DNA of 61,476 bases, filler included, from Chloroflexota bacterium (GCA_043754535.1; 4 parts of 4 records of this genome joined end to end with filler, not necessarily neighbours in it); one strand, 5' to 3'. Positions 1-61,476 are shown, counted from the whole stretch's first letter. Notes: generated from the letters alone by a model not told the origin. Translations and numbers: made by a program.

Positions 1-146
1 AGCACGTCGCCGTAGCGTTTGCCGACCGTGCGCGACGAGCCGCTGACTGCCCGCACCGCAAACCAGGGGTGGCCGCGCAGCAGACGCACGATGCGTGAAC
101 CTACCAACCCGGTCGCTCCTAGAACGCCGACCCCAATCCGATCCAT
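1..146 (-). CDS. asd: Aspartate-semialdehyde dehydrogenase, N-terminal part (runs off window)
   Basis: Not in ORF track; manual translation from ATG at 146: MDRIGVGVLGATGLVGSRIVRLLRGHPWFAVRAVSGSSRTVGKRYGDV = Rossmann GATG motif and HPWF of archaeal/fungal-type Asd; GAAGGAG RBS; overlaps end of aspartate kinase gene. Confidence 0.9.
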   Translation of the reverse strand, partial: MDRIGVGVLGATGLVGSRIVRLLRGHPWFAVRAVSGSSRTVGKRYGDV

Positions 147-1261
147 GGTCTTGCTCCTTCCTGGGCGATGCTCTCCCCCTGCGGTGCGACGCGGGCTGCG
201 TCGGCGAAGTAGCCTGCATTGTCCAGGCAATGTACCTTGTGCAGCAGGCGCATCGCCTCCGCCGACTGTTGGCCCTCGACCAGGTAGGTGAGCCGCAGCG
301 GCGAACCCTCGACGGGGATCGCCTCAATCCCCTGGCGGCGCAGGCTGGCGCGGGAGATCACATCCACCCGCTGCGACTCGCCCACGCCCAGGCCGACGAG
401 AGAGATGCGATCTTCCTCGCTGCCCACCCCGTCCTGCGGGTTGTACTTGAGACGGGCGACCCCCCGCACTAGCGTGTCGCGCTGCGGTTCGCTACTCTCT
501 GGCACCGCCACTGCTGCTTGCACATGAGCAACCAGGGTGCCGGGGTGGTTATTGAAGCTGGAGCGCACTAGGATAGGCAGGTTGTATTGCAGACCAACCC
601 GCACAGCACGGGGGTGCAACACGCTAGCTCCGTGGGCCGCCAACTCCAACATCTCGGCGTAGCTGATCCGCCCGATGCGGTCGGCCCGATGGACGATGCG
701 CGGGTCTGCGGTATACACGCCATCTACGTCGGTGTAGATTTCGCACCAGTCGGCGTGCAGGGCAGCCGCCAGGGCGACGGCGGTGGTGTCGCTCCCCCCT
801 CGGCCCAGGGTGTTGATCTCGCCCGGCTGACCAACGGCGCAGCCCTGGAAGCCTGCCACGATGGGGATGAAGCCGTGTTCGATATCGCGCAGAACCTGCC
901 GCTCGTCAATCGCTGCGATCTCTGCATTGCCATAGTTGCCGTCGGTGTGGATACCTGCCTGGGGGCCGGTCAGGGCGCGGGCAGGCAGGTCGAGGTGCTG
1001 CATCGCCAGGCTGAGCAGCGCGCAGGAGACGATCTCGCCGGTGGAGAGCAACAAGTCTATCTCGCGCCGTGCCTGTTCAAGCGTGCCATTCAACTGGCCC
1101 GCCAACTCAAGCAACTCGTCGGTAGTGTCGCCCATCGCCGAGACAACGACGGCGACCTGATGCCCCGCCTGCACCGTAGCTGCCACCCGCAGCGCGACGG
1201 CGCGGATGCGGCCCACGTTCGCCACCGAGCTACCGCCATATTTCTGAACGATTAGTGCCAT
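119..1261 (-). CDS. lysC: Aspartate kinase
   Basis: MALIVQKYGGSSV, VVVSAMGDTTDELL, TLGRGGSDTTA, IYTDVDGVYTADPR motifs; AGGAGG RBS; shortened ACT region. Confidence 0.97.
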   Translation of the reverse strand: MALIVQKYGGSSVANVGRIRAVALRVAATVQAGHQVAVVVSAMGDTTDELLELAGQLNGTLEQARREIDLLLSTGEIVSCALLSLAMQHLDLPARALTGPQAGIHTDGNYGNAEIAAIDERQVLRDIEHGFIPIVAGFQGCAVGQPGEINTLGRGGSDTTAVALAAALHADWCEIYTDVDGVYTADPRIVHRADRIGRISYAEMLELAAHGASVLHPRAVRVGLQYNLPILVRSSFNNHPGTLVAHVQAAVAVPESSEPQRDTLVRGVARLKYNPQDGVGSEEDRISLVGLGVGESQRVDVISRASLRRQGIEAIPVEGSPLRLTYLVEGQQSAEAMRLLHKVHCLDNAGYFADAARVAPQGESIAQEGARPWIGLGSAF

Positions 1262-1279
1262 CGCTTACCCCTCCTGGTT

Positions 1280-1316
1280 AAAAAAAGCCCCGTCCCTATC
1301 AATTGAGGGACGAGGC
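1280..1316 (-). terminator. Intrinsic terminator of T-box leader
   Basis: GCCTCGTCCCT-caattgat-AGGGACGGGGC followed by T7. Confidence 0.9.
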
Positions 1317-1630
1317 TGTAATAGCATCGTGTTTTCCACCCTGACTCGTAGCCGCCTTGCAGCAGCTAGCCTCAGCAGGTCAGTCCCGTAGCCCTGGCCC
1401 TGGTGGGAGCAGAGCATTGCGGGTTGTGACCCAGGCCCAGATAACGAAGGCCGATCCGTCCACCTTTACTGGGCAGCCGATCCTTGCCGTCGCGCCGACG
1501 CGACCAGATAGCGATGCCGTTCAGAGTAGCCGCTCCGAGGTGGTATTTCGTTCGCCCTAACTACCGCCCTTGCACTATCGGCGGCTCGCTGCCAGTCTAG
1601 CGAAACGTACTCGTCCTCATCTGCGCGTTT
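1280..1630 (-). promoter_or_regulatory. T-box leader RNA, predicted Thr specificity (ACC specifier)
   Basis: Minus strand: stem I GATGAGGACGAGTA...AGCGAG...TGCAAG...GAAAT-ACC-A-CCTCGGAGC (ACC at 1544-1542); stem II GAA/AGTA; CGTTA box; T-box AGGGTGGAAAACACG (1342-1328) pairing with CGTCCCT; terminator hairpin plus U-tract. Confidence 0.92.
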
Positions 1631-1662
1631 AGAGGTTTGTGCTGGAAAGCTATCCCCTAAAC

Positions 1663-1690
1663 AAAAAACCGCTCTCTGGTTAGGAGGCGG
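1663..1690 (-). terminator. Intrinsic terminator of the SAM-I expression platform
   Basis: CCGCCTC-ctaacca-GAGAGCGG-TTTTTT; 3' arm AGAGCG is complementary to CGCTCT at the 5' side of P1 (antiterminator). Confidence 0.8.
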
Positions 1691-1733
1691 CTAGCGTTCA
1701 GGTATAGCAAAGGTACCTGGCAGTTACTCGCTT

Positions 1734-1846
1734 CCCTTATCTTACCCCTTGCGGGGTCGGAATTGGCACCTGGACTCCAGGCGGCACTGCCTGGGTCTGG
1801 TTGTCGGGTTTCATCGGGCCGGTTCCCTCCACCCTCTTGATAAGAG
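1734..1846 (-). promoter_or_regulatory. SAM-I (S-box) riboswitch aptamer
   Basis: Minus strand CTCTTATCAAGAG-GGTGGAGGGA-ACCGGCCCGATGAAACCCGACAACC...GGTGCCAATTCC...AAGATAAGGG matches the SAM-I consensus throughout. Confidence 0.96.
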
Positions 1847-1871
1847 CGCAACTTCATATTAACTTGCGCGC

Positions 1872-1901
1872 ATTATAGCACAGGCGGTAGCCCCTTGTCA
1901 A
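1872..1901 (-). promoter_or_regulatory. Sigma70-type promoter of SAM-I/T-box/ask-asd transcript
   Basis: TTGACA-18 nt-TATAAT with TG extension. Confidence 0.85.
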
Positions 1902-1923
1902 GGACAGTTTAGCAGCTACCTGT

Positions 1924-4440
1924 TCAAGGCGATTGCGCTCGCAAGCTAGCTGCACCCGGTACCGCACTGGCTGCCGCCCCTACCACTCCTTCGTTGCCGA
2001 AGCTGTCCACTGGCACAACGGCGAAGTAGTAGCTGTTGCCGTTGAGCAGCGGTTGCGGTGACTTGCCACTATGCCAGGCTAGCAACTTGACCCGCGTTTG
2101 CTGGGCCACTGCGTCTAGCTCGACTACTGGGGAGAGGCTGGCAGTGTTGGTGATCTGCTGCTGGCTGGCGTAGATGCGGTAGGCCACTGTACTCGGCGCG
2201 GGGCGATAGGTGTGCCAGTCAAGCTGGATCGTGCCACTGATAGCCGCGTCGCTAGCGAGGGGCGAGACCGGTGGCTGGGCCGCCAGCCTGCGCTCGACCC
2301 TGATCAGCAACGGTTCACCAACGCTTAGTTGCTGACCCACCTCTGGTAGCAGCAGGCCCACCCGCAGGCTAGCGATCTGGCGCAAGTCAACGTGCCGCTC
2401 CAGCCGCGTCGTCGCCTCTTTCAGCGGCAAGACTAGCTGGGTGGCGCGGCCTTGCAGCAAGGTAGCCTGCCAGTTGTAGGAGGTGCCGCCCGCCTCGGCA
2501 ATGTTGACGCGCACCTGCGCCTGCTGCCCACTGCTGCGCGGGTCTGTGACCGTCAGCAGCAGGTAGTCGTAGCCAGACCAGTCGGTAATCGCAGCGGTGC
2601 GCTGGACGAAGGCCCAGGAGTAGCCCGCCACACTGCCAGTTGCGCCGCTGAATTGCAGGGTGCCGCTGACCATTACGCTGGCGGGTGGATCGGCCTGCCA
2701 GATACCAGTGACCGCTGAGGAGCCTGTTGTCTGGCGCAAGTAGAAAGGTTGTGGCACACTGTAGGCTTCTTCGTCACTGCGTTGGTCGTCCTTGCCGACC
2801 GCCCGTACCCGCCAGTAGCCGCGCCCACCCTCGTAATTAGAAAGAGGCAGGCTAGCGAGTTGGCTAGCAGTGGTGGTGATTGCTACAGGCTGGGCGAAGT
2901 CTGGGGTCTGCGCGACTTGCACGACGTAGCGACTTGCGCCCGCCAGCGGCTGCCAGGCGGCAGGGTGGGGTGCATCGCGCCGCAAGTCTGCGCTGAACAA
3001 GGTTGCGTTGTAGGCGGGTGCTAGCGGCTGTGGCCTGCCGATCCTCTCCGCCCGACCGCGCCGTAGCTGGTACACACCCTCGTTGACGCTGGAAACCTGC
3101 TGCACGAAGTCGGCGTAGGGTTGGTCGCTGGCCGTCACCAGCCCCCAGTTGTTGCTCTGCTCAGGCCGCTTGCCAATAGCAGGGTCGTCGGCGTAAGGGA
3201 ACCAATGCACGCCAACCACAAACGGACGCTGCAAGGCGGCGGCGATGAAGGTGCGGTAGGCAGCGGCGCGGGTGCGCTGGTCGGGAGCGACGGCACCAGG
3301 GGCGGGGAAGGCGTTGGGCAGGCCGCTGTCTGCTGCCCGCGCCGTGAACTCGGTGATCAGCACGGGTTTGCCACTCCACGCCCCGATCTCGTCCACAAAG
3401 CTGAGGTCGGGGTTGCTAAAGTCGCGCACGTAGAGGTTGATCGTCATCACGTCTACGTAGGGGATCGCCCCTTCGATGATCGAGCGGAAGGGCTGCGAGG
3501 GCAGCCAGCGGCAACCGAGGATCAGGTGGTTGGGGTCGCGGGCGCGCACGGCTGCACTCGTCGTCTTGAAGTAGCGGTCGGAGACTACTTTGAGGAAGCT
3601 GTCCTTGTCTGGCAGCGAGCCAGTGTAGGTGATGCTCTGGGCGGCCAGCAGGCTGGCAGGTCCGTCTCGGAAGCTGGCATAGCTGCTGCCCCAGGCTGCG
3701 TTCAGCCCCGCCACAGTGCCATACCTACCCGCCAAATGGCTGACCCAGGCCAGCTTGCTGCTGTTGGTGATCGGCTGCGCGATGATGTTCTCCACCACCG
3801 TGTTGTGCGGCGTGTCGTAGTAGACCCCATCCTTGTACCACCAGAGTTCGTTGTCCAGGTAGTAGCCAAGCAACCAGGGGTCTTGCACGTCTGCCGCACT
3901 GATTTTGGCGGCCACCTGCTGGCGAATGTGCCGCTCCCAGGCGGGGTCGAACACGTCTGGGAAGACCCAGTTGACGCGGCTAGGGGTGTCACCAACCAGC
4001 TTGAGCAGGCGGGTGTGGGGGAGACCACGCTGCTCCATGCGCTGGTCGCTCCACGCACCAACCGTGTTGAAGTGCCAACTTTGCAGGCGGGTCGCCGTCG
4101 TCTGCGCCCAGGCTTGCGGGTCGGCGTAGCTACGGCTGGCGTAGCTGGCGTAGCCGTCGGCAGTGTCCAGGCCGAACGTACTGCTGATCGAGTTCACACC
4201 GAGCGAGTAGAAGGCGTGGCCGCTGGGCGTGACTAGCCACCAACGATCCCCCTGCTGCGCCGTGCGGAAGTAGCCGGGAGCGGCGGTCAGCTTGAGGCCA
4301 GCGTCGCCGCCGTACTGATCCAGGGTGGAGGGAACAGGCAGCGACCTGGTGGCGGGCCGCTCCAGGGCGAACGAAGCCCCGCTTGCCAGCAGGATGGCAG
4401 CGACAAGGGCAAGAGCAAGATAGGGGCGAATACGTGGCAT
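1924..4440 (-). CDS. Secreted glycoside hydrolase, GH50/beta-agarase-like, with C-terminal Ig/Fn3-like domains
   Basis: Signal peptide; RWWLVTPSGH, FNTVGAWSD, FPDVFDPAW, DPWLLGYYLDNEL, GKPVLITEF, VVGVHWF motifs. Confidence 0.8.
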   Translation of the reverse strand: MPRIRPYLALALVAAILLASGASFALERPATRSLPVPSTLDQYGGDAGLKLTAAPGYFRTAQQGDRWWLVTPSGHAFYSLGVNSISSTFGLDTADGYASYASRSYADPQAWAQTTATRLQSWHFNTVGAWSDQRMEQRGLPHTRLLKLVGDTPSRVNWVFPDVFDPAWERHIRQQVAAKISAADVQDPWLLGYYLDNELWWYKDGVYYDTPHNTVVENIIAQPITNSSKLAWVSHLAGRYGTVAGLNAAWGSSYASFRDGPASLLAAQSITYTGSLPDKDSFLKVVSDRYFKTTSAAVRARDPNHLILGCRWLPSQPFRSIIEGAIPYVDVMTINLYVRDFSNPDLSFVDEIGAWSGKPVLITEFTARAADSGLPNAFPAPGAVAPDQRTRAAAYRTFIAAALQRPFVVGVHWFPYADDPAIGKRPEQSNNWGLVTASDQPYADFVQQVSSVNEGVYQLRRGRAERIGRPQPLAPAYNATLFSADLRRDAPHPAAWQPLAGASRYVVQVAQTPDFAQPVAITTTASQLASLPLSNYEGGRGYWRVRAVGKDDQRSDEEAYSVPQPFYLRQTTGSSAVTGIWQADPPASVMVSGTLQFSGATGSVAGYSWAFVQRTAAITDWSGYDYLLLTVTDPRSSGQQAQVRVNIAEAGGTSYNWQATLLQGRATQLVLPLKEATTRLERHVDLRQIASLRVGLLLPEVGQQLSVGEPLLIRVERRLAAQPPVSPLASDAAISGTIQLDWHTYRPAPSTVAYRIYASQQQITNTASLSPVVELDAVAQQTRVKLLAWHSGKSPQPLLNGNSYYFAVVPVDSFGNEGVVGAAASAVPGAASLRAQSP

Positions 4441-4543
4441 GGCGACTCCCTCAAGTTGGTAGGGCTGTGTTATAATATAGGCACCATGCGCCGCGTTGCT
4501 TCAGCCTCCGAAGCAAACGGGGCAAAGATGACTATCTGGAGGG

Positions 4544-6703
4544 ATGAAACCCAATTTGCTAGACAAGCTAAAGCGGCAGATGGCGGCTGTGCTGCTGATG
4601 GTATCGCTGGCGGCAGTTATCGCCTTGCTGGGTGGGGGCTTGCCCTCCCGCTATCTGGTGGACATTGGCGGGGCTGATGGCTCCTACGTAGGCGGCATGG
4701 CCCTGCCCACCTTCGCGGGCGACAAGCGCGAGATCAGCTACCGCCTGACGGGGCCGCAAAGCAGCCTGCGCTTCCCCGGCTGGCGTGGCCCGGCCACCCT
4801 CGCCCTCTACGCCTACTTCGACCCGACTCAGACTGCGCCGCCGACGGAGGTTCTCACCCTCACCGTCGCGGTTGAGGGGCGGGTAGCTGGGGTGCAAACG
4901 ATAATACGAGGCTGGAACTGGTATACCTACACGCTAGCCAACGCAGGCGACCAGATCGCCCTGACCACGCCAGTGCTGACCGACGTAACCGGGATGTACC
5001 AGGTTGGCGTTGCACTCGACCTGGCCCTCCTGCAAACAGAAGCACCCGTGCAGCGGTTCGACCTCTGGCCCACCCTTGCGCTGCTGCTGATCGCGGGATT
5101 GGCGGGCTATCTGCTGGCGCGGCTGCCAACGCGGGTGGCGGTTGCCGGTGGGGGGCTGGTGCTGCTGGGGCTGGCAGGGGCGTACATCTTCAGCCCCCGC
5201 CTGTTCATCCTCTATGCTGCCAGCTTGCTGATCGTGCTGTTCGCTTGCGGGCTGTTGTTGCGCTGGCAGAGGCCAGTGGGCAGGCTGGGTGGCTGGCTGT
5301 TCCTCAGCTTCTTGCTCACCTACCTGTTCTTTGTCAACGGTCAGATTTCGTCGGACGACGACCGCATCAAGCACGCGACTACGCTGGCGGTCACCCACCT
5401 CGACTTCAAGCTGGACGGCCCGATCCTCGGCACTTACTACAGCAAGTATGGCATCGGCCACAGCCTGGCTGAACTACCGCTGCTGCTCCCCCTGCGGTTG
5501 GCGGATGCGGTTAGCGGCGGCAACCTACCCTATCTACACAAACTGAGTGTGCTGCTGCTCAACCCGATCATCGGCGCACTAACCGCCTGGCTGCTCTACC
5601 TCACGGCGCGCCGCCTCTACGCCAACGACCGACTGGCCCTGGCCGTCGCCCTAATCGGTGGGCTGACCACGATCAGCGCGGCCTACGCCCTACTCACCTA
5701 CAGCGAGACCCTACTTAGCTGCCTGCTACTACTCACCTTCTACGCTTTCCTGCGCCACTTTGAGGTGGCAGAGCGTGACTGGCGGTGGTTGGCAGTGGCA
5801 GGGGTCGCCCTCGCCGCCCTGATCGTGACCAAGCAGGAGTACGTGCTGGCGGGAGTGGTAGCGGGCTGCTGGTGGCTGCTGCGGAGCCTGCGGGCGCAGG
5901 GTTGGCGGGCGGGGCTGCGGTTGCTGGGCAAGGGGCTGCTGCTGGCTGGGCCGATAGCGGCGGCGGTTGCCTGGCTACTGATCTACAACAAGATACGCAG
6001 TGGCAGCTTCGGCAGTTCAGGCTACGGCGCTATTGGCTTGCTGCTACCCCCCATCGGGAAGTGGCTGAACGGACTCTACGGGATGTTCCTCAGCAGCGGC
6101 AAGAGCATCTTTCTCTACTCCCCTCCGTTGCTGCTGCTCCCCTGGGCGATCAGCCGCTTCTGGCGCAGGTGGCCGTGGGAGGCCGGGCTGATCCTCAGCC
6201 TCAGCGGGCTGCTGGTACTGTTCTACTGCCGCATCAACTTCTGGAGCGGTGACCTGTCGTGGGGGGCGCGCTATCTTGTGCCACTCACGCCCCTACTGGT
6301 GCTGCCACTAGGCGCACTGTTGCAGGGCTATGGAGATTGGGCGCGGGCGCAGAAGGTCGGACTGGCGGGGCTGCTGGGTGCAGGGCTGGCGGTACAGGGT
6401 CTGTCGGCGGTTGGTAGCTTCTCGGTCGCCTTCTTCTATCAGTACAAGGACAGCAGTGCAGGCAACTACACCGACTGGCAGTACATCCCTGCCCACAACC
6501 CCTTGCTCGCCCAGCTCCAGGTAATCCTCAACGGTGAGTACAACATCCCGTTTAGCAGCCAGCTAAGTAGCTTCGGCCTACCTGCCTTGCTCGATTATCT
6601 GCTGCCGGGGCTACTAGTGGCAGGCATCATCCTGGCCTGGCGGCAGGTCTGGCGGTGGCAACTACAAGCAGTTGATGGGCCTGCCTGGCGAGCAAAAGGG
6701 TGA
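4544..6703 (+). CDS. Polytopic membrane glycosyltransferase (GT-C/ArnT-PMT-like)
   Basis: Many TM segments; SSDD loop, YYSKYGIGHS, SSGKSIFLYSP, WGARYLVP motifs. Confidence 0.7.
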   Translation: MKPNLLDKLKRQMAAVLLMVSLAAVIALLGGGLPSRYLVDIGGADGSYVGGMALPTFAGDKREISYRLTGPQSSLRFPGWRGPATLALYAYFDPTQTAPPTEVLTLTVAVEGRVAGVQTIIRGWNWYTYTLANAGDQIALTTPVLTDVTGMYQVGVALDLALLQTEAPVQRFDLWPTLALLLIAGLAGYLLARLPTRVAVAGGGLVLLGLAGAYIFSPRLFILYAASLLIVLFACGLLLRWQRPVGRLGGWLFLSFLLTYLFFVNGQISSDDDRIKHATTLAVTHLDFKLDGPILGTYYSKYGIGHSLAELPLLLPLRLADAVSGGNLPYLHKLSVLLLNPIIGALTAWLLYLTARRLYANDRLALAVALIGGLTTISAAYALLTYSETLLSCLLLLTFYAFLRHFEVAERDWRWLAVAGVALAALIVTKQEYVLAGVVAGCWWLLRSLRAQGWRAGLRLLGKGLLLAGPIAAAVAWLLIYNKIRSGSFGSSGYGAIGLLLPPIGKWLNGLYGMFLSSGKSIFLYSPPLLLLPWAISRFWRRWPWEAGLILSLSGLLVLFYCRINFWSGDLSWGARYLVPLTPLLVLPLGALLQGYGDWARAQKVGLAGLLGAGLAVQGLSAVGSFSVAFFYQYKDSSAGNYTDWQYIPAHNPLLAQLQVILNGEYNIPFSSQLSSFGLPALLDYLLPGLLVAGIILAWRQVWRWQLQAVDGPAWRAKG

Positions 6704-6706
6704 GCC

Positions 6707-7219
6707 TTACTTGCCGTTACCATTGCCATTGGTGGTGGCAAGTGGCGCAAAGGTAGCAAGGGCTGTGCTGCTGGGCATCAGTTCCTCAGCGGCGGCATCA
6801 TCCTTCATCGTGCTTTGGCCGCGGAACAGGCCGCCCTCCTCGATCAGCAAGCTGGCAACCGTAATGTCGCCCCAAACCTTGCCGCTGGCGACAATCTCCA
6901 GCCGATGGGTGGCGGTGACGTTGCCCCGAATCTGGCCCGCAACCATCACGTTCTGGGCAGTGATGGTCGCAACCACCTTGCCACTGCGCCCCACGATCAC
7001 GTTGCCAGCAGTGTAGACTTCACCCTCTACCATGCCCTCGATGCGGATCGTGCCTTCAGCCCGCAGGTTGCCGTGGATGCTAGTGCTAGCTCCCACCAGC
7101 GTCTCCGCCTTCTCCTCAACCATATTGCTGGGCGGCAAGGTCAATGCACCAGTAATCTGGCGCGGGGGGTTCGTCACCTGCTGATTGTTGTTGCCACTGT
7201 TGTTGCGAAAGACTGCCAT
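6707..7219 (-). CDS. Bactofilin (polymer-forming cytoskeletal protein)
   Basis: TLVGASTSIHGNL...IRIEGMVEGEV...VWGDI...LLIEEGGLFRG beta-helix. Confidence 0.95.
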   Translation of the reverse strand: MAVFRNNSGNNNQQVTNPPRQITGALTLPPSNMVEEKAETLVGASTSIHGNLRAEGTIRIEGMVEGEVYTAGNVIVGRSGKVVATITAQNVMVAGQIRGNVTATHRLEIVASGKVWGDITVASLLIEEGGLFRGQSTMKDDAAAEELMPSSTALATFAPLATTNGNGNGK

Positions 7220-7304
7220 TGCCTACTGCTCCTCTCACCTTAGCTGCACCAAAGAGGCTGGTGCAGAAGACCTACATGGTAATGCTGGCCCGTATTATAC
7301 CAGA

Positions 7305-8582
7305 TCAGCGGCGGAAGCGCATTGGGTTGAGCGCAACGTGGTCGCCGTTGTAAACGCCGTAGTGGATATGGGGGCCAGTAGACATCCCGGTGCTGCCGCT
7401 GCGGGCCAGCAGATCGCCGCGCTCGACCAAATCGCCGCGCTTGACTAGCAGGCGCGAGTTGTGGGCATAGAGGCTGGTGTAGCCGCTGGGATGGTAGACG
7501 CGCACCACACGACCATAGCTGTCATCCCAAGCTGCGTAGATCACCACGCCGTTGCCAGTTGCGTAGACAGGGGTGCCGGTATCCACCACAATGTCTACGC
7601 CAGGATGGAAGCCCACCTTGCTGCTGTCCCAGGGTGACCTGCGCCAGCCGAAGTACGAACTGACCTCGCCAGCAGAGGGGAAGCCGTGCGGGGTGTTGTC
7701 AAGAGCGTACTGACGAGCAAGGGCGGCTGCGGCAGCGTCGTTCTCGTCCTTGCGCGCCTTCTCTATGGCCCGCGCCTGGGCCTTCACCTGCTCTGCCTGC
7801 GCCCGCGCCTCGGCTTCCTGGCGCAAGGTCGCATCGGCCTCAGCCACCGCCGCCTCGGACTGCTGACCAGCCAGCATATCTACAGAGAAAACCATCATAT
7901 CGCTAAGTTGCTGGCTGGTCTGCTCTGCTTCGTTGCTCAGGCTGGCAAGCCAGACCTGATAGCTGTTCGCTTCCTGGCGATAGTTGCTGGCAAGGTCGTC
8001 TAGCGGAGCCGCTTCTACCTTGCTGTAGCCAGCCTGCGCCAGCGTGTAAGCGGGCTGGAAGCTCTGCGGCGTAGCAGAGGGGGGGGTTGGAGCAGGGGCG
8101 GGGGGGTTGATCTGGCCGCCCTGCGGGTCGCTGCTTGGCCCACCCTGAAGCAGGTCGCCCAGTTGCTTGCTCATCACCTTCAACTGATTTAGCTGACCTT
8201 CGAGGCTGCTGATCTGCTCTTTGAGGGCTGCCAGCTTGCGCTGTTCCGCTTCGAGGGTGCCGCCAGCGGTCGCCAACTGGCGTTGCTGGGTCTCTACCAC
8301 TGAGTTGAGACCACGTTCGCGTTCCTGCACCAGTTGGTGGCTGGCCGCCCCCTGCTGAAGCTGGTTCTGCAAGGCAGCGTTCTGCTGGTAGAGGGCGTAG
8401 AGGCCGCCACCAACCAGGAGCAGCAGCGCGGCAGCACCAGCCACCGCCAGCCGCCCCAGGTGCAGGGTGATCGGCTTGCCGCTGCGCCCAGCGATCAGCA
8501 CCAGGGTGAGGCCACGCCGTTCGCTGCGGGCCGCTTCACCGTTAAGGTCGCTCAGTTTGTGTAGCCGCGCCGTGTTTCGCAA
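7305..8582 (-). CDS. Membrane-anchored coiled-coil M23 metallopeptidase
   Basis: TM helix, coiled coil, HPGVD / YAHNS / STGPHIHY motifs; start moved to TTG 8582 (GAAGGA RBS) because ORF-track start 8648 lies in the -10 box. Confidence 0.92.
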   Translation of the reverse strand: MRNTARLHKLSDLNGEAARSERRGLTLVLIAGRSGKPITLHLGRLAVAGAAALLLLVGGGLYALYQQNAALQNQLQQGAASHQLVQERERGLNSVVETQQRQLATAGGTLEAEQRKLAALKEQISSLEGQLNQLKVMSKQLGDLLQGGPSSDPQGGQINPPAPAPTPPSATPQSFQPAYTLAQAGYSKVEAAPLDDLASNYRQEANSYQVWLASLSNEAEQTSQQLSDMMVFSVDMLAGQQSEAAVAEADATLRQEAEARAQAEQVKAQARAIEKARKDENDAAAAALARQYALDNTPHGFPSAGEVSSYFGWRRSPWDSSKVGFHPGVDIVVDTGTPVYATGNGVVIYAAWDDSYGRVVRVYHPSGYTSLYAHNSRLLVKRGDLVERGDLLARSGSTGMSTGPHIHYGVYNGDHVALNPMRFRR

Positions 8583-8646
8583 GCTAGGTTTCCTTCGACT
8601 TGAGGCGGGCAAGCAACATTCGCCGCTCGCGGTTGGTTCTATGTCC

Positions 8647-8676
8647 AATATAAGGCAAGTAGCCCCTTATTGTCAA
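8647..8676 (-). promoter_or_regulatory. Sigma70-type promoter for M23-bactofilin genes
   Basis: TTGACA-18 nt-TATATT; overlapped by direct repeat CAAGTAGCCCC (8656-8666, 8674-8684). Confidence 0.6.
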
Positions 8677-8813
8677 GTAGCCCCGCCAAATGTACTACCC
8701 ACTAGCAGCTAATAGTACCCCCAGCACTGACTTGGCAGGATTTAAGTTGCGAAATCGTGTGGTTTTCTGCTACAATGTTAGGACAGCAACCGTGTAAGTG
8801 GAAGGAACAGAGG

Positions 8814-10292
8814 ATGACAGACGAGATTAGCCGTATTCGCCAGCGAGGGATCAAGCTGGTTCTATGGATCTTTAATTTCCTAGTATGTGCCTGTGCTCTG
8901 TATGAGCTAGCTCAACCTCAATCAAACATACAGCTTGCTTTTGGCATCCTGTTTCTGCTGCTAGGCATTATCTGCCTTGCGCTCACCTATCTCAACCGGT
9001 TGCGACTAACCAGTTACATCCTTTTGTTTGTCATTATGCTCGGTGCTGGCGTAAGTATAGCCGTAGCTGGCCCCTTTACGGGCGTGTCTCTGATCGTGTT
9101 TGTTATGATCCCCGTAGCCTCGCTTCTATTTAGCGCGCGGGCATCGTTGATCGTCGCCGCTGTCGCCATTATTGACGTGACAGTGTGCAGTGCAATCTAC
9201 TATTTTGTCATTGAACCCACAGCATACAGAGAAGGCTTGCCGGGCAAAAGTGCAGCTATGCTGATCGGGCTTACGTTCCTTACTGTGTCAGTATGGAGCG
9301 CAGGGGTGATCAGCGAGACAGCGAACCGTATTAGTAGCAGGCGCACTCACGAACTGGAGGCTGCGCTTGCTCAGGTACTCAGCAAGCACTCATTGGAGGA
9401 GCAGACCAGCACGGCTATCCTCAAGGTGACGGGCGGGCTGAATGAAGTTAGCGGTTATCAGCTTGCCAGCGCGAATGAGCAGGCGGTTGCGCTCTCCCAG
9501 GTGACGACCACGATTGAGGAGTTGTCGCAGACGGCCCTCCAGATCGCCGAGTCTGCCGCCAGCCTTGACAACAACGCCGAGCAGACCTTGCAGGCTGTCT
9601 CCAACTCGCAGGCAGCAGTAAATGACAGCTTGCAGGCGATGGTGCAGATCAGAGCGCAGGTGCAGCAGATAGTAGAGCGCACCATCGCCCTCAACGAGCG
9701 CATCCAGCGGATCAGCGAAGTGGTAGGGGTAGTATCACGCGTCGCGGCTGAGATTCACTTGCTGGCCCTCAATGCAGCAATCGAGGCAGCCGGGGCGGGC
9801 GAGGCAGGCGAACGCTTTGCCGTGGTCGCCGGTGAGGTAAAGAAGTTGGCTCGTAGGGCGCAGGAGCAGGCGGCGGGCATTCGTGGATTGGTAATCGAGG
9901 TGCAAAGGGCGAACTCGGCCAGTGTGATGGCGACCGAGCAAGGTCTGAAGGACTCCGACAAGGGGGCAGAGCAGGCCCGCATCGCCAGCGAAGCAAACAT
10001 TGAGGTGATCGACCTGGTGGGCAGCACTACTGCTCGCACACGGGCGATCACCCTTGCCACCCAGCAGCAACGCAGTGCTAGCCAGCAGGTGGTGGAGACG
10101 ATGCGGAGTCTGCAAGTGGCGGCAGCAGGGGTTGCCACTGCCAGCGGTCAGATTGCGGCGATGGCTTTGGAACTACGCGCCCTTGCCACCCAGCCGCAGC
10201 CTGATCTGGGGCAGGAGATAGCTGCCTTGCCTGCGCCGAACCCCACTCGTGGCGGTCGCCCAACCAGTGAACTAAGCCTGCAATCCAGCTAA
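8814..10292 (+). CDS. Methyl-accepting chemotaxis-like protein with multi-TM sensor
   Basis: IHLLALNAAIEAAGAGEAGERFAVVAGEVKKLA hairpin tip; 5-6 N-terminal TM helices; ATG 8814 with GAAGGA/GAGG RBS. Confidence 0.93.
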   Translation: MTDEISRIRQRGIKLVLWIFNFLVCACALYELAQPQSNIQLAFGILFLLLGIICLALTYLNRLRLTSYILLFVIMLGAGVSIAVAGPFTGVSLIVFVMIPVASLLFSARASLIVAAVAIIDVTVCSAIYYFVIEPTAYREGLPGKSAAMLIGLTFLTVSVWSAGVISETANRISSRRTHELEAALAQVLSKHSLEEQTSTAILKVTGGLNEVSGYQLASANEQAVALSQVTTTIEELSQTALQIAESAASLDNNAEQTLQAVSNSQAAVNDSLQAMVQIRAQVQQIVERTIALNERIQRISEVVGVVSRVAAEIHLLALNAAIEAAGAGEAGERFAVVAGEVKKLARRAQEQAAGIRGLVIEVQRANSASVMATEQGLKDSDKGAEQARIASEANIEVIDLVGSTTARTRAITLATQQQRSASQQVVETMRSLQVAAAGVATASGQIAAMALELRALATQPQPDLGQEIAALPAPNPTRGGRPTSELSLQSS

Positions 10293-10335
10293 CCACCCCA
10301 CCCAACCTCTCTAGCAGGCCAGACCCAACCCCCTG

Positions 10336-11664
10336 CTACTCCTCGATCTTGCCTCGGCTGAGACTGAAGGAGGAGAGCAGCGCGAGGAAGCCAAACATGG
10401 TGGCGAGGATGAAGACGAACTGGTAGCCAAACCAGTCGATCAAGCTGCCACCGAGGACGGGGAAGAAGGTGAAGATGCCGAGGATGGTGTTCAGGTAGCC
10501 GATATATTCGCTGCGGCTGGCGGCGGGTGCAATGTTGAGCAGCACATTGAGGTTGACGATGTTGGCCGCCCCCGCTGCGATGCCGCTGAAGATGAAGACC
10601 GCCGCGAAGGCGGTTGCCACCGCTTGCCCGCTGACCAGCAAGGGGATCAGCAGCGCACTGGTCGGCACCACCGCGACCGAGAGGGCGGTCAGGATCATCA
10701 TCCGACGGTTGCCCCCGAAGTCGGCCAGCGGCGACCAGATCAGGTTGCTGAAGATGCTGGCGATGGTTAGGGCGGCGATGTAGAGAGCGGCGATGCTGTC
10801 GGCGGCCCCCAGACTGCGCGTGGCATAGACGATATAGAAGGGGTCGGCGATGGCCGAGAGGGCCAGCAGGATGCGGGCTAGCAGGAAGTAGCGGTAGTTG
10901 CGGTCGGCGCGCAGGTTGCCAGGGCCGCGCCGCAACATCTGTAGCACACTGAGTGGCTGTGGCACACTGGTTTGCGCTGGCTCGCGGATCAGCACCCAGG
11001 AGATGATCCCGCCGATGATCAGCACGGTAGTGATCGCAAAGATGATCGCAAAGTTGAGGGGGAAGGCTAGCGGACTACCCACACGGTTGCCTTCATCCAA
11101 CAGCAGCTTGATGATGCCGCTAGCAGCCAGGGCCAGCAGGCCGCCGCTGAAGTTCCGCAGCCCGAAGAACAGACCGCGCCGCCGGGGAGGGATTACCTTG
11201 CCCACCATGGCGATCCAGGGGATAGCTGAGACCCCTGCCGCCAGTGAAGTGACGATATAGAACAGGTAAAAGAGCAGCAGCAACAGCGTGTAGTTGGCCC
11301 CGTCGCCTGCCAGGAACAGCGTGCTGAGGGTAATCAGCACGAAGCTGGTAATACGGATTACCCCACTGGTTGCGTACCAACGCATTACTAGCGGTTGGGC
11401 CTGCGCCCGCCCAGCAACGAACAGTTGTGGCAGCAGGTAGGAGCCAGTGGTGATCGCCGGGATCAGGCCAACCAGGATATTGCCACCGCCCAGCCTGCTG
11501 ACAAATAGAGCAAGGACGAGGGTTGGCGAGATGAAGGCGGTGACCAGGTTGAAGAAGGTGCCGTTCAGCACACCGAGGCTGAAGTTACGCCGTACCTCCC
11601 GCTGCGACAGGCGCGCGGGGGGCGGCGGGGTGGGTTGCTCGTTTTTCTCCGCAGCGTCAGCCAT
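10336..11664 (-). CDS. MFS transporter
   Basis: About 12 TM helices; PPRRRGLFFGLR, LADFGGNRR loops. Confidence 0.88.
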   Translation of the reverse strand: MADAAEKNEQPTPPPPARLSQREVRRNFSLGVLNGTFFNLVTAFISPTLVLALFVSRLGGGNILVGLIPAITTGSYLLPQLFVAGRAQAQPLVMRWYATSGVIRITSFVLITLSTLFLAGDGANYTLLLLLFYLFYIVTSLAAGVSAIPWIAMVGKVIPPRRRGLFFGLRNFSGGLLALAASGIIKLLLDEGNRVGSPLAFPLNFAIIFAITTVLIIGGIISWVLIREPAQTSVPQPLSVLQMLRRGPGNLRADRNYRYFLLARILLALSAIADPFYIVYATRSLGAADSIAALYIAALTIASIFSNLIWSPLADFGGNRRMMILTALSVAVVPTSALLIPLLVSGQAVATAFAAVFIFSGIAAGAANIVNLNVLLNIAPAASRSEYIGYLNTILGIFTFFPVLGGSLIDWFGYQFVFILATMFGFLALLSSFSLSRGKIEE

Positions 11665-12056
11665 TACTCACCCGCTGGTGCGATCTCGATGTAGTCCCGC
11701 TTGAGCATTTCGCCGCCACCCATGCGGGCCATCAACTGGGTGCGCTGTTCGCCATACTTATGCTGGATGATCTCCTCGGCCATGCGCTGCTCTACCTCGT
11801 CCAAGACGCGGGCGTACCCAGCCACTTCGGGGCCAGTCGGGTTGCCGCTGCGGTCGCTGGCGGCCAACGTCACTGCACTGCTGTTGCGAATGCGCTTGAT
11901 CTTGCCCGCACCGAGCATCGTCTGCACATAGAGCCTGCCCGCGTGATAGGCGAACCAGACGGCGGTGTGAACTGGCTCACCGCTGCGTCGGTAGGTACTC
12001 AGGCGGATAAATTGCTCCGCTTCGAGGGCGGCGAAGTTGTCATGCTGCTCGTTCAA
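11664..12056 (-). CDS. PPOX-class F420-dependent oxidoreductase
   Basis: LSTYRRSGEPVHTAVWF, GKIKRIRN motifs. Confidence 0.9.
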   Translation of the reverse strand: MNEQHDNFAALEAEQFIRLSTYRRSGEPVHTAVWFAYHAGRLYVQTMLGAGKIKRIRNSSAVTLAASDRSGNPTGPEVAGYARVLDEVEQRMAEEIIQHKYGEQRTQLMARMGGGEMLKRDYIEIAPAGE

Positions 12057-12088
12057 TCGTTCTCTCCGTGTTGGTTTGGTTGCGCCTT

Positions 12089-12117
12089 ATTCTAGCCGTT
12101 TGCTGCCACTCTGTCAA
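12089..12117 (-). promoter_or_regulatory. Sigma70-type promoter for PPOX-MFS genes
   Basis: TTGACA-17 nt-TAGAAT. Confidence 0.7.
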
Positions 12118-12199
12118 CGCCGCAGCCTGCCACAGCCCGGTTGCCGCAGTAAGTAGCAGCTAAGTTGTGCCGCCGCCACTTTGGTCGAACGGCGCAGCC

Positions 12200-13321
12200 C
12201 TACTGCGGCTTGCCCGCATAAGCGGAGTAGACGAGGCCGTTGGGGGCGGTGCCGACCGCGATGGTGGTCAGCAACTTGTTGCTCTGGCCGTCGATCACCG
12301 TCACGCTGTTGTCCTTGACGTTGGTCACGTAGAGATTGCCGTTGTTGGCGGCTACGATGCCGTGCGACTGCTTGCCGACCGTGATACGGTCAACGGGCTT
12401 GCCACTACCGTCCGTCGTGTTATAGACCCACACCTTACCGTCCCCCTCACAAGCGACGTAGAGACTGCCCTTGCTGTCCAGCCAGATCATAGCGGGCTGA
12501 TTGCCGGTGCGCCACAAGCCGCGCTGGGGCAGGCGGGCATGGCTGGCGGTGTCGATCAGCGACAGGCTGCCGCCGAGGAAGTTGCTGACGTAGAGGCGGC
12601 TGCTGTCTGCACTGAAGTTTAGCTCGAAGGGGTTGGCCGCCCCGACCGCGATGGTAGCAACTACCTTGCGCGTCGCTACCTCTACCGCCGTCACCGTATT
12701 ATCGCTCGTGCTGGTGACGTAGACCTCCTTGCCATCGGGCCGCACCCGCACCCCATGTGGCACCTTGCCCACCGCGAGCTTCTCGATCACCTTGTAGCTG
12801 CTGGCTTCGACCGCCAACAGCTTGTTATCTTGCCCCATGCTGACGAATACGTACTTGCCGTCGGGGGTGAAGGCGAGGTCGTCGGTCTGGCCGTCGCTCG
12901 CGATCTTCGCCAGTGGCGTGCCGTTGCTGACGCAGAAGACCTGCAAGAACTTCTCGCCATAGAGCGTAACCCACAGTTCGCGGTTGTCGGGGCTGACCGC
13001 GACATGGTGAGGGCCACGCCCGGTGGAGATAGCGTTGAACCGCTGGTTGCTAGCTACGTCGATCACGCTCACGGTGTCGCCAAGCTGGTCAGCAACAAAG
13101 ATGCGACCCTGTGGGGTGTAGTGGATTGCGGCGGCGGCGCGGCTAGCTAGCTGGCTAGCATCTGGCCCTGCCGCGCAGGGGTCGCCACTGCTGGGCTGGC
13201 TCTGCAAGGCAAGTGACTGCCCCCCATCGTCGCCGCAGCCCGCCAGCGTAAGGCAGAGCAGGGCCAAGACAAACAGATCGCTAAGATAACTTGCCAAAAC
13301 GTTTACCTTTGTCATCAACAA
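12200..13321 (-). CDS. YVTN/YncE-family beta-propeller lipoprotein
   Basis: LAGC lipobox; repeats VGKVPHGV..PDGKEVYVT, LYVTN..DNSVTVID. Confidence 0.88.
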   Translation of the reverse strand: MLMTKVNVLASYLSDLFVLALLCLTLAGCGDDGGQSLALQSQPSSGDPCAAGPDASQLASRAAAAIHYTPQGRIFVADQLGDTVSVIDVASNQRFNAISTGRGPHHVAVSPDNRELWVTLYGEKFLQVFCVSNGTPLAKIASDGQTDDLAFTPDGKYVFVSMGQDNKLLAVEASSYKVIEKLAVGKVPHGVRVRPDGKEVYVTSTSDNTVTAVEVATRKVVATIAVGAANPFELNFSADSSRLYVSNFLGGSLSLIDTASHARLPQRGLWRTGNQPAMIWLDSKGSLYVACEGDGKVWVYNTTDGSGKPVDRITVGKQSHGIVAANNGNLYVTNVKDNSVTVIDGQSNKLLTTIAVGTAPNGLVYSAYAGKPQ

Positions 13322-13354
13322 TCCTCATTCTAACAACTCTGGAGGCCAAATCCG

Positions 13355-15743
13355 TCAGGGCTTCGGGGTAAAGTTGGGGGTGGGGTAGGGAGTGAGGTCC
13401 AGGTCGGACTTCTCCACGTCGAGCGAGGTTTCCACCAACAGTGGCTCGTGGCCGGGGCGGGTTACGCTCAGGTCGAAGGCCCAGCCGCCGCCCATCCTCA
13501 GCAGCAGCGGCCCAGCGTAGCTGCCGTCACCGACGAACTTCGCGGCCAGGGGGTCGGCGAGGTGGCCGTGGGCCGCCATAATACCCTGCACGTTCACCGT
13601 CGCGTCGTTGATCGGCTGGCCTGCATGGTCGCTCAGGCGGAAGCGGAGGTTGACTAGGCCAGAGCGGGCAGGGTCGGGGTCGGTGGTGATCGCGACGTTG
13701 AGCAGTTCGCCCACCTTGCCGCGCAAACTGCCGCCCGCGAGGGTGTAGCGAAAGGCGGCCTTCACATCCTGCGGCTGGTTGTAGCGGCGGAAGACCGCGA
13801 CGATCTGGTAGTTGCCGTCCAGATTGAGGTAGGGGGCGGGCGGTACGACGAAGCTGCCCCCGGTTTGTGCCTCGGCCAACAGGCGGTCGCTAGTGCTATC
13901 CTCAAGTTGGGTGAGGACGAGGGCAGCGTTCAACACACAGTTTGCCCCAGGAGTGGGCGTAGCAGCACAAGGCAGGAGGGGGCCGCTCGCATCAGCGAGG
14001 TGAGCAATCAACAGGTCATCGTCGGCATGGCTGAGGCTGAGGGTGACGGTGAGGCCGCGCACCTGCTGGCTGATCGTCAGCGGGGGGCTGGCAACTACCG
14101 TGGGGCCGCTGGCAAACAGGTCAACCGTTGGCATGGGCTGCTGCGGCTGTGGTCTGCTTGCAGTGGCACTTGCCAGCGGGCTGGGCGCGCGAGCTAGAGC
14201 GGTCGGTTGGATGGCAGCAGCAGCAGCGGTTGGCTGCTCGCCACTCGGCGCGGAGAGGGTGAGGTAGGCGGAGGCGACTAGTACGACGCTGAGTAGCACC
14301 GCTTCGATCCGCACGCTGCGACGAAAGGCAGCAACGATGCGGCTGAAGCCAGACGCTGCGTTCTCCTCTGCGCGCTCCTGCACAGATGAGCTTGCAGCCA
14401 GGCGCGGTGTCACCCGCAACAGATTGAACGCGCCCAGGGCCAGCAGGGGTAGCAGCAGCAGCACCTTGAGCAAGATCGCCCGCCCGTAATCGCTGTTGAT
14501 CGTGCTAGCCAGGGTGGGGCGGTGCGCCAGATAGCTGGCCGTGCCGCTGACCGCCAGCACCACCACGCTGACCACTGCTAGCTGGCTGAAGCGGCGGATA
14601 GTGGGGCGCAGCAGGAGCGGACGGTGGGCCGCAGCCAGCAACCGCTGCTGGGGCAAAAGCACAAAGACAAAGGCGAAGATGCCGCCGACCCAGAAGGCCG
14701 TTGCCAGCAGGTGGCTGAGGTCGGCCAGTGGTGCAATCTGCTGCACCAGGCTCCCGCCCGCCTCCTTGCTGGCTGCCGCCGCGTGGCCGCTGAGGGACAG
14801 CGCGAGATAGTAGCTGCTACCCAGCAGCACGAGGGCGGCCCACAACCAACGGCGGTAGCTGCCGAGGGCATAGCTGATCAGCAGCAGGGCTACCATCGCT
14901 AGCGCAGCAGCAAAGCGCAACTTGAAGTAGAGGCCGAAGTCGCTGCTGAGAAGCGCGTTGACCACGTTGAGGTTGCCCAGCACCGCCCCCACGCTACTCT
15001 CCGTCGCCCGCGCTCCTTGCATCAGCAATTCGGCCAGCAGGCTGAGGACTAGCAGGCCACCAGCCAGCAGTCCCAACGTCCCGAAGCGGCGGCTGAGGCG
15101 GCGGCCAGTCGCCGTCTGTTCGCTCACTGGCAACCCAGCCACCCCACTTGGCTGCACAAACAGGGCGAAAGCAGCTCCACCCACGAGGATCGCCGCCAGC
15201 AGGAAGCTAAACCAGCGCACTGCCACATCGAGCGGGGTCGCCTGCTGCGTCTCCTCGCTGCCGCTACCATCGCCAGTGGTGGCCGCTGCGTCGGTTGGCT
15301 GCTCGCTGGCAGGTGGGTCGGCGGTCGCCTGCGCCGTGGTCAGTGGGGCTGTGGCGGTCAGCGGTTGGCTTGCCCCAGTCACGGCAGTCGGCTCTGCACC
15401 GAGGATGCGGAAGGGGATGCTGCCCCGCGTCAGATGGCCGTCCAGGGCAGAGACGACCTTCCACTGCACAGTATATGCGCCGGGCGGCAGGTTCGGCTGG
15501 GCAAAGATTGATACCTTGTCGCCTTCGATCAACGGCGGGTGGTCAAGCTCAAAGTGCGTGCGGCTACGGTCGAGCAGGGCGAAGGTGCTGAACTCCGGCT
15601 CTGCGCCCTCGCTGAAGGTGATCACGATCCGCTCTGGCGACTGCGCCAGCCGCGCTCCTGCCGCTGGGGTCGAACCCGTCAGCCGCGAGTGCGCCAAACT
15701 AACCCCGCTGACTGCGAAGCTGAGCAGCAGAGCGGCCAAGAGG
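13355..15743 (-). CDS. CopC-CopD fusion copper uptake/resistance protein with C-terminal FixH/YtkA-like domain (5' truncated by contig end)
   Basis: AHSRLTGSTP, WKVVSALDGHLTRG (CopC); LSGHAA, HLLATAFWVGG, YGRAILLK (CopD); MAAHGH...MGGGW (YtkA). Confidence 0.92.
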
Positions 15744-15843
15744 NNNNNNNNNNNNNNNNNNNNNNNNNNNNNNNNNNNNNNNNNNNNTTAATTAATTAAN
15801 NNNNNNNNNNNNNNNNNNNNNNNNNNNNNNNNNNNNNNNNNNN
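15744..15843. other. Artificial contig linker
   Basis: N44-TTAATTAATTAA-N44; identical 100 bp spacer occurs three times. Confidence 0.98.
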
Positions 15844-15962
15844 AGTTGTTGAGCAACGAGCAGGCCACCAGCTAGCAGCAATGCGCCAATGAGGAGACGA
15901 GGGAGCAGCCGACGCGAACGCTGGGTTGGTCTGCTGTCTAGCTTGGTGCGTGGTACATACAT
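15844..15962 (-). CDS. N-terminus of a secreted protein, truncated at contig end
   Basis: GGAG RBS then MYVPRTKLDSRPTQRSRRLLPRLLIGALLLAGGLLVAQQ (signal-peptide-like). Confidence 0.55.
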
Positions 15963-16031
15963 AGTGTCCGCTCCTTATGGCAGTTGTGTGTGGCTCAAGG
16001 GTACAGCTTTACTCAACTTGCCTCAGCCGTG

Positions 16032-17003
16032 TTAAGGTTCGATCACTCGCCAGCTGCCACTTGTGTAATGAAGTACAACACCAGCTCCCGCTGCCCAACC
16101 TTCGTCCCTGGAGAGCATCCACACACTAGCCAGGTTTTGAGTGGTAGGACTACTTACCTTCGACCACTGACCATTGCTGTAGTGCAGCATAATACTGCTA
16201 CTGCTGTACACACCACCCACTGCCCAGCCTTCATCGGCTGATGACATATAGATGGAGTACAAGTCTCCATAGCCACTATTACTAACATCCTGCCAGCTGC
16301 CATCGTGATAATGTAGCATGCTACCACCCGTGCCTACCGCCCACCCTTCTCCAACTGAGGTCATGAACACGCTACGCAGTTGCATATTCGCATTAACCTG
16401 TTCCCAGCTACCATTCTGGTAGTGGTACATTCTGCTACCTACTGCCCAGCCTTCCTCAGCAGAGAGCATGAACACGTCATTCAAGCCCACGTTGCTCAAG
16501 CTCGTGACCTCCGTCCAAGTGCCATTCATGTAGTGCGCACTTATGTCTCCTACTGCCCACCCCTCTGTGGCGGATACTAGCTGAACCCCGTACATAGGTT
16601 TATAGGACAACGAGAAGCCGCCAACCCTGCCACCGTCCTTCCAACAGCCATTGATGTAGTGGAAGAAGTGCTGGCGACCAACTGCCCAGCCCTCATCAGC
16701 GGAGAGCATGTGGATGCGGTACAAGCCCAACTGTACCGGTGTACGCAAGCGGCTCCATTGTCCATCCTTGTAATGTAGAAAATAGTTCCCATTGCCCTGG
16801 CTAGCCATAGCCCAACCCTCATCAGCGGAGAGCAACTGGAGGCTTGCGATACCATAGCCGCTAAAACTGCTGACTGGTTGTGCTTCAGACTTAACACACA
16901 ATTGTGTACTGCCTGCTCGATCAGCATTAACTACCAAGCCACAAGATACAGCAGCGAGAACCAGTGTTAGCCCGACCACAGTAGCCAACCATCGTCTATT
17001 CAT
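16032..17003 (-). CDS. Membrane-anchored/secreted beta-propeller protein (YCF48/BNR-like GWAVG repeats)
   Basis: Seven repeats of MLSADEGWAVG...HY..G.W; N-terminal hydrophobic segment. Confidence 0.8.
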   Translation of the reverse strand: MNRRWLATVVGLTLVLAAVSCGLVVNADRAGSTQLCVKSEAQPVSSFSGYGIASLQLLSADEGWAMASQGNGNYFLHYKDGQWSRLRTPVQLGLYRIHMLSADEGWAVGRQHFFHYINGCWKDGGRVGGFSLSYKPMYGVQLVSATEGWAVGDISAHYMNGTWTEVTSLSNVGLNDVFMLSAEEGWAVGSRMYHYQNGSWEQVNANMQLRSVFMTSVGEGWAVGTGGSMLHYHDGSWQDVSNSGYGDLYSIYMSSADEGWAVGGVYSSSSIMLHYSNGQWSKVSSPTTQNLASVWMLSRDEGWAAGAGVVLHYTSGSWRVIEP

Positions 17004-17119
17004 AAGTTCTTCCCTTCAACGTTCGTGAACATCTCCACTCCATAGCTTATGGCTTTGCTCAACTTGGCTCGGCTGAGACTGGTTTTGAGCCGCTACTATG
17101 GCTTCTTGTCGCTCTCTGT

Positions 17120-18136
17120 TCAGTTGGGCTGTGGCTCAATCACTCGCCAGCTGCCATCATGGTAGTGCAGCACCACCTCAAATCCACTAGCCCAGCCCTC
17201 GTCTCGTGACACCATGAACACGCTAGTTAGTGGCTGGGAACTGGGAGCGGTTGTACTTAGCCACTGCCCTTTTACATAGTGCAGCATTACACTGACTGGC
17301 CCGCTTAGCCCGCCGCCACCGCCCACCGCCCAGCCTTCATCGGCGGAGACCATGGACACGCTGTACACAGGGCTGTCTGCTGGTACTTGGCTTGCCGTCC
17401 AGCTGCCATCTTTGTACTCGGCTATCCTGTCCGCCTCCCCTACCGCCCAGCCCTGCTCCGCTGACACCATGAAAACACTTCTTGCCTTGACTGCACCACG
17501 TACTCGTTCCCAGCTACCACCGTGGTAATGGAAGAAGTCCCCACTCCCTACTGCCCAGCCTTCGCTTGCCGAGAGCATAAACACACTGTTGAGGCTAGCG
17601 TCCCTAAGCTCTGCTACCTCTTGCCAACTTTGTCCATCGTAGTGGGCAGGGAAGCTACCCACCGCCCAGCCATCACTAGTGGATACCATGCTGATCCCGA
17701 CGAGGAGCGCACGACCGGGGATTCGTAGGCCGCCAATGCTGCCACCATCTATCCAGCAACCCTGGCTGTAGTGGAAAAACCGCTGGTCAGCGACAGCCCA
17801 GCCCTCGTCAACTGAGAGCATATGCAGACTATTTAGTGGTACTTGGGTGGGAGCATACAAGCTACTCCACTGCCCAGCCTTAAGATGGACAAAGTAGTTG
17901 GAGGCGGAGCCAGTGGAAGAAACGGCCCAGCCTTCGTCGGCAGAAACCATCTGCAAGCTATTGATGGAGTAGTTCTTAAAGCTATGCAGCACACTAGCTT
18001 GCTGAAGACAGACACGCCTAGCAATTACATTCTGCACCGCCGGGAGTCCTGAGAGGTAGACAGCAGCGATGACGGTGACCAGGACAAGGCCAAGAACAAG
18101 GAAGCCTGAGCCACAACCTACCCATGGTTTGTTCAT
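17120..18136 (-). CDS. Paralogous beta-propeller protein (GWAVG repeats)
   Basis: Same repeat pattern and WRVIEP C-terminus as neighbour; ATG 18136 with GGAGG RBS. Confidence 0.8.
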   Translation of the reverse strand: MNKPWVGCGSGFLVLGLVLVTVIAAVYLSGLPAVQNVIARRVCLQQASVLHSFKNYSINSLQMVSADEGWAVSSTGSASNYFVHLKAGQWSSLYAPTQVPLNSLHMLSVDEGWAVADQRFFHYSQGCWIDGGSIGGLRIPGRALLVGISMVSTSDGWAVGSFPAHYDGQSWQEVAELRDASLNSVFMLSASEGWAVGSGDFFHYHGGSWERVRGAVKARSVFMVSAEQGWAVGEADRIAEYKDGSWTASQVPADSPVYSVSMVSADEGWAVGGGGGLSGPVSVMLHYVKGQWLSTTAPSSQPLTSVFMVSRDEGWASGFEVVLHYHDGSWRVIEPQPN

Positions 18137-18392
18137 CTGCTTTTCCTCCATTGGCACCGTCCTCATCTGTTCTCTACAGCGCGCCTGATCAGCTTACTCA
18201 GCTCACCGCGACTAACCAGGTAGTCGGGTCGGTAGCACAGGCTGCTCCGCTGAGGATGCCATGCTGGTAGAGCGTCTCCACATCCCCATAGGCGAAGTAG
18301 TCGCTGGGTACATCGGCGAAAGTTGGACGCGTTGGTGTGTAGATGACCATATTGGCAGCGCGGCGCACTAGCTTTGCCCCTTCACCGCGGCG

Positions 18393-18517
18393 CACCGCCC
18401 AGCCTTCATCAGCGGAGACCATGGATACGCTGTACACAGGGCTGTCTGCTGGTACTTGGCTTGCTGTCCAGCTGCCATCTTTGTACTCGGCTATCCTGTC
18501 CGCCTCCCCTACCGCCC
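18393..18517. repeat. 125 bp direct repeat of 17324-17448
   Basis: 122/125 identical (differences at 18411, 18426, 18465), both ends ACCGCCC. Confidence 0.95.
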
Positions 18518-18518
18518 C

Positions 18519-18845
18519 AACCTGCTCCTTTTCGCCGTCGTCCTGTTCCTCTGGGGTGCGACGAGCGGCGGAATGGGCGTTTCGATGAATGGACAGGCCG
18601 TGGCAGTGGAGAGCGGCTAGGGCAGGTCGATCATGTCGTCGTTCCACGCAGCCTTCAGCATCGGCGCGATGGATGGAGCGGTGTTGGGCGGCCAGATCGC
18701 CACGCTTGGTATCGAGCAGTTCGCGCACATCGCGGCGGTGGCGGCGATGGCGATGCTGATCATCCTCGTTGCTGACCGGGGCTTGCTGCCTGACGCTGGC
18801 AAGACACAAGCGGGTGAGGCTGGCCTAGCCTTCGCCCTACCCGCG
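18519..18845 (+). pseudogene. Internal fragment of an MFS transporter (YbjJ-like)
   Basis: LLLFAVVLFLWGATSGGMGVSMNGQAVAVESG*GRSIMSSFHAAFSIGAM with in-frame TAG, no start or end. Confidence 0.75.
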
Positions 18846-19488
18846 GCGGCGGTGCTGCTGCTCGTGCTTGAGATGCTTGGTTAGCTACGGTAGGCAACAG
18901 GCTGCAGAGGATTGCTACCAAAGTCAAGGTTACAAAACGACGGTAAGCACGCTGCGACATCTTATACACCCCTCTACGATTATTGTTCATCTTGCTCTAT
19001 TCAAATGGGCATCATCGCTGCCCAATCGTGGATTAGATGCGGACGAAAACCAGTTGCGATGTGTACGAGCTACCCTGCTGCTATCATACATTGTATGCTA
19101 GAATAAAGCAACAGTTTTCCTTACCGACTTCTCACCTAATCCTTACCAATCTCGAAGACTGCCGTCCCGCTATGCTTATGATCAGCGCGCTAATCCAGCA
19201 AATGTGTTGTAAGAGAGGTACTTTCTGATCAAGACCAACCGTTGGACACGAGGGCGGCTGTTCGTCAGGCAGATGGGGGTAGTGGCCTGGCTGCTGTTTG
19301 TCTACTGGCAGTTCGACCAGAGCTTCACCGCACCTAGCGGTCTGCTCTAACTCGGCGGCCTCAGCTACAACTCTGGCACTTGGGAGCTGGCTAAGTAGCC
19401 CTCTCCTCCAACTCGCCCGGTACCCTTGCCTTCATCTGGCAGTGGCCGACACTCGGCGGCTTGCTCATCAGGCTGCTTACCACAACAC

Positions 19489-19565
19489 GAGTGTATCACT
19501 TGTTCACTTCCGTTCCTTTTTGAGTGTATCGCTTGTTCACTTCCGTTCCTTTTTGAGTTTATCAC
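19489..19565. repeat. 33 bp tandem repeat, 2.3 copies
   Basis: GAGTGTATC(A/G)CTTGTTCACTTCCGTTCCTTTTT x2 plus GAGTTTATCAC. Confidence 0.9.
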
Positions 19566-19754
19566 GTGGGCCTTCTGAGCAAGTTGGCTCAGGAGAATTG
19601 TACGTTGCCGCTAAACGCTTTCGACTTGGTTGTCCAATGGCTGGTCAAGACCAATCTGTGCCTGTAATTCCTCCTCTTCGCTAGGCTGAGTGCGTCGGCG
19701 TAGGACGAATACTACTTTGTCGGTTGAGCTAAAAGCTGGATCGGCATAGCGGAT

Positions 19755-19879
19755 ACGCCAGCGGTAAATCTGGTGGGGATGCACGCCGTGGTCGGAAGCG
19801 ATCTGGTTGATGGTCTTCTGTTCAGGCGGGACTTCACGGGCAACGTCACCTTGAAGGCTGCTAAGTAGGTCTTCTTTAT
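19755..19879 (-). mobile_element. IS3-family transposase OrfA remnant
   Basis: Frameshifted IKKTYLAAFKVT / EQKTINQIASDHGVHPHQIYRWR = typical IS3 OrfA HTH; start decayed to ATA. Confidence 0.75.
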
Positions 19880-20039
19880 GGCCTTCTTTGTTGTCTAAGT
19901 ATGGGGGTACATCTGATGTGGGACTTTTATACCAGGCTGTACAGTACCAATGGCAGCTAAATCACCTTGCTGACTTGTGATAGAAGTGACACGATAAGAT
20001 ATCCACCCCTGTAGATCACGCTTAGCAAGGAGAGGGTAA

Positions 20040-20948
20040 ATGCCGCAAACTTTGTGCAAGTGGCAACGAGTGCTAGCTGACCTCGATGCTAGCGAGCAGC
20101 AGGTGGGCATCACCTGGCTAACCGAGGAACTGTTGGCTACTGGTGATCTGTACGGCTTTGGGCGCAAGCGGGTTGCAGGGGTAGCCTACTTCTGCTGGCT
20201 CTTGCCACCAGCAGAGCAGAGGCTTGCTCTCGCCCCACTGCTCGGCAAGCTCCTGCTCTGGATTTACGCCATAGATGGAGTGCTAGACAACTGCACCGAC
20301 CTGGACGCTGTGGATACTCTCCACAGCGTGGTGGAGGCTGCCTTCAACCAGCCTGACCAGGCACTGGTGCAAGACGAGAGGGTGAAGTCACTGCTCGTTG
20401 GCCTGAGTGATCTGCTAGCTACCCTGAATGCCAGCTATGGTCTGGATAGCGCAGCAACAAACCTGTTGCACGAGCAGTTCAGCCAGGAAGTGCGTGAGAT
20501 GGGGGTGGAAACTGCCTGGCGGCTGGACGGCTCGTGGCATGGGATCACGGTTGAGGCTTACCTGGCGGTGGCTGCGGTCTCCATTGCTGCCCTGCTCACC
20601 ACTGCCCTGGCCCTCGTTGCGGTTGACAGTGGTCTCATGCTCTGGCCTAAGTTCGTGCCTGCCATCCTCCAGGCCGGGGTAGTCTGCCGCCTCACCAACG
20701 ACATAGCGACCGCTGGGAAGGAACGTGGTGAAGGTGGAGCTAACGCCCTCTTTCTCATAGTTGGGGAGGAGCAAGTGCAGAGGCGTGCAGCCTATGCACT
20801 CATCGAGCAGGCGGGAACACAAATGGATCAGGAGCTAGCTGCTCTGGATCCTGGTTCCGATGCCACCTACCTAGGTGGCATCCTACAGCGGATGTGCGCC
20901 GTTACCGTCGCCATGTATCATGTAGGTGATTTCTACGCCCTGGATTAA
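20040..20948 (+). CDS. Class I terpene synthase-family protein
   Basis: WIYAIDGVLD (variant DDxxD), RLTNDIATAGKE (NSE/DTE motif), GGANAL; ~300 aa helical; AGGAG RBS. Confidence 0.8.
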   Translation: MPQTLCKWQRVLADLDASEQQVGITWLTEELLATGDLYGFGRKRVAGVAYFCWLLPPAEQRLALAPLLGKLLLWIYAIDGVLDNCTDLDAVDTLHSVVEAAFNQPDQALVQDERVKSLLVGLSDLLATLNASYGLDSAATNLLHEQFSQEVREMGVETAWRLDGSWHGITVEAYLAVAAVSIAALLTTALALVAVDSGLMLWPKFVPAILQAGVVCRLTNDIATAGKERGEGGANALFLIVGEEQVQRRAAYALIEQAGTQMDQELAALDPGSDATYLGGILQRMCAVTVAMYHVGDFYALD

Positions 20949-20985
20949 CGCGACGTAGCTATGTACCAACTAGACCGGCAACAGC

Positions 20986-21012
20986 AAGGGGCCGCTTGGT
21001 TAGTGGCCCCTT
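20986..21012. terminator. Hairpin between convergent genes
   Basis: AAGGGGCCGCT-tggtt-AGTGGCCCCTT. Confidence 0.6.
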
Positions 21013-21036
21013 AACCTTGAGCTACCTAAAGCTGAG

Positions 21037-22074
21037 CTAGCGGTCTCGACTGCGGCTGATGCTCATCCCGTGCAGACTAAGTTCCAGCGGTACAGGCGGG
21101 GTGGCACCATTGTTGACGAAGCCAGTTGAGGATAAAGAATTGTTGGCCCAGGCGTAAACTTGACTGGCGCGGGGCTGGGACCAGCGTTTGGCATTAATTG
21201 GCGCGTCTGCCCCCGTTTGGCCGTAGCCGAGGAAGGTAGCAACGGCGAGCTTGGATAGCTGAGTAGAGCCGTTGCGGTATCTCGCTACTTCCTGGCCGTC
21301 AATGTGGAACACGAGGTCGAAGGCAGGACGCTGGGTGTTCTCGACCGGGCCAGTCTGCACCCAGTCGATAGCGTAGTTGTGGGGGTGGGTGAAGAACTCG
21401 GCGGGGTAATCGGTCAACAACTCCTCGTAGGTGAGGCCATTGGCGAAGTCGTAGACGAAGACGTGGGGGCGCGCCTGGAGGCCGCCATTGAGTACCTGGC
21501 TAGCGGGGGGGTCTTCAGATGCTACGAGGGCAAAACTGGCCGCAAGCACGCGGTAACTAGTGGGGTCTATCGTGCCATCTGGCAGGAAGCTGACCGGCTC
21601 GGCACTCTGGAAGCCCCAACCAGTCGAGCCGACCGTGCCGGTCTGGATGAAGGAAGGCGAGATTGCCAGTCCATACCAGTCCGCCCGCCGCCCTGGGTAC
21701 ATCACGCGGTAGTCACCTTGCTGGTAGAGGCGGTTGAACAGCGTCTGCGAGAGGGGGGCAACGCTATCTACCTGCGAGTTGATGTAGCTCTGGTTAGGGC
21801 AGTTGTTGGTCGCTGAGAGGATAGCTGTGCGATTCAGGCTGATCTTCCAGCCGCTCTGGTTATCCCAACGTTGCAGCCGGGGTGTAGGATTATTGCTCAC
21901 CACCTCGCTGCTAGGGGTGCAGAGCGACTCCTCGAACTGCGAGCGCGTCAGTTGAGTGTTGGACTGGTAGAAGACGCTCCAAGAGTGGTTGTCGCCACCG
22001 TTGCCCTGACCACCGCCATTGCCGTGATCGTCACTGGCAGTGCCAGCCTGACTACCTGCCAGGATCAGCACCAA
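21037..22074 (-). CDS. Hypothetical secreted beta-sandwich (ConA/GH16-like) protein, probably 5' truncated
   Basis: HNYAIDW...LVFHIDGQEVARY; signal-like SRAIVAVLGLVLILA continues upstream of TTG without ATG/RBS. Confidence 0.5.
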   Translation of the reverse strand: MVLILAGSQAGTASDDHGNGGGQGNGGDNHSWSVFYQSNTQLTRSQFEESLCTPSSEVVSNNPTPRLQRWDNQSGWKISLNRTAILSATNNCPNQSYINSQVDSVAPLSQTLFNRLYQQGDYRVMYPGRRADWYGLAISPSFIQTGTVGSTGWGFQSAEPVSFLPDGTIDPTSYRVLAASFALVASEDPPASQVLNGGLQARPHVFVYDFANGLTYEELLTDYPAEFFTHPHNYAIDWVQTGPVENTQRPAFDLVFHIDGQEVARYRNGSTQLSKLAVATFLGYGQTGADAPINAKRWSQPRASQVYAWANNSLSSTGFVNNGATPPVPLELSLHGMSISRSRDR

Positions 22075-22117
22075 GCCGAGAACTGCTACTATTGCCCGGC
22101 TGCCGACGGGTGGTAGC

Positions 22118-24558
22118 CCCAGCCTCGGCTACCTCGCGGCCAGCCTCGGCCTGACCGCCAACGAGTTCAGCCTGCGGCTCAGCGGCAGACGCGAACGTAG
22201 CTTCACCAGCCCCCAGGTGCAGGCTATCGTCCGCCAACTCGCGGAGTGGGGTGGGCTGCAAACCACCGCGCAGGCGGCAGAGTTGCTGACCCTCGGCGGC
22301 GTTGCCCCCTTCAGCGACGATGCCTGGCAGCAGCAGCCACTCAACCGGCTACTCAAGGTTGCAGCCAGCGACCACGCTGAAGGGGCCACTCCGCCCACCG
22401 CCGACTTGCCCGCCTTCCGCCTCCGCCTACGCGAACTCTACCGTCAGGCCAGCCCCTACGACGATAGTCGCCCACCCACCCAGCGTGACCTCGCCGCCGC
22501 CATCGGCCTCGCCGACAAGGAGTTGAGCAGGCGGCTACATGGCAAGGGACAACTGACAACCCAAGATGCCCACGCCATTGTGCGGACGCTGACCGAGTGG
22601 GGGCAATCCACAGCCGCCACCAAGCCGAGGAGTTGCAGCAACTCTTGGCAACCCCCAACTTTAGCCCGGCAGATTGGGCCAGCCCACCGCTTGATTTGCT
22701 CACCCAGCTGCCTATCGCTACCGCTGCTAAGGCACTCAACCTGCCCCAACCCCGCAGTAGCTTTGTGGGGCGGACGGCAGCCATTGCCACTTGCACGCGC
22801 TTGCTCCGCCAAGTGCGCTTGCTCACCATCGTTGGGCCGGGTGGCGTTGGCAAAACCAGGCTGGCAATCGAACTGACCCGCCGCCAGACCGCCGACTATC
22901 AAGCCGGTAGCTGCTTTGTTGAGCTTGCGACGCTGCCGAATGGTGAGTTCCTCCCGCAACTGGTCGTCCGCAGCCTCGGCCTGCGTGAGCAGCCCGGTCT
23001 CAGCCCGTTGGCAGCCTTGCAGCAGCACCTGGCTGAACAGCAACTGCTGCTCGTCTTGGACAACTGCGAACATCTACTCGCCGCAGTTAGTGGGTTGGTT
23101 GCCGACCTCCTGGATGCCTGTCCAAACCTGACGATCCTCAGCACTTCCCGCAGTGATTTGGCTCTGGCTGCTGGCTGGGATTTGGAGGCTGCCGAGGTAG
23201 TCTGCACGGACGAGGGGTTGAGCGGCACGGCGGTGTTGCCCAGCCTGCGCCGCCTGGTCGCGCAATCGCTGGTTGAGGTGCAGGTCAGCGGCAACGGCGA
23301 GACGATGCGCCACCGCCTACTTGAGCCGTTGCGCGAGTTTGCGCTGGTTGAACTGGCGGCAGCAGGAGAGCAGGCTGATCTCGCCGCCCGCCACGCTGCG
23401 CTCTACCTGCAACTGGCCGAAGCTGCGGCTCCCCACCTCACCGGGCCGCTGGTTGAACATTGGCAGGCCCGCTTGACCAGCGAATACAGCAACCTGCGAG
23501 CCGCCCTCGGCTGGTCGGTGCAGCACGACAACGGCGCGACTGCCCTCCGCATCGGGCTGGCAATTTGGCGGCTGTGGATCAGGCAGGGTGCGTTTAGCGA
23601 AGCTCACTATTGGCTGGAGGCGGCTCTGCAAGCAGCGGGCGCGGACGCGCCGCAACGGGCGGCGGTTCTGCTCACACGGGGTGGTCTCGCGCTTGCTCAC
23701 GGGGATGGCGCAGCAACAGTCTGGCTAAACGAGAGTCTAGCCCTCGCCCGCAAGCAAGGCGACCATCCAACTGCCCTGGCTGCCAACCTCAGTCTGGGTG
23801 ACGCTGCTTTCTACGGCGGTGAACTCGACTTGGCCGCCAGCTATTACCAGACGGCCTTGAGCCTGAGCTAACTGCTGGGGGAAGTGCAGAAGCGGCCCTC
23901 GATTCTGGAAGGGCTGGCAAACTTGCATATAAAGCAGTACGGCTATGCTGACGGAGAGGCCGTCGCGCTCTACCATGAAGCGGTTGCTTTGGTGCGTCAG
24001 CAGGGCAGTCGGCCCGCCCTTGTCAACCTGCTCACCAACCTGGCCGATGCCGCCTATGACCAAAGTGATCTGGTCGCTGCTGCCGCACATACTGCCGAGG
24101 GGCTGGCAATAGTCCGCCAACTGGGATCACAGCCAAGCATTGGCAATTTGTTGACCAGGCAGGCGTTGGTTGCCACCGCGCAAGGGGAGGCCGCAGCGGG
24201 AGCAGCAGCGGCGTTGGCAAGCCTCGACATCTTGCAGGCAGTTGGGCAGGGTCGGCAGGTGGCTTTCGCCCTCATGTCTCTGAGTTACGCCGTAAGTGAA
24301 CTCAACCAACCGGAAGCAGCCGCTCGCTTGAGCGGGGCTGCCGAGCAGCGGCGCGAGGCTAGCGGTTTGCAACTGCCGTCAGCAAAGCAGTCACTATACG
24401 AGCGCATCGTTGCCAGCCTGCAAGCCAGGCTGGGCCTGACCCGCTACCTGACCCTGACCGCCGAGGGCGCAGCGATGAGCCAGGCCCAGGCTGTGCAGTA
24501 CGCCCAGAGCCTTGCGCCACTGCTGACCGCACCGCTGCCGGTCAGCCAGAACTCCTGA
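22118..24558 (+). pseudogene. Tandem-HTH + STAND (NB-ARC-like) ATPase + TPR regulator, pseudogene
   Basis: Two HTH repeats (LAASLGLTANEFSLRL; LAAAIGLADKELSRRL), GPGGVGKTRLA, LLVLDNCEHL, TPRs; frameshift in G-run 22599-22603, internal deletion after STSRS, in-frame TAA 23869-23871. Confidence 0.88.
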
Positions 24559-24680
24559 TTAGCAAAAACCGCTCATCTTTTGACAAAGAAACCTTACCTT
24601 TGCTCACCATTTTCGTGCCTGCTGTGCTATCATCCTGCTGACAGCCACTTAGCGTAACAGCGTCAGCACAGGAGAGTGTC

Positions 24681-25125
24681 ATGTCCAAGTTCTTGCGTCT
24701 CCTCAGCAGCCTCGTGCTACTAGTAGCCATGGTCGGCGGCTTGCTCGGCAACGCAGCCAGCCCAGTGCAGGCCAGCACCCGACCATCAGCCGCTGGCAAC
24801 CAGCCAGCCAAGCAACCCGCCGACCCGCAAGCCACCAGCTTCGGCCTGCTGACCATCCCCGGCCTGCCCGACTATAGGACAGCAGCGTAGCCTTGGGGCG
24901 ACTACGACAACGATGGCCGCCTCGACTTCCTGCTCACTGGTTAATCAAATATATACCCCGTCCACGCTTGCGAACCAGACCTTCGCCGACGTGCCACCCT
25001 AGAGATTTGGCTACACCGAGATTGAGACACTGGTAGCACACATGGCATCATCAAATGACAACATCCGGCGGGAAGAACTGTCGAAGGTCGTGCGAAGGGC
25101 GATTGTCACCACTCGTACACCCTAA
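24681..25125 (+). pseudogene. Remnant of secreted FG-GAP/VCBS + SLH protein
   Basis: AGGAG RBS, signal peptide, then WGDYDNDGRLDFLLTG* and decayed SLH QTFADVPP*RFGYTEIETLVAH...RREELSKVVRRAI. Confidence 0.75.
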
Positions 25126-25282
25126 ACCGAGCAGTAACTATCCTTACTTGCCAGTTAAGCAGGGAGCAAGGCATGGTCAGTAGCCGTTGAAGCAGGAGAT
25201 GTTGGATAGAAGTCTATGTTGCGGTGCAGCTATAGTTCATTATGCTGACCGACTTGTTGACTGGATGCGGCTGGATGAACGA

Positions 25283-26491
25283 TCAGCCACCCAACTGGTC
25301 GCGGAACCAAGCCAGGAAGCGGGTGAGGTCGTCGCTCGCAAAGTAGTAACCCTGTAGCCGCATCAGCTGGTTGTCTTCCTTAAACAGGAGGTCACCGTGC
25401 TTCTGCAACTGCTCGGCTCCTGGCTCGTCGAGGATCATTTTGGAGGCGATAGCGTCGTTCATTCGCAATGCCACCCTACTGTTCATCAGTGTGCGGATGT
25501 TGCTCGGCACTAGGTCAACCGAGGGCCGCTGGGTGCAGAGGACAAGGTGAACGCTGCGGTTGCGGCCAAGTTGGGCGATCCGTCGGATGATGTTGTAGAA
25601 GGCATCGCGCCGCTTCTTCTGTCCGGCCAACTGGTCGGCGAGGTCGGCAAACTCGTCCACTACCACCACGAACGGTGCAAGCGGGGTCTGGCTACGGGCA
25701 TTGTAGGACACTACGTCGCGTGCGCCCGCATCTTCCAGCAGGACACGCCGCTGCTCGAAGATTTGCTCAACCAACTCCTCGATCTGATCCACCGCTTCCT
25801 GCGCGTCCGACACCACCTGCCCACCCTCAAGTTGTGGCAACCCGCGAAAGAAGGTGAAGTCCTCCGATTTGGAGGTTGAGATGAACAGCCGCAGATCGCT
25901 AGCACGCGGGTGGCTGTAGAGCAGGCTACCCAGCAGGCTGTAGAGGAAGATTGTCTTGCCTGCCCCAGTCGTGCCGCCGACCAGCATATGTGGCATTGTT
26001 GCCAGGTCGCGCACAATATGTTTACCTTCGGGCGTGACCCCGATGGTGATCGGCAACTGCTCAAGCCCAGCAATCGATGGCAGGTGGGTCAGGCCAGAGG
26101 CGAAGGGGACGATCTGGCGGTCGCTGCGCGGCACATCAAGGGCGATCAGGTCGCTGTTCGGCTGGGTCGTGACCAGCAGGCGTTCGCGGCGCATCTCGCG
26201 GCCAATATCTCCCAGTGCGTTCCGCAGTGGGTTGAGCGGCTGCCCCTTTGCGAGCCGCACGTAGAAGCGAATTACGCCAGGGCCAACCTTCGCTAGTTGC
26301 GGGTCGCAGTCCTGCACGTTGATGCGGTACGACTTTGCGGCACGGGTGAAGGCGTGGGCGATCTCGCTCAAAGCAGCCTCGGCCACGCCTGCATCAGCAG
26401 ATGGTTGCGCGGCAAAGCAGGCCAGCAATTGGGCCGCTATCCGCGACACTATTGCCGGCTCAGTCTCATTTTTTACTGTGGGTGTTTGCAT
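25283..26491 (-). CDS. FtsK/SpoIIIE-type ATPase domain (possibly frameshifted C-terminus of upstream gene)
   Basis: MPHMLVGGTTGAGKT Walker A, VVVVDEFADL Walker B, HLVLCTQRPS, GAEQLQKHGDLLF; no TM or gamma domain. Confidence 0.9.
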   Translation of the reverse strand: MQTPTVKNETEPAIVSRIAAQLLACFAAQPSADAGVAEAALSEIAHAFTRAAKSYRINVQDCDPQLAKVGPGVIRFYVRLAKGQPLNPLRNALGDIGREMRRERLLVTTQPNSDLIALDVPRSDRQIVPFASGLTHLPSIAGLEQLPITIGVTPEGKHIVRDLATMPHMLVGGTTGAGKTIFLYSLLGSLLYSHPRASDLRLFISTSKSEDFTFFRGLPQLEGGQVVSDAQEAVDQIEELVEQIFEQRRVLLEDAGARDVVSYNARSQTPLAPFVVVVDEFADLADQLAGQKKRRDAFYNIIRRIAQLGRNRSVHLVLCTQRPSVDLVPSNIRTLMNSRVALRMNDAIASKMILDEPGAEQLQKHGDLLFKEDNQLMRLQGYYFASDDLTRFLAWFRDQLGG

Positions 26492-29400
26492 CGATATGTC
26501 GACCGCGGTCCGCTGGCTGACTCAACGGTGCCGACAAGCAGGACTGGTTGCTGCACGTCAAGCAGCAGGGAGGCTGGCTCAACTGCTGGCTGGCTGATTG
26601 CGGGCGTGGTCAGCGTTGCGAGGCGCAGTAGCCGCCCTGTCGTGAAGTATTCCACGACCGCAGCCGCTATCGGCGAAGGAGCGGCTTCGTCACTGGGTAG
26701 CAGGGCCAACGCCCGGTTGATGCTCTCCTGCCCCAGCCACAGCATGGTCACACCGTCGGTACTGCTGTCTTCAGTGGCCGCCTGCGGGCTGAAGATCAGG
26801 CCGCTCTGCTTGAAGTCCAACTCATAGCCATAATCCAGCGTGTAGAGGAAGGGGCGCACCGCTTCGGCATAGACCTGGTCAATCAGTCCGTAGCGGCTGG
26901 CGCGTTCAAGGTAGAACTCAAGTAGGCTGATCAATTCGCGGCTACGTAGCTGGTGATCCACCCGCTTTGCATCGGAGTCGAAGCGGTTCTCCAACGCCTT
27001 GCGGGTTGCCACTACCTGTTCGGCGATGTGGTCGGCGAGTTCATTGCGGGCGACACTGCCACTCAAATGCTTGCGATACTTGACTTCAACCACGTGAAAA
27101 GTCAGGCGGCGATTGGCCGGGTCAAGCTGCACAAGGAGCAGGTCGCCACGTAGGTTGGGAGCATCGTCGTCGCGGCTGTTCAACAGGCTTTGGTGCGCGT
27201 CAATCGGGATCAGCAGATGATGGCGCAGCAGGCCGTCCTGCTCAAAGTAAAGGCGGGTCAGCAACAGGCCAACCAGTTCCTCGGCATTGCGTTCACTATC
27301 GAGCAGCCGCAAAGCCAGCCCACCGGAGAGGGAGCGCAGTACAACCAGCAGTTCTGTCGCCCGGCTTTCGCTAACCGGCAGTCCTAGCCGCTCCATAACC
27401 CGACAGAGGACGTTGACGACCTCACCCGCCACTCGCGTAGTTAGCAGCAGGTGGCCGTCGGCATTGCCGAGGAAGGGTGGGTCGAAGGCGAGCAAGTAGA
27501 TTTGGCGGCGGTCATCCAAGCCATCAAAGTACTCCAGCCCGATGTTCTGGTCGAAGGTCTGCACCCAATCCGATACGTCATGCAGTTGGTAGAGCAAGTT
27601 CTTGCTGTCGGCTTCAAGGCGTAGCTGCAAAGTAGGCAAGCTGTCGCTGGCTCGGCCCGTAACCTGTTCGGCGTGCAGGCTGTCAAGGATCGCCAGCGTG
27701 TGGGTGAAGGGGTCTTGCTCCGGGCCAGGGCGCAGTTGTCGCCGCCAGCGGTAGCCGCCAGCTGGGTTGTCGTAAGCGACCACCGGTTGCTGCACGAGAC
27801 CGTTAATGTAGCTGGAACGGCCATCAGCCAGGGGTGCATCCAGTTCGGCAGTGACTGGGAAGGGGTCGAGCAGCAGGCTGATATGAGCGGCGTAGGAGGT
27901 GGGGTTACGGAGGAAATCGGCACGCTGGTGGCGGGCGATCCGCAGCCGGGGGTGCAGCGGGTCGCGGCCCGGCTCGGCGAACACGCCCGCCGCCTCGGAC
28001 ACCTGACGCTCTGGGTTGAGCAGAGCGGTCAGAGACGTACCAGCACTGCGTTGCCCGGCAGCATCGTTGCTGAACAACTGGATGTCATAGCTGAGTTCGG
28101 GCGACCCCAAACCCTTGGCCTGCGCCCGCAGTACGTCCTTTTGCAACTCCACCATTGCCTCGGCCAGCCACTCCATTGTCCCACCACCAAACACGTTCAG
28201 CCGTAGGGTGCGGACATAGGGATGTTGCCGCTGGTAGCGGGCCAGCAACTCCTTAACCTGTGCGATGGTGTAATCACCGCCAACACCCAGCACTGCTAGC
28301 TGGGCCAGAGCCATCCGACGAGCGTCAGCCACTAGTGGCAGGTAGAGCGACCAGCCGCCCAGTATGTCGGTTTGCAGTAGCCAGTTGTTAGATAGCGGGC
28401 GTAGTAGCGGCAGGTTGCGTGGCAGGAGGTCGCGCAGCAGCTTGCCCATCTCGCTGTGGCTAGCCTGTGACCCTCGCGCCTCGCGCAGCCAGTCGGCTTG
28501 CAGTCGGGCATGGCGTAGTTGCCAGCCCAGCAACAAAGGGTGCAGCGGCGCGACGATCTGCGCGATCACCGCGCCATCCCCAGCTTGCACCTCAACCACA
28601 TCCAGCCCGGTCACAACAGCCAAACTGCCCGCCTGCCCATGCCCGACCGCAATCAGCGACTTGCGGTAGGCTTGCAGGTATTCTTCGACCAGCGCGGTCA
28701 GCGGCAACAGGTCGGTTGCAGCCAGCAATCCCCCGCCGCTGCCGTTTGCCACCGCCTGCTGCACAGCATCGCACACGGCGCGGCGGGCCTTCAGAAGATC
28801 AGCGGGCAATGGCGCAGCAGCGGTGGGCGACACCACTGCCAGTGGGTTGCCCAGCCGGATGGCCCAGCCGGTGGCCTGCTCCGGAGCAGCCAGCAGCGCG
28901 TGTTCCAGTTCGGCCAGCAGCGGGTTGGGGTTCAGGGTAAATTGCTGACGGCCCGCTCCCTCGAAGCGCACCTCAATCGTGCTGCCGCCCTCCTTGACCT
29001 CGAACTCAGGCTTGCCCGCTTCCTTGCCGCCCTCGTTTGCCAGCAACATCGCTTCGCGCAGCGAACCCACGCTGCGGTTGAGCGGCTGGCTCTCCTCTGC
29101 CTCACCTGCCTCGTGGCCCAGCCAGAACGACTCGCTGGCGTTGACCAGGCGGCTCTGCTCGTTGTCGGGATCGCGTCGCGCTTTGTCGCTGCTCTCGTCG
29201 TTGACGACGTTGCCATGCTGGTCGAAGGCCCGCACTCGCACGTAGTAGAAGTCGTCCTCCACTTCTTGATCGTTCAGTTCAACCGGCCTGCTATGGCGCG
29301 GCGTACTCTTTTTGCTGACGTTGCGGCTCGTCCACGCCGGTACGCCCTCGTTGTTGAGCAACTCAACCCGATAGTAGACAACGGCGGGTGACTCGGCGGG

Positions 29401-30402
29401 TGGCGGATCGCTGATCCAGCCAACCGTGAACTTGTTCTTCTTGCCAGTTATCATGTTGATCGACTTGAACCCATCGGGGCGCAGCGTCATGCCCTTGAGC
29501 GGCTCAATGTAGAGAATGGGCGGTTTGTCGCTCTGGCGGTCGGGCAGCCAGCGTTCGAGGGCAAGGTCACGGTGAGCCGGGTCGCTGGCGATCAGGCTGA
29601 GGGCGGTGCGCCAGGGCTGGGCGGTAAGCAGCGTGTAGAGGGCGGCGTGGGTGGCAGGTTCACGCCCCCGCAGATGCTGGACGCGGGCGAACAGCGTCCC
29701 ACCGCTGCGATCCTGCAACAGCGCGACCGCATCGCTGTTCTGCTTGAGCCGGGCATCGTACTGGGTCGGGTCGGCAGTCAGGTCGAAGTCGGGGAACAGG
29801 CCGAGGCAGTAGAGTGCGCTGCCAACCACGCCCGGCTGGTCGCGGTTGGCTCTATCCAGAATCGTCAGGTAGTAGCGCAGGATGTCATCGCGGTCGGCCA
29901 CCGTCTCGCGCACGCTGCCGACAATAGTGGCCGGGCGCACGGCGAAGTTGAGCCGGTCGGTGGCCGCCACCAACTCCCGCTCCAAAGCCACAAAGAAATT
30001 GTCACGCAGCAGCGGCGCAACCACCGCGAAGGTGCTGTTGCTCAAGGAGTCAATCGCCCCAGCCCGCAGATCGGGCGGCACAAAGATGAGCAAGGCGCGG
30101 CTGAGGTCGTTGCGTAGCTCGACCGCCCGGCCCATGTCAATCACATAACTGGGCGCGTCGGCGGGTAGCTGCTCGGCATCGCTCAACACGCCAACCACAA
30201 AGCCGCCTGGTGCGTCGCCCGCCAGACTTGCGGCCACGAGGTTGATGACCGCTGGCGGCAGTTCGTCTACCCGCAGGCAAGTCCCAGCCAACTGCTCAGT
30301 GGGCAGGCTGCTCAACACGCGCCGCAACACCTGCTCGGCGTGGGAGGCGAGGAAGCGGTCGAGCGTAGAGTCGGCAATCGGCTGCAGAAGGGTGTCAGGC
30401 AC
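26473..30402 (-). CDS. Large defence protein, MAD8/DptH-like, with PD-(D/E)xK nuclease motif
   Basis: AVELRN, VAPLHPLLLGW, LHDVSDWVQTFD, LRSLSGGLALRL, RGDLLLV...VEVKYR; GTG 30402 with AGGAG RBS; family call from recalled similarity. Confidence 0.6.
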   Translation of the reverse strand: MPDTLLQPIADSTLDRFLASHAEQVLRRVLSSLPTEQLAGTCLRVDELPPAVINLVAASLAGDAPGGFVVGVLSDAEQLPADAPSYVIDMGRAVELRNDLSRALLIFVPPDLRAGAIDSLSNSTFAVVAPLLRDNFFVALERELVAATDRLNFAVRPATIVGSVRETVADRDDILRYYLTILDRANRDQPGVVGSALYCLGLFPDFDLTADPTQYDARLKQNSDAVALLQDRSGGTLFARVQHLRGREPATHAALYTLLTAQPWRTALSLIASDPAHRDLALERWLPDRQSDKPPILYIEPLKGMTLRPDGFKSINMITGKKNKFTVGWISDPPPAESPAVVYYRVELLNNEGVPAWTSRNVSKKSTPRHSRPVELNDQEVEDDFYYVRVRAFDQHGNVVNDESSDKARRDPDNEQSRLVNASESFWLGHEAGEAEESQPLNRSVGSLREAMLLANEGGKEAGKPEFEVKEGGSTIEVRFEGAGRQQFTLNPNPLLAELEHALLAAPEQATGWAIRLGNPLAVVSPTAAAPLPADLLKARRAVCDAVQQAVANGSGGGLLAATDLLPLTALVEEYLQAYRKSLIAVGHGQAGSLAVVTGLDVVEVQAGDGAVIAQIVAPLHPLLLGWQLRHARLQADWLREARGSQASHSEMGKLLRDLLPRNLPLLRPLSNNWLLQTDILGGWSLYLPLVADARRMALAQLAVLGVGGDYTIAQVKELLARYQRQHPYVRTLRLNVFGGGTMEWLAEAMVELQKDVLRAQAKGLGSPELSYDIQLFSNDAAGQRSAGTSLTALLNPERQVSEAAGVFAEPGRDPLHPRLRIARHQRADFLRNPTSYAAHISLLLDPFPVTAELDAPLADGRSSYINGLVQQPVVAYDNPAGGYRWRRQLRPGPEQDPFTHTLAILDSLHAEQVTGRASDSLPTLQLRLEADSKNLLYQLHDVSDWVQTFDQNIGLEYFDGLDDRRQIYLLAFDPPFLGNADGHLLLTTRVAGEVVNVLCRVMERLGLPVSESRATELLVVLRSLSGGLALRLLDSERNAEELVGLLLTRLYFEQDGLLRHHLLIPIDAHQSLLNSRDDDAPNLRGDLLLVQLDPANRRLTFHVVEVKYRKHLSGSVARNELADHIAEQVVATRKALENRFDSDAKRVDHQLRSRELISLLEFYLERASRYGLIDQVYAEAVRPFLYTLDYGYELDFKQSGLIFSPQAATEDSSTDGVTMLWLGQESINRALALLPSDEAAPSPIAAAVVEYFTTGRLLRLATLTTPAISQPAVEPASLLLDVQQPVLLVGTVESASGPRSTYRCKHPQ

Positions 30403-30412
30403 GGGGCGGCTC

Positions 30413-31272
30413 CTAAACGTGGTAGCGGGGGGTGAGGGTCTGGGCGGTGCTGGCATCGCTCAGGTCGGTGTAGAAGCCAATGTCACGCAGCCGCGCCCGC
30501 AGCGCATCCATGTTGGCGCGGTAGGCGGGGTAGGCATCGCCGCTAACAATCCCGGCCTCCAAGGGGCTGATATAGATGCCGTAGCGGTAGGCCAGCCAAT
30601 CCACAAACTCGTCAATCGTCAGCGGGCGGGTATGATAGCTGCCCGGCCCGCCCTCAAGCAAAGCCAGCAGCACGAAGGTTTCAAGCAGGCGCGGCGCAAT
30701 GCAGAAGCGCGGCTTGGCGTGTTCCCACCTGCCCATGCTGGAGCGGAGCAGGCCATAAGGGGTGTTCTTGAGCAGAGTTGTGCTAACCAGTTCCACTGCG
30801 TAGCGATGGTTGAAGCTAAGGCGGGCAGTGCTGATCATCTCTATCAACTTGTCGAAGTCGTCGAGCTCGCTGTTGCTCGCAGCTAGCATCTCAGCATCTA
30901 TGTCACCTTGATCACTTTTGGTACTTTCCAGCAACTCATCTACTCTAGCATCGAAGTAGTAGTGGAACATCTCGCCATTACGCTCTTGCAGAGTTTCAAC
31001 GATTTGAGCGGCGGTTGGGTTAACAATCTTCAGGCGTTTCTCGGCCAAGCGTTGCAACTGGTTAAAGGCTAGCACTCCCCGAACGTAATCAGTCAGACTT
31101 GCAACGTAATGATTGAAGCTGGCGCGAGCCATAACTGCCATTGCGCTCTTGGCATCCTCGCTCAGATCAACCAGCAGTTTGAGGCTGCCCTCGTCGCTGA
31201 TCGTGCCATTTGCCAGCCAGCGGGGAAGCGCGTCTGCTAGATGCAGGACGTAGAAACCGAGGTGTATACCCA
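30413..31272 (-). CDS. MAD7/DptG-like defence protein, C-terminal part (5' truncated by contig end)
   Basis: Frame open to contig end; LLETFVLLALL, EFVDWLAYRYGIYI, RLRDIGFYTDLSDA C-terminal motif. Confidence 0.55.
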
Positions 31273-31372
31273 NNNNNNNNNNNNNNNNNNNNNNNNNNNN
31301 NNNNNNNNNNNNNNNNTTAATTAATTAANNNNNNNNNNNNNNNNNNNNNNNNNNNNNNNNNNNNNNNNNNNN
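31273..31372. other. Artificial contig linker
   Basis: N-TTAATTAATTAA-N, 100 bp. Confidence 0.98.
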
Positions 31373-32625
31373 ACAAACTCGCCGTCGCGGAAGATATTGG
31401 CCGGGCCAGCCAGCAGGGTTAGCGGGCTATCGTTGGTCATCGTCGCCCGCAGGTAAGCCAGGCTCGCCAGCCTCGGCACGCTGCTGTAATCCAGCTTGCA
31501 GGGGAAGTCGTGGCCGGTAATCATCGTGCGATGAGGCTGGCCGTCGGCTGGCACGTCCAGGGGGCGAGGCAGCTTGAAGGTGACACTCGCGCCACTGCTG
31601 TTCACCTCGGCCACGCTCATCTCTGCCTGCATCACCATCTGCTCCTCTTCATCGGCCAGCCCGCCCATAGCTGCGTCGTCCGCACGCTCCATCGAACGTG
31701 AGCGTTTTGTCATCGGCGCAGGCGCAGCCATCGGCATCATCATGGCACGGGCTACGGGTGGGCTGTAAATGTCGAGGTAGGTCGGCTCCAACTTTGGTGG
31801 CAGGGTACCGAGGCTGGGTCGGGCAGTGGAGAGGGTCAGCGTCACCGCCTGCCAATCCTCGCCCGTGTTCTGGCTGAGGCTAGCCAGATAGTTGAGGGTG
31901 AGGGTGCCATCCAACTGCGGCTGGGCGTTGGCTGGCGCACTGCCCTGCTGGGGCGAAGCGATCCGCAAGTCGTAGAGCGGCTGCCAGCTTGCGCCTAGCA
32001 CCACGTAGGTAAGCTCCACCGTCAGGTCGCCAACCTTGCCCACTTCGAGTGGCACAGTGACAAGTGTGTTTTGGCGCGAACGCGGGTGTTGCCGCTGGTT
32101 GATCTGAGCCTGTACTACCTCGCGCAGGCGACCAACCTCGCGCAGTTGCAGATCGAGCTTCGTCTGCTCATCCTTTGCCGCCTGGGTCTGCGCGGAGATG
32201 AAGTCGAGCAAAGCCTGGGCCTGTTCGATGCTAGCCTTGCCGGTCGCCAGGGCGCGGACGTAGCGGCTGGCGGCTTCCTCTGCCATCTTCTGCAACATGG
32301 TTAGCCGCTGCGTCAGGGTGCCAGCCTGCCCTTTGACAGCCGCGATGTGGTCGTCAAATTGCAGTAGCTGCTGTTGCAGGGCGTTGAGGTCGCCGCTTGG
32401 CGAGTCGGTGAAATACAGGGTCTTACTGTCCATCCCCAGGATCAGCACCTGGGCGGTGCCAACTCCGCTGACCCGCAGCGAGTCGGTCAGCAGGTTGGCA
32501 GGCAGGCCGCCAACGGTCAAATCCTGCGCCCCGGTTTCGGTTAGCTCAAGCTGACCGCGGCGGGTAATCTGCGCCCGGTCGGTGTAGACGGTAACGGCCA
32601 CAATGGGCGCGCTCAGTTCTGGCAT
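31373..32625 (-). CDS. DUF4140/DUF4139 (MuiA-family) protein, 3' truncated
   Basis: VTVYTDRAQITR, ASWQPLYDLR, QNTGEDW..V.LTLSTARP; ATG 32625 with GGAGG RBS. Confidence 0.9.
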
Positions 32626-32691
32626 TATTCGTCCCTCCTTTGCGCTATTATAGACGATCTGGGGCAACAGTAAGTTGCACGGCGTTGGCGG

Positions 32692-33852
32692 CTAGAAGCG
32701 TACCTTCTCCAGGCGCAGCAGAGCCTGCTCCACTAGCGCGTCTGGCACGGTGAGCGAGAGGCGGAAGTAGCCCTCCCCGCTCGGCCCAAAGCCACTACCA
32801 GGGGTGAAGAACACGCCAGTGCGATCCAGCAGCCCAAAGCTGAAATCCCACGAGTTGTAGCCCTTTGGCACCTTGCCCCAGAGGTAGAGGCTGGCTTTCG
32901 GCGACTGCACCTCCAGCCCTAGCTTGCAGAGGGCGGGAACGAGCAGATCGCGCCGCCGCTGGTAGATCGCGTTGCGGGCGGGCATCCAACTCTGATCCCC
33001 CTCCAGGGCGGCGATGGCCGTGGTCTGCACCGCATTAAAGATACCGCTGTCAATATTGCTCTTAACCCGGCCCAGAGCCTCAATCATCCGCTCGTTGCCC
33101 ACCACCATACCGATGCGCGCCCCAGCCAGGCTGTACGCCTTGCTCAACGAATTGAACTCAACCGCCACTTCTTTCGCCCCCGGTATCTGCAAGATGCTCG
33201 GTGGGCAGTAGTCGTCGTAGTAGATTTCAGAGTAGGCGTTGTCGAAGCAGAGGCCAATATCGTGCTTGCGGGCGAAGGCAACCACCTGCTCAAGATAGTT
33301 CATGTCGCAAGTTGCCCCGGTGGGGTTGTTGGGGTAGTTGAGCCACATGATCACCGCCTTCTCTGCGATGTGGGCCGGGATCGCGTCGAGGTCGGGCAGG
33401 AAGCCATTCTTCTCTAGCAGCGGCATCATATAGGGTACGCCGTCGGCTAGCAGGGTACCAAACTGGTAGGCCGGATAGCCGGGGTCGGGAACGAGCGCGA
33501 TCTCGCCGGGGTCGAGCATAGCAACGGCCATGTGGGCGATCCCCTCCTTCGAGCCGATCAGCGGCAACACCTCGCGGTCACGGTCGAGAGTCACCCCGAA
33601 GCGACGGCGGTACCAGTCGCTGATCGCCTGGCGCATCTTCGGCATCCCGAAGTAGTTGGGGTAACGCATCTGGTCGTGGTGGTGGATCGCCTCGCACATA
33701 GTATCGAGCAGGTTGGCGGGAGTGGGTACATCGGGGTCGCCCATGCCAAAGTCCAGCACATCCATGCCCTCGGCACGCTTGGCGGCGAGACGCTTGTTGA
33801 CTTCGACAAAGAGGTAGGGGGGCAGGTTGCTCAGGCGGGTAGCAAACTTCAA
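32692..33852 (-). CDS. dapL: LL-diaminopimelate aminotransferase (class I/II PLP)
   Basis: LPPYLF, GMGDPDVPTP, PLIGSKEGIAH, LNYPNNPTGA, FNSLSKAY, KSNIDSGIF, TPGSGFGPSGEGYFR. Confidence 0.85.
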   Translation of the reverse strand: MKFATRLSNLPPYLFVEVNKRLAAKRAEGMDVLDFGMGDPDVPTPANLLDTMCEAIHHHDQMRYPNYFGMPKMRQAISDWYRRRFGVTLDRDREVLPLIGSKEGIAHMAVAMLDPGEIALVPDPGYPAYQFGTLLADGVPYMMPLLEKNGFLPDLDAIPAHIAEKAVIMWLNYPNNPTGATCDMNYLEQVVAFARKHDIGLCFDNAYSEIYYDDYCPPSILQIPGAKEVAVEFNSLSKAYSLAGARIGMVVGNERMIEALGRVKSNIDSGIFNAVQTTAIAALEGDQSWMPARNAIYQRRRDLLVPALCKLGLEVQSPKASLYLWGKVPKGYNSWDFSFGLLDRTGVFFTPGSGFGPSGEGYFRLSLTVPDALVEQALLRLEKVRF

Positions 33853-34062
33853 AGCAGGACTCCTTTTCTGCGTGTTCGCGCAGCCACAGGGGTTCTACTC
33901 AAGCAGATCAAGCAGAAGGGGTGGGGAGTAGAGCATGAGAAAGGAGAGGCTAACCCACAAGAGCGGACACTCGTCCGCGATCCTGGCTTACGTTCTACCC
34001 CATTGTAGACGTGCAGCAGCGCGACTTATCTGGTGATGGCGGCATTGCCACCCGTTTCGTTC

Positions 34063-34092
34063 ATTATAGTAAGGTTGAGGGGCAAGTGTCAA
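34063..34092 (-). promoter_or_regulatory. Sigma70-type promoter for dapL
   Basis: TTGACA-18 nt-TATAAT about 210 nt upstream of start. Confidence 0.75.
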
Positions 34093-34187
34093 GCAGAAAG
34101 GGGACAGGCGTATAGCTCGTCCTCGTAGCAGGTCGTTAAACCTAAATTGTAGCCAAGCCGCCCTGTCCTTGCTGTGGTCAACTTAAT

Positions 34188-34658
34188 CTACACCGCTAGC
34201 GTCTCCTGCATCTGCTTGACCACGCGCAGAGCCTCGCTGACGTGCAACCCAGCGTTGCTCATCGAGTTGAAGATGTGGCGCACAACCCCCTGTGGGTCGA
34301 TCACGTAGGTAACGCGCCCAGGTAGCAGACCGAGAGCCTTCGGTACCCCGTACTGCTTACGCAATGCGCCGCCCTTGTCGGTGAGCAGGGTGAAGGGCAG
34401 GCGGTTCTTGGCTGCGAAGCCCTCATGCGACTGCTCGCTATCGGAGCTAACCCCGATCACCTCAGCCCCTGCCTGCTGAAACACCTCGTAGCTGTCGCGG
34501 AAGCTGCAAGCCTCAGCGGTGCAGACGGCAGAGTTGTCCTTCGGGTAGAAGTAGAGGACTACAATCTTGCCCTGGTAGTCGCTCAGCCGCACCTGCTTGC
34601 CGCCGCTGGTTGGGAGGCTGAAGTCGGGAGCGGGGTCGCCGACGTTTACACTCGCCAT
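34188..34658 (-). CDS. bcp: Peroxiredoxin, BCP/PrxQ family
   Basis: VLYFYPKDNSAVCTAEACSFRD, GRVTYVID. Confidence 0.93.
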   Translation of the reverse strand: MASVNVGDPAPDFSLPTSGGKQVRLSDYQGKIVVLYFYPKDNSAVCTAEACSFRDSYEVFQQAGAEVIGVSSDSEQSHEGFAAKNRLPFTLLTDKGGALRKQYGVPKALGLLPGRVTYVIDPQGVVRHIFNSMSNAGLHVSEALRVVKQMQETLAV

Positions 34659-34805
34659 TGCTGTTCTCCTTTACTCACTCGGTTTGCCAAATAGTTGCTA
34701 AAGCCTGTGTAGTGATTATACCAAATCACACCTACGGGGTTGGTCAAGCGGGACTGCTGTGCATCGTCGCAGTGGGGCGCGGACAGCGTTGGGGTGCAGG
34801 TTCGT

Positions 34806-35978
34806 TCATAGAGCCGCACTCAGGCGGAAGCTAGGGCGCACACCGCCCACCACTTCGCCGCGATTGTTCTTGATCAGCACCGCATACTTCTCGCGCAACT
34901 CCACCCAGGTCGGCTCGTCGAGGGTTCGTAGCTGGCGCAGCAGTTCGATGGTGATCTGGTCACGGGCGCGGTAGTTGCCTTCGCTATCGGTCACTTTGTC
35001 GCCGTCGGCCACCTTAACCGCCAGACCCACACCGCCGCCAGGCAGTAGCCCCGCCTCCGCAGCGACCGGCAGCAGGCCGAGGCAGTGGAGACCCTCCGCC
35101 CCAATCTTGCTGACCATCGCCCGCGAACCCTCCTTGCCAGGCTGACCAACCTTCATCAGGTCGGTGTCCAGGCGGTAGGGTCGGCTGAGGCCGCCAACCA
35201 TCTCGCTATGCGCCCGCATCGCCGCCACTACCGTGCTGACCGCCTGCTGACGGCCAGGGCTAAAGTCAGCGCGTTGGGGCTGGGCCAGACGGGCGAAACC
35301 CCAGGCCATGTGGTAGAGAGGCAAGGCGAAGGTGGCAGCGGTGCAGCCGTCCACCCCCACCACAAGCTGCTCTGGTCGCAGGCCACAGACTTCAGCTACC
35401 ACCTGCTGCATCATTTGCTGCACAGGATGGCTAGGGCGATAGTAACCCTCTGGTGACCAGCCGTGGTGCAAGGCAAGGGCCAGCATCCCCGCGTGCTTGC
35501 CAGAGCAGTTGCAGTGCAGCACAGTTGGCTGCTGCCCTTGTTCGCGTAGACGGCGCACGACCTCTTTGCTGAAGGGCTGGTGGATGCCACACTTGAGGTA
35601 GTCCGCACTGAGGCCGATCTTGTCCAGGATGCTCTGCACCGCCGCCACATGGATGTCCTCCCCGCTGTGCGAAGCACAAATCACGGCCAACTCCTGGCTA
35701 GTAAAGCCGTACCGCTCAAACGCGCCACTCTCCACCAGCGGCAAGGCCTGGAACGGCTTGGCCGCCGAGCGCAGGTAGGTGACGAGCATCGGGTCGCCCA
35801 GCGCGTAGAGCAAGCGACCATCGGTGCCGACTACGGCCAGGCTGCCGAGGTGGACGCTCTCCACTAGTTCGCCGCGGGTAACATCAAGTAGCGGGACAGT
35901 ATGGGCAGTGGGCAGGTAGCTCCACTGGAGTTCGGTCTGGGGGCCAGCCTCGTTGCTGGCGGTCATCGGTGCGGTCAA
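34806..35978 (-). CDS. L-asparaginase II (Rhizobium etli-type) family
   Basis: RSAAKPFQA, CASHSGE, NCSGKHAGML, DGC, SKIGAEG, KVADG; TTG 35978 follows AAGGAG. Confidence 0.93.
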   Translation of the reverse strand: MTAPMTASNEAGPQTELQWSYLPTAHTVPLLDVTRGELVESVHLGSLAVVGTDGRLLYALGDPMLVTYLRSAAKPFQALPLVESGAFERYGFTSQELAVICASHSGEDIHVAAVQSILDKIGLSADYLKCGIHQPFSKEVVRRLREQGQQPTVLHCNCSGKHAGMLALALHHGWSPEGYYRPSHPVQQMMQQVVAEVCGLRPEQLVVGVDGCTAATFALPLYHMAWGFARLAQPQRADFSPGRQQAVSTVVAAMRAHSEMVGGLSRPYRLDTDLMKVGQPGKEGSRAMVSKIGAEGLHCLGLLPVAAEAGLLPGGGVGLAVKVADGDKVTDSEGNYRARDQITIELLRQLRTLDEPTWVELREKYAVLIKNNRGEVVGGVRPSFRLSAAL

Positions 35979-36232
35979 AGCGACTACTCCTTCGGCTGCG
36001 GGGGTTCTTGTCTCGGCTGCTGAACGGTGGTACAATCCTATTATAGCACAGGGGCCGAGCAGCTATCTCGCAACATCCAGGCCAACGGCTAGCGCGCAGA
36101 ACGGGTGAGTGGGGCTTGAAGTTGGTGGCGAAAAAGCTGAAACATTGACCGCCAGTCCACTGTCACAAGAGGCAGAAGCGCAAACAGAGTTATGGTCGCC
36201 TAAAGCGGCCCAGCATTGAAAGGATTACAGAC

Positions 36233-37114
36233 GTGCAGCAGAAACGCCTTTACCGCAGTATGAACAACCGGGCTGTCGCCGGGGTCGCTGCCGGTCTCGC
36301 CGACTACTTGAACATCGATCCCACCCTGGTGCGGATCGGCTTTGTGCTGCTCGGCCTGATGACCGCAGTTGTGCCAGTGTTCCTCATCTACCTGGTGCTG
36401 GCTGTGATGATGCCGCAGGGTTACACCAGCGGCCCCTCCCAACAGCCCCAGCAGCCTTACCAGCAGCAGCCCCAGCAGCCTTACCAGCAGCAGCCCCAGC
36501 AGCCTTACCAGCAGCAGCCTGAGATGGGCCAGCAGATGGGCAGCGTCTTCAGCGAAGTTGGTCGCCGCCTGAGCGAAGCCTTCAGCGACATTGCCAACTC
36601 ACTGCGCGGCCAGGGCAACCAGAACCATCCACCGCAACAGCCCCAGCAGCCGCCCGTACAACAGGCTGGCTACCGCGCCCCGCAGAGTAACTATACTGGC
36701 AATCCGCAACTAACCAATATGGGCCAGGGTGGGCAGAACAACCTGCCCCCCGCTCCCGCCCCCTATATGCAGCCGGGCTACCAGGGCAACCCCAACCTGA
36801 CCAGCATGGGCGGCAGCAGCGGCCCCGCCAATACCCCCAACCCCATGCCGAACGGCACCCCTGGCAACGGTGGCGGCTACAATAATGGCGGCGGCAACCA
36901 GATGAACAGCGCGACCATGCCCCACGCTGGCAGCAATATGCTCGGCAACATCCTGATGGTGATCGCCCTGCTGATTTTCGTCCCTCTCGCCTTCGGCCTG
37001 GGCGCGGGCCTGTTCCACTTCTTCAGCCACCTGATCTTCGGGCGTGGGCTGATCGGCCTAGTCATCCTCGGCCTGATCGTTTGGGCCATCGCGGGCAATA
37101 TGCGCCGTCGCTAA
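36233..37114 (+). CDS. PspC-domain membrane protein with Q/P/N/G-rich linker
   Basis: KRLYRS..NRAVAGVAAGLADYLNIDPTLVRI; C-terminal TM pair. Confidence 0.88.
   Translation: MQQKRLYRSMNNRAVAGVAAGLADYLNIDPTLVRIGFVLLGLMTAVVPVFLIYLVLAVMMPQGYTSGPSQQPQQPYQQQPQQPYQQQPQQPYQQQPEMGQQMGSVFSEVGRRLSEAFSDIANSLRGQGNQNHPPQQPQQPPVQQAGYRAPQSNYTGNPQLTNMGQGGQNNLPPAPAPYMQPGYQGNPNLTSMGGSSGPANTPNPMPNGTPGNGGGYNNGGGNQMNSATMPHAGSNMLGNILMVIALLIFVPLAFGLGAGLFHFFSHLIFGRGLIGLVILGLIVWAIAGNMRRR
36449..36520 (+). repeat. 24 bp coding tandem repeat x3 (QQPYQQQP)
   Basis: CAGCAGCCTTACCAGCAGCAGCCC repeated. Confidence 0.85.
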
Positions 37115-37130
37115 GCCAGCAGCAACCAGC

Positions 37131-37168
37131 CAGCAGCCTCCCCCCTCAGGGTGGGGGCTGCTTTTTTG
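37131..37168 (+). terminator. Intrinsic terminator after pspC-like gene
   Basis: AGCAGCCTCC-loop-GGGGGCTGCT followed by T-tract. Confidence 0.85.
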
Positions 37169-37181
37169 TTAGCTGGCCCCC

Positions 37182-37211
37182 TTGACAAGCCACCTACGCA
37201 AGGCATATGAT
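37182..37211 (+). promoter_or_regulatory. Sigma70-type promoter for WYL regulator
   Basis: TTGACA-18 nt-TATGAT. Confidence 0.7.
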
Positions 37212-37229
37212 CGCGCCAGGAGGGTGGAG

Positions 37230-38180
37230 ATGAACCGCACCGACCGTCTGCTGGCGATAGTGCTTGAGTTGCAGGGCAAGCAGCAGCAACGTGCCGAAGA
37301 CCTTGCCAGTACCTTTGAGGTGAGCAGGCGCACTATCTACCGCGACGTGCTGGCCCTCTGCGAGGCGGGCGTGCCAGTGGTCAGCACGCCAGGGCGAGGC
37401 TACAACCTGGTGGATGGCTACTTCCTGCCGCCTCTCAGCTTCGACAGCCAGGAGGCGATCATGCTGCTGCTGGGCAGCCAGGTGATGGCCCAGAGCTTCG
37501 ACGACGAATACCGCCGCGTGGCCGAGGCTGCCGGGCGCAAGATAGCGGGCGTGCTGCCGCCAGCCTTGCGCACCGAGGTAGAGCAACTGCGCAAGAGCAT
37601 CCAGTTTGTGGTCAACGACGGTAGCGGTAGCACCAGCAGCCTGCTGCCCAGGCTGCGCCAGGCCGTGCTGGAACGCCGCCGCGTGCGCTTTCGCTACTTC
37701 ACCCGCTTGAGCGGTGGCGAGGAGAGTGAGCGCGAGGCCGACCCCTACACCCTGATCCACATGGCAGGGGCGTGGTACCTGATCGCCTACTGCCACTTGC
37801 GCCTCGGCATCCGCCACTTTCGCCTGGAACGGATCGAGGAGCTACGGCTGCTCAACAAGCGGTTCAACCCTCCCCCTGAGCGACCAGCCTACCGCGAGGA
37901 TCGCCAGCAGCGTGGCGTAACCGTGCGTGTCCTCTTTACACCACAGGTGGCTCGCTGGGTGTTGGAGGAGCGTTACTTCTACGTGACCGCCAGCGAGATG
38001 AGTGGGGCGGGTCTGCTCGTCACCATGCGGGTGCGGCACGAGGACGAGGTGCTGCGCTGGCTGCTCGGCTGGGGTACAAGTGTGCGCGTGCTGGAGCCGC
38101 CGTCGCTGCAAAAGCTGCTGTCAGAGGAAGCAAGGCGAGTTTTGCAGAGTTACGAAGTTGGCAATCCGCTACTGACATAG
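37230..38180 (+). CDS. HTH-WYL-WCX transcriptional regulator (YafY/PafBC/DriD family)
   Basis: MNRTDRLLAIVLEL, FEVSRRTIYRD, WYLIAYCHLR..IRHFRLERI, VRVLEPPSL. Confidence 0.96.
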   Translation: MNRTDRLLAIVLELQGKQQQRAEDLASTFEVSRRTIYRDVLALCEAGVPVVSTPGRGYNLVDGYFLPPLSFDSQEAIMLLLGSQVMAQSFDDEYRRVAEAAGRKIAGVLPPALRTEVEQLRKSIQFVVNDGSGSTSSLLPRLRQAVLERRRVRFRYFTRLSGGEESEREADPYTLIHMAGAWYLIAYCHLRLGIRHFRLERIEELRLLNKRFNPPPERPAYREDRQQRGVTVRVLFTPQVARWVLEERYFYVTASEMSGAGLLVTMRVRHEDEVLRWLLGWGTSVRVLEPPSLQKLLSEEARRVLQSYEVGNPLLT

Positions 38181-38205
38181 GGTTGTCACACGCGTGGGTT
38201 AGAAT
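38173..38205 (+). promoter_or_regulatory. Putative WYL-activator-dependent promoter
   Basis: TGACA-N6-TGTCA palindrome; TGTCAC-N10-TAGAAT spacing as in PafBC-type promoters. Confidence 0.7.
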
Positions 38206-38246
38206 AAGGGGGTCGAGTTAACCAACCCATCGCAAGGAGCTAACCT

Positions 38247-38654
38247 GTGAATTATCGTGTGGGCATTGTCACGCTGTTCGTCCGCGATTTGGCTGCCGCC
38301 AGAGAGTTCTACGTCACCAAACTGGGTTTCCAGGTGGTTGAGCAAGCAAGTACCGACGACTTCATCACCCTGGCAACCGCCGACCGCTGCCTGATCGGCT
38401 TGCAGCAGCAGGCGGCCCCCAACCGCAGCATCCCCGGTCGCCTGCCCGACAGCCTGAGCGAGGACGAGCTAGTTGGCACCCCTGGCAGCGTCGAGCTTGG
38501 CCTGGAAGTTGAGGATGTAGACGCAGTGTGGCAGGCGTGGCAGGTGGCAGGCGTGAACCTGACCAGCCAGCCAGCCGATCTCTCCTTTGGGCGGGGCTTT
38601 GATGCCCGCGACCCCGACGGCCACAGTCTGGAACTCTACAAGTTTGATCGCTGA
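38247..38654 (+). CDS. VOC/glyoxalase family protein
   Basis: LFVRDLAAAREFY..LGF, VEDVDA, FGRGFDARDPDGHSLE. Confidence 0.92.
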   Translation: MNYRVGIVTLFVRDLAAAREFYVTKLGFQVVEQASTDDFITLATADRCLIGLQQQAAPNRSIPGRLPDSLSEDELVGTPGSVELGLEVEDVDAVWQAWQVAGVNLTSQPADLSFGRGFDARDPDGHSLELYKFDR

Positions 38655-38659
38655 AAGGA

Positions 38660-39493
38660 ATGGAGATGAATGAGATCAGCCAGCGGGCAGAGCAGTTTCT
38701 TGAGCGGCACGGGCGCGCTATCGACCGCGCTCGCTTCGCCTACCACTTTGCGGCAGGTAGCCTTGAGCAGCTAGCCAGCGCACTAGCCCCCTATCAAAAC
38801 GAAGATGGTGGTTGGCATGGGCTGGAAGTGGATATCGAGACCCCAGCCAGCAACCCCTTTGCCACCGAACTGGCTCTCAGCATCTGCTTGCAAGCCAAGC
38901 TGCCCCGTGACCACGAGCTATTGCAACGCACCGTCAGCTACCTGGAAGCAAACCAGCAGGCAGACGGCGGCTGGCAGTTCGCGCCAGCGGTCTACCAACA
39001 CGAACTTGCCCCCTGGTTTGCGCACTGGCAGTTCCCCAATCTCAACCCCAGCTGCACCACTGCGGGGCTGCTCAGGCAACTGGGCCTCGGCTCAGAAGCC
39101 TTGCACGCGAAGGTGGAAGCTCTATTCCAGCAACTAGCCAACCCACTCGATCTGGCAGGCGAAGACTTCTATCTGGCCCGCCCCTACGCCTACTACTTCA
39201 TCACCGACTGGCAACACCCCCAGCGCGACTTCTACCGGGCTGGAGTGTACTGGTGGCTGCTGCGCCAGCACCTGGCTGGCAAGCTCGATGGCGAACACTT
39301 CTTTGCCTACATGAATACGCCCGAACACTATGCCGCAAGGATGATGCCAGCTAGCGTAATTGGCGAACACCTGGATCAGCTAGTAGCAGAGCAGGCAGAG
39401 GACGGTGGCTGGCCTAGCCCCTATAACCAGGCCTGGCGACCCTGGACAACTACACAGAACTTGCTCACCCTCAAGGCGTTTGGCAGGATTTGA
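38660..39493 (+). CDS. Prenyltransferase/squalene-cyclase-repeat alpha-alpha barrel protein of unknown function
   Basis: QNEDGGW, QQADGGW, QAEDGGW repeats. Confidence 0.7.
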   Translation: MEMNEISQRAEQFLERHGRAIDRARFAYHFAAGSLEQLASALAPYQNEDGGWHGLEVDIETPASNPFATELALSICLQAKLPRDHELLQRTVSYLEANQQADGGWQFAPAVYQHELAPWFAHWQFPNLNPSCTTAGLLRQLGLGSEALHAKVEALFQQLANPLDLAGEDFYLARPYAYYFITDWQHPQRDFYRAGVYWWLLRQHLAGKLDGEHFFAYMNTPEHYAARMMPASVIGEHLDQLVAEQAEDGGWPSPYNQAWRPWTTTQNLLTLKAFGRI

Positions 39494-39530
39494 GCAGTCG
39501 TTGTGCTTGATAGACCTGAAAGAGGACACT

Positions 39531-40514
39531 ATGTACAGCGAACAGGGCAGCCTTAACCCCCTTGCACCCTACGACTTTGCGCAGTCTATGGAGTTCCTCA
39601 GCCGCTTCAGCCCAATGCGCGAGGAGCAGGTGATCACCAGCACCAAGCTGGTCAAGGCAGTGATGGTCGCAGGGCAGCCTGTCCTTTTCCGCCTGACCGA
39701 CGCGGGCAGCATCTGGCAGCCAGCGATTGGCTACGAACTATTCACCGACGAGCCGCTGGGCGCGGCAATGGTGGCGGCGGCTGTAGATCGCATCCGCTTC
39801 TTCCTCAGCCTGGACGACGACCTCAACCCTTTCTACAAGATCGGCGAGCAGGACGCACCGTTTGCGCCGCTGATCCAGAAGCTATACGGCTACCACCAGG
39901 TCAAGTTCCTCACTCCCTTCGAGAACGCGGCCTGGGCGATCCTCACCCAACGCAGCCATGCCCCCGTCGCCAACAAGAAGAAGCAGCAAATCATGGCCGA
40001 ACTGGGTGGCAAGATCGAGTTTCATGGGCGCAGCTTCGTCACCTTCCCAGAGGCGGGGCGGCTGGCGGCGGTCAACGTCGGCGACCTGGCTGCCCTGATT
40101 GCCCACGCGCAGAAGGCCGAGTACATCTCTGCGGCTGCCCTCGCCTTCAAGGACGTGAACGAGCAGTGGTTGCGCGGGGGCGACTACGACGAGGTAGAGG
40201 GCTGGCTGCGGGCGATCAAGGGCATCGGCGACTGGTCGGCCTCCTTCATCCTGCTACGTGGCCTGGGCCGTATGGAACGCACCCCCGTCGTCGAGAACCG
40301 TTTCATCGAAGCGGCAGCCCACCGCTACGCCCCCAACGGTGGCACCCTGGATCGCGATCAGGTGGCCTGGTTGGCGCGACGCTACGGCGACTACCAGGGC
40401 TACTGGGCGCACTACATCCGTGCAGCAGCCGACGATATGCCCCCCCACCGCAAGCGCGCCGCCAGCCTCACCGCCTTGTTCGACAACGAGCAAGCAGCGC
40501 AAGATGTGCTATAA
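39531..40514 (+). CDS. alkA: DNA-3-methyladenine glycosylase II (AlkA family)
   Basis: PFENAAWAILTQ, TFP, LRAIKGIGDWSA HhH motif, YGDYQGYWAHY; ATG 39531 with GAGG RBS. Confidence 0.88.
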   Translation: MYSEQGSLNPLAPYDFAQSMEFLSRFSPMREEQVITSTKLVKAVMVAGQPVLFRLTDAGSIWQPAIGYELFTDEPLGAAMVAAAVDRIRFFLSLDDDLNPFYKIGEQDAPFAPLIQKLYGYHQVKFLTPFENAAWAILTQRSHAPVANKKKQQIMAELGGKIEFHGRSFVTFPEAGRLAAVNVGDLAALIAHAQKAEYISAAALAFKDVNEQWLRGGDYDEVEGWLRAIKGIGDWSASFILLRGLGRMERTPVVENRFIEAAAHRYAPNGGTLDRDQVAWLARRYGDYQGYWAHYIRAAADDMPPHRKRAASLTALFDNEQAAQDVL

Positions 40515-40548
40515 TACTGCGCTAGAAAGGTTAGCGCAGGAGGCGTGT

Positions 40549-42534
40549 TTGCCAAACAGAAGCAGATGGTGGCTGGGGCTGGGCCTGCTGGTCTACGGCA
40601 GCGTTGGTGCAATGGTAGAGTTGCGCCTGCTGCCCCTGCTGCTAAAGGCAGGCGCACTCTGGCTTGGTGGCAACCCCGCCAGCCCCCACGCCAACCTACC
40701 CTTGTTCGCTCCCTTCGAGTTTCACTACGATGCCCGCCCCTGGCTGCCCTGGCTAGCCCTGTTGCTCGCTTTCTGGAGCCTGGACGGTGCAGTAGGAGGG
40801 GCTGGTAGGGGTGATCAGCTAGTAGCTGAGGGGGGCAGCTTGGCAACCGCCGCTGTCAGCAGCCCCGCCCGCAAGCGGTGGATCGTGACGCTGGTTGTCA
40901 TCTTGCTGATCGTCGGGCTGGGCGCGTATACGCGGCTGAACGTGTTGTTGCCGCAGAGTGCTGGGCTGATCGAGTACCCCTACGACGACGAGGGGGTTTA
41001 CGCCGAGGCTTCCCAGTTGTCGCTGCAAGGGATCATCCCCTACCGGGACTACTTCTTTGCCCACCCACCCCTGGCCGCCTTCGTCTACGCCCCCGCCTTC
41101 GCCTACCACTTCACCGCCTGGGGCAGCCCCACCAGCTTCGTGCTGGGCCGCTACCTGAGCGTGATCTACAGCCTGATCACCGGCCTCATCCTGCTGGCCC
41201 TGGCCGCACAGGTCAGTGGTCGCTGGTGGGTGGGGGCAGGGGCGGCGGCGGTTTGGATGCTAGACGGCCAGATCACCGAGATCAACCGCAAGATCATGCT
41301 CGATCAGCCGATGGTGCTACTCTCTGCTGGGGCGTTGCTGCTCTACCTGCTGGCAATGCAGAGTGTGCGCCGTCCGCGCCTGCTGTTCTTCCTGGCCGGG
41401 GTGGTGGTGGGCATGGCCGCCCTGACCAAGATTGCAGGGCTGGCGGCGGCTCTTGCGCTGTTCAGCCACGCAGCGATCACCTGGATCGGCAACCGCAATC
41501 CTCCCCCCGCCCCCCCCCACATGGGGAGCGGGAGCCGAATGGGGTGGCTGACAGCGGGGTTCACAACCATGCTAGTGCTGATCGTTGGGCCGTTCCTGCT
41601 GCTTGCGCCAGGCCAGATCGTGCGCGAGGTGTTCTTCTTTCAACTGCTGCGGCCTGGCGACGGCACCGACGCGGTAGGCCAGCGCATGACCCTGATCACT
41701 GGCGGCCAACTGCCCGATGGCACCCTCAGCCCCTTGCTCAACCAGAACCCACTGACCCTGATCCTGGCGACGCTGGGGGTGCTGGCTTTGGCGCGGCACG
41801 TGTTGCGCGGCGGGCGGCTAGGCGGCTGGGCGGTGGTTTTGCTCTGGAACGTCTGCAACTTCGCCCTGTTCACCTACAGCCGCTCGTTCTATACTCATTA
41901 CTACATCCAGATCGCCGCACCACTCTGCCTCTTGGCGGGAGCTAGCCTACTCTGGTTCGACGGCTTTGACCGCCTGTGGACAAGCTGGCGGGCAGCAGGT
42001 AGCCGTGTATCATTTGTAGCGGGTGGCATAGTTGTTGCGATTGTGCTATTTGCAACCCCCCTGCTGCTTGCCCAATGGCGAACGATGACGCAGGCGCGGC
42101 CAGACGCAGTGTTCGAGGTGGTGGGCCGCTATGTGGACAACGCGGTGCCGCCGGGTACTGCCGCCCTCACTCTAGATGTTCAGTTCAACTTCATGGCCGC
42201 CCGCCCGCCCAGCTATCGGCCAGAGAGCGGCTACCTGGTGGACAGCTACGGCCACATGATCTATCTAGGCCTCGATCTCGCTGGGCGCAGCCTGAGCGAC
42301 CTGCTGGCGGGTGTGCTGCACGACCCGCGCACTAGCGACCCCTACCCAATCATGTGGCGCGACCAACCCCAACGTGACTACCTGGCCCGCCTGGGCGACA
42401 GCCAAATCGTCGTCCTCCACGATGTTGGTGAGGGCCGCCTGCGCGCGGACACGCGGGCGCAGGTAGAGGCAGCGGGCAAGCTGGTTTCGCCACCCTCGAA
42501 AAAGTACGCGATCTACCGTATCAGTGCTAGATAA
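40549..42534 (+). CDS. ArnT/PMT-like GT-C membrane glycosyltransferase
   Basis: DDEGVY, PYRDYFFAHPPL, LTK, FYTHYY; TTG 40549 after AGGAGG (ORF-track start overlaps alkA). Confidence 0.8.
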   Translation: MPNRSRWWLGLGLLVYGSVGAMVELRLLPLLLKAGALWLGGNPASPHANLPLFAPFEFHYDARPWLPWLALLLAFWSLDGAVGGAGRGDQLVAEGGSLATAAVSSPARKRWIVTLVVILLIVGLGAYTRLNVLLPQSAGLIEYPYDDEGVYAEASQLSLQGIIPYRDYFFAHPPLAAFVYAPAFAYHFTAWGSPTSFVLGRYLSVIYSLITGLILLALAAQVSGRWWVGAGAAAVWMLDGQITEINRKIMLDQPMVLLSAGALLLYLLAMQSVRRPRLLFFLAGVVVGMAALTKIAGLAAALALFSHAAITWIGNRNPPPAPPHMGSGSRMGWLTAGFTTMLVLIVGPFLLLAPGQIVREVFFFQLLRPGDGTDAVGQRMTLITGGQLPDGTLSPLLNQNPLTLILATLGVLALARHVLRGGRLGGWAVVLLWNVCNFALFTYSRSFYTHYYIQIAAPLCLLAGASLLWFDGFDRLWTSWRAAGSRVSFVAGGIVVAIVLFATPLLLAQWRTMTQARPDAVFEVVGRYVDNAVPPGTAALTLDVQFNFMAARPPSYRPESGYLVDSYGHMIYLGLDLAGRSLSDLLAGVLHDPRTSDPYPIMWRDQPQRDYLARLGDSQIVVLHDVGEGRLRADTRAQVEAAGKLVSPPSKKYAIYRISAR

Positions 42535-42550
42535 GTAAGGAGCAACGTAG

Positions 42551-43801
42551 TTGATTGTAGAGATGGAACAGCCGATCACCAGCGGCATAGTGCTACCCCC
42601 TGGTGCTGTGATGCCCGACTACTTTGGTGGCGGCACCAACAATCTGACCCAAAGCATCATGCGCCACTTTGGGGCAGCCAACCAGGACGAGCCGGGCTTG
42701 CGCCCTGACCTGCTACCGCCCGCCCTGCTTGAAGGGGTGCAGACGATCATCCTGCTGATCGTGGACGGTCTCGGCTACCTGCAACTACGCGAACAGATGG
42801 CGGCAGGCAACGTGCCGCAGTTGGCGGCGGCGGTGGAGCGGGGCAACCTCGCGGCGATCACCACCACCGCTCCTTCGATGACTGCCTGCGCCCTTACCAC
42901 CTTGCACACCGGCGCAACCCCCGCCCAGCACGGTATGCTTGGCTGGAACCTCTACCTGCCAGAAGGCGATCAAGTCTTCGATATGCTCAAGTATGCCCCA
43001 GCAGACCGCAGCAAGACGGAGCTACCGATCCTACCTACCCTCTTTACCGCAGTGCCAACCGTGTACGAGCGGTTGCGGGCAGTGGGGGTCAGCGTCAGCA
43101 TGGTCAACAACTACATCTTCCAGGGTACAGGCTTCAGCGGTGTACTCTACGCCGGGGTAGAAGACCACTACATCACCTACGCCTACGCCTCTGATCTCTG
43201 CGTGAACCTGCGGCGGGCGGTAGAACAGGCTCAGGGGCCGACGATGATCACCAGCTATTGGCCTGCCTTCGACACCGTTTCGCACGGCTATGGCAGCCGC
43301 AGCGCACAAGCCGCCGCCGAGATCGCCGCCTTCGACTTCCAGCTTGGCCGCGAACTGCTGGCTGTCGTGCGGCGGCCCGACACCCTGCTGATCCTCACCG
43401 CAGATCATGGACAGATCGACTTGAGCAAGGAACACACGATCAAGATCAACGGGGCTGCCTGGCTTGACCTGCTGCACACCCAGCCAGCGGGCGACCGCCG
43501 CACCCTCTACCTGCACGCGAAGAAAGGCTGCCGCGACGAACTGATTAGCGAACTACACCAGCATTACGGCGCATTTAGTACGATCCTCAGCCGCGAACAG
43601 TTCATCGCCAGCGGCCTCCTTGGCGGCACGCCCAGCCCCGCCCACATCGAGCGCGTTGGTGATGTGGTGGTGCTGATGCACGATAATTGGGAGTTGCGCT
43701 TCGACTATAACGACGAGCAACGCAAAACTAACTTCGTGGGGATGCACGGCGGTCTCAGCCCCAGCGAGATGTACTCTACCTGTCTGGCAGTGCGCCTGTG
43801 A
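42551..43801 (+). CDS. Alkaline phosphatase superfamily nucleotide pyrophosphatase/phosphodiesterase
   Basis: LIVDGLG, PSMT, DTVSHGYG, TADHG, GMHGGLS. Confidence 0.92.
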   Translation: MIVEMEQPITSGIVLPPGAVMPDYFGGGTNNLTQSIMRHFGAANQDEPGLRPDLLPPALLEGVQTIILLIVDGLGYLQLREQMAAGNVPQLAAAVERGNLAAITTTAPSMTACALTTLHTGATPAQHGMLGWNLYLPEGDQVFDMLKYAPADRSKTELPILPTLFTAVPTVYERLRAVGVSVSMVNNYIFQGTGFSGVLYAGVEDHYITYAYASDLCVNLRRAVEQAQGPTMITSYWPAFDTVSHGYGSRSAQAAAEIAAFDFQLGRELLAVVRRPDTLLILTADHGQIDLSKEHTIKINGAAWLDLLHTQPAGDRRTLYLHAKKGCRDELISELHQHYGAFSTILSREQFIASGLLGGTPSPAHIERVGDVVVLMHDNWELRFDYNDEQRKTNFVGMHGGLSPSEMYSTCLAVRL

Positions 43802-44454
43802 AGGGAGCGATCATGCAGATCGAGGCGGCGATCTTCGACATGGATGGGCTGATGATCGACAGTGAGCCACTGCAATGGCAGGCGGTCAATGCCACCCTCG
43901 CGCCCTATGGTCTGGCGTTGGATGAGGCTACGTGGGTGCAGTGGGTGGGGCGGCGGGCCAGCGACAGCTTCGCTGCACTGAAGGCCACTCACCCTACCTT
44001 GCCCGATGTAGCCGAACTGCTGGAGCGCAAGAACGCAGAATACCGCCAACGCATCCCCCTCGTTCCTGCCATGCCAGGGCTGCAATATGCAATCGAGCAT
44101 TGTCGGGCAGCGGGTCTGAAGCTAGCCCTCGCTTCCTCATCGGTGCGCAGCGACATCAATCTGGTGCTGACGACGCTAGGTCTGAGCGGCGTGTTCGCGG
44201 TGGTTGTCTCTGGCGAAGATGTGGTTCGCAGCAAGCCCGACCCTGCCATCTTCCTGTTGGCTGCCGAGCGGCTGGCGGTGCTAGCCAGCCGCTGCCTGGT
44301 GTTCGAGGACACCAACTATGGGCTGACGGCAGCGAAGGCGGCGGGGATGTACGCCATCGCGGTACCCGGCTACTTCACCCGGCAACAGGACTTTAGCCAG
44401 GCAGATCGCATCCTGAGCAGCCTTGCCGACTTCGATCTGGGGCGGCTGGGCTAG
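43798..44454 (+). CDS. HAD-family phosphatase (beta-PGM/CbbY-like)
   Basis: FDMDGLMIDSE, KPDPAIF, VFED. Confidence 0.93.
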   Translation: MKGAIMQIEAAIFDMDGLMIDSEPLQWQAVNATLAPYGLALDEATWVQWVGRRASDSFAALKATHPTLPDVAELLERKNAEYRQRIPLVPAMPGLQYAIEHCRAAGLKLALASSSVRSDINLVLTTLGLSGVFAVVVSGEDVVRSKPDPAIFLLAAERLAVLASRCLVFEDTNYGLTAAKAAGMYAIAVPGYFTRQQDFSQADRILSSLADFDLGRLG

Positions 44455-44581
44455 CGGGCGTACTGGGGCAGCTAGCAGAGCAGCAAAGCCTTGTGCTACT
44501 AGTAGGGCTGTTGCCAAATCTGGCAAATTGTGCTAATCTGGACATAACATTTAGTTGGTCGCATAGACGAGGGGAAGTGGT

Positions 44582-46447
44582 ATGAGCAGCGAAGATATTT
44601 ACAGCTACATAGAAGAAAACATTGACCGCTATGTGGCCCTACTAGAGCGGCTCTGCCTGGTGCCGCCGGTGCCAAGTGGCGGCCTCGCCCTGCTGGCCCC
44701 GATCATCGAGGAGGCAATCCGCTGCGGGATGCATACGACCCTCTACCCGGCGGGCAAGGGACTGCCCCTGCTCTACGCTGCGATCTCGCCACCAGCAGAG
44801 TCAGTCGCCCCCACCCAGATCAACGGTAGGCTGAACGGCACTACCCTGGAGTCGCTCGGCTTTGAGCGCGCCCTGGCAGTGGTGGGGGAGAAGCCAACCC
44901 TGCTCCTCTACCATGAATGCGACCTGGAGTCGCCCGCGCCGCCAAAGCTGGATGAGGGACTGGTGGCTGCCGCCTTCGCCGACCGCGCTAGCCTCGCTGC
45001 TCGCCTCGCTGCAATCGATGCGATCACCAACGTGCGTGGCGGTCTGCCAGTGCAGATCAAGCTGCTGGTAGACGCAAGTGGCGTGGCCGAGAGTGCCGAC
45101 GCGCCCGGTGAACCGGCCCTGGTCTCCTTCGTCGAACGCTATGCTGATGGGCTAGCTGCGGATGCTTGCCTGTGGGATGTGGGCAAGCTAGGGCTGCTGG
45201 GTGGCCGCACCTACGCGGGTGAACCTGTTGTCTATTGTGGAGTGAAGGGCCGCCTGGCAGTAGAATTGGCGGCAGAGGGGGCCAACCAGGATGCGCCTGC
45301 TGCACTCGCCACCAGCGTGCCGAACCCAGCCTGGCGACTGATCTGGGCCTTGAACTCGATCAAGAACGACTCGGAGGAGATACTGATCGACGGCTTCTAC
45401 GACGACATGAACCCACCCAGCAGTGAGCAGAACAAGGTGCTACGCCAGTGGATCAAGCAGAACGCCGCGGCAGTGCAGGCTAGCGACGAGGCCACGCTCA
45501 AGAAGCTGGGGATCAGCAGCTACCTGCTCGGCCTCAGCGGCTTCCAACTGCGCCTGACCGACTACTATTCGCCCTCAATCAGCGTGACCACCCTAGAAGT
45601 GGAGGGTAGTGGTATCCCCTGTCGGGCGCAGGCGCGCATCGAGTTCGGCCTGGTACCAGACCAGACTCCCAGCGCAATCCTGGCTGCCCTACGCGAACAC
45701 CTCAGCAGCGGCAACTTCGCTGACATTACCGTGCGCCCACGTGGTGTCGCCCTGCGCCCAGCCACCACCGACTTGAGCCACCCCTTTACTGCCCTGGTAA
45801 CGAAGGTCACAGCGGAGGCTTACGGCGAAGCGGCCACCGCCATCCCAGTCGCTCCGATCAGCGGGCCGATCTCGCCACTGGTAGAGAAGCTAGCCCTGCC
45901 CGCCATCGGTATCGGCATTGGGCCACAACCCCTGCTGCGCCGCAGTGCCGCCAGTGTTCCCCTCAGCCGCAGCGACTTTGTGGCTGCGATCAAGCAGGTG
46001 GCGGGGATTATGGACGAGGTTGGCAAGTTGGGCAGTGCTGCCAGTTGGGGGGCGCAGGCTCGCCAGAAGCTGGTCAATAGCAGCGGCTCAGTCTGGCAGG
46101 AGGTGAAGATCGCCGCCATCCCAGTCACGCCAACCGCGATTGACATGGACAACATCGAGGGGATGCCCGACTTTAGCGACGAGGAGATTCGGGCCGTGAT
46201 GGGCGGTGACGACTCCGCGCCAGCCGCACGGGTGCCAGCAGCCCCCGACCGCCAGCCACGAGCCACTGCGATCACCCAGACGATCAGTATCCCTGCTCCG
46301 CCGCCCACTCCAGCAGCCAGCAACGGCAGCCATGCGGTCGAGGCGGTGGACGAAGCGGTAGCAGCCCTGATCGCCGCTAGTGGTGAGCAACCGAAGCCAG
46401 CCCCCAGGCGTGGTGGTCGCAAGACGGGGCCGCTGAACAGCGAGTAG
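44582..46447 (+). CDS. M20-family peptidase homologue with degenerate active site
   Basis: GVKG, NPAWRLIWALNSIK...ILIDGFYDD, IPCRAQARIEFGLVPDQTP fit M20 dipeptidase fold; metal ligands not recognisable. Confidence 0.75.
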   Translation: MSSEDIYSYIEENIDRYVALLERLCLVPPVPSGGLALLAPIIEEAIRCGMHTTLYPAGKGLPLLYAAISPPAESVAPTQINGRLNGTTLESLGFERALAVVGEKPTLLLYHECDLESPAPPKLDEGLVAAAFADRASLAARLAAIDAITNVRGGLPVQIKLLVDASGVAESADAPGEPALVSFVERYADGLAADACLWDVGKLGLLGGRTYAGEPVVYCGVKGRLAVELAAEGANQDAPAALATSVPNPAWRLIWALNSIKNDSEEILIDGFYDDMNPPSSEQNKVLRQWIKQNAAAVQASDEATLKKLGISSYLLGLSGFQLRLTDYYSPSISVTTLEVEGSGIPCRAQARIEFGLVPDQTPSAILAALREHLSSGNFADITVRPRGVALRPATTDLSHPFTALVTKVTAEAYGEAATAIPVAPISGPISPLVEKLALPAIGIGIGPQPLLRRSAASVPLSRSDFVAAIKQVAGIMDEVGKLGSAASWGAQARQKLVNSSGSVWQEVKIAAIPVTPTAIDMDNIEGMPDFSDEEIRAVMGGDDSAPAARVPAAPDRQPRATAITQTISIPAPPPTPAASNGSHAVEAVDEAVAALIAASGEQPKPAPRRGGRKTGPLNSE

Positions 46448-46466
46448 CAGCCAGGCCGTAAGCCCC

Positions 46467-46566
46467 NNNNNNNNNNNNNNNNNNNNNNNNNNNNNNNNNN
46501 NNNNNNNNNNTTAATTAATTAANNNNNNNNNNNNNNNNNNNNNNNNNNNNNNNNNNNNNNNNNNNN
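46467..46566. other. Artificial contig linker
   Basis: N-TTAATTAATTAA-N, 100 bp. Confidence 0.98.
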
Positions 46567-49500
46567 GCGATCTTGGCAAACTCACCACGCTTGGTGCTGT
46601 CGTTGGGGCGGAACAGGCCGTTCGCGCCGTTAACGATGTTGCGGCAAGCCAGGAACTGGATGTCGCCGTAGAAGATGTTGGTGGTCGGCACGTCGCTGAA
46701 GCTGATCGAGCAGGCGGTGGCAGTCGCCGTTGGCGTGCCAGTCGTGCCAGTCAGGGTGCTGCTGGCGGTCGGGCTAACCACTACTGTGCTGGTCGGGCTA
46801 ACCACTACTGTGCTGGTTGGGCTAACCACTACTGTGCTGGTTGGGGTCGCAGTGGCACTAGGTGCCGGGCCAGTCGGGGTGGCACTGGGTGCTGGGCCTG
46901 TAGCGGTCGCCGTCGCAGTGCTGCCTGCGGTCAGGGTGGGGAGCGGGGTGGAAGTCGGGCCGCTGGTGACGGTTGGCACCGGGGTCAGGTTGATCGCGCC
47001 ACTGGGTAGCGGCCAGGCATAGGCACCACGCCCGCGGGTGAACAGGGCGAGGGTGGTGAAGCCGCGGTCAATCGCCATGTCCCAGATCATCACATTGGGC
47101 AGGCCCGCGTTGAAGCGGAGCCAGGTGGGGGTAGCTGCGTCAATGTTGTTGGTGTAGTAGAGGCCCCAGTCAGTGCCAACGAAGACCTGCTGGCGGAAGT
47201 TGGGGTTGGCGATCACGCTGTCTGCCGGGATGTTTGGCAGGTTGCCGCTCTTGTCCACCCAGGTGAAGGTGGCGCAGCTTGCCGTGCAAGTAACCTGGAA
47301 CAGGTGGCCTGGTGTGCCAGGGGTGTTCTGGCTGAAGCCGCCGATAGCCGCATAGCCGATGGTCGGGGTGAGCGGGTCGGTAGCAACGTCGAGGATCGGG
47401 CGGTTGGGCAGCGTGCTGTTGCCGCCGGTGACGTTGACCCAGTTGGCAGAATTAGCCGTCCCCTGACCGAGACCGAAGCCATACCACACGTTGCCGTCGT
47501 TGGTGCCAGCGATGCCCGTGGTCGAGATGCTAACTGCGTAGCTGAGTTGGTTGATAAACGAGCGGTCGGCCAGGGTGCCTTTGGTCAGGTCGGGGCTGTT
47601 GGCGTACCAACTGCTGGCCGGGACGGCTCCGAGGATCGTCTCCCACACCCGATAGCTGGCCGCCACCATGTGGGTGCAGCCGCTGGCTGGGCAGTCGTAC
47701 TTGTAGATTTCGTAGGGCATGACGAAGCTGAGGCGTGGGCTGTCGCCAGTCCAGCCGCCAGTGGCGTTAGCCAGCGCACCGTTCGGGCCGGTGGTGGAGA
47801 CGGCAAGGTTGCCGTTCTGACTCTCCTGATACCAACGCTGGTTCAGCACCGGCTCGATGCGGGCGTACATACCGTCGCCGCCCTTGCGTAGCTGCCACAT
47901 GGCTGGGCCTTGCGTCTGCCCACTCCAGACATAGACCGAGGAGCCGTTGTCTTGCGCGCCTGCGTTCGCGCCGGGGCTGGCCGAGGTAGCGAAGTTGCCC
48001 GTAATATCGCCAGAGTAGAACTCAATGGCGTTCATCGTGTCGTTCAGTTGGCTGAAGGCGGGATTGGCAGCATCAGCGTTGTTGGTCACGTAGATGCCGC
48101 CGTCGTTGCCCGCCAGCAGCGTGCTGGACGAACCGGGGACGAAGGCAAGGGCGTGCTGGTCAACGTGGACTGTATTACCACCAGCATAGCCGCAGGTGAG
48201 GTCAACGAAGGTGGTGCCGCCGTCGGTGGACTTGAAGATGTCGAAGGTGTCGAGGTAGACCACATCAGGGTTGTTGGGGTCAACCGCCATGCCCTGGTCG
48301 TACCAGTTCTGGCCGTAGTCGCCTGCGCAGCCGGTCAGCCCGGTGACATTGGAGCGTTGCGTCCAGGTGCTGCCACCGTCGGTCGTGCGCCAGACACCGA
48401 GTTGGCCGCCGCGCTGCTGGCCGTTGATCGGCTGGATCGCCTGCACCTGAGCGTAGATCACCTGGGAGTTGCTGGGGGCTATCGCCAGGTCAATGCGGCC
48501 CAGTACGTCGCCACCCTGGTAGACTGGCGTACCACTGCCAGTGCCAGCGGGCCAACCGTTGCTGGCGGTGCTGCTGAGCGACCAGTTGGTGGGGCAACCG
48601 CTGCTGGGCATAGTCGCCTTGTAGATGCCGTTCGCGCCGTTCTCTGCCAGGTTGACCTGCACGGTAGTGCTGAAGCCGCGTGCGCCAACCGCCACGTAGA
48701 TGTCGGTGCTGCTGCCGTTGTTGCTGAGGATCAGGCCGGTGCTGTCCTGCCGTTGGGTGGAGAAGTTGTTGGTGTAGCAGGGGCCAGCCCAACTGTTACC
48801 CGTGTCGTAAGAGAAGTAGACCCCGTTCTTGGTGCCAGCCACCACGTTGTTGCTGTTACGTGGGTCAACCCGCACCTTGCCAATCGCATTATACTGCGGG
48901 AACACGCCCGCTGGCAGTGGGTAGGTGGCGGTGAAGACGCTGGTACCCATCAACGACCAGCTAGCCCCCGCATTGCCGCTCTTGAGTACGCCCGCCGTCC
49001 CCATCGAGAAGGAGCCGAAGTTGAGGTCGCCAGTGCCAGCATAGACCACGTTGTGGTTGTTCGGGTCAATCGTCACGTCATCCACCGCGAGGCTGGTGAT
49101 CAGCGGATCGTCGGTGCTGGCAGTCCAGGTGGTGGTGATCGCGCAGCAGTTGCTCGTCTTCCAGATACCGCCGCCCACCGCCGCGATGTAGGCGGTAGTG
49201 GGGTCTATCGGGTCAATTGCGATGCTGTTGACCCGCCCACTGACCTTGCCATAGCTGTAGCAGCCAGAGCAGCCATTGGATTGTAGCGGTTTGGGGCCGA
49301 GTGAGGTGAAGGCGTTGGGGTCGAGGCCAAGTGGCGAACTGCTATTCGCCTTGTTGTAGACGACCTTGCCCGCAGGCACCGCCCGCTCAATCAGGCTATC
49401 CTGACGGGCGGCCTGTACTACCCAGTCGGTCTGGAAGTTGCCGGTGGGGTAGCGCAGGCGATCCTGCCAGTAGCCCTCCATCTCGTGGAGCATCTCGTAC

Positions 49501-49886
49501 TCCTCGGCGGCTTCCATCTGCCCCTCGCTCATGCCCTGCGCCTTGAGGCTAGCCTCCTTCTCGCGCTCCTGCTCGCTCATGCCCGCTTCACGAGTAAGCT
49601 CGTCGGCAGGAAGGTTGGCTATGGCCTCAGTCATCCCTTCTTCGCGGGTGACTTGGGCGGCAGGGACGGCAGCCTTGTCAGGGTCAACCGCTTTGTCAGG
49701 GTCAACCGCTTTGTCAGGGTCAACCACTTTGTCGAGGTCAGCAGCCTTGCTGCTAGTTTGGGCCACTGTGGGGGTAGTTGTTGTCTTGCTGCCAGCGTTG
49801 AACCAACCACCCGCGAAGCCCACCGCTGTCACCAGCAGGATCGCCACGACCAGGGCGGCACCAATCTTGAACTGCTTACTGCTCAT
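46567..49886 (-). CDS. Secreted BNR/Asp-box double beta-propeller (VPS10/GH74-like) with Thr/Pro linker and SLH domain, 3' truncated
   Basis: SGRVNSIAIDP, RTTDGGSTW, KSTDGGTTF, HVDQH, GAQDNG, GGDG; FSDVP...FRPNDSTKRGEFAKI; VDPDKA x3 and PTSTVVVS x3 repeats. Confidence 0.85.
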
Positions 49887-50218
49887 TCGGCCTTTTCCTC
49901 TCTCTATCTCTGCCAATCACGGGCCACTCAATACCGCCCCTGACCAGCCAGTAGGCGGCTTCGCGGGAGCGGCACTGAACCCGCCCCGCTCAATGCGTCT
50001 GCGCCCAACCACAATGGGTACGCAACTGGGGTAGGCATTCGTCTAAGCGCATTGTAGAAGGGATTATAGCACAAACTGGCGGTCAGGTAAACTATTCACC
50101 AGCTTATAACTGCTCATCTCGGCGGGGGGCAGGCGAACCAGGGCGCGCAGCCAGCCAACGGCGTGATCGGCAACGACGTGGCTGGCTGGATGCAGTGGGC
50201 TACCAGGTGAGACAGCAA

Positions 50219-51694
50219 CTAGCGCGGCGGTAGCTTGTAGTCGCCAGTGCTGAATCGCCAGGTGCGGTCAAATGGCAGATCGGCGATTGCACCGCGCACC
50301 TGCACGCTGTAGCTGCTATTCGCTCGCAAGGGGTTGACCGCGATCAGAGCGTAGCAAGAACCCTTGCAGTCCGCTGGGCTGAGATGAACCGTCACCGGCT
50401 GGCCCGTAGCGTCGCGTAGCTGGGCGTAATCTACCCGCAGGCTGCCATTAACCCCTTGCAAGGTGAAGGGGTAGCCGACCGGGCGGCTGGCCCCGGCTGG
50501 CAGTGGGTCTGGGGCCTCGCCCCCGTCCCAGTAGGTGGGGATGCTGCTCTGCCCATCGGCGGGGTAAGCCAGTGGGTAGGGCTTGACCGCCGTCTGTGGA
50601 TTGTCGGGGATGCCACCGAAGTCCATCACGTCCACCGCCACTTGCTGCTGCTTGTCGCTGTCATAGCGCGAACCGTAGCCATAGCCAGTGTAGCGGGCGT
50701 TGGGGTCGATCAGGATCAGGCGGTGGTAGATGGTCGCCATCCACTGGTCTACGCTGTCTGCTGGGTCGCCAGTGAAGGCCATCACCTCAGCCCCACCAAA
50801 GTAGGGATAGCCAGTCACCTTGATGCGGTCGGAGGGCCACTTGCCGGTGAAGCCCCCCTGCCCCGCGACCTCACCATGTGCGCCGAACTCCTGGGCCGCC
50901 TGGTTGCGATAGTTGAGCAGGAAGTAGTCGGCGTGGTGCTGGGCGGCAGCCACAACCGCGGGGTGCAACTCAAGCGGTGGCAGGCCGAGGACGGTGCGAT
51001 AGCGGTTGGCCTGGGTTAGCGCACGTTGAGGTGAGGTGGGCTGTATCTCATTGCCCAACAGACCAAGCTCCACCTTGCTAGAGTCGGGGTTGTTGGGGTG
51101 GTACTCAAAGCGCGCCCGCTCAAACCACTGGGTCAGCAGCGACTCGCCGGTGCTGGCGCGCTCCATCGTCGCCTCACTGATCGGGTAGCCAAAGAGGGCG
51201 AGACTCTCACGTTCGCTGATGCCCGCGTCGCCGAGATCGAGGCCGTGGCTGTGCCAATAGTCCCAGAACTGGGGGGCAATCGCGTGGCCGACAGCAGGGT
51301 AGTAGTGATCGGCGGTGGAGCTGCCCTTCGGCAAGCTGGCCGGGTCGCGCCCTGCCAACCGCAACACCTCGTCACCCAGGCGACCGAGTAGCACATTGTA
51401 GGGAGCAGCGTTCTCTGGGTGTAGTTCGAGGCGATTGCGCTCAAACCACTGGCTAAGGAGGTAGCTACCCTGCGGGCTGGTGCGTCCACGGGCGTGGGTG
51501 GTGGGGTAGCCGAAGACGGGCAAGCCCCCATTCTTGAGCCAGTAGTCGCGCAGGGTAGCATCAAGTAGACACTGCTGCGTCTGCGCGAAGCAGAGTGGCT
51601 GGTCGTCGGCCCGACCAGTCTGGGGCCAGCCGAGGGTGAGCAGAGCCAGCAAACTGAGGAAGCAGGTGAGCCGTTGCCGTCGTCGCTTATCCAT
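50219..51694 (-). CDS. Secreted CAP/SCP-domain protein with Chloroflexota-type N-terminal repeats
   Basis: QWFERNRLELHP / QWFERARFEYHP repeats; ANRYR..LGL, AAQHHADY, WMATIYHR. Confidence 0.85.
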   Translation of the reverse strand: MDKRRRQRLTCFLSLLALLTLGWPQTGRADDQPLCFAQTQQCLLDATLRDYWLKNGGLPVFGYPTTHARGRTSPQGSYLLSQWFERNRLELHPENAAPYNVLLGRLGDEVLRLAGRDPASLPKGSSTADHYYPAVGHAIAPQFWDYWHSHGLDLGDAGISERESLALFGYPISEATMERASTGESLLTQWFERARFEYHPNNPDSSKVELGLLGNEIQPTSPQRALTQANRYRTVLGLPPLELHPAVVAAAQHHADYFLLNYRNQAAQEFGAHGEVAGQGGFTGKWPSDRIKVTGYPYFGGAEVMAFTGDPADSVDQWMATIYHRLILIDPNARYTGYGYGSRYDSDKQQQVAVDVMDFGGIPDNPQTAVKPYPLAYPADGQSSIPTYWDGGEAPDPLPAGASRPVGYPFTLQGVNGSLRVDYAQLRDATGQPVTVHLSPADCKGSCYALIAVNPLRANSSYSVQVRGAIADLPFDRTWRFSTGDYKLPPR

Positions 51695-51721
51695 ACAACC
51701 ATCCCTTCACTAGCCAGTAAT

Positions 51722-53344
51722 CTATTCCACCGCCGCCATACTTGCTTTGATCTCGTCAACGATCTCCTCGCGCACGCGCTCATCCTCCTGCGACAACTTC
51801 TTCTGGTCAAGATAGCTGATCGACCACTCTCTGGGCAGGTCGTAGCCGAGGTAGCGGTTGCCCAGTTCCTTGCGCGTAGGCCGCTGGTCTAGCAGGGCGA
51901 TGATCGCCTTGAGGCCGAGTAGCTTGAGGTGGTCGGTGTCGCGCCGCTGCCCATCCTTGATCTCGGCAAGGGCGTAGGGGGCGTGGTGGCCGTGTGGCGG
52001 CTGCTTGCGCTGCACCAGATGCCAGACGCTATCCACGATCTGGTTGCGCTGCACCCGCAAGTCCTTCGCCCGAACGGCGGGCAGCGGGCTGGCTGTTCTA
52101 CCCTGCTCCTCCGCCTCGGTTTGCTCCTCGGTCTGTACTTGCTCGGTGGCGGCTGGCAAGGGTGGGCCGGGAGGAGCCGGGTTGTACGGCCTGATCACAG
52201 CCCCTGCAAGTGGTCGCTTGAAGCTGATGCGTGGTAGAGCGGGGGCGGCAAAGGCAGCCTCGATAGCGATAGCCACCGGGTGCGCCTTCGCCATAGCGTC
52301 CGCGATCATCTGGCGAAGATCGGGCTGTGGCACTTCTGGCTCGGCTGGCAGTATGGTCGCTAGTTTGAGCGGCAGCGTGGCTGGCTCAGCGGGCAGTTCA
52401 GGCTGCGTGGCTACGGCTGGCGTTGGTGGCTCAGGCTGCGTGGCTGCGGCTGGCTCAGGGGGCAGTTCAGGCTGCACGGCTGCGGCTGGCGTGGGAGGCT
52501 CAGGCTGCATGGCTGCGGCTGGCGTGGATGGTGGTGCTGGCGGGGTGATGGCTAGCACTACTGCTGCTGGCTGCTCATGCGCTGTAGGTTGGGGTGGCTG
52601 CCACCGCCAATAGGTGGCCGCTAGCTCTTGCAGACGGCTGCTCAACTGCTGCAAATCCTGGCGTTCCTCACTCAGGTCGGGGTCAGCGGTGATGTCCTTC
52701 TGCATCTGGGTCAGATCGGCGGCGGTGGCCTGCGCATACTGCCAGATTTGTAGGAACTGCTCGGTAACGTCTTCGACCAGCAGCGCGAGATTAGCCAGCC
52801 GCTCGTTAACCTGGATGCGCTGGTTCAGCTTCTCGCTGCGCCGCTGTGCGCCCGCAACGATGCTCTGCTCTGGGCGGCTGGCTACCAGCATGGCAGCTTG
52901 ATCAGCGGCGGGCTGCCGCTCCATGGCAGCCAGCACCAGAGGGGCTGCTGGCAAGGCGAATTGGTTGGCTGCGATCTCGCTCCTGCTCATGTCATGATCC
53001 TCCACATTCAAGCGCACCTCTGCCAGAGCCTCAACCGCGACGTTGCGGAGGTTGATCAGGCCGAAACCGCCCATGCCGTTCGTCCTCATGTAAGGGCTAA
53101 CCTCTGCATCAAAGCAGATGCTCGCCCCTACTGGCGGTGGGTGACTGCCGCTCTGGTCTTGCTTGGCCCACATATGCGAGGCGAGGACGGTGCGGTTCTG
53201 CGCCAGGGTGGGGTTGACCAGCAGCCAGAGTGAGTGGCCCACGTCGCGGCTGTATGGGTCAGCCTTGATCGTAGCGCGGAAGCGGTAGCCCTCGGCTGAT
53301 TGGCTGTGCCAGAGTTGGCGTAGCAGCTTGGTCTGTTGGGTCAT
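51722..53344 (-). CDS. Hypothetical protein with coiled coil and Pro-rich QPE repeats
   Basis: 540 aa ORF with GAGG/AAGGG RBS; QPEPPTPAA / QPELP repeats. Confidence 0.6.
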   Translation of the reverse strand: MTQQTKLLRQLWHSQSAEGYRFRATIKADPYSRDVGHSLWLLVNPTLAQNRTVLASHMWAKQDQSGSHPPPVGASICFDAEVSPYMRTNGMGGFGLINLRNVAVEALAEVRLNVEDHDMSRSEIAANQFALPAAPLVLAAMERQPAADQAAMLVASRPEQSIVAGAQRRSEKLNQRIQVNERLANLALLVEDVTEQFLQIWQYAQATAADLTQMQKDITADPDLSEERQDLQQLSSRLQELAATYWRWQPPQPTAHEQPAAVVLAITPPAPPSTPAAAMQPEPPTPAAAVQPELPPEPAAATQPEPPTPAVATQPELPAEPATLPLKLATILPAEPEVPQPDLRQMIADAMAKAHPVAIAIEAAFAAPALPRISFKRPLAGAVIRPYNPAPPGPPLPAATEQVQTEEQTEAEEQGRTASPLPAVRAKDLRVQRNQIVDSVWHLVQRKQPPHGHHAPYALAEIKDGQRRDTDHLKLLGLKAIIALLDQRPTRKELGNRYLGYDLPREWSISYLDQKKLSQEDERVREEIVDEIKASMAAVE

Positions 53345-53710
53345 CGGCCAGCTTCCCCTTCCTCAACTCCCTGCTCATCCTTCAGTATGCCACAAAGTAG
53401 CTTTTGCTGTCAAGGGTGGTTCTGCAACCTTGTAGTCACAGGCTGCTAGCTGGTTTGCAGCCGAGTGGTATAATGGTTGCAGCTTGTAGCGGGAGCGAGT
53501 TGGCTGGTTGGCTGCCAGCACAATGCCCGCCCTAGAGGGTCGCACCAGCCAAAAGCGCGCTCCTTGTGCTATAATGGGGTATTCCTGGCGGCGGTGCAAG
53601 ACAATCTACCCCGCCTGGTACATATTCCCCTATTGCGTAAGTGGCCCGCTTGCGCTATAATAGTGGCTAGACATAACACTCGCATCCGCCTTTCGCGGGG
53701 GGAGCCACGC

Positions 53711-56700
53711 ATGGCTAAGTTCAAGCTACAAGAAGCGGTTGGTAAGGCCAAAGAGGTGTTGGAACAAGGCGATAGCGAACGTGCTATCGCTATGTGCCAG
53801 TATGTCTTGCGCTACTATCCCCGCTGTATCGAAGCGTTCCGCCTGCTGGGTGAAGCGTACATTGAGCGGGGCGATAGTGAGACGGCTGGCAAGATGTTCG
53901 CCTACGTCTTGCAGGCCGACCCCCACAACGTCCTTGCCCATGTGGGCCGGGCGATCATCTACGAGGAGAAGGGCGACATTGACGCGGCTATCGCCGAGTT
54001 CGAACGCGCCTTTGAGCTAGAGCCGGGCATCCGCGAACTGCGTGATGAACTGCTGCGCCTCTACACCCTGCGCTTCGGCATTGAGGGGGCGCGGGTGCGG
54101 GTTAGTCGCGCTGGGCTTGCCCACCTCTACGCCCGCGATGGGCTGTTGCCGCAGGCGATCACCGAGTTCCACGATGTACTCAAGAACGACCCCCGCCTGG
54201 ACGTACGTATCTCCCTGGCCGAGGTACTCTGGCGCGATGGACAGCGTGAGGAGGCCGCCCGCATCTGCAACGCTGTCTTGCAGCAGGTGCCAAATAACCT
54301 GCGCGCCAACCTGATCCTCGCACAGGTCTGGTACAGCGACAGCCACCAGGACGACGCGCTGGCTTTGATGCACCGAGCGCAAGCCCTCGATCCGGATAGC
54401 ACTGTCGCCCGCAGCCTTTACGAGCGCGCCTCCGCTGACCTGACCATGCTGCCGCTGGAGGCGAGCGGAGTGGAGATGCCCAAGTGGGACTTGAGCGACC
54501 TGACCGCCAGCAGCGATCTGCCCGAAGGTTTGAGCGAAGTGGTTGCCCTCAATGAGAAGCCACGCCCCTCGCACATTCTGGAGGGCGAAGTGGTGGAGCC
54601 GGTGTTGGCTGCGGTGGTGGTTGCGCCGCCTCCCCCCCCCGACGCGGTGGCCGTGGAGACTCCCACCGACCAGATGCGCGACGCAGTGAGTGCTAGCCTG
54701 AGCGAGGAGGTAGCAGCGGAGATCGCCCCTGCCCTGGACCAGCCCGCTGCTCCCGCTAGCCGCGATGTCTTCCTCCAACGGCTGGCGCAGGCGACTGCCA
54801 CTACCCCGGTGGTTGCCGCCGCTGCCCTGCCAGAGCAGTCACCCATCGCTCTGCAAGCAGCGGCTGACGCTGAGACCGCTATCCAAGATGGCCTCCCCGC
54901 TGGGCAGATGGAGGAGCTTGACTGGCTGGAACGGTTGGCCCAGTCCACCCGCTACGAGGAGGGTCGGGCGCAGAGCATCTCCGACAAGCTCGATACGGGC
55001 AAGCTGGCAGGTGAGGAAGCACCTAAGCGCGGCTTCCTTGATGACCTGATGGATGATGAGGTGGAGCCGTTGCCACCGCAACCAGTCCAGCCCCCAAAGC
55101 GAGGCTTCCTTGATGAGTTGTATGAAGATGAGGAAGAACAGGCCAACGACCCTTTCACAGTAGCCGGGGATGAGACGCTAGACCGCGAGGCGCAAGCCGC
55201 TGAAGCGGAGACGCGGGCCGAAGCCAGCGACGAATACGACGCTGCATCATCCCCGGCTGAACAAGAGCTTGAGCAAATGGAGGCGGCTGCTGAGGTGGAG
55301 GCGGCAGTAGCCGAAGCCCAACTGAACGCCGAGTACTCCACTGAAGGCCAGCCGCCTGACGAACCCAGCGAGCGAGCAGTTAGCAGCGGCGACCCCTGGC
55401 AGCAGTTCGTGTCGCTGGTGACGGCGCAGCGGCAAGCGAGCGGGCCACGCCTAACTAGCGAGCCAGCCGCAGAGCCGTGGATGCGGTTCGTGTCGTTGGT
55501 GACGGCGCAGCGGCAAGCGAGCGAGCCACGCCCGACTGGCGAGCCAGTCGCAGAGCCGTGGATGCGGTTCGTGTCGCTGGTGACGGCGCAGCGGCGAGCG
55601 AGCGCACCACGCCTAACTAGCGAGCCAGCCGCAGAGCCGTGGATGCGGTTCGTGTCGCTAGTCACTGGTGGCACACAAGCTGAAGGGGCAGCTGCACCCG
55701 TGCTGCTGGCTGCCCCAGCGAAGACTGAAGCCGTAGCTACTGTGCGTCGGGTTGTTGTTACTGGCCCGCTTGAACTAAACCAGCCGTCCGTTGAGCCAGC
55801 AACCGAACCGTGGGTGCAGTTCATCCGCACTGTCACCGACCTGGCCGACGATCCCTTGCCGGGGCAGCCCGCTGCTGCCCTGACAAACGCAACTGTGGCT
55901 CCGTCAACTGAGCCTGCCGCCGTTGTCGCGCCCTCGACCCTTAGCCGTGAGTCAGCCGCAGAAGCTGCTGCTCTAGTCAAGCCTGTGAAGGAGGAGATTA
56001 TGCCTAGCTACGCTGAGGACGACGAGCAGGGTCGTTCCTTCGAGTTCGATTGGGAAAAGGAAGGCCTGCCCGATTACCTCAAGGAGTTTGTGATGGGGGA
56101 CAATGCCGACCTTGACCCTGGCAGCCAGCAGGCGGCGAGTGCGGCGGCCCCAACCGGTAACGATCTACCAGATTGGTTGAGCAGCAGCCAGCCCAGCAGC
56201 AGCCAGCCAGCCCAGCAGCAGCCAGCCAACCAGCCCGCAGCTGCCAGCCCGCAGCCGCCAACTCGGCAGCCCGCCGGCAGCCAGCCCGCAGGCGACTTTG
56301 GCTTGGACGATGGCCTCCCCTCCTGGCTGACCCCTGGTGCAGCAACCGCTCAGGGACAGGGCAATCCTGCCCCGTTCAGCTTCGACGAGGCGGCCTTCAC
56401 TGCGCCTGGTAGCGGCCAGCCTAGCGGGCAGGGAGCAGTGCAGCCATTCAACCTGAACGACTTTGGGCCGAGCAGCCCGCCGCAACCCGCAGCTAGCAGC
56501 GTGCAACCGTTTAGCCTGGACGACTTCGACTTTGGTCAACCAGCCAGCCCGCCCGCTAGCAGCCAGCCCACTAGTGGCGCGCAACCGTCCAGCCTGGGCG
56601 ACTTTGATTTCGGCCAGCCCGCTAGCCCGCCAGTTAGTAGCGGTCAGCCCGCTAGTAGCGTGCAGCCGTTCAGCTTTGATGACTTCAGCTTCGGCCAGCC

Positions 56701-59700
56701 TGCTGACCAGGCGCAGCCAGTTGCGAACGTGCAGCCGTTCAGCCTAGACGACTTCAGCTTCGGCCAGCCTGCCGATCAGCCACGCCCTGCTGCTAGCAGT
56801 GTTGGCTTGGGCGACCTCGACGATATCGCTGGTCTCCCATCCTGGCTGACCCCCGGCCCGTCGGCTACGCCCGCGCAATCGCTGCCACCAGTGCAAGTGA
56901 CCCCGCCCGCGCCATCCACTGCTCCACAATCGGGCAAGGGCTTGCAGCAAACTACTGCTACCCCCGACTCCTCACTCGGTGGCGACTTCGACGATATGGA
57001 CGGCCTACCCTCCTGGCTGTCCCCCCAGCAGGTGCAACCGCAGCCTGCCAGCCAGCCCGCAACACAGACGGCAGCGCAACCCTTCAGCTTCGACGACACG
57101 GACTTCGGTAGTCTCAGCCCAGTGGCGCAGGCAGGCAGCAATGTCGACGACCTGAACGATCTGGAGGATTTCGTAGACTTCCTCAGCCCCGTCGCTACCG
57201 CCCCAGCCCCAGCCACCCGGCCTATTGGAGCTAGCAACCTGGCAGATAGCGGCGTGCAGCCGTTTAGTTTTGACGACGCGAACTTTGGTAGCCCCGCTGG
57301 TAATACTAGCGTGCAGCCATTCAGCTTCGACGATATGGATTTTGGCACACCGCCCGCTGCCCTTACGCCCACCACGCCTGGTCAGCCCTCCAGCAGGGGC
57401 CTCGATGTTGGTGGCCTCGGCAATGTGCAGCCGTTTAGCTTCGACGATGCCGCCTTCACTGCGCCTGTAGGTAGCCCAGCCAGCCAGCCAGCCCCTAGCC
57501 GTCTACCTGCCAGCGAGTTCAGCAACCAGCAACCCTTCAACCTGGACGACACAGGCTTTACCCCCCCAACCGGCCAGCCTGCCACCTCACCGCTCAGCAA
57601 CTTTGACCTGGGTGGCCTACAACCCTTCAGCCTGGATGATAGTGCTTTCGCTATGCCCTCATCCCCAGCAGCGGCCAGCAGCAGCCTACCCCTTGATGAC
57701 TTCGACTTTGGCAGCTTGCAACCCTTCAACTTCGACCAGCCCGCCGACAACAATCCTGCCCCCAGTCGTCCGGCTCAACCCAGCCCCTTCGCCCCGCCCA
57801 GCCAGCCAGCAGCCAGCAACCGCCCGCCCGCCGACGACTTCGACTTCGGCCAGCTGCAACCCTTCGACTTCGGCCAGCCTGCTGATATGAACCCGGTTGC
57901 CCCTAGCCGCCCAGCCCAGCCTAGTCCCTTCACCCAGCCTAGCCAGCCAGCGGCTGGCAACCGCCAACCCAATGACGACTTTGGCCTCGGCAGCCTACAA
58001 CCGTTTAGCTTCGACAACGCCACCTTTGGTAGCCCAGCAGCTACCCCACCAACCCCGGCTACGGGCCGCAGCGACAGCTTCGACTTTGCTCCTTTCAGCA
58101 TGGACGACGCGCTTGGCCTTGAACTGCCGCAGGGCGAGCAGCAGCCCAATGCTAGCATCTTCGAGCAGCGGCCCGGCAGCAGCCCAGCCAGCACTGGCCG
58201 CAGCAATATGCGCTCTGATACCCCCTTCGTCAGTGACACGCCCAGCGATGTGCGGGCGATGGGCTGGCAGCGGGCTGGGCGGCAGGGTGCGCCACCGCCA
58301 CCGCTAATCGCAGCGGAGACTAGCGGTTCGATGTTCGACCGCCTGCGCCGCAAGAAGGATGCCGCTGCCGACTCCTTGTTGCCAGTAGAGGCGGTCAGCA
58401 GCGTGCCAGCGGTTGGTGCGCCACTCACCGCCGAGGAGCGGGTAGAATTGGCTAACCTCAACTGGCCGGTGGAGTACAACGATGGGGCGGTCGGTGACCC
58501 GTCCAGCCTCGCACAGTTCACCGCTCCAGCAGTACCCGCCGCCGCCAGCCAGCCTTCTGTTCCTACTGCGCCCACGCAGGAGGCCAGCCAGCTAGCCGCA
58601 GCGAGCCAGTCGGTCAGCGCACCGCCACCCCTCCCCGCTAGTCCGCTGCCCAACAAGCGGCAGACCGGCGAACTGGAGCCAAATAGTGCCGCCCAGATTG
58701 CTGACCGACTAGCCTTGCCAGAGTTGCCCACGTTTGCGCCCTTCGATCCCAGCAGCTTTGCCAGCCTCAAGGATGATGTGCTTAGCTTTGAGGAGAGTGT
58801 GCCGATGGCTGCTACCCAGCAGGCCAGCGACAGCTTCGACCTCTCTGGCCTCGACCTCAGCCCAGAGGAGCGCGCCTTGCTGATGGGTGAGGACATTAAC
58901 CTCGGCCACCTGGACGAGATCGTTGCTATGCAGGATCAGGCTGGTACCGGTGACTATCTGCAAGACGTAACCAGCAGCCCCTCCTTTGCTGCGCAACCCA
59001 CGACTACCCGCCAGCCCAGCGTGCCAGTTGAGGCGACTGCTTCGCCAGAGTTCGCCGCCAACCTCTACGACTCGTTTGCTGACCCCAATATAGTCGCTCC
59101 TACCATCGGCAAGGATGTGGACGCTGCTCTGCAAGAGCGTGAGGAGCCAACTGCCGCCGTCAGTGAGGTGGAGGCTGCCCGCCAGCGTATGGATGCCGAC
59201 CCTGGGGCTGGCCGCGAACGCTGGGCCGAGTACCTGGCCTCGCCACCACGACCACCAATGAGCATCCGCCGCGAGGAAGAACCAGCCATCAGCAAGGATG
59301 TGGAGCAGTCGGGGCTAGCCGTTGAGGCTGACAACGACCTGACCGCCGAGCCTGCCGCCACTGCCAGCGTAGTAGAAGATGCAGCCCCACCAACCTCTAG
59401 CTATGTCGCTCCTTCGCCAACCCCGGCCACCCCGCCTAGCAGCTACGTCTCGCCTGCCAGCGTGTTGACCCCACCGAGCAACTACGTGCCGCCAGCCGCT
59501 TCGCTGCTGCCCAGTGCGCCACCCACCCCGATCACTACAGCGATGGACGAGCAACTCGACCAATCGGATGGGCTGGCTAGCGAGCGGATGCCCGCCCCGT
59601 TGGTTGCTACCCCACTTGTGCCACCCACCGCATCCACCCCGCCGCCTGCGCCGTTCGTCATGCCCCCGATGACCACTGCACTACCGCCCGCACCTGCCAG

Positions 59701-60145
59701 CCCACCGCCCGCGCCCTTCGTCATGCCTGCGCTGGCTGGTGAGCCTGCTATACCACCGACACCACCGACTCCACCGAGCAGCTACGTGCCACCAGCACCG
59801 CCATCAGTACCCGCGCCAGTCAGCGACAGCCTGACTAGTATCAGTGCGCTGCGTGACTATGTGAGCGACCACAGCGACGACCTTGCCGCCCACTACGCCC
59901 TGGCGACCGCCTACGAAAACAGCGGAGACCTCGACCGCGCCCTCGACCAGTACAGGCTGATCATCAAGGCTCGCGCCGTGCCTGGCGAAATCCTGGCGAA
60001 CCTGGTCGGCAATCTGCAAGAGATGCTCACCGACGAAGCTATGAACAACAATCCCCGCGTCCACCGCCTGCTTGGTGATGCTTACATGAAGCAGGGCCTG
60101 TTCCAGCACGCGATCAGCCAGTACAACTGGCTGCTCAACAAGTAG
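53711..60145 (+). CDS. Giant TPR protein with N- and C-terminal TPR blocks and acidic Pro/Gln-rich repeat linker
   Basis: ATG 53711 after GGAG; N-terminal TPRs; C-terminal HRLLGDAYMKQGLFQHAISQY. Confidence 0.88.
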   Translation: MAKFKLQEAVGKAKEVLEQGDSERAIAMCQYVLRYYPRCIEAFRLLGEAYIERGDSETAGKMFAYVLQADPHNVLAHVGRAIIYEEKGDIDAAIAEFERAFELEPGIRELRDELLRLYTLRFGIEGARVRVSRAGLAHLYARDGLLPQAITEFHDVLKNDPRLDVRISLAEVLWRDGQREEAARICNAVLQQVPNNLRANLILAQVWYSDSHQDDALALMHRAQALDPDSTVARSLYERASADLTMLPLEASGVEMPKWDLSDLTASSDLPEGLSEVVALNEKPRPSHILEGEVVEPVLAAVVVAPPPPPDAVAVETPTDQMRDAVSASLSEEVAAEIAPALDQPAAPASRDVFLQRLAQATATTPVVAAAALPEQSPIALQAAADAETAIQDGLPAGQMEELDWLERLAQSTRYEEGRAQSISDKLDTGKLAGEEAPKRGFLDDLMDDEVEPLPPQPVQPPKRGFLDELYEDEEEQANDPFTVAGDETLDREAQAAEAETRAEASDEYDAASSPAEQELEQMEAAAEVEAAVAEAQLNAEYSTEGQPPDEPSERAVSSGDPWQQFVSLVTAQRQASGPRLTSEPAAEPWMRFVSLVTAQRQASEPRPTGEPVAEPWMRFVSLVTAQRRASAPRLTSEPAAEPWMRFVSLVTGGTQAEGAAAPVLLAAPAKTEAVATVRRVVVTGPLELNQPSVEPATEPWVQFIRTVTDLADDPLPGQPAAALTNATVAPSTEPAAVVAPSTLSRESAAEAAALVKPVKEEIMPSYAEDDEQGRSFEFDWEKEGLPDYLKEFVMGDNADLDPGSQQAASAAAPTGNDLPDWLSSSQPSSSQPAQQQPANQPAAASPQPPTRQPAGSQPAGDFGLDDGLPSWLTPGAATAQGQGNPAPFSFDEAAFTAPGSGQPSGQGAVQPFNLNDFGPSSPPQPAASSVQPFSLDDFDFGQPASPPASSQPTSGAQPSSLGDFDFGQPASPPVSSGQPASSVQPFSFDDFSFGQPADQAQPVANVQPFSLDDFSFGQPADQPRPAASSVGLGDLDDIAGLPSWLTPGPSATPAQSLPPVQVTPPAPSTAPQSGKGLQQTTATPDSSLGGDFDDMDGLPSWLSPQQVQPQPASQPATQTAAQPFSFDDTDFGSLSPVAQAGSNVDDLNDLEDFVDFLSPVATAPAPATRPIGASNLADSGVQPFSFDDANFGSPAGNTSVQPFSFDDMDFGTPPAALTPTTPGQPSSRGLDVGGLGNVQPFSFDDAAFTAPVGSPASQPAPSRLPASEFSNQQPFNLDDTGFTPPTGQPATSPLSNFDLGGLQPFSLDDSAFAMPSSPAAASSSLPLDDFDFGSLQPFNFDQPADNNPAPSRPAQPSPFAPPSQPAASNRPPADDFDFGQLQPFDFGQPADMNPVAPSRPAQPSPFTQPSQPAAGNRQPNDDFGLGSLQPFSFDNATFGSPAATPPTPATGRSDSFDFAPFSMDDALGLELPQGEQQPNASIFEQRPGSSPASTGRSNMRSDTPFVSDTPSDVRAMGWQRAGRQGAPPPPLIAAETSGSMFDRLRRKKDAAADSLLPVEAVSSVPAVGAPLTAEERVELANLNWPVEYNDGAVGDPSSLAQFTAPAVPAAASQPSVPTAPTQEASQLAAASQSVSAPPPLPASPLPNKRQTGELEPNSAAQIADRLALPELPTFAPFDPSSFASLKDDVLSFEESVPMAATQQASDSFDLSGLDLSPEERALLMGEDINLGHLDEIVAMQDQAGTGDYLQDVTSSPSFAAQPTTTRQPSVPVEATASPEFAANLYDSFADPNIVAPTIGKDVDAALQEREEPTAAVSEVEAARQRMDADPGAGRERWAEYLASPPRPPMSIRREEEPAISKDVEQSGLAVEADNDLTAEPAATASVVEDAAPPTSSYVAPSPTPATPPSSYVSPASVLTPPSNYVPPAASLLPSAPPTPITTAMDEQLDQSDGLASERMPAPLVATPLVPPTASTPPPAPFVMPPMTTALPPAPASPPPAPFVMPALAGEPAIPPTPPTPPSSYVPPAPPSVPAPVSDSLTSISALRDYVSDHSDDLAAHYALATAYENSGDLDRALDQYRLIIKARAVPGEILANLVGNLQEMLTDEAMNNNPRVHRLLGDAYMKQGLFQHAISQYNWLLNK
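55391..55666 (+). repeat. 81 bp coding tandem repeat, 3.4 copies
   Basis: Units start 55391, 55472, 55553, 55634; EPWMRFVSLVTAQRQASxPRxTxEPxA. Confidence 0.92.
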
Positions 60146-60159
60146 AGGAGGGTTGTCCC

Positions 60160-60507
60160 TTGAGGAGAATTGTTGAGGACTTGCTCCGTATTGACGGGGT
60201 GATCGGTGCGCTGCTAGTTGGCAAAGACGGGTTGGTGATTGCCAGCACGATGCTCGACGACGAGGATGCCGAGGTGTTGGGGGCAATGGCGGCGGCGATG
60301 TACGGCACGCTGACCAAAGCCTGTGAGCGGATCGGGGTCGGCGGCCTGACCGACTCTATAGTACAAGCCGCCGAGGGAACGATCCAGTTGATGGAAACCG
60401 ATGACATCATCCTGGTGGTAATCGCCGAGAAGCGGGTCAACATCGGCATGGTGAAGATCGAGATGCGTCGAGCCAGCAAGCGGGTACGCGAGGCGATCCC
60501 GCTCTAG
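60160..60507 (+). CDS. Roadblock/LC7 (MglB-like) protein
   Basis: DGVIGALLVGKDGLVIAS, LGAMAAAM, NIGMVKIEM; GAGGAGG RBS. Confidence 0.92.
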   Translation: MRRIVEDLLRIDGVIGALLVGKDGLVIASTMLDDEDAEVLGAMAAAMYGTLTKACERIGVGGLTDSIVQAAEGTIQLMETDDIILVVIAEKRVNIGMVKIEMRRASKRVREAIPL

Positions 60508-60782
60508 CCTACCGAGTTGAAGGTGGGTAGAACAAGGGCGTGCTGTGCGAGCAGTACGCCCTCCCCTTGTGCTGTATATCGCCCCTAGTTGCGCCATGTA
60601 TAGCAAAGCAAGAAGCCTCCACCCGAAGGATCAGTGCAACATACCCCTAATGTTGGCGTTATCAGGGGATTCAGGTTTTAATCCCCACTCATCCTTCGCG
60701 GTGGGTGCAACCTGGGGCTTGTTGCTAGTGGGCTGCTCCTTGCCCCAGAGTTGTTGGCTGGGGCTATTCTGGGGGCGCAGCA

Positions 60783-60959
60783 CTAGGTACTGACTTTCAG
60801 TTGGCGTAGGATGAACTCACGTAGCTCAACCAGGCTGTTGAAGTAGTACACACCGTCCGACTGTGCGTATTTGGCACAACCGCGCCACTCGCCGGGGGCT
60901 TGCTGCCCACCTGCTTCCCGCCAGAAGCGGATCACAAATTGCTGGGTTGAGTTGGACAT
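60783..60959 (-). CDS. Small 58 aa hypothetical protein (below ORF-track cutoff)
   Basis: GAAGGA RBS; MSNSTQQFVIRFWREAGGQQAPGEWRGCAKYAQSDGVYYFNSLVELREFILRQLKVST. Confidence 0.75.
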   Translation of the reverse strand: MSNSTQQFVIRFWREAGGQQAPGEWRGCAKYAQSDGVYYFNSLVELREFILRQLKVST

Positions 60960-61023
60960 TGCTGTTTCCTTCTAGCTCTGGGGCTGCCCAGTCTATCTTG
61001 AGTGAGACGACCACCAGCCACTG

Positions 61024-61200
61024 TCACTGCGCCGAGGCGATGGCGGTGTCGAGGCGGTTGAGGTTGGCTACGGCCAGGTTGATCATGCTCATCAGCTTGC
61101 GGCCATGCTCCTTCAAATCGCCCCTGAAGATTGGGCGCAGCGTAGGGTCAAGCACGAGGCGGGCGTAAATCGGGCCAGCGACAATGCGCTGACAGATACA
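61024..61200 (-). pseudogene. Globin (flavohemoglobin-type single domain) remnant
   Basis: IYARLVLDPTLRPIFRGDLKEHGRKLMSMINLAVANLNRLD then stop before proximal His. Confidence 0.7.
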
Positions 61201-61476
61201 TTGTAGCAGGAAGGGGTGGGCGATACTGTCGGATTTTGTTGGTAGTGATGTAGTATCTCTGCCGCGCTGCTGAGCGTGGTGGCGAGGAAACGAACACAAG
61301 CTCCAGGGAGGCCGAGGCTGGCTTCCTGGTGGCGGGTGAGGTAGGGTTGGGTGGAGAGGAGGAGGCTGGCTCTAGCTACCCTGCTTTCGAGCGTTGGGAG
61401 CAAAAGCAGCGGGCCACTGCGCTAACCCAGGAACGTGGCCGTCTGTCGTCCCCTGTAGCTCTACCAGCACATCTAC

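Follow-up and report, generated by a model that had tools for sequence, protein, structure and literature searches.

The locus considered here lies on the minus strand of a stretch of 61,476 nucleotides, filler included, from a Chloroflexota genome (G000); this whole stretch is called the window in what follows. Two RNA sensors of different classes stand there one after the other, and the order of elements, all of them on the minus strand, is promoter, SAM-I riboswitch, terminator, T-box, terminator, ask and asd. The features are, with window positions:

1872..1901, minus strand: sigma-70 promoter TTGACA-18-TGcTATAAT with an extended -10 (12/12 match)
1734..1846, minus strand: SAM-I (S-box) aptamer, P1 to P4 (RF00162, 64.1 bits, E 1.3e-13)
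1659..1692, minus strand: predicted SAM terminator, a stem of 9 pairs with a single bulged A, a CUAACCA loop, then U6GU3 (folding, -11.2 kcal/mol)
1303..1632, minus strand: T-box, comprising Stem I (specifier loop and K-turn), a Stem II that carries a large insertion, IIA/B, Stem III and the T-box sequence (RF00230)
1542..1544, minus strand: specifier codon ACC (Thr); next come A1541 and the helix CCUC 1540-1537 (partner GAGG)
1335..1338, minus strand: UGGA of the T-box bulge, its A placed to read discriminator U73, which fits tRNA-Thr
1276..1317, minus strand: T-box terminator, a 12-pair stem at 1317-1286, then a U-run (terminator scan)
1270..1275, minus strand: AGGAGG, a ribosome-binding site 8 nt upstream of the ATG (read from the sequence)
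119..1261, minus strand: ask, aspartate kinase, 380 aa (NCBIfam aspartate kinase, E 1.6e-106; in Pfam, AA_kinase only)
1..146, minus strand: 5' part of asd (aspartate-semialdehyde dehydrogenase), beginning at 146, the rest being cut by the contig end

The contig that carries these features, C34, covers window places 1-15743 only, and places 15744-61476 are off that contig or N. On the upstream side, an open reading frame of 838 aa (window 1924-4440, minus strand) ends 20 nt before the promoter and has no match in NCBIfam or Pfam.

A preliminary description of this locus had placed one strong promoter at 1901-1872, and this stands: on the two strands between 1100 and 2100 it is the sole promoter-like site, shuffled sequences giving a mean of 0.3. 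Its hexamers are TTGACA at 1901-1896 and, after 18 nt, TATAAT at 1877-1872 with TG before the -10, and transcription is expected to start near 1865, at the head of a predicted leader of about 600 nt with two attenuators in series. The gap from the U-run of the first terminator to the T-box model, initially put at about 35 nt, is indeed short, but it measures 26 nt; there is no open reading frame between the two elements.

The same description had reported a complete SAM-I aptamer with its own terminator, and had proposed scans with the SAM and T-box models of Rfam as well as a search for the pair in related genomes. The SAM match spans positions 1-108 of the 108 of the model, and its 64.1 bits are to be set against a gathering score of 44.4 (Rfam). 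The hairpin that follows, with its stem at 1692-1667 and U6GU3 to 1659, was missed by a simple terminator scan because the stem is bulged. No strong canonical antiterminator of the SAM switch could be drawn by folding for G000, the best alternative having in common with the 5' arm of the terminator no more than the final GGG of P1, at a cost of about 1 kcal/mol; in G002, from a sister genus, the predicted antiterminator, GGGAGCGG paired with CCGCCUUCC, is canonical. Variants of SAM-I that bind spermidine are known to associate with polyamine genes (PMC10853860), whereas the gene context is here that of methionine and SAM, an operon with metY, metX and hom, and a sister copy of the SAM riboswitch precedes metK.

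The second sensor had been described as a full T-box with an ACC specifier and a second terminator, and all three were recovered. The RF00230 match is of full length (1-219 of 219, E 2.1e-12), but its 63.2 bits do not reach the gathering score of 93. This is no cause for worry, since seven of the eight T-box matches in G000 fall below 93 bits and one only passes it, the T-boxes of the aminoacyl-tRNA synthetase genes pheS, glyS, thrS and valS scoring 69.2, 54.2, 41.5 and 85.6 respectively; the orthologous T-box of G002 reaches 96.1 bits. The specifier loop shows the GAGG/CCUC helix, ACGAGUA (with the S-turn AGUA) on its 5' side, and a 3' side that ends in AAAU-ACC-A. The register of the specifier was calibrated on the four synthetase T-boxes of G000, all of which display a codon, an A and a 4-bp helix:

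pheS T-box: codon UUC-A, bulge UGGU, cognate tRNA-Phe with A73
glyS T-box: codon GGC-A, bulge UGGA, cognate tRNA-Gly with U73
thrS T-box: codon ACC-A, bulge UGGA, cognate tRNA-Thr with U73
valS T-box: codon GUC-A, bulge UGGU, cognate tRNA-Val with A73

In each of the four, the fourth base of the bulge can pair with the discriminator that the cognate tRNA carries in the same assembly. The ask T-box has ACC-A and UGGA, exactly the pair of the thrS T-box, and U73 is a rare discriminator, found in only 7 of the 46 tRNAs of G000 (two Thr, two Cys and three Gly). The tRNA-Thr(GGU) is missing from the G000 assembly, which is 89% complete; it is present in G001, of the same genus, and in G002, G003 and G020, with U73 in all four. 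ACC is also the commonest threonine codon in long open reading frames (18,024 of 32,733, or 55%). The combination of ACC with UGGA indicates that the ask T-box of G000 would be specific for tRNA-Thr. The 5' arm of its terminator shares sequence with the antiterminator's 3' strand, and the terminator hairpin is computed at -22.7 kcal/mol, against +2.6 kcal/mol for the antiterminator alone. The bulge UGGAAAAC has 8 nt where the canonical form is UGGNACC, identically so in G000, G001 and a metagenome contig (L156), and this might weaken the sensing of the tRNA 3' end.

Several other T-boxes and tRNA calls came up in these genomes and are recorded here for their own sake. In G003 (C295:3769-4431; L045 1501-2163) a tRNA-Thr(GGU) gene is preceded on the same strand, at a distance of 349 nt, by a Thr-type T-box (ACC, UGGA), whose homologues in G002 and G004 lack any recognisable downstream gene. 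Another T-box, in G000 (C128:85991-86274; L022), has the specifier UGG-C (or GGC-A) with the bulge UGGC, calling for G73, which fits tRNA-Trp, and precedes a gene for a cysteine desulfurase-like class-V aminotransferase, an unusual target. A 93-nt 'tRNA-Pyl(CUA)' called by ARAGORN at C31:4032-4124 of G000, with five of seven acceptor pairs, is probably a false call; a tRNA-Sec was called on C84 of the same genome.

How far does the tandem extend? When the 640-nt leader was compared by BLAST with 41 genomes of the order, 18 gave a match, over the whole length in G000 and G001 only, the other genomes matching the SAM part alone. Among 19 loci fetched and analysed with Rfam, the SAM aptamer is present in all and a T-box adjoins it in five (G001, G002, G003, G004 and G020). 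The search among relatives thus brought out the tandem in the five genomes, out of five, of family f1, to which G000 belongs, and in one genome, G020, of family f3. Both terminators are present in these six leaders, the stem after the SAM aptamer differing in sequence from one to another. Counting G000, ask is found downstream in 11 of 20 loci, the contig of G003 stopping 70 nt past the T-box. In six further genomes a SAM riboswitch stands alone, 147-183 nt before ask (G009, G017 and G030 in f2; G010, G012 and G022 in f3; five if the unpublished G012 is left aside), so that the association of the SAM switch with ask looks like the older state, and the T-box like an addition. The nearest named Ask homologues come from Dehalococcoidia/Chloroflexota metagenome-assembled genomes. 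A crude motif screen of the upstream 1 kb at 80 loci with Ask similarity, spread over many phyla, flagged nine, and Rfam bore out none of the nine. A pattern scan of metagenomes (end of SAM P1, 94-124 nt, start of T-box Stem I) returned 13 stretches, one of which, L156, has SAM plus T-box and is nearly identical to G000; the 12 others were discarded as chance matches, Rfam not finding SAM plus T-box in them.

Comparison of G000 with G001 gives a yardstick of constraint. Their ask genes agree at 182 of 218 four-fold degenerate sites (83.5%), the SAM aptamers at 113 of 113 positions, the SAM expression platforms at 71 of 75, the T-boxes at 316 of 332 aligned positions (95%) and the 26-nt spacers at 23 of 26. 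The identity of the aptamer and of the T-box is far above that of the four-fold sites of ask: both elements are under purifying selection.

This weighs on two ways in which only one of the sensors would matter. In the first, the T-box of the genus of G000 would be decaying, or would read another tRNA, leaving in practice control by SAM only. Its score under the gathering cut-off and its non-canonical 8-nt bulge would fit with decay, and UAC, a tyrosine codon, overlaps ACC in a register shifted by one, the shifted register in which the likely AUG of the sister genus also sits (see below). Decay sits badly, however, with a T-box that is 95% identical between species that have diverged to 83.5% at synonymous sites, and in which the terminator is intact, as is the antiterminator; all four calibrating T-boxes conform to the standard register, and the tyrosine reading was rejected for G000, as UGGA demands U73 and tRNA-Tyr has A73 in G000, G001 and G002. 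We regard this explanation as improbable. In the second, it is the SAM element that would count for little: its hairpin is bulged and weak (-11.2 against -22.7 kcal/mol), and it could mainly yield a short stand-alone RNA or serve as a first gate that leaks heavily, with expression set by the T-box and only trimmed by SAM. Terminated riboswitch RNAs that act in trans are known elsewhere. Yet the arrangement with a SAM switch before ask and no T-box is the commoner one in the order, with its six loci, which argues that the SAM switch controls the operon on its own, and the aptamer is perfectly conserved between G000 and G001; this second possibility seems to us quite improbable.

The genes placed under this leader go further than the two that are visible in the window. 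In G001 the leader is followed by ask, asd, metY (O-acetylhomoserine sulfhydrylase), a gene for a TauE-like membrane protein, metX (homoserine O-acetyltransferase) and hom, in an order that is the same in G002, and neither Rfam elements nor strong promoters nor strong terminators were found between the operon genes of G001. In G000 the operon is spread over two overlapping contigs: C34 begins within asd, and the remaining genes, 91-99% identical to those of G001, are found at the extreme end of C56, which overlaps the start of C34. The regulated unit is, as predicted from this gene order, ask-asd-metY-(TauE-like)-metX-hom, a six-gene operon leading from aspartate to homocysteine, and this explains the presence of a SAM riboswitch at its head. 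The control of ask and asd that had first been proposed is retained in so far as these two genes are there, but the operon does not end at asd, four more genes following it.

What this operon feeds can be delineated from the gene complement. Matches in G000 are single, with one homologue of ask, one match for hom and one strong match for asd. Neither dapA nor lysA was found in G000, an incomplete genome (89%), and dapA was above cut-off in none of 21 relatives (genomes of the order, the unpublished G015 included, of which nine reach 90% completeness or more), in a search that was positive in 13 of 14 control genomes; LysW, which marks an alternative lysine route, was found in none of the five genomes of the family. 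A canonical thrC is present in G000 (263.5 bits) and also in G001. On this evidence, the pathway would feed methionine and threonine only. As ask, asd and hom are found once each and no diaminopimelate branch was found, the two sensors of the leader appear to report the two end-product branches that remain, methionine/SAM and threonine.

The logic of the device would then be as follows. A single promoter would give rise to a leader of some 600 nt, with two independent transcription attenuators in series. With SAM bound, P1 would close and the terminator at 1692-1659 would form. Further on, the T-box would read tRNA-Thr(GGU) via the specifier ACC and its 3' end via UGGA, and only uncharged tRNA-Thr would stabilise the antiterminator, which is weak, so that it can compete with the strong 1317-1286 terminator. 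Because the polymerase must pass both attenuators, output would be roughly the product of two probabilities, P(no SAM) x P(uncharged tRNA-Thr), a series logic that follows from the presence of one promoter and two terminator-bearing elements with no promoter between them. It is likely, in our opinion, that such a series gate, 'NOT SAM AND uncharged tRNA-Thr', controls the six-gene operon, most likely in a graded manner. The AND gate with two inputs of the preliminary description survives in its serial architecture, but is less plausible as a strict Boolean operator, which would starve one branch whenever the product of the other is plentiful: plentiful threonine would shut metY and metX, and plentiful SAM would shut the only route to threonine. 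Graded, cumulative repression is favoured because the first hairpin is weak and attenuators are generally leaky; expression would be full when both products are short, intermediate when one is short and minimal when both are plentiful. We infer the single transcript, the ligand responses and the graded behaviour from sequence.

The awkwardness of a strict AND would also disappear if a promoter that escaped recognition were located between the SAM terminator and the T-box, or before metY. There would then be two separate units, with a logic nearer to OR or to independent controls, and an internal promoter has been described in the adenine/T box(Tyr) tandems, in the part of Sherlock et al. (2022, PMC9481103) that deals with them. 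Weak promoter matches (8/12) do occur in the interval between aptamer and T-box in two of the six tandem leaders, but that of G002 begins inside Stem I and that of G020 lies on the U-run of the terminator. The absence of a second promoter, as first noted in G000, extends to the six leaders, in none of which the interval contains a sigma-70-like site of at least 9/12, and the gap in G000 measures only 26 nt. In the 8.4 kb of the G001 operon the sole 12/12 promoter is the site before the SAM aptamer, both hexamers of which are invariant, with the 12/12 match kept, in the six leaders. Promoters for other sigma factors could conceivably lie between the elements or before metY. All in all, separate units appear unlikely, and the series gate is kept as the working scheme.

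The second input of this gate does not seem to be the same everywhere. In G002-G004 and in G020 the specifier region reads AAAUGC and the bulge UGGU. In the standard register AAAUGC presents UGC-G (Cys), and shifted by one it presents AUG-C (Met); the basal helix of G020 can be extended to 5 bp, which would bring AUG into the standard position. The six tRNA-Met genes retrieved from G002-G004 all have A73, as UGGU demands. Methionine is thus a reasonably probable assignment for the sister genus and G020; cysteine is kept as a minority reading, of low probability, because UGGU calls for A73 and tRNA-Cys has U73 in G000 and G001. The Thr-type pair, ACC with UGGA, occurs only in G000, in G001 and in L156, the metagenome contig. 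Stem I of the ask T-box of G000 is 95% identical to that of G001, 63-64% to those of the ask T-boxes of G002-G004, and at most 58% to those of 19 other T-boxes compared, G020 among them at 56%. This similarity, together with the identical position, modestly suggests that the specifier and the base that reads the discriminator were changed in place. That a paralogous Thr T-box might have replaced the one before ask was considered and is not favoured, Stem I being nearer, if modestly so, to the ask T-boxes of G002-G004. As for the target pathway, thrC gives only sub-cut-off matches in G002, G003 and G004 (128-142 bits against 167), and G020 has a canonical thrC yet a Met-type leader, so that the correlation between type of leader and thrC is only partial.

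The aspartate kinase of Corynebacterium glutamicum is subject to concerted feedback inhibition by lysine and threonine through its ACT domains. The Ask studied here aligns with it (PDB 3AAW) over residues 1-255 only, and 28 residues replace the ACT1 domain of about 92 residues; the likeness of residues 284-344 to ACT2 amounts to an insignificant 1.9 bits, and Pfam finds no ACT even at E 10. The part of Ask that is poor in ACT features is the C-terminal third, window 119-520 on the minus strand. Because ACT1 is lacking, the usual allosteric site is probably missing from this enzyme. The likeness to C. glutamicum is that the signals of two end products are brought together at the aspartate family's first enzyme; the difference is that integration there is a matter of protein allostery, whereas here, with an Ask lacking ACT1, it appears to have moved to the mRNA leader. 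One may go further, tentatively and at rather less than even confidence, and propose that the RNA leader took over concerted feedback: with an ACT1-less Ask and the diaminopimelate branch lost, methionine and threonine would be integrated by RNA alone, and the second input would have been re-programmed in place from methionine (AUG, UGGU) to threonine (ACC, UGGA) within one family.

How does this compare with what has been published? The preliminary description had taken the pairing to be uncharacterised. As a pairing of classes this does not hold: the part of Sherlock et al. (2022, PMC9481103) drawn upon here gives seven SAM-I/T box(Met) and two T box(Met)/SAM-I tandems before metX/metY, as computational predictions of 'NOT A AND B' gates, next to other riboswitch/T box pairs (ppGpp/Leu, adenine/Tyr, glycine/Ser and AdoCbl/Val). 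Those SAM-I/T box(Met) tandems share with ours, as there presented, two RNA classes in the same order, an OFF switch and then an ON switch, each with its own expression platform, within one 5' UTR, and the operon here also includes metY and metX. In them, both inputs report a single branch and the T box comes directly before metX/metY, whereas in ours the specifier is that of threonine, the shared ask and asd come first, and hom is included. None of the terms threonine, aspartokinase, aspartate kinase or lysC appears in the main text of that paper. The Met-type leaders of G002-G004 and G020 resemble the tandems of this published set, as far as it is given there, and might conceivably overlap with it. 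The SAM-I/AdoCbl tandem before metE, a NOR gate as summarised in the same article, likewise puts two complete riboswitches in series, SAM-I first, each with a terminator, so as to give one transcript two inputs; in the summary both are OFF switches for small molecules, without a tRNA sensor, and the target is a single methionine gene.

T-box tandems have, for their part, been reported before hom, thrC, thrB and dapG in Bacillota (PMC12452182). They resemble the present case, in the sections of that survey concerned, in that aspartate-family genes, with threonine pathway targets, are attenuated according to tRNA charging, and they differ from it by using the same class twice, without a SAM input. 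Table S20 of this 2025 survey has no row for 'SAM T-box' and two rows for 'T-box SAM', both for Clostridium sulfate-assimilation operons, and the sole operon with contiguous riboswitches and an aspartokinase in the material consulted from it is a T-box/T-box case (PMC12452182). In the part used here of the early T-box surveys, the T-boxes of Chloroflexi are those of ileS and trp only (PMC2494555). Full-text literature searches combining SAM riboswitch with aspartokinase, or S-box and T-box tandem with aspartokinase, brought incidental matches only. Within the compass of these sources, the SAM-I/T box pairing is already catalogued, and what is new is the threonine specifier, the operon led by ask, and the lineage.

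Mixed-class riboswitch tandems are the clearest natural instances of signal integration by RNA only, and very few of them join two metabolic branches. Here, a cofactor sensor and a sensor of tRNA charging would stand together ahead of a single operon that feeds methionine and threonine, and the leader offers a compact two-input part for synthetic biology. That the sister genus should have kept the same scaffold with another specifier, probably that of methionine, makes this family a natural experiment on the change of one input of a gate; should the tentative scenario of a leader that took over concerted feedback be true, it would be a natural case of the rewiring of one input of an RNA logic gate.
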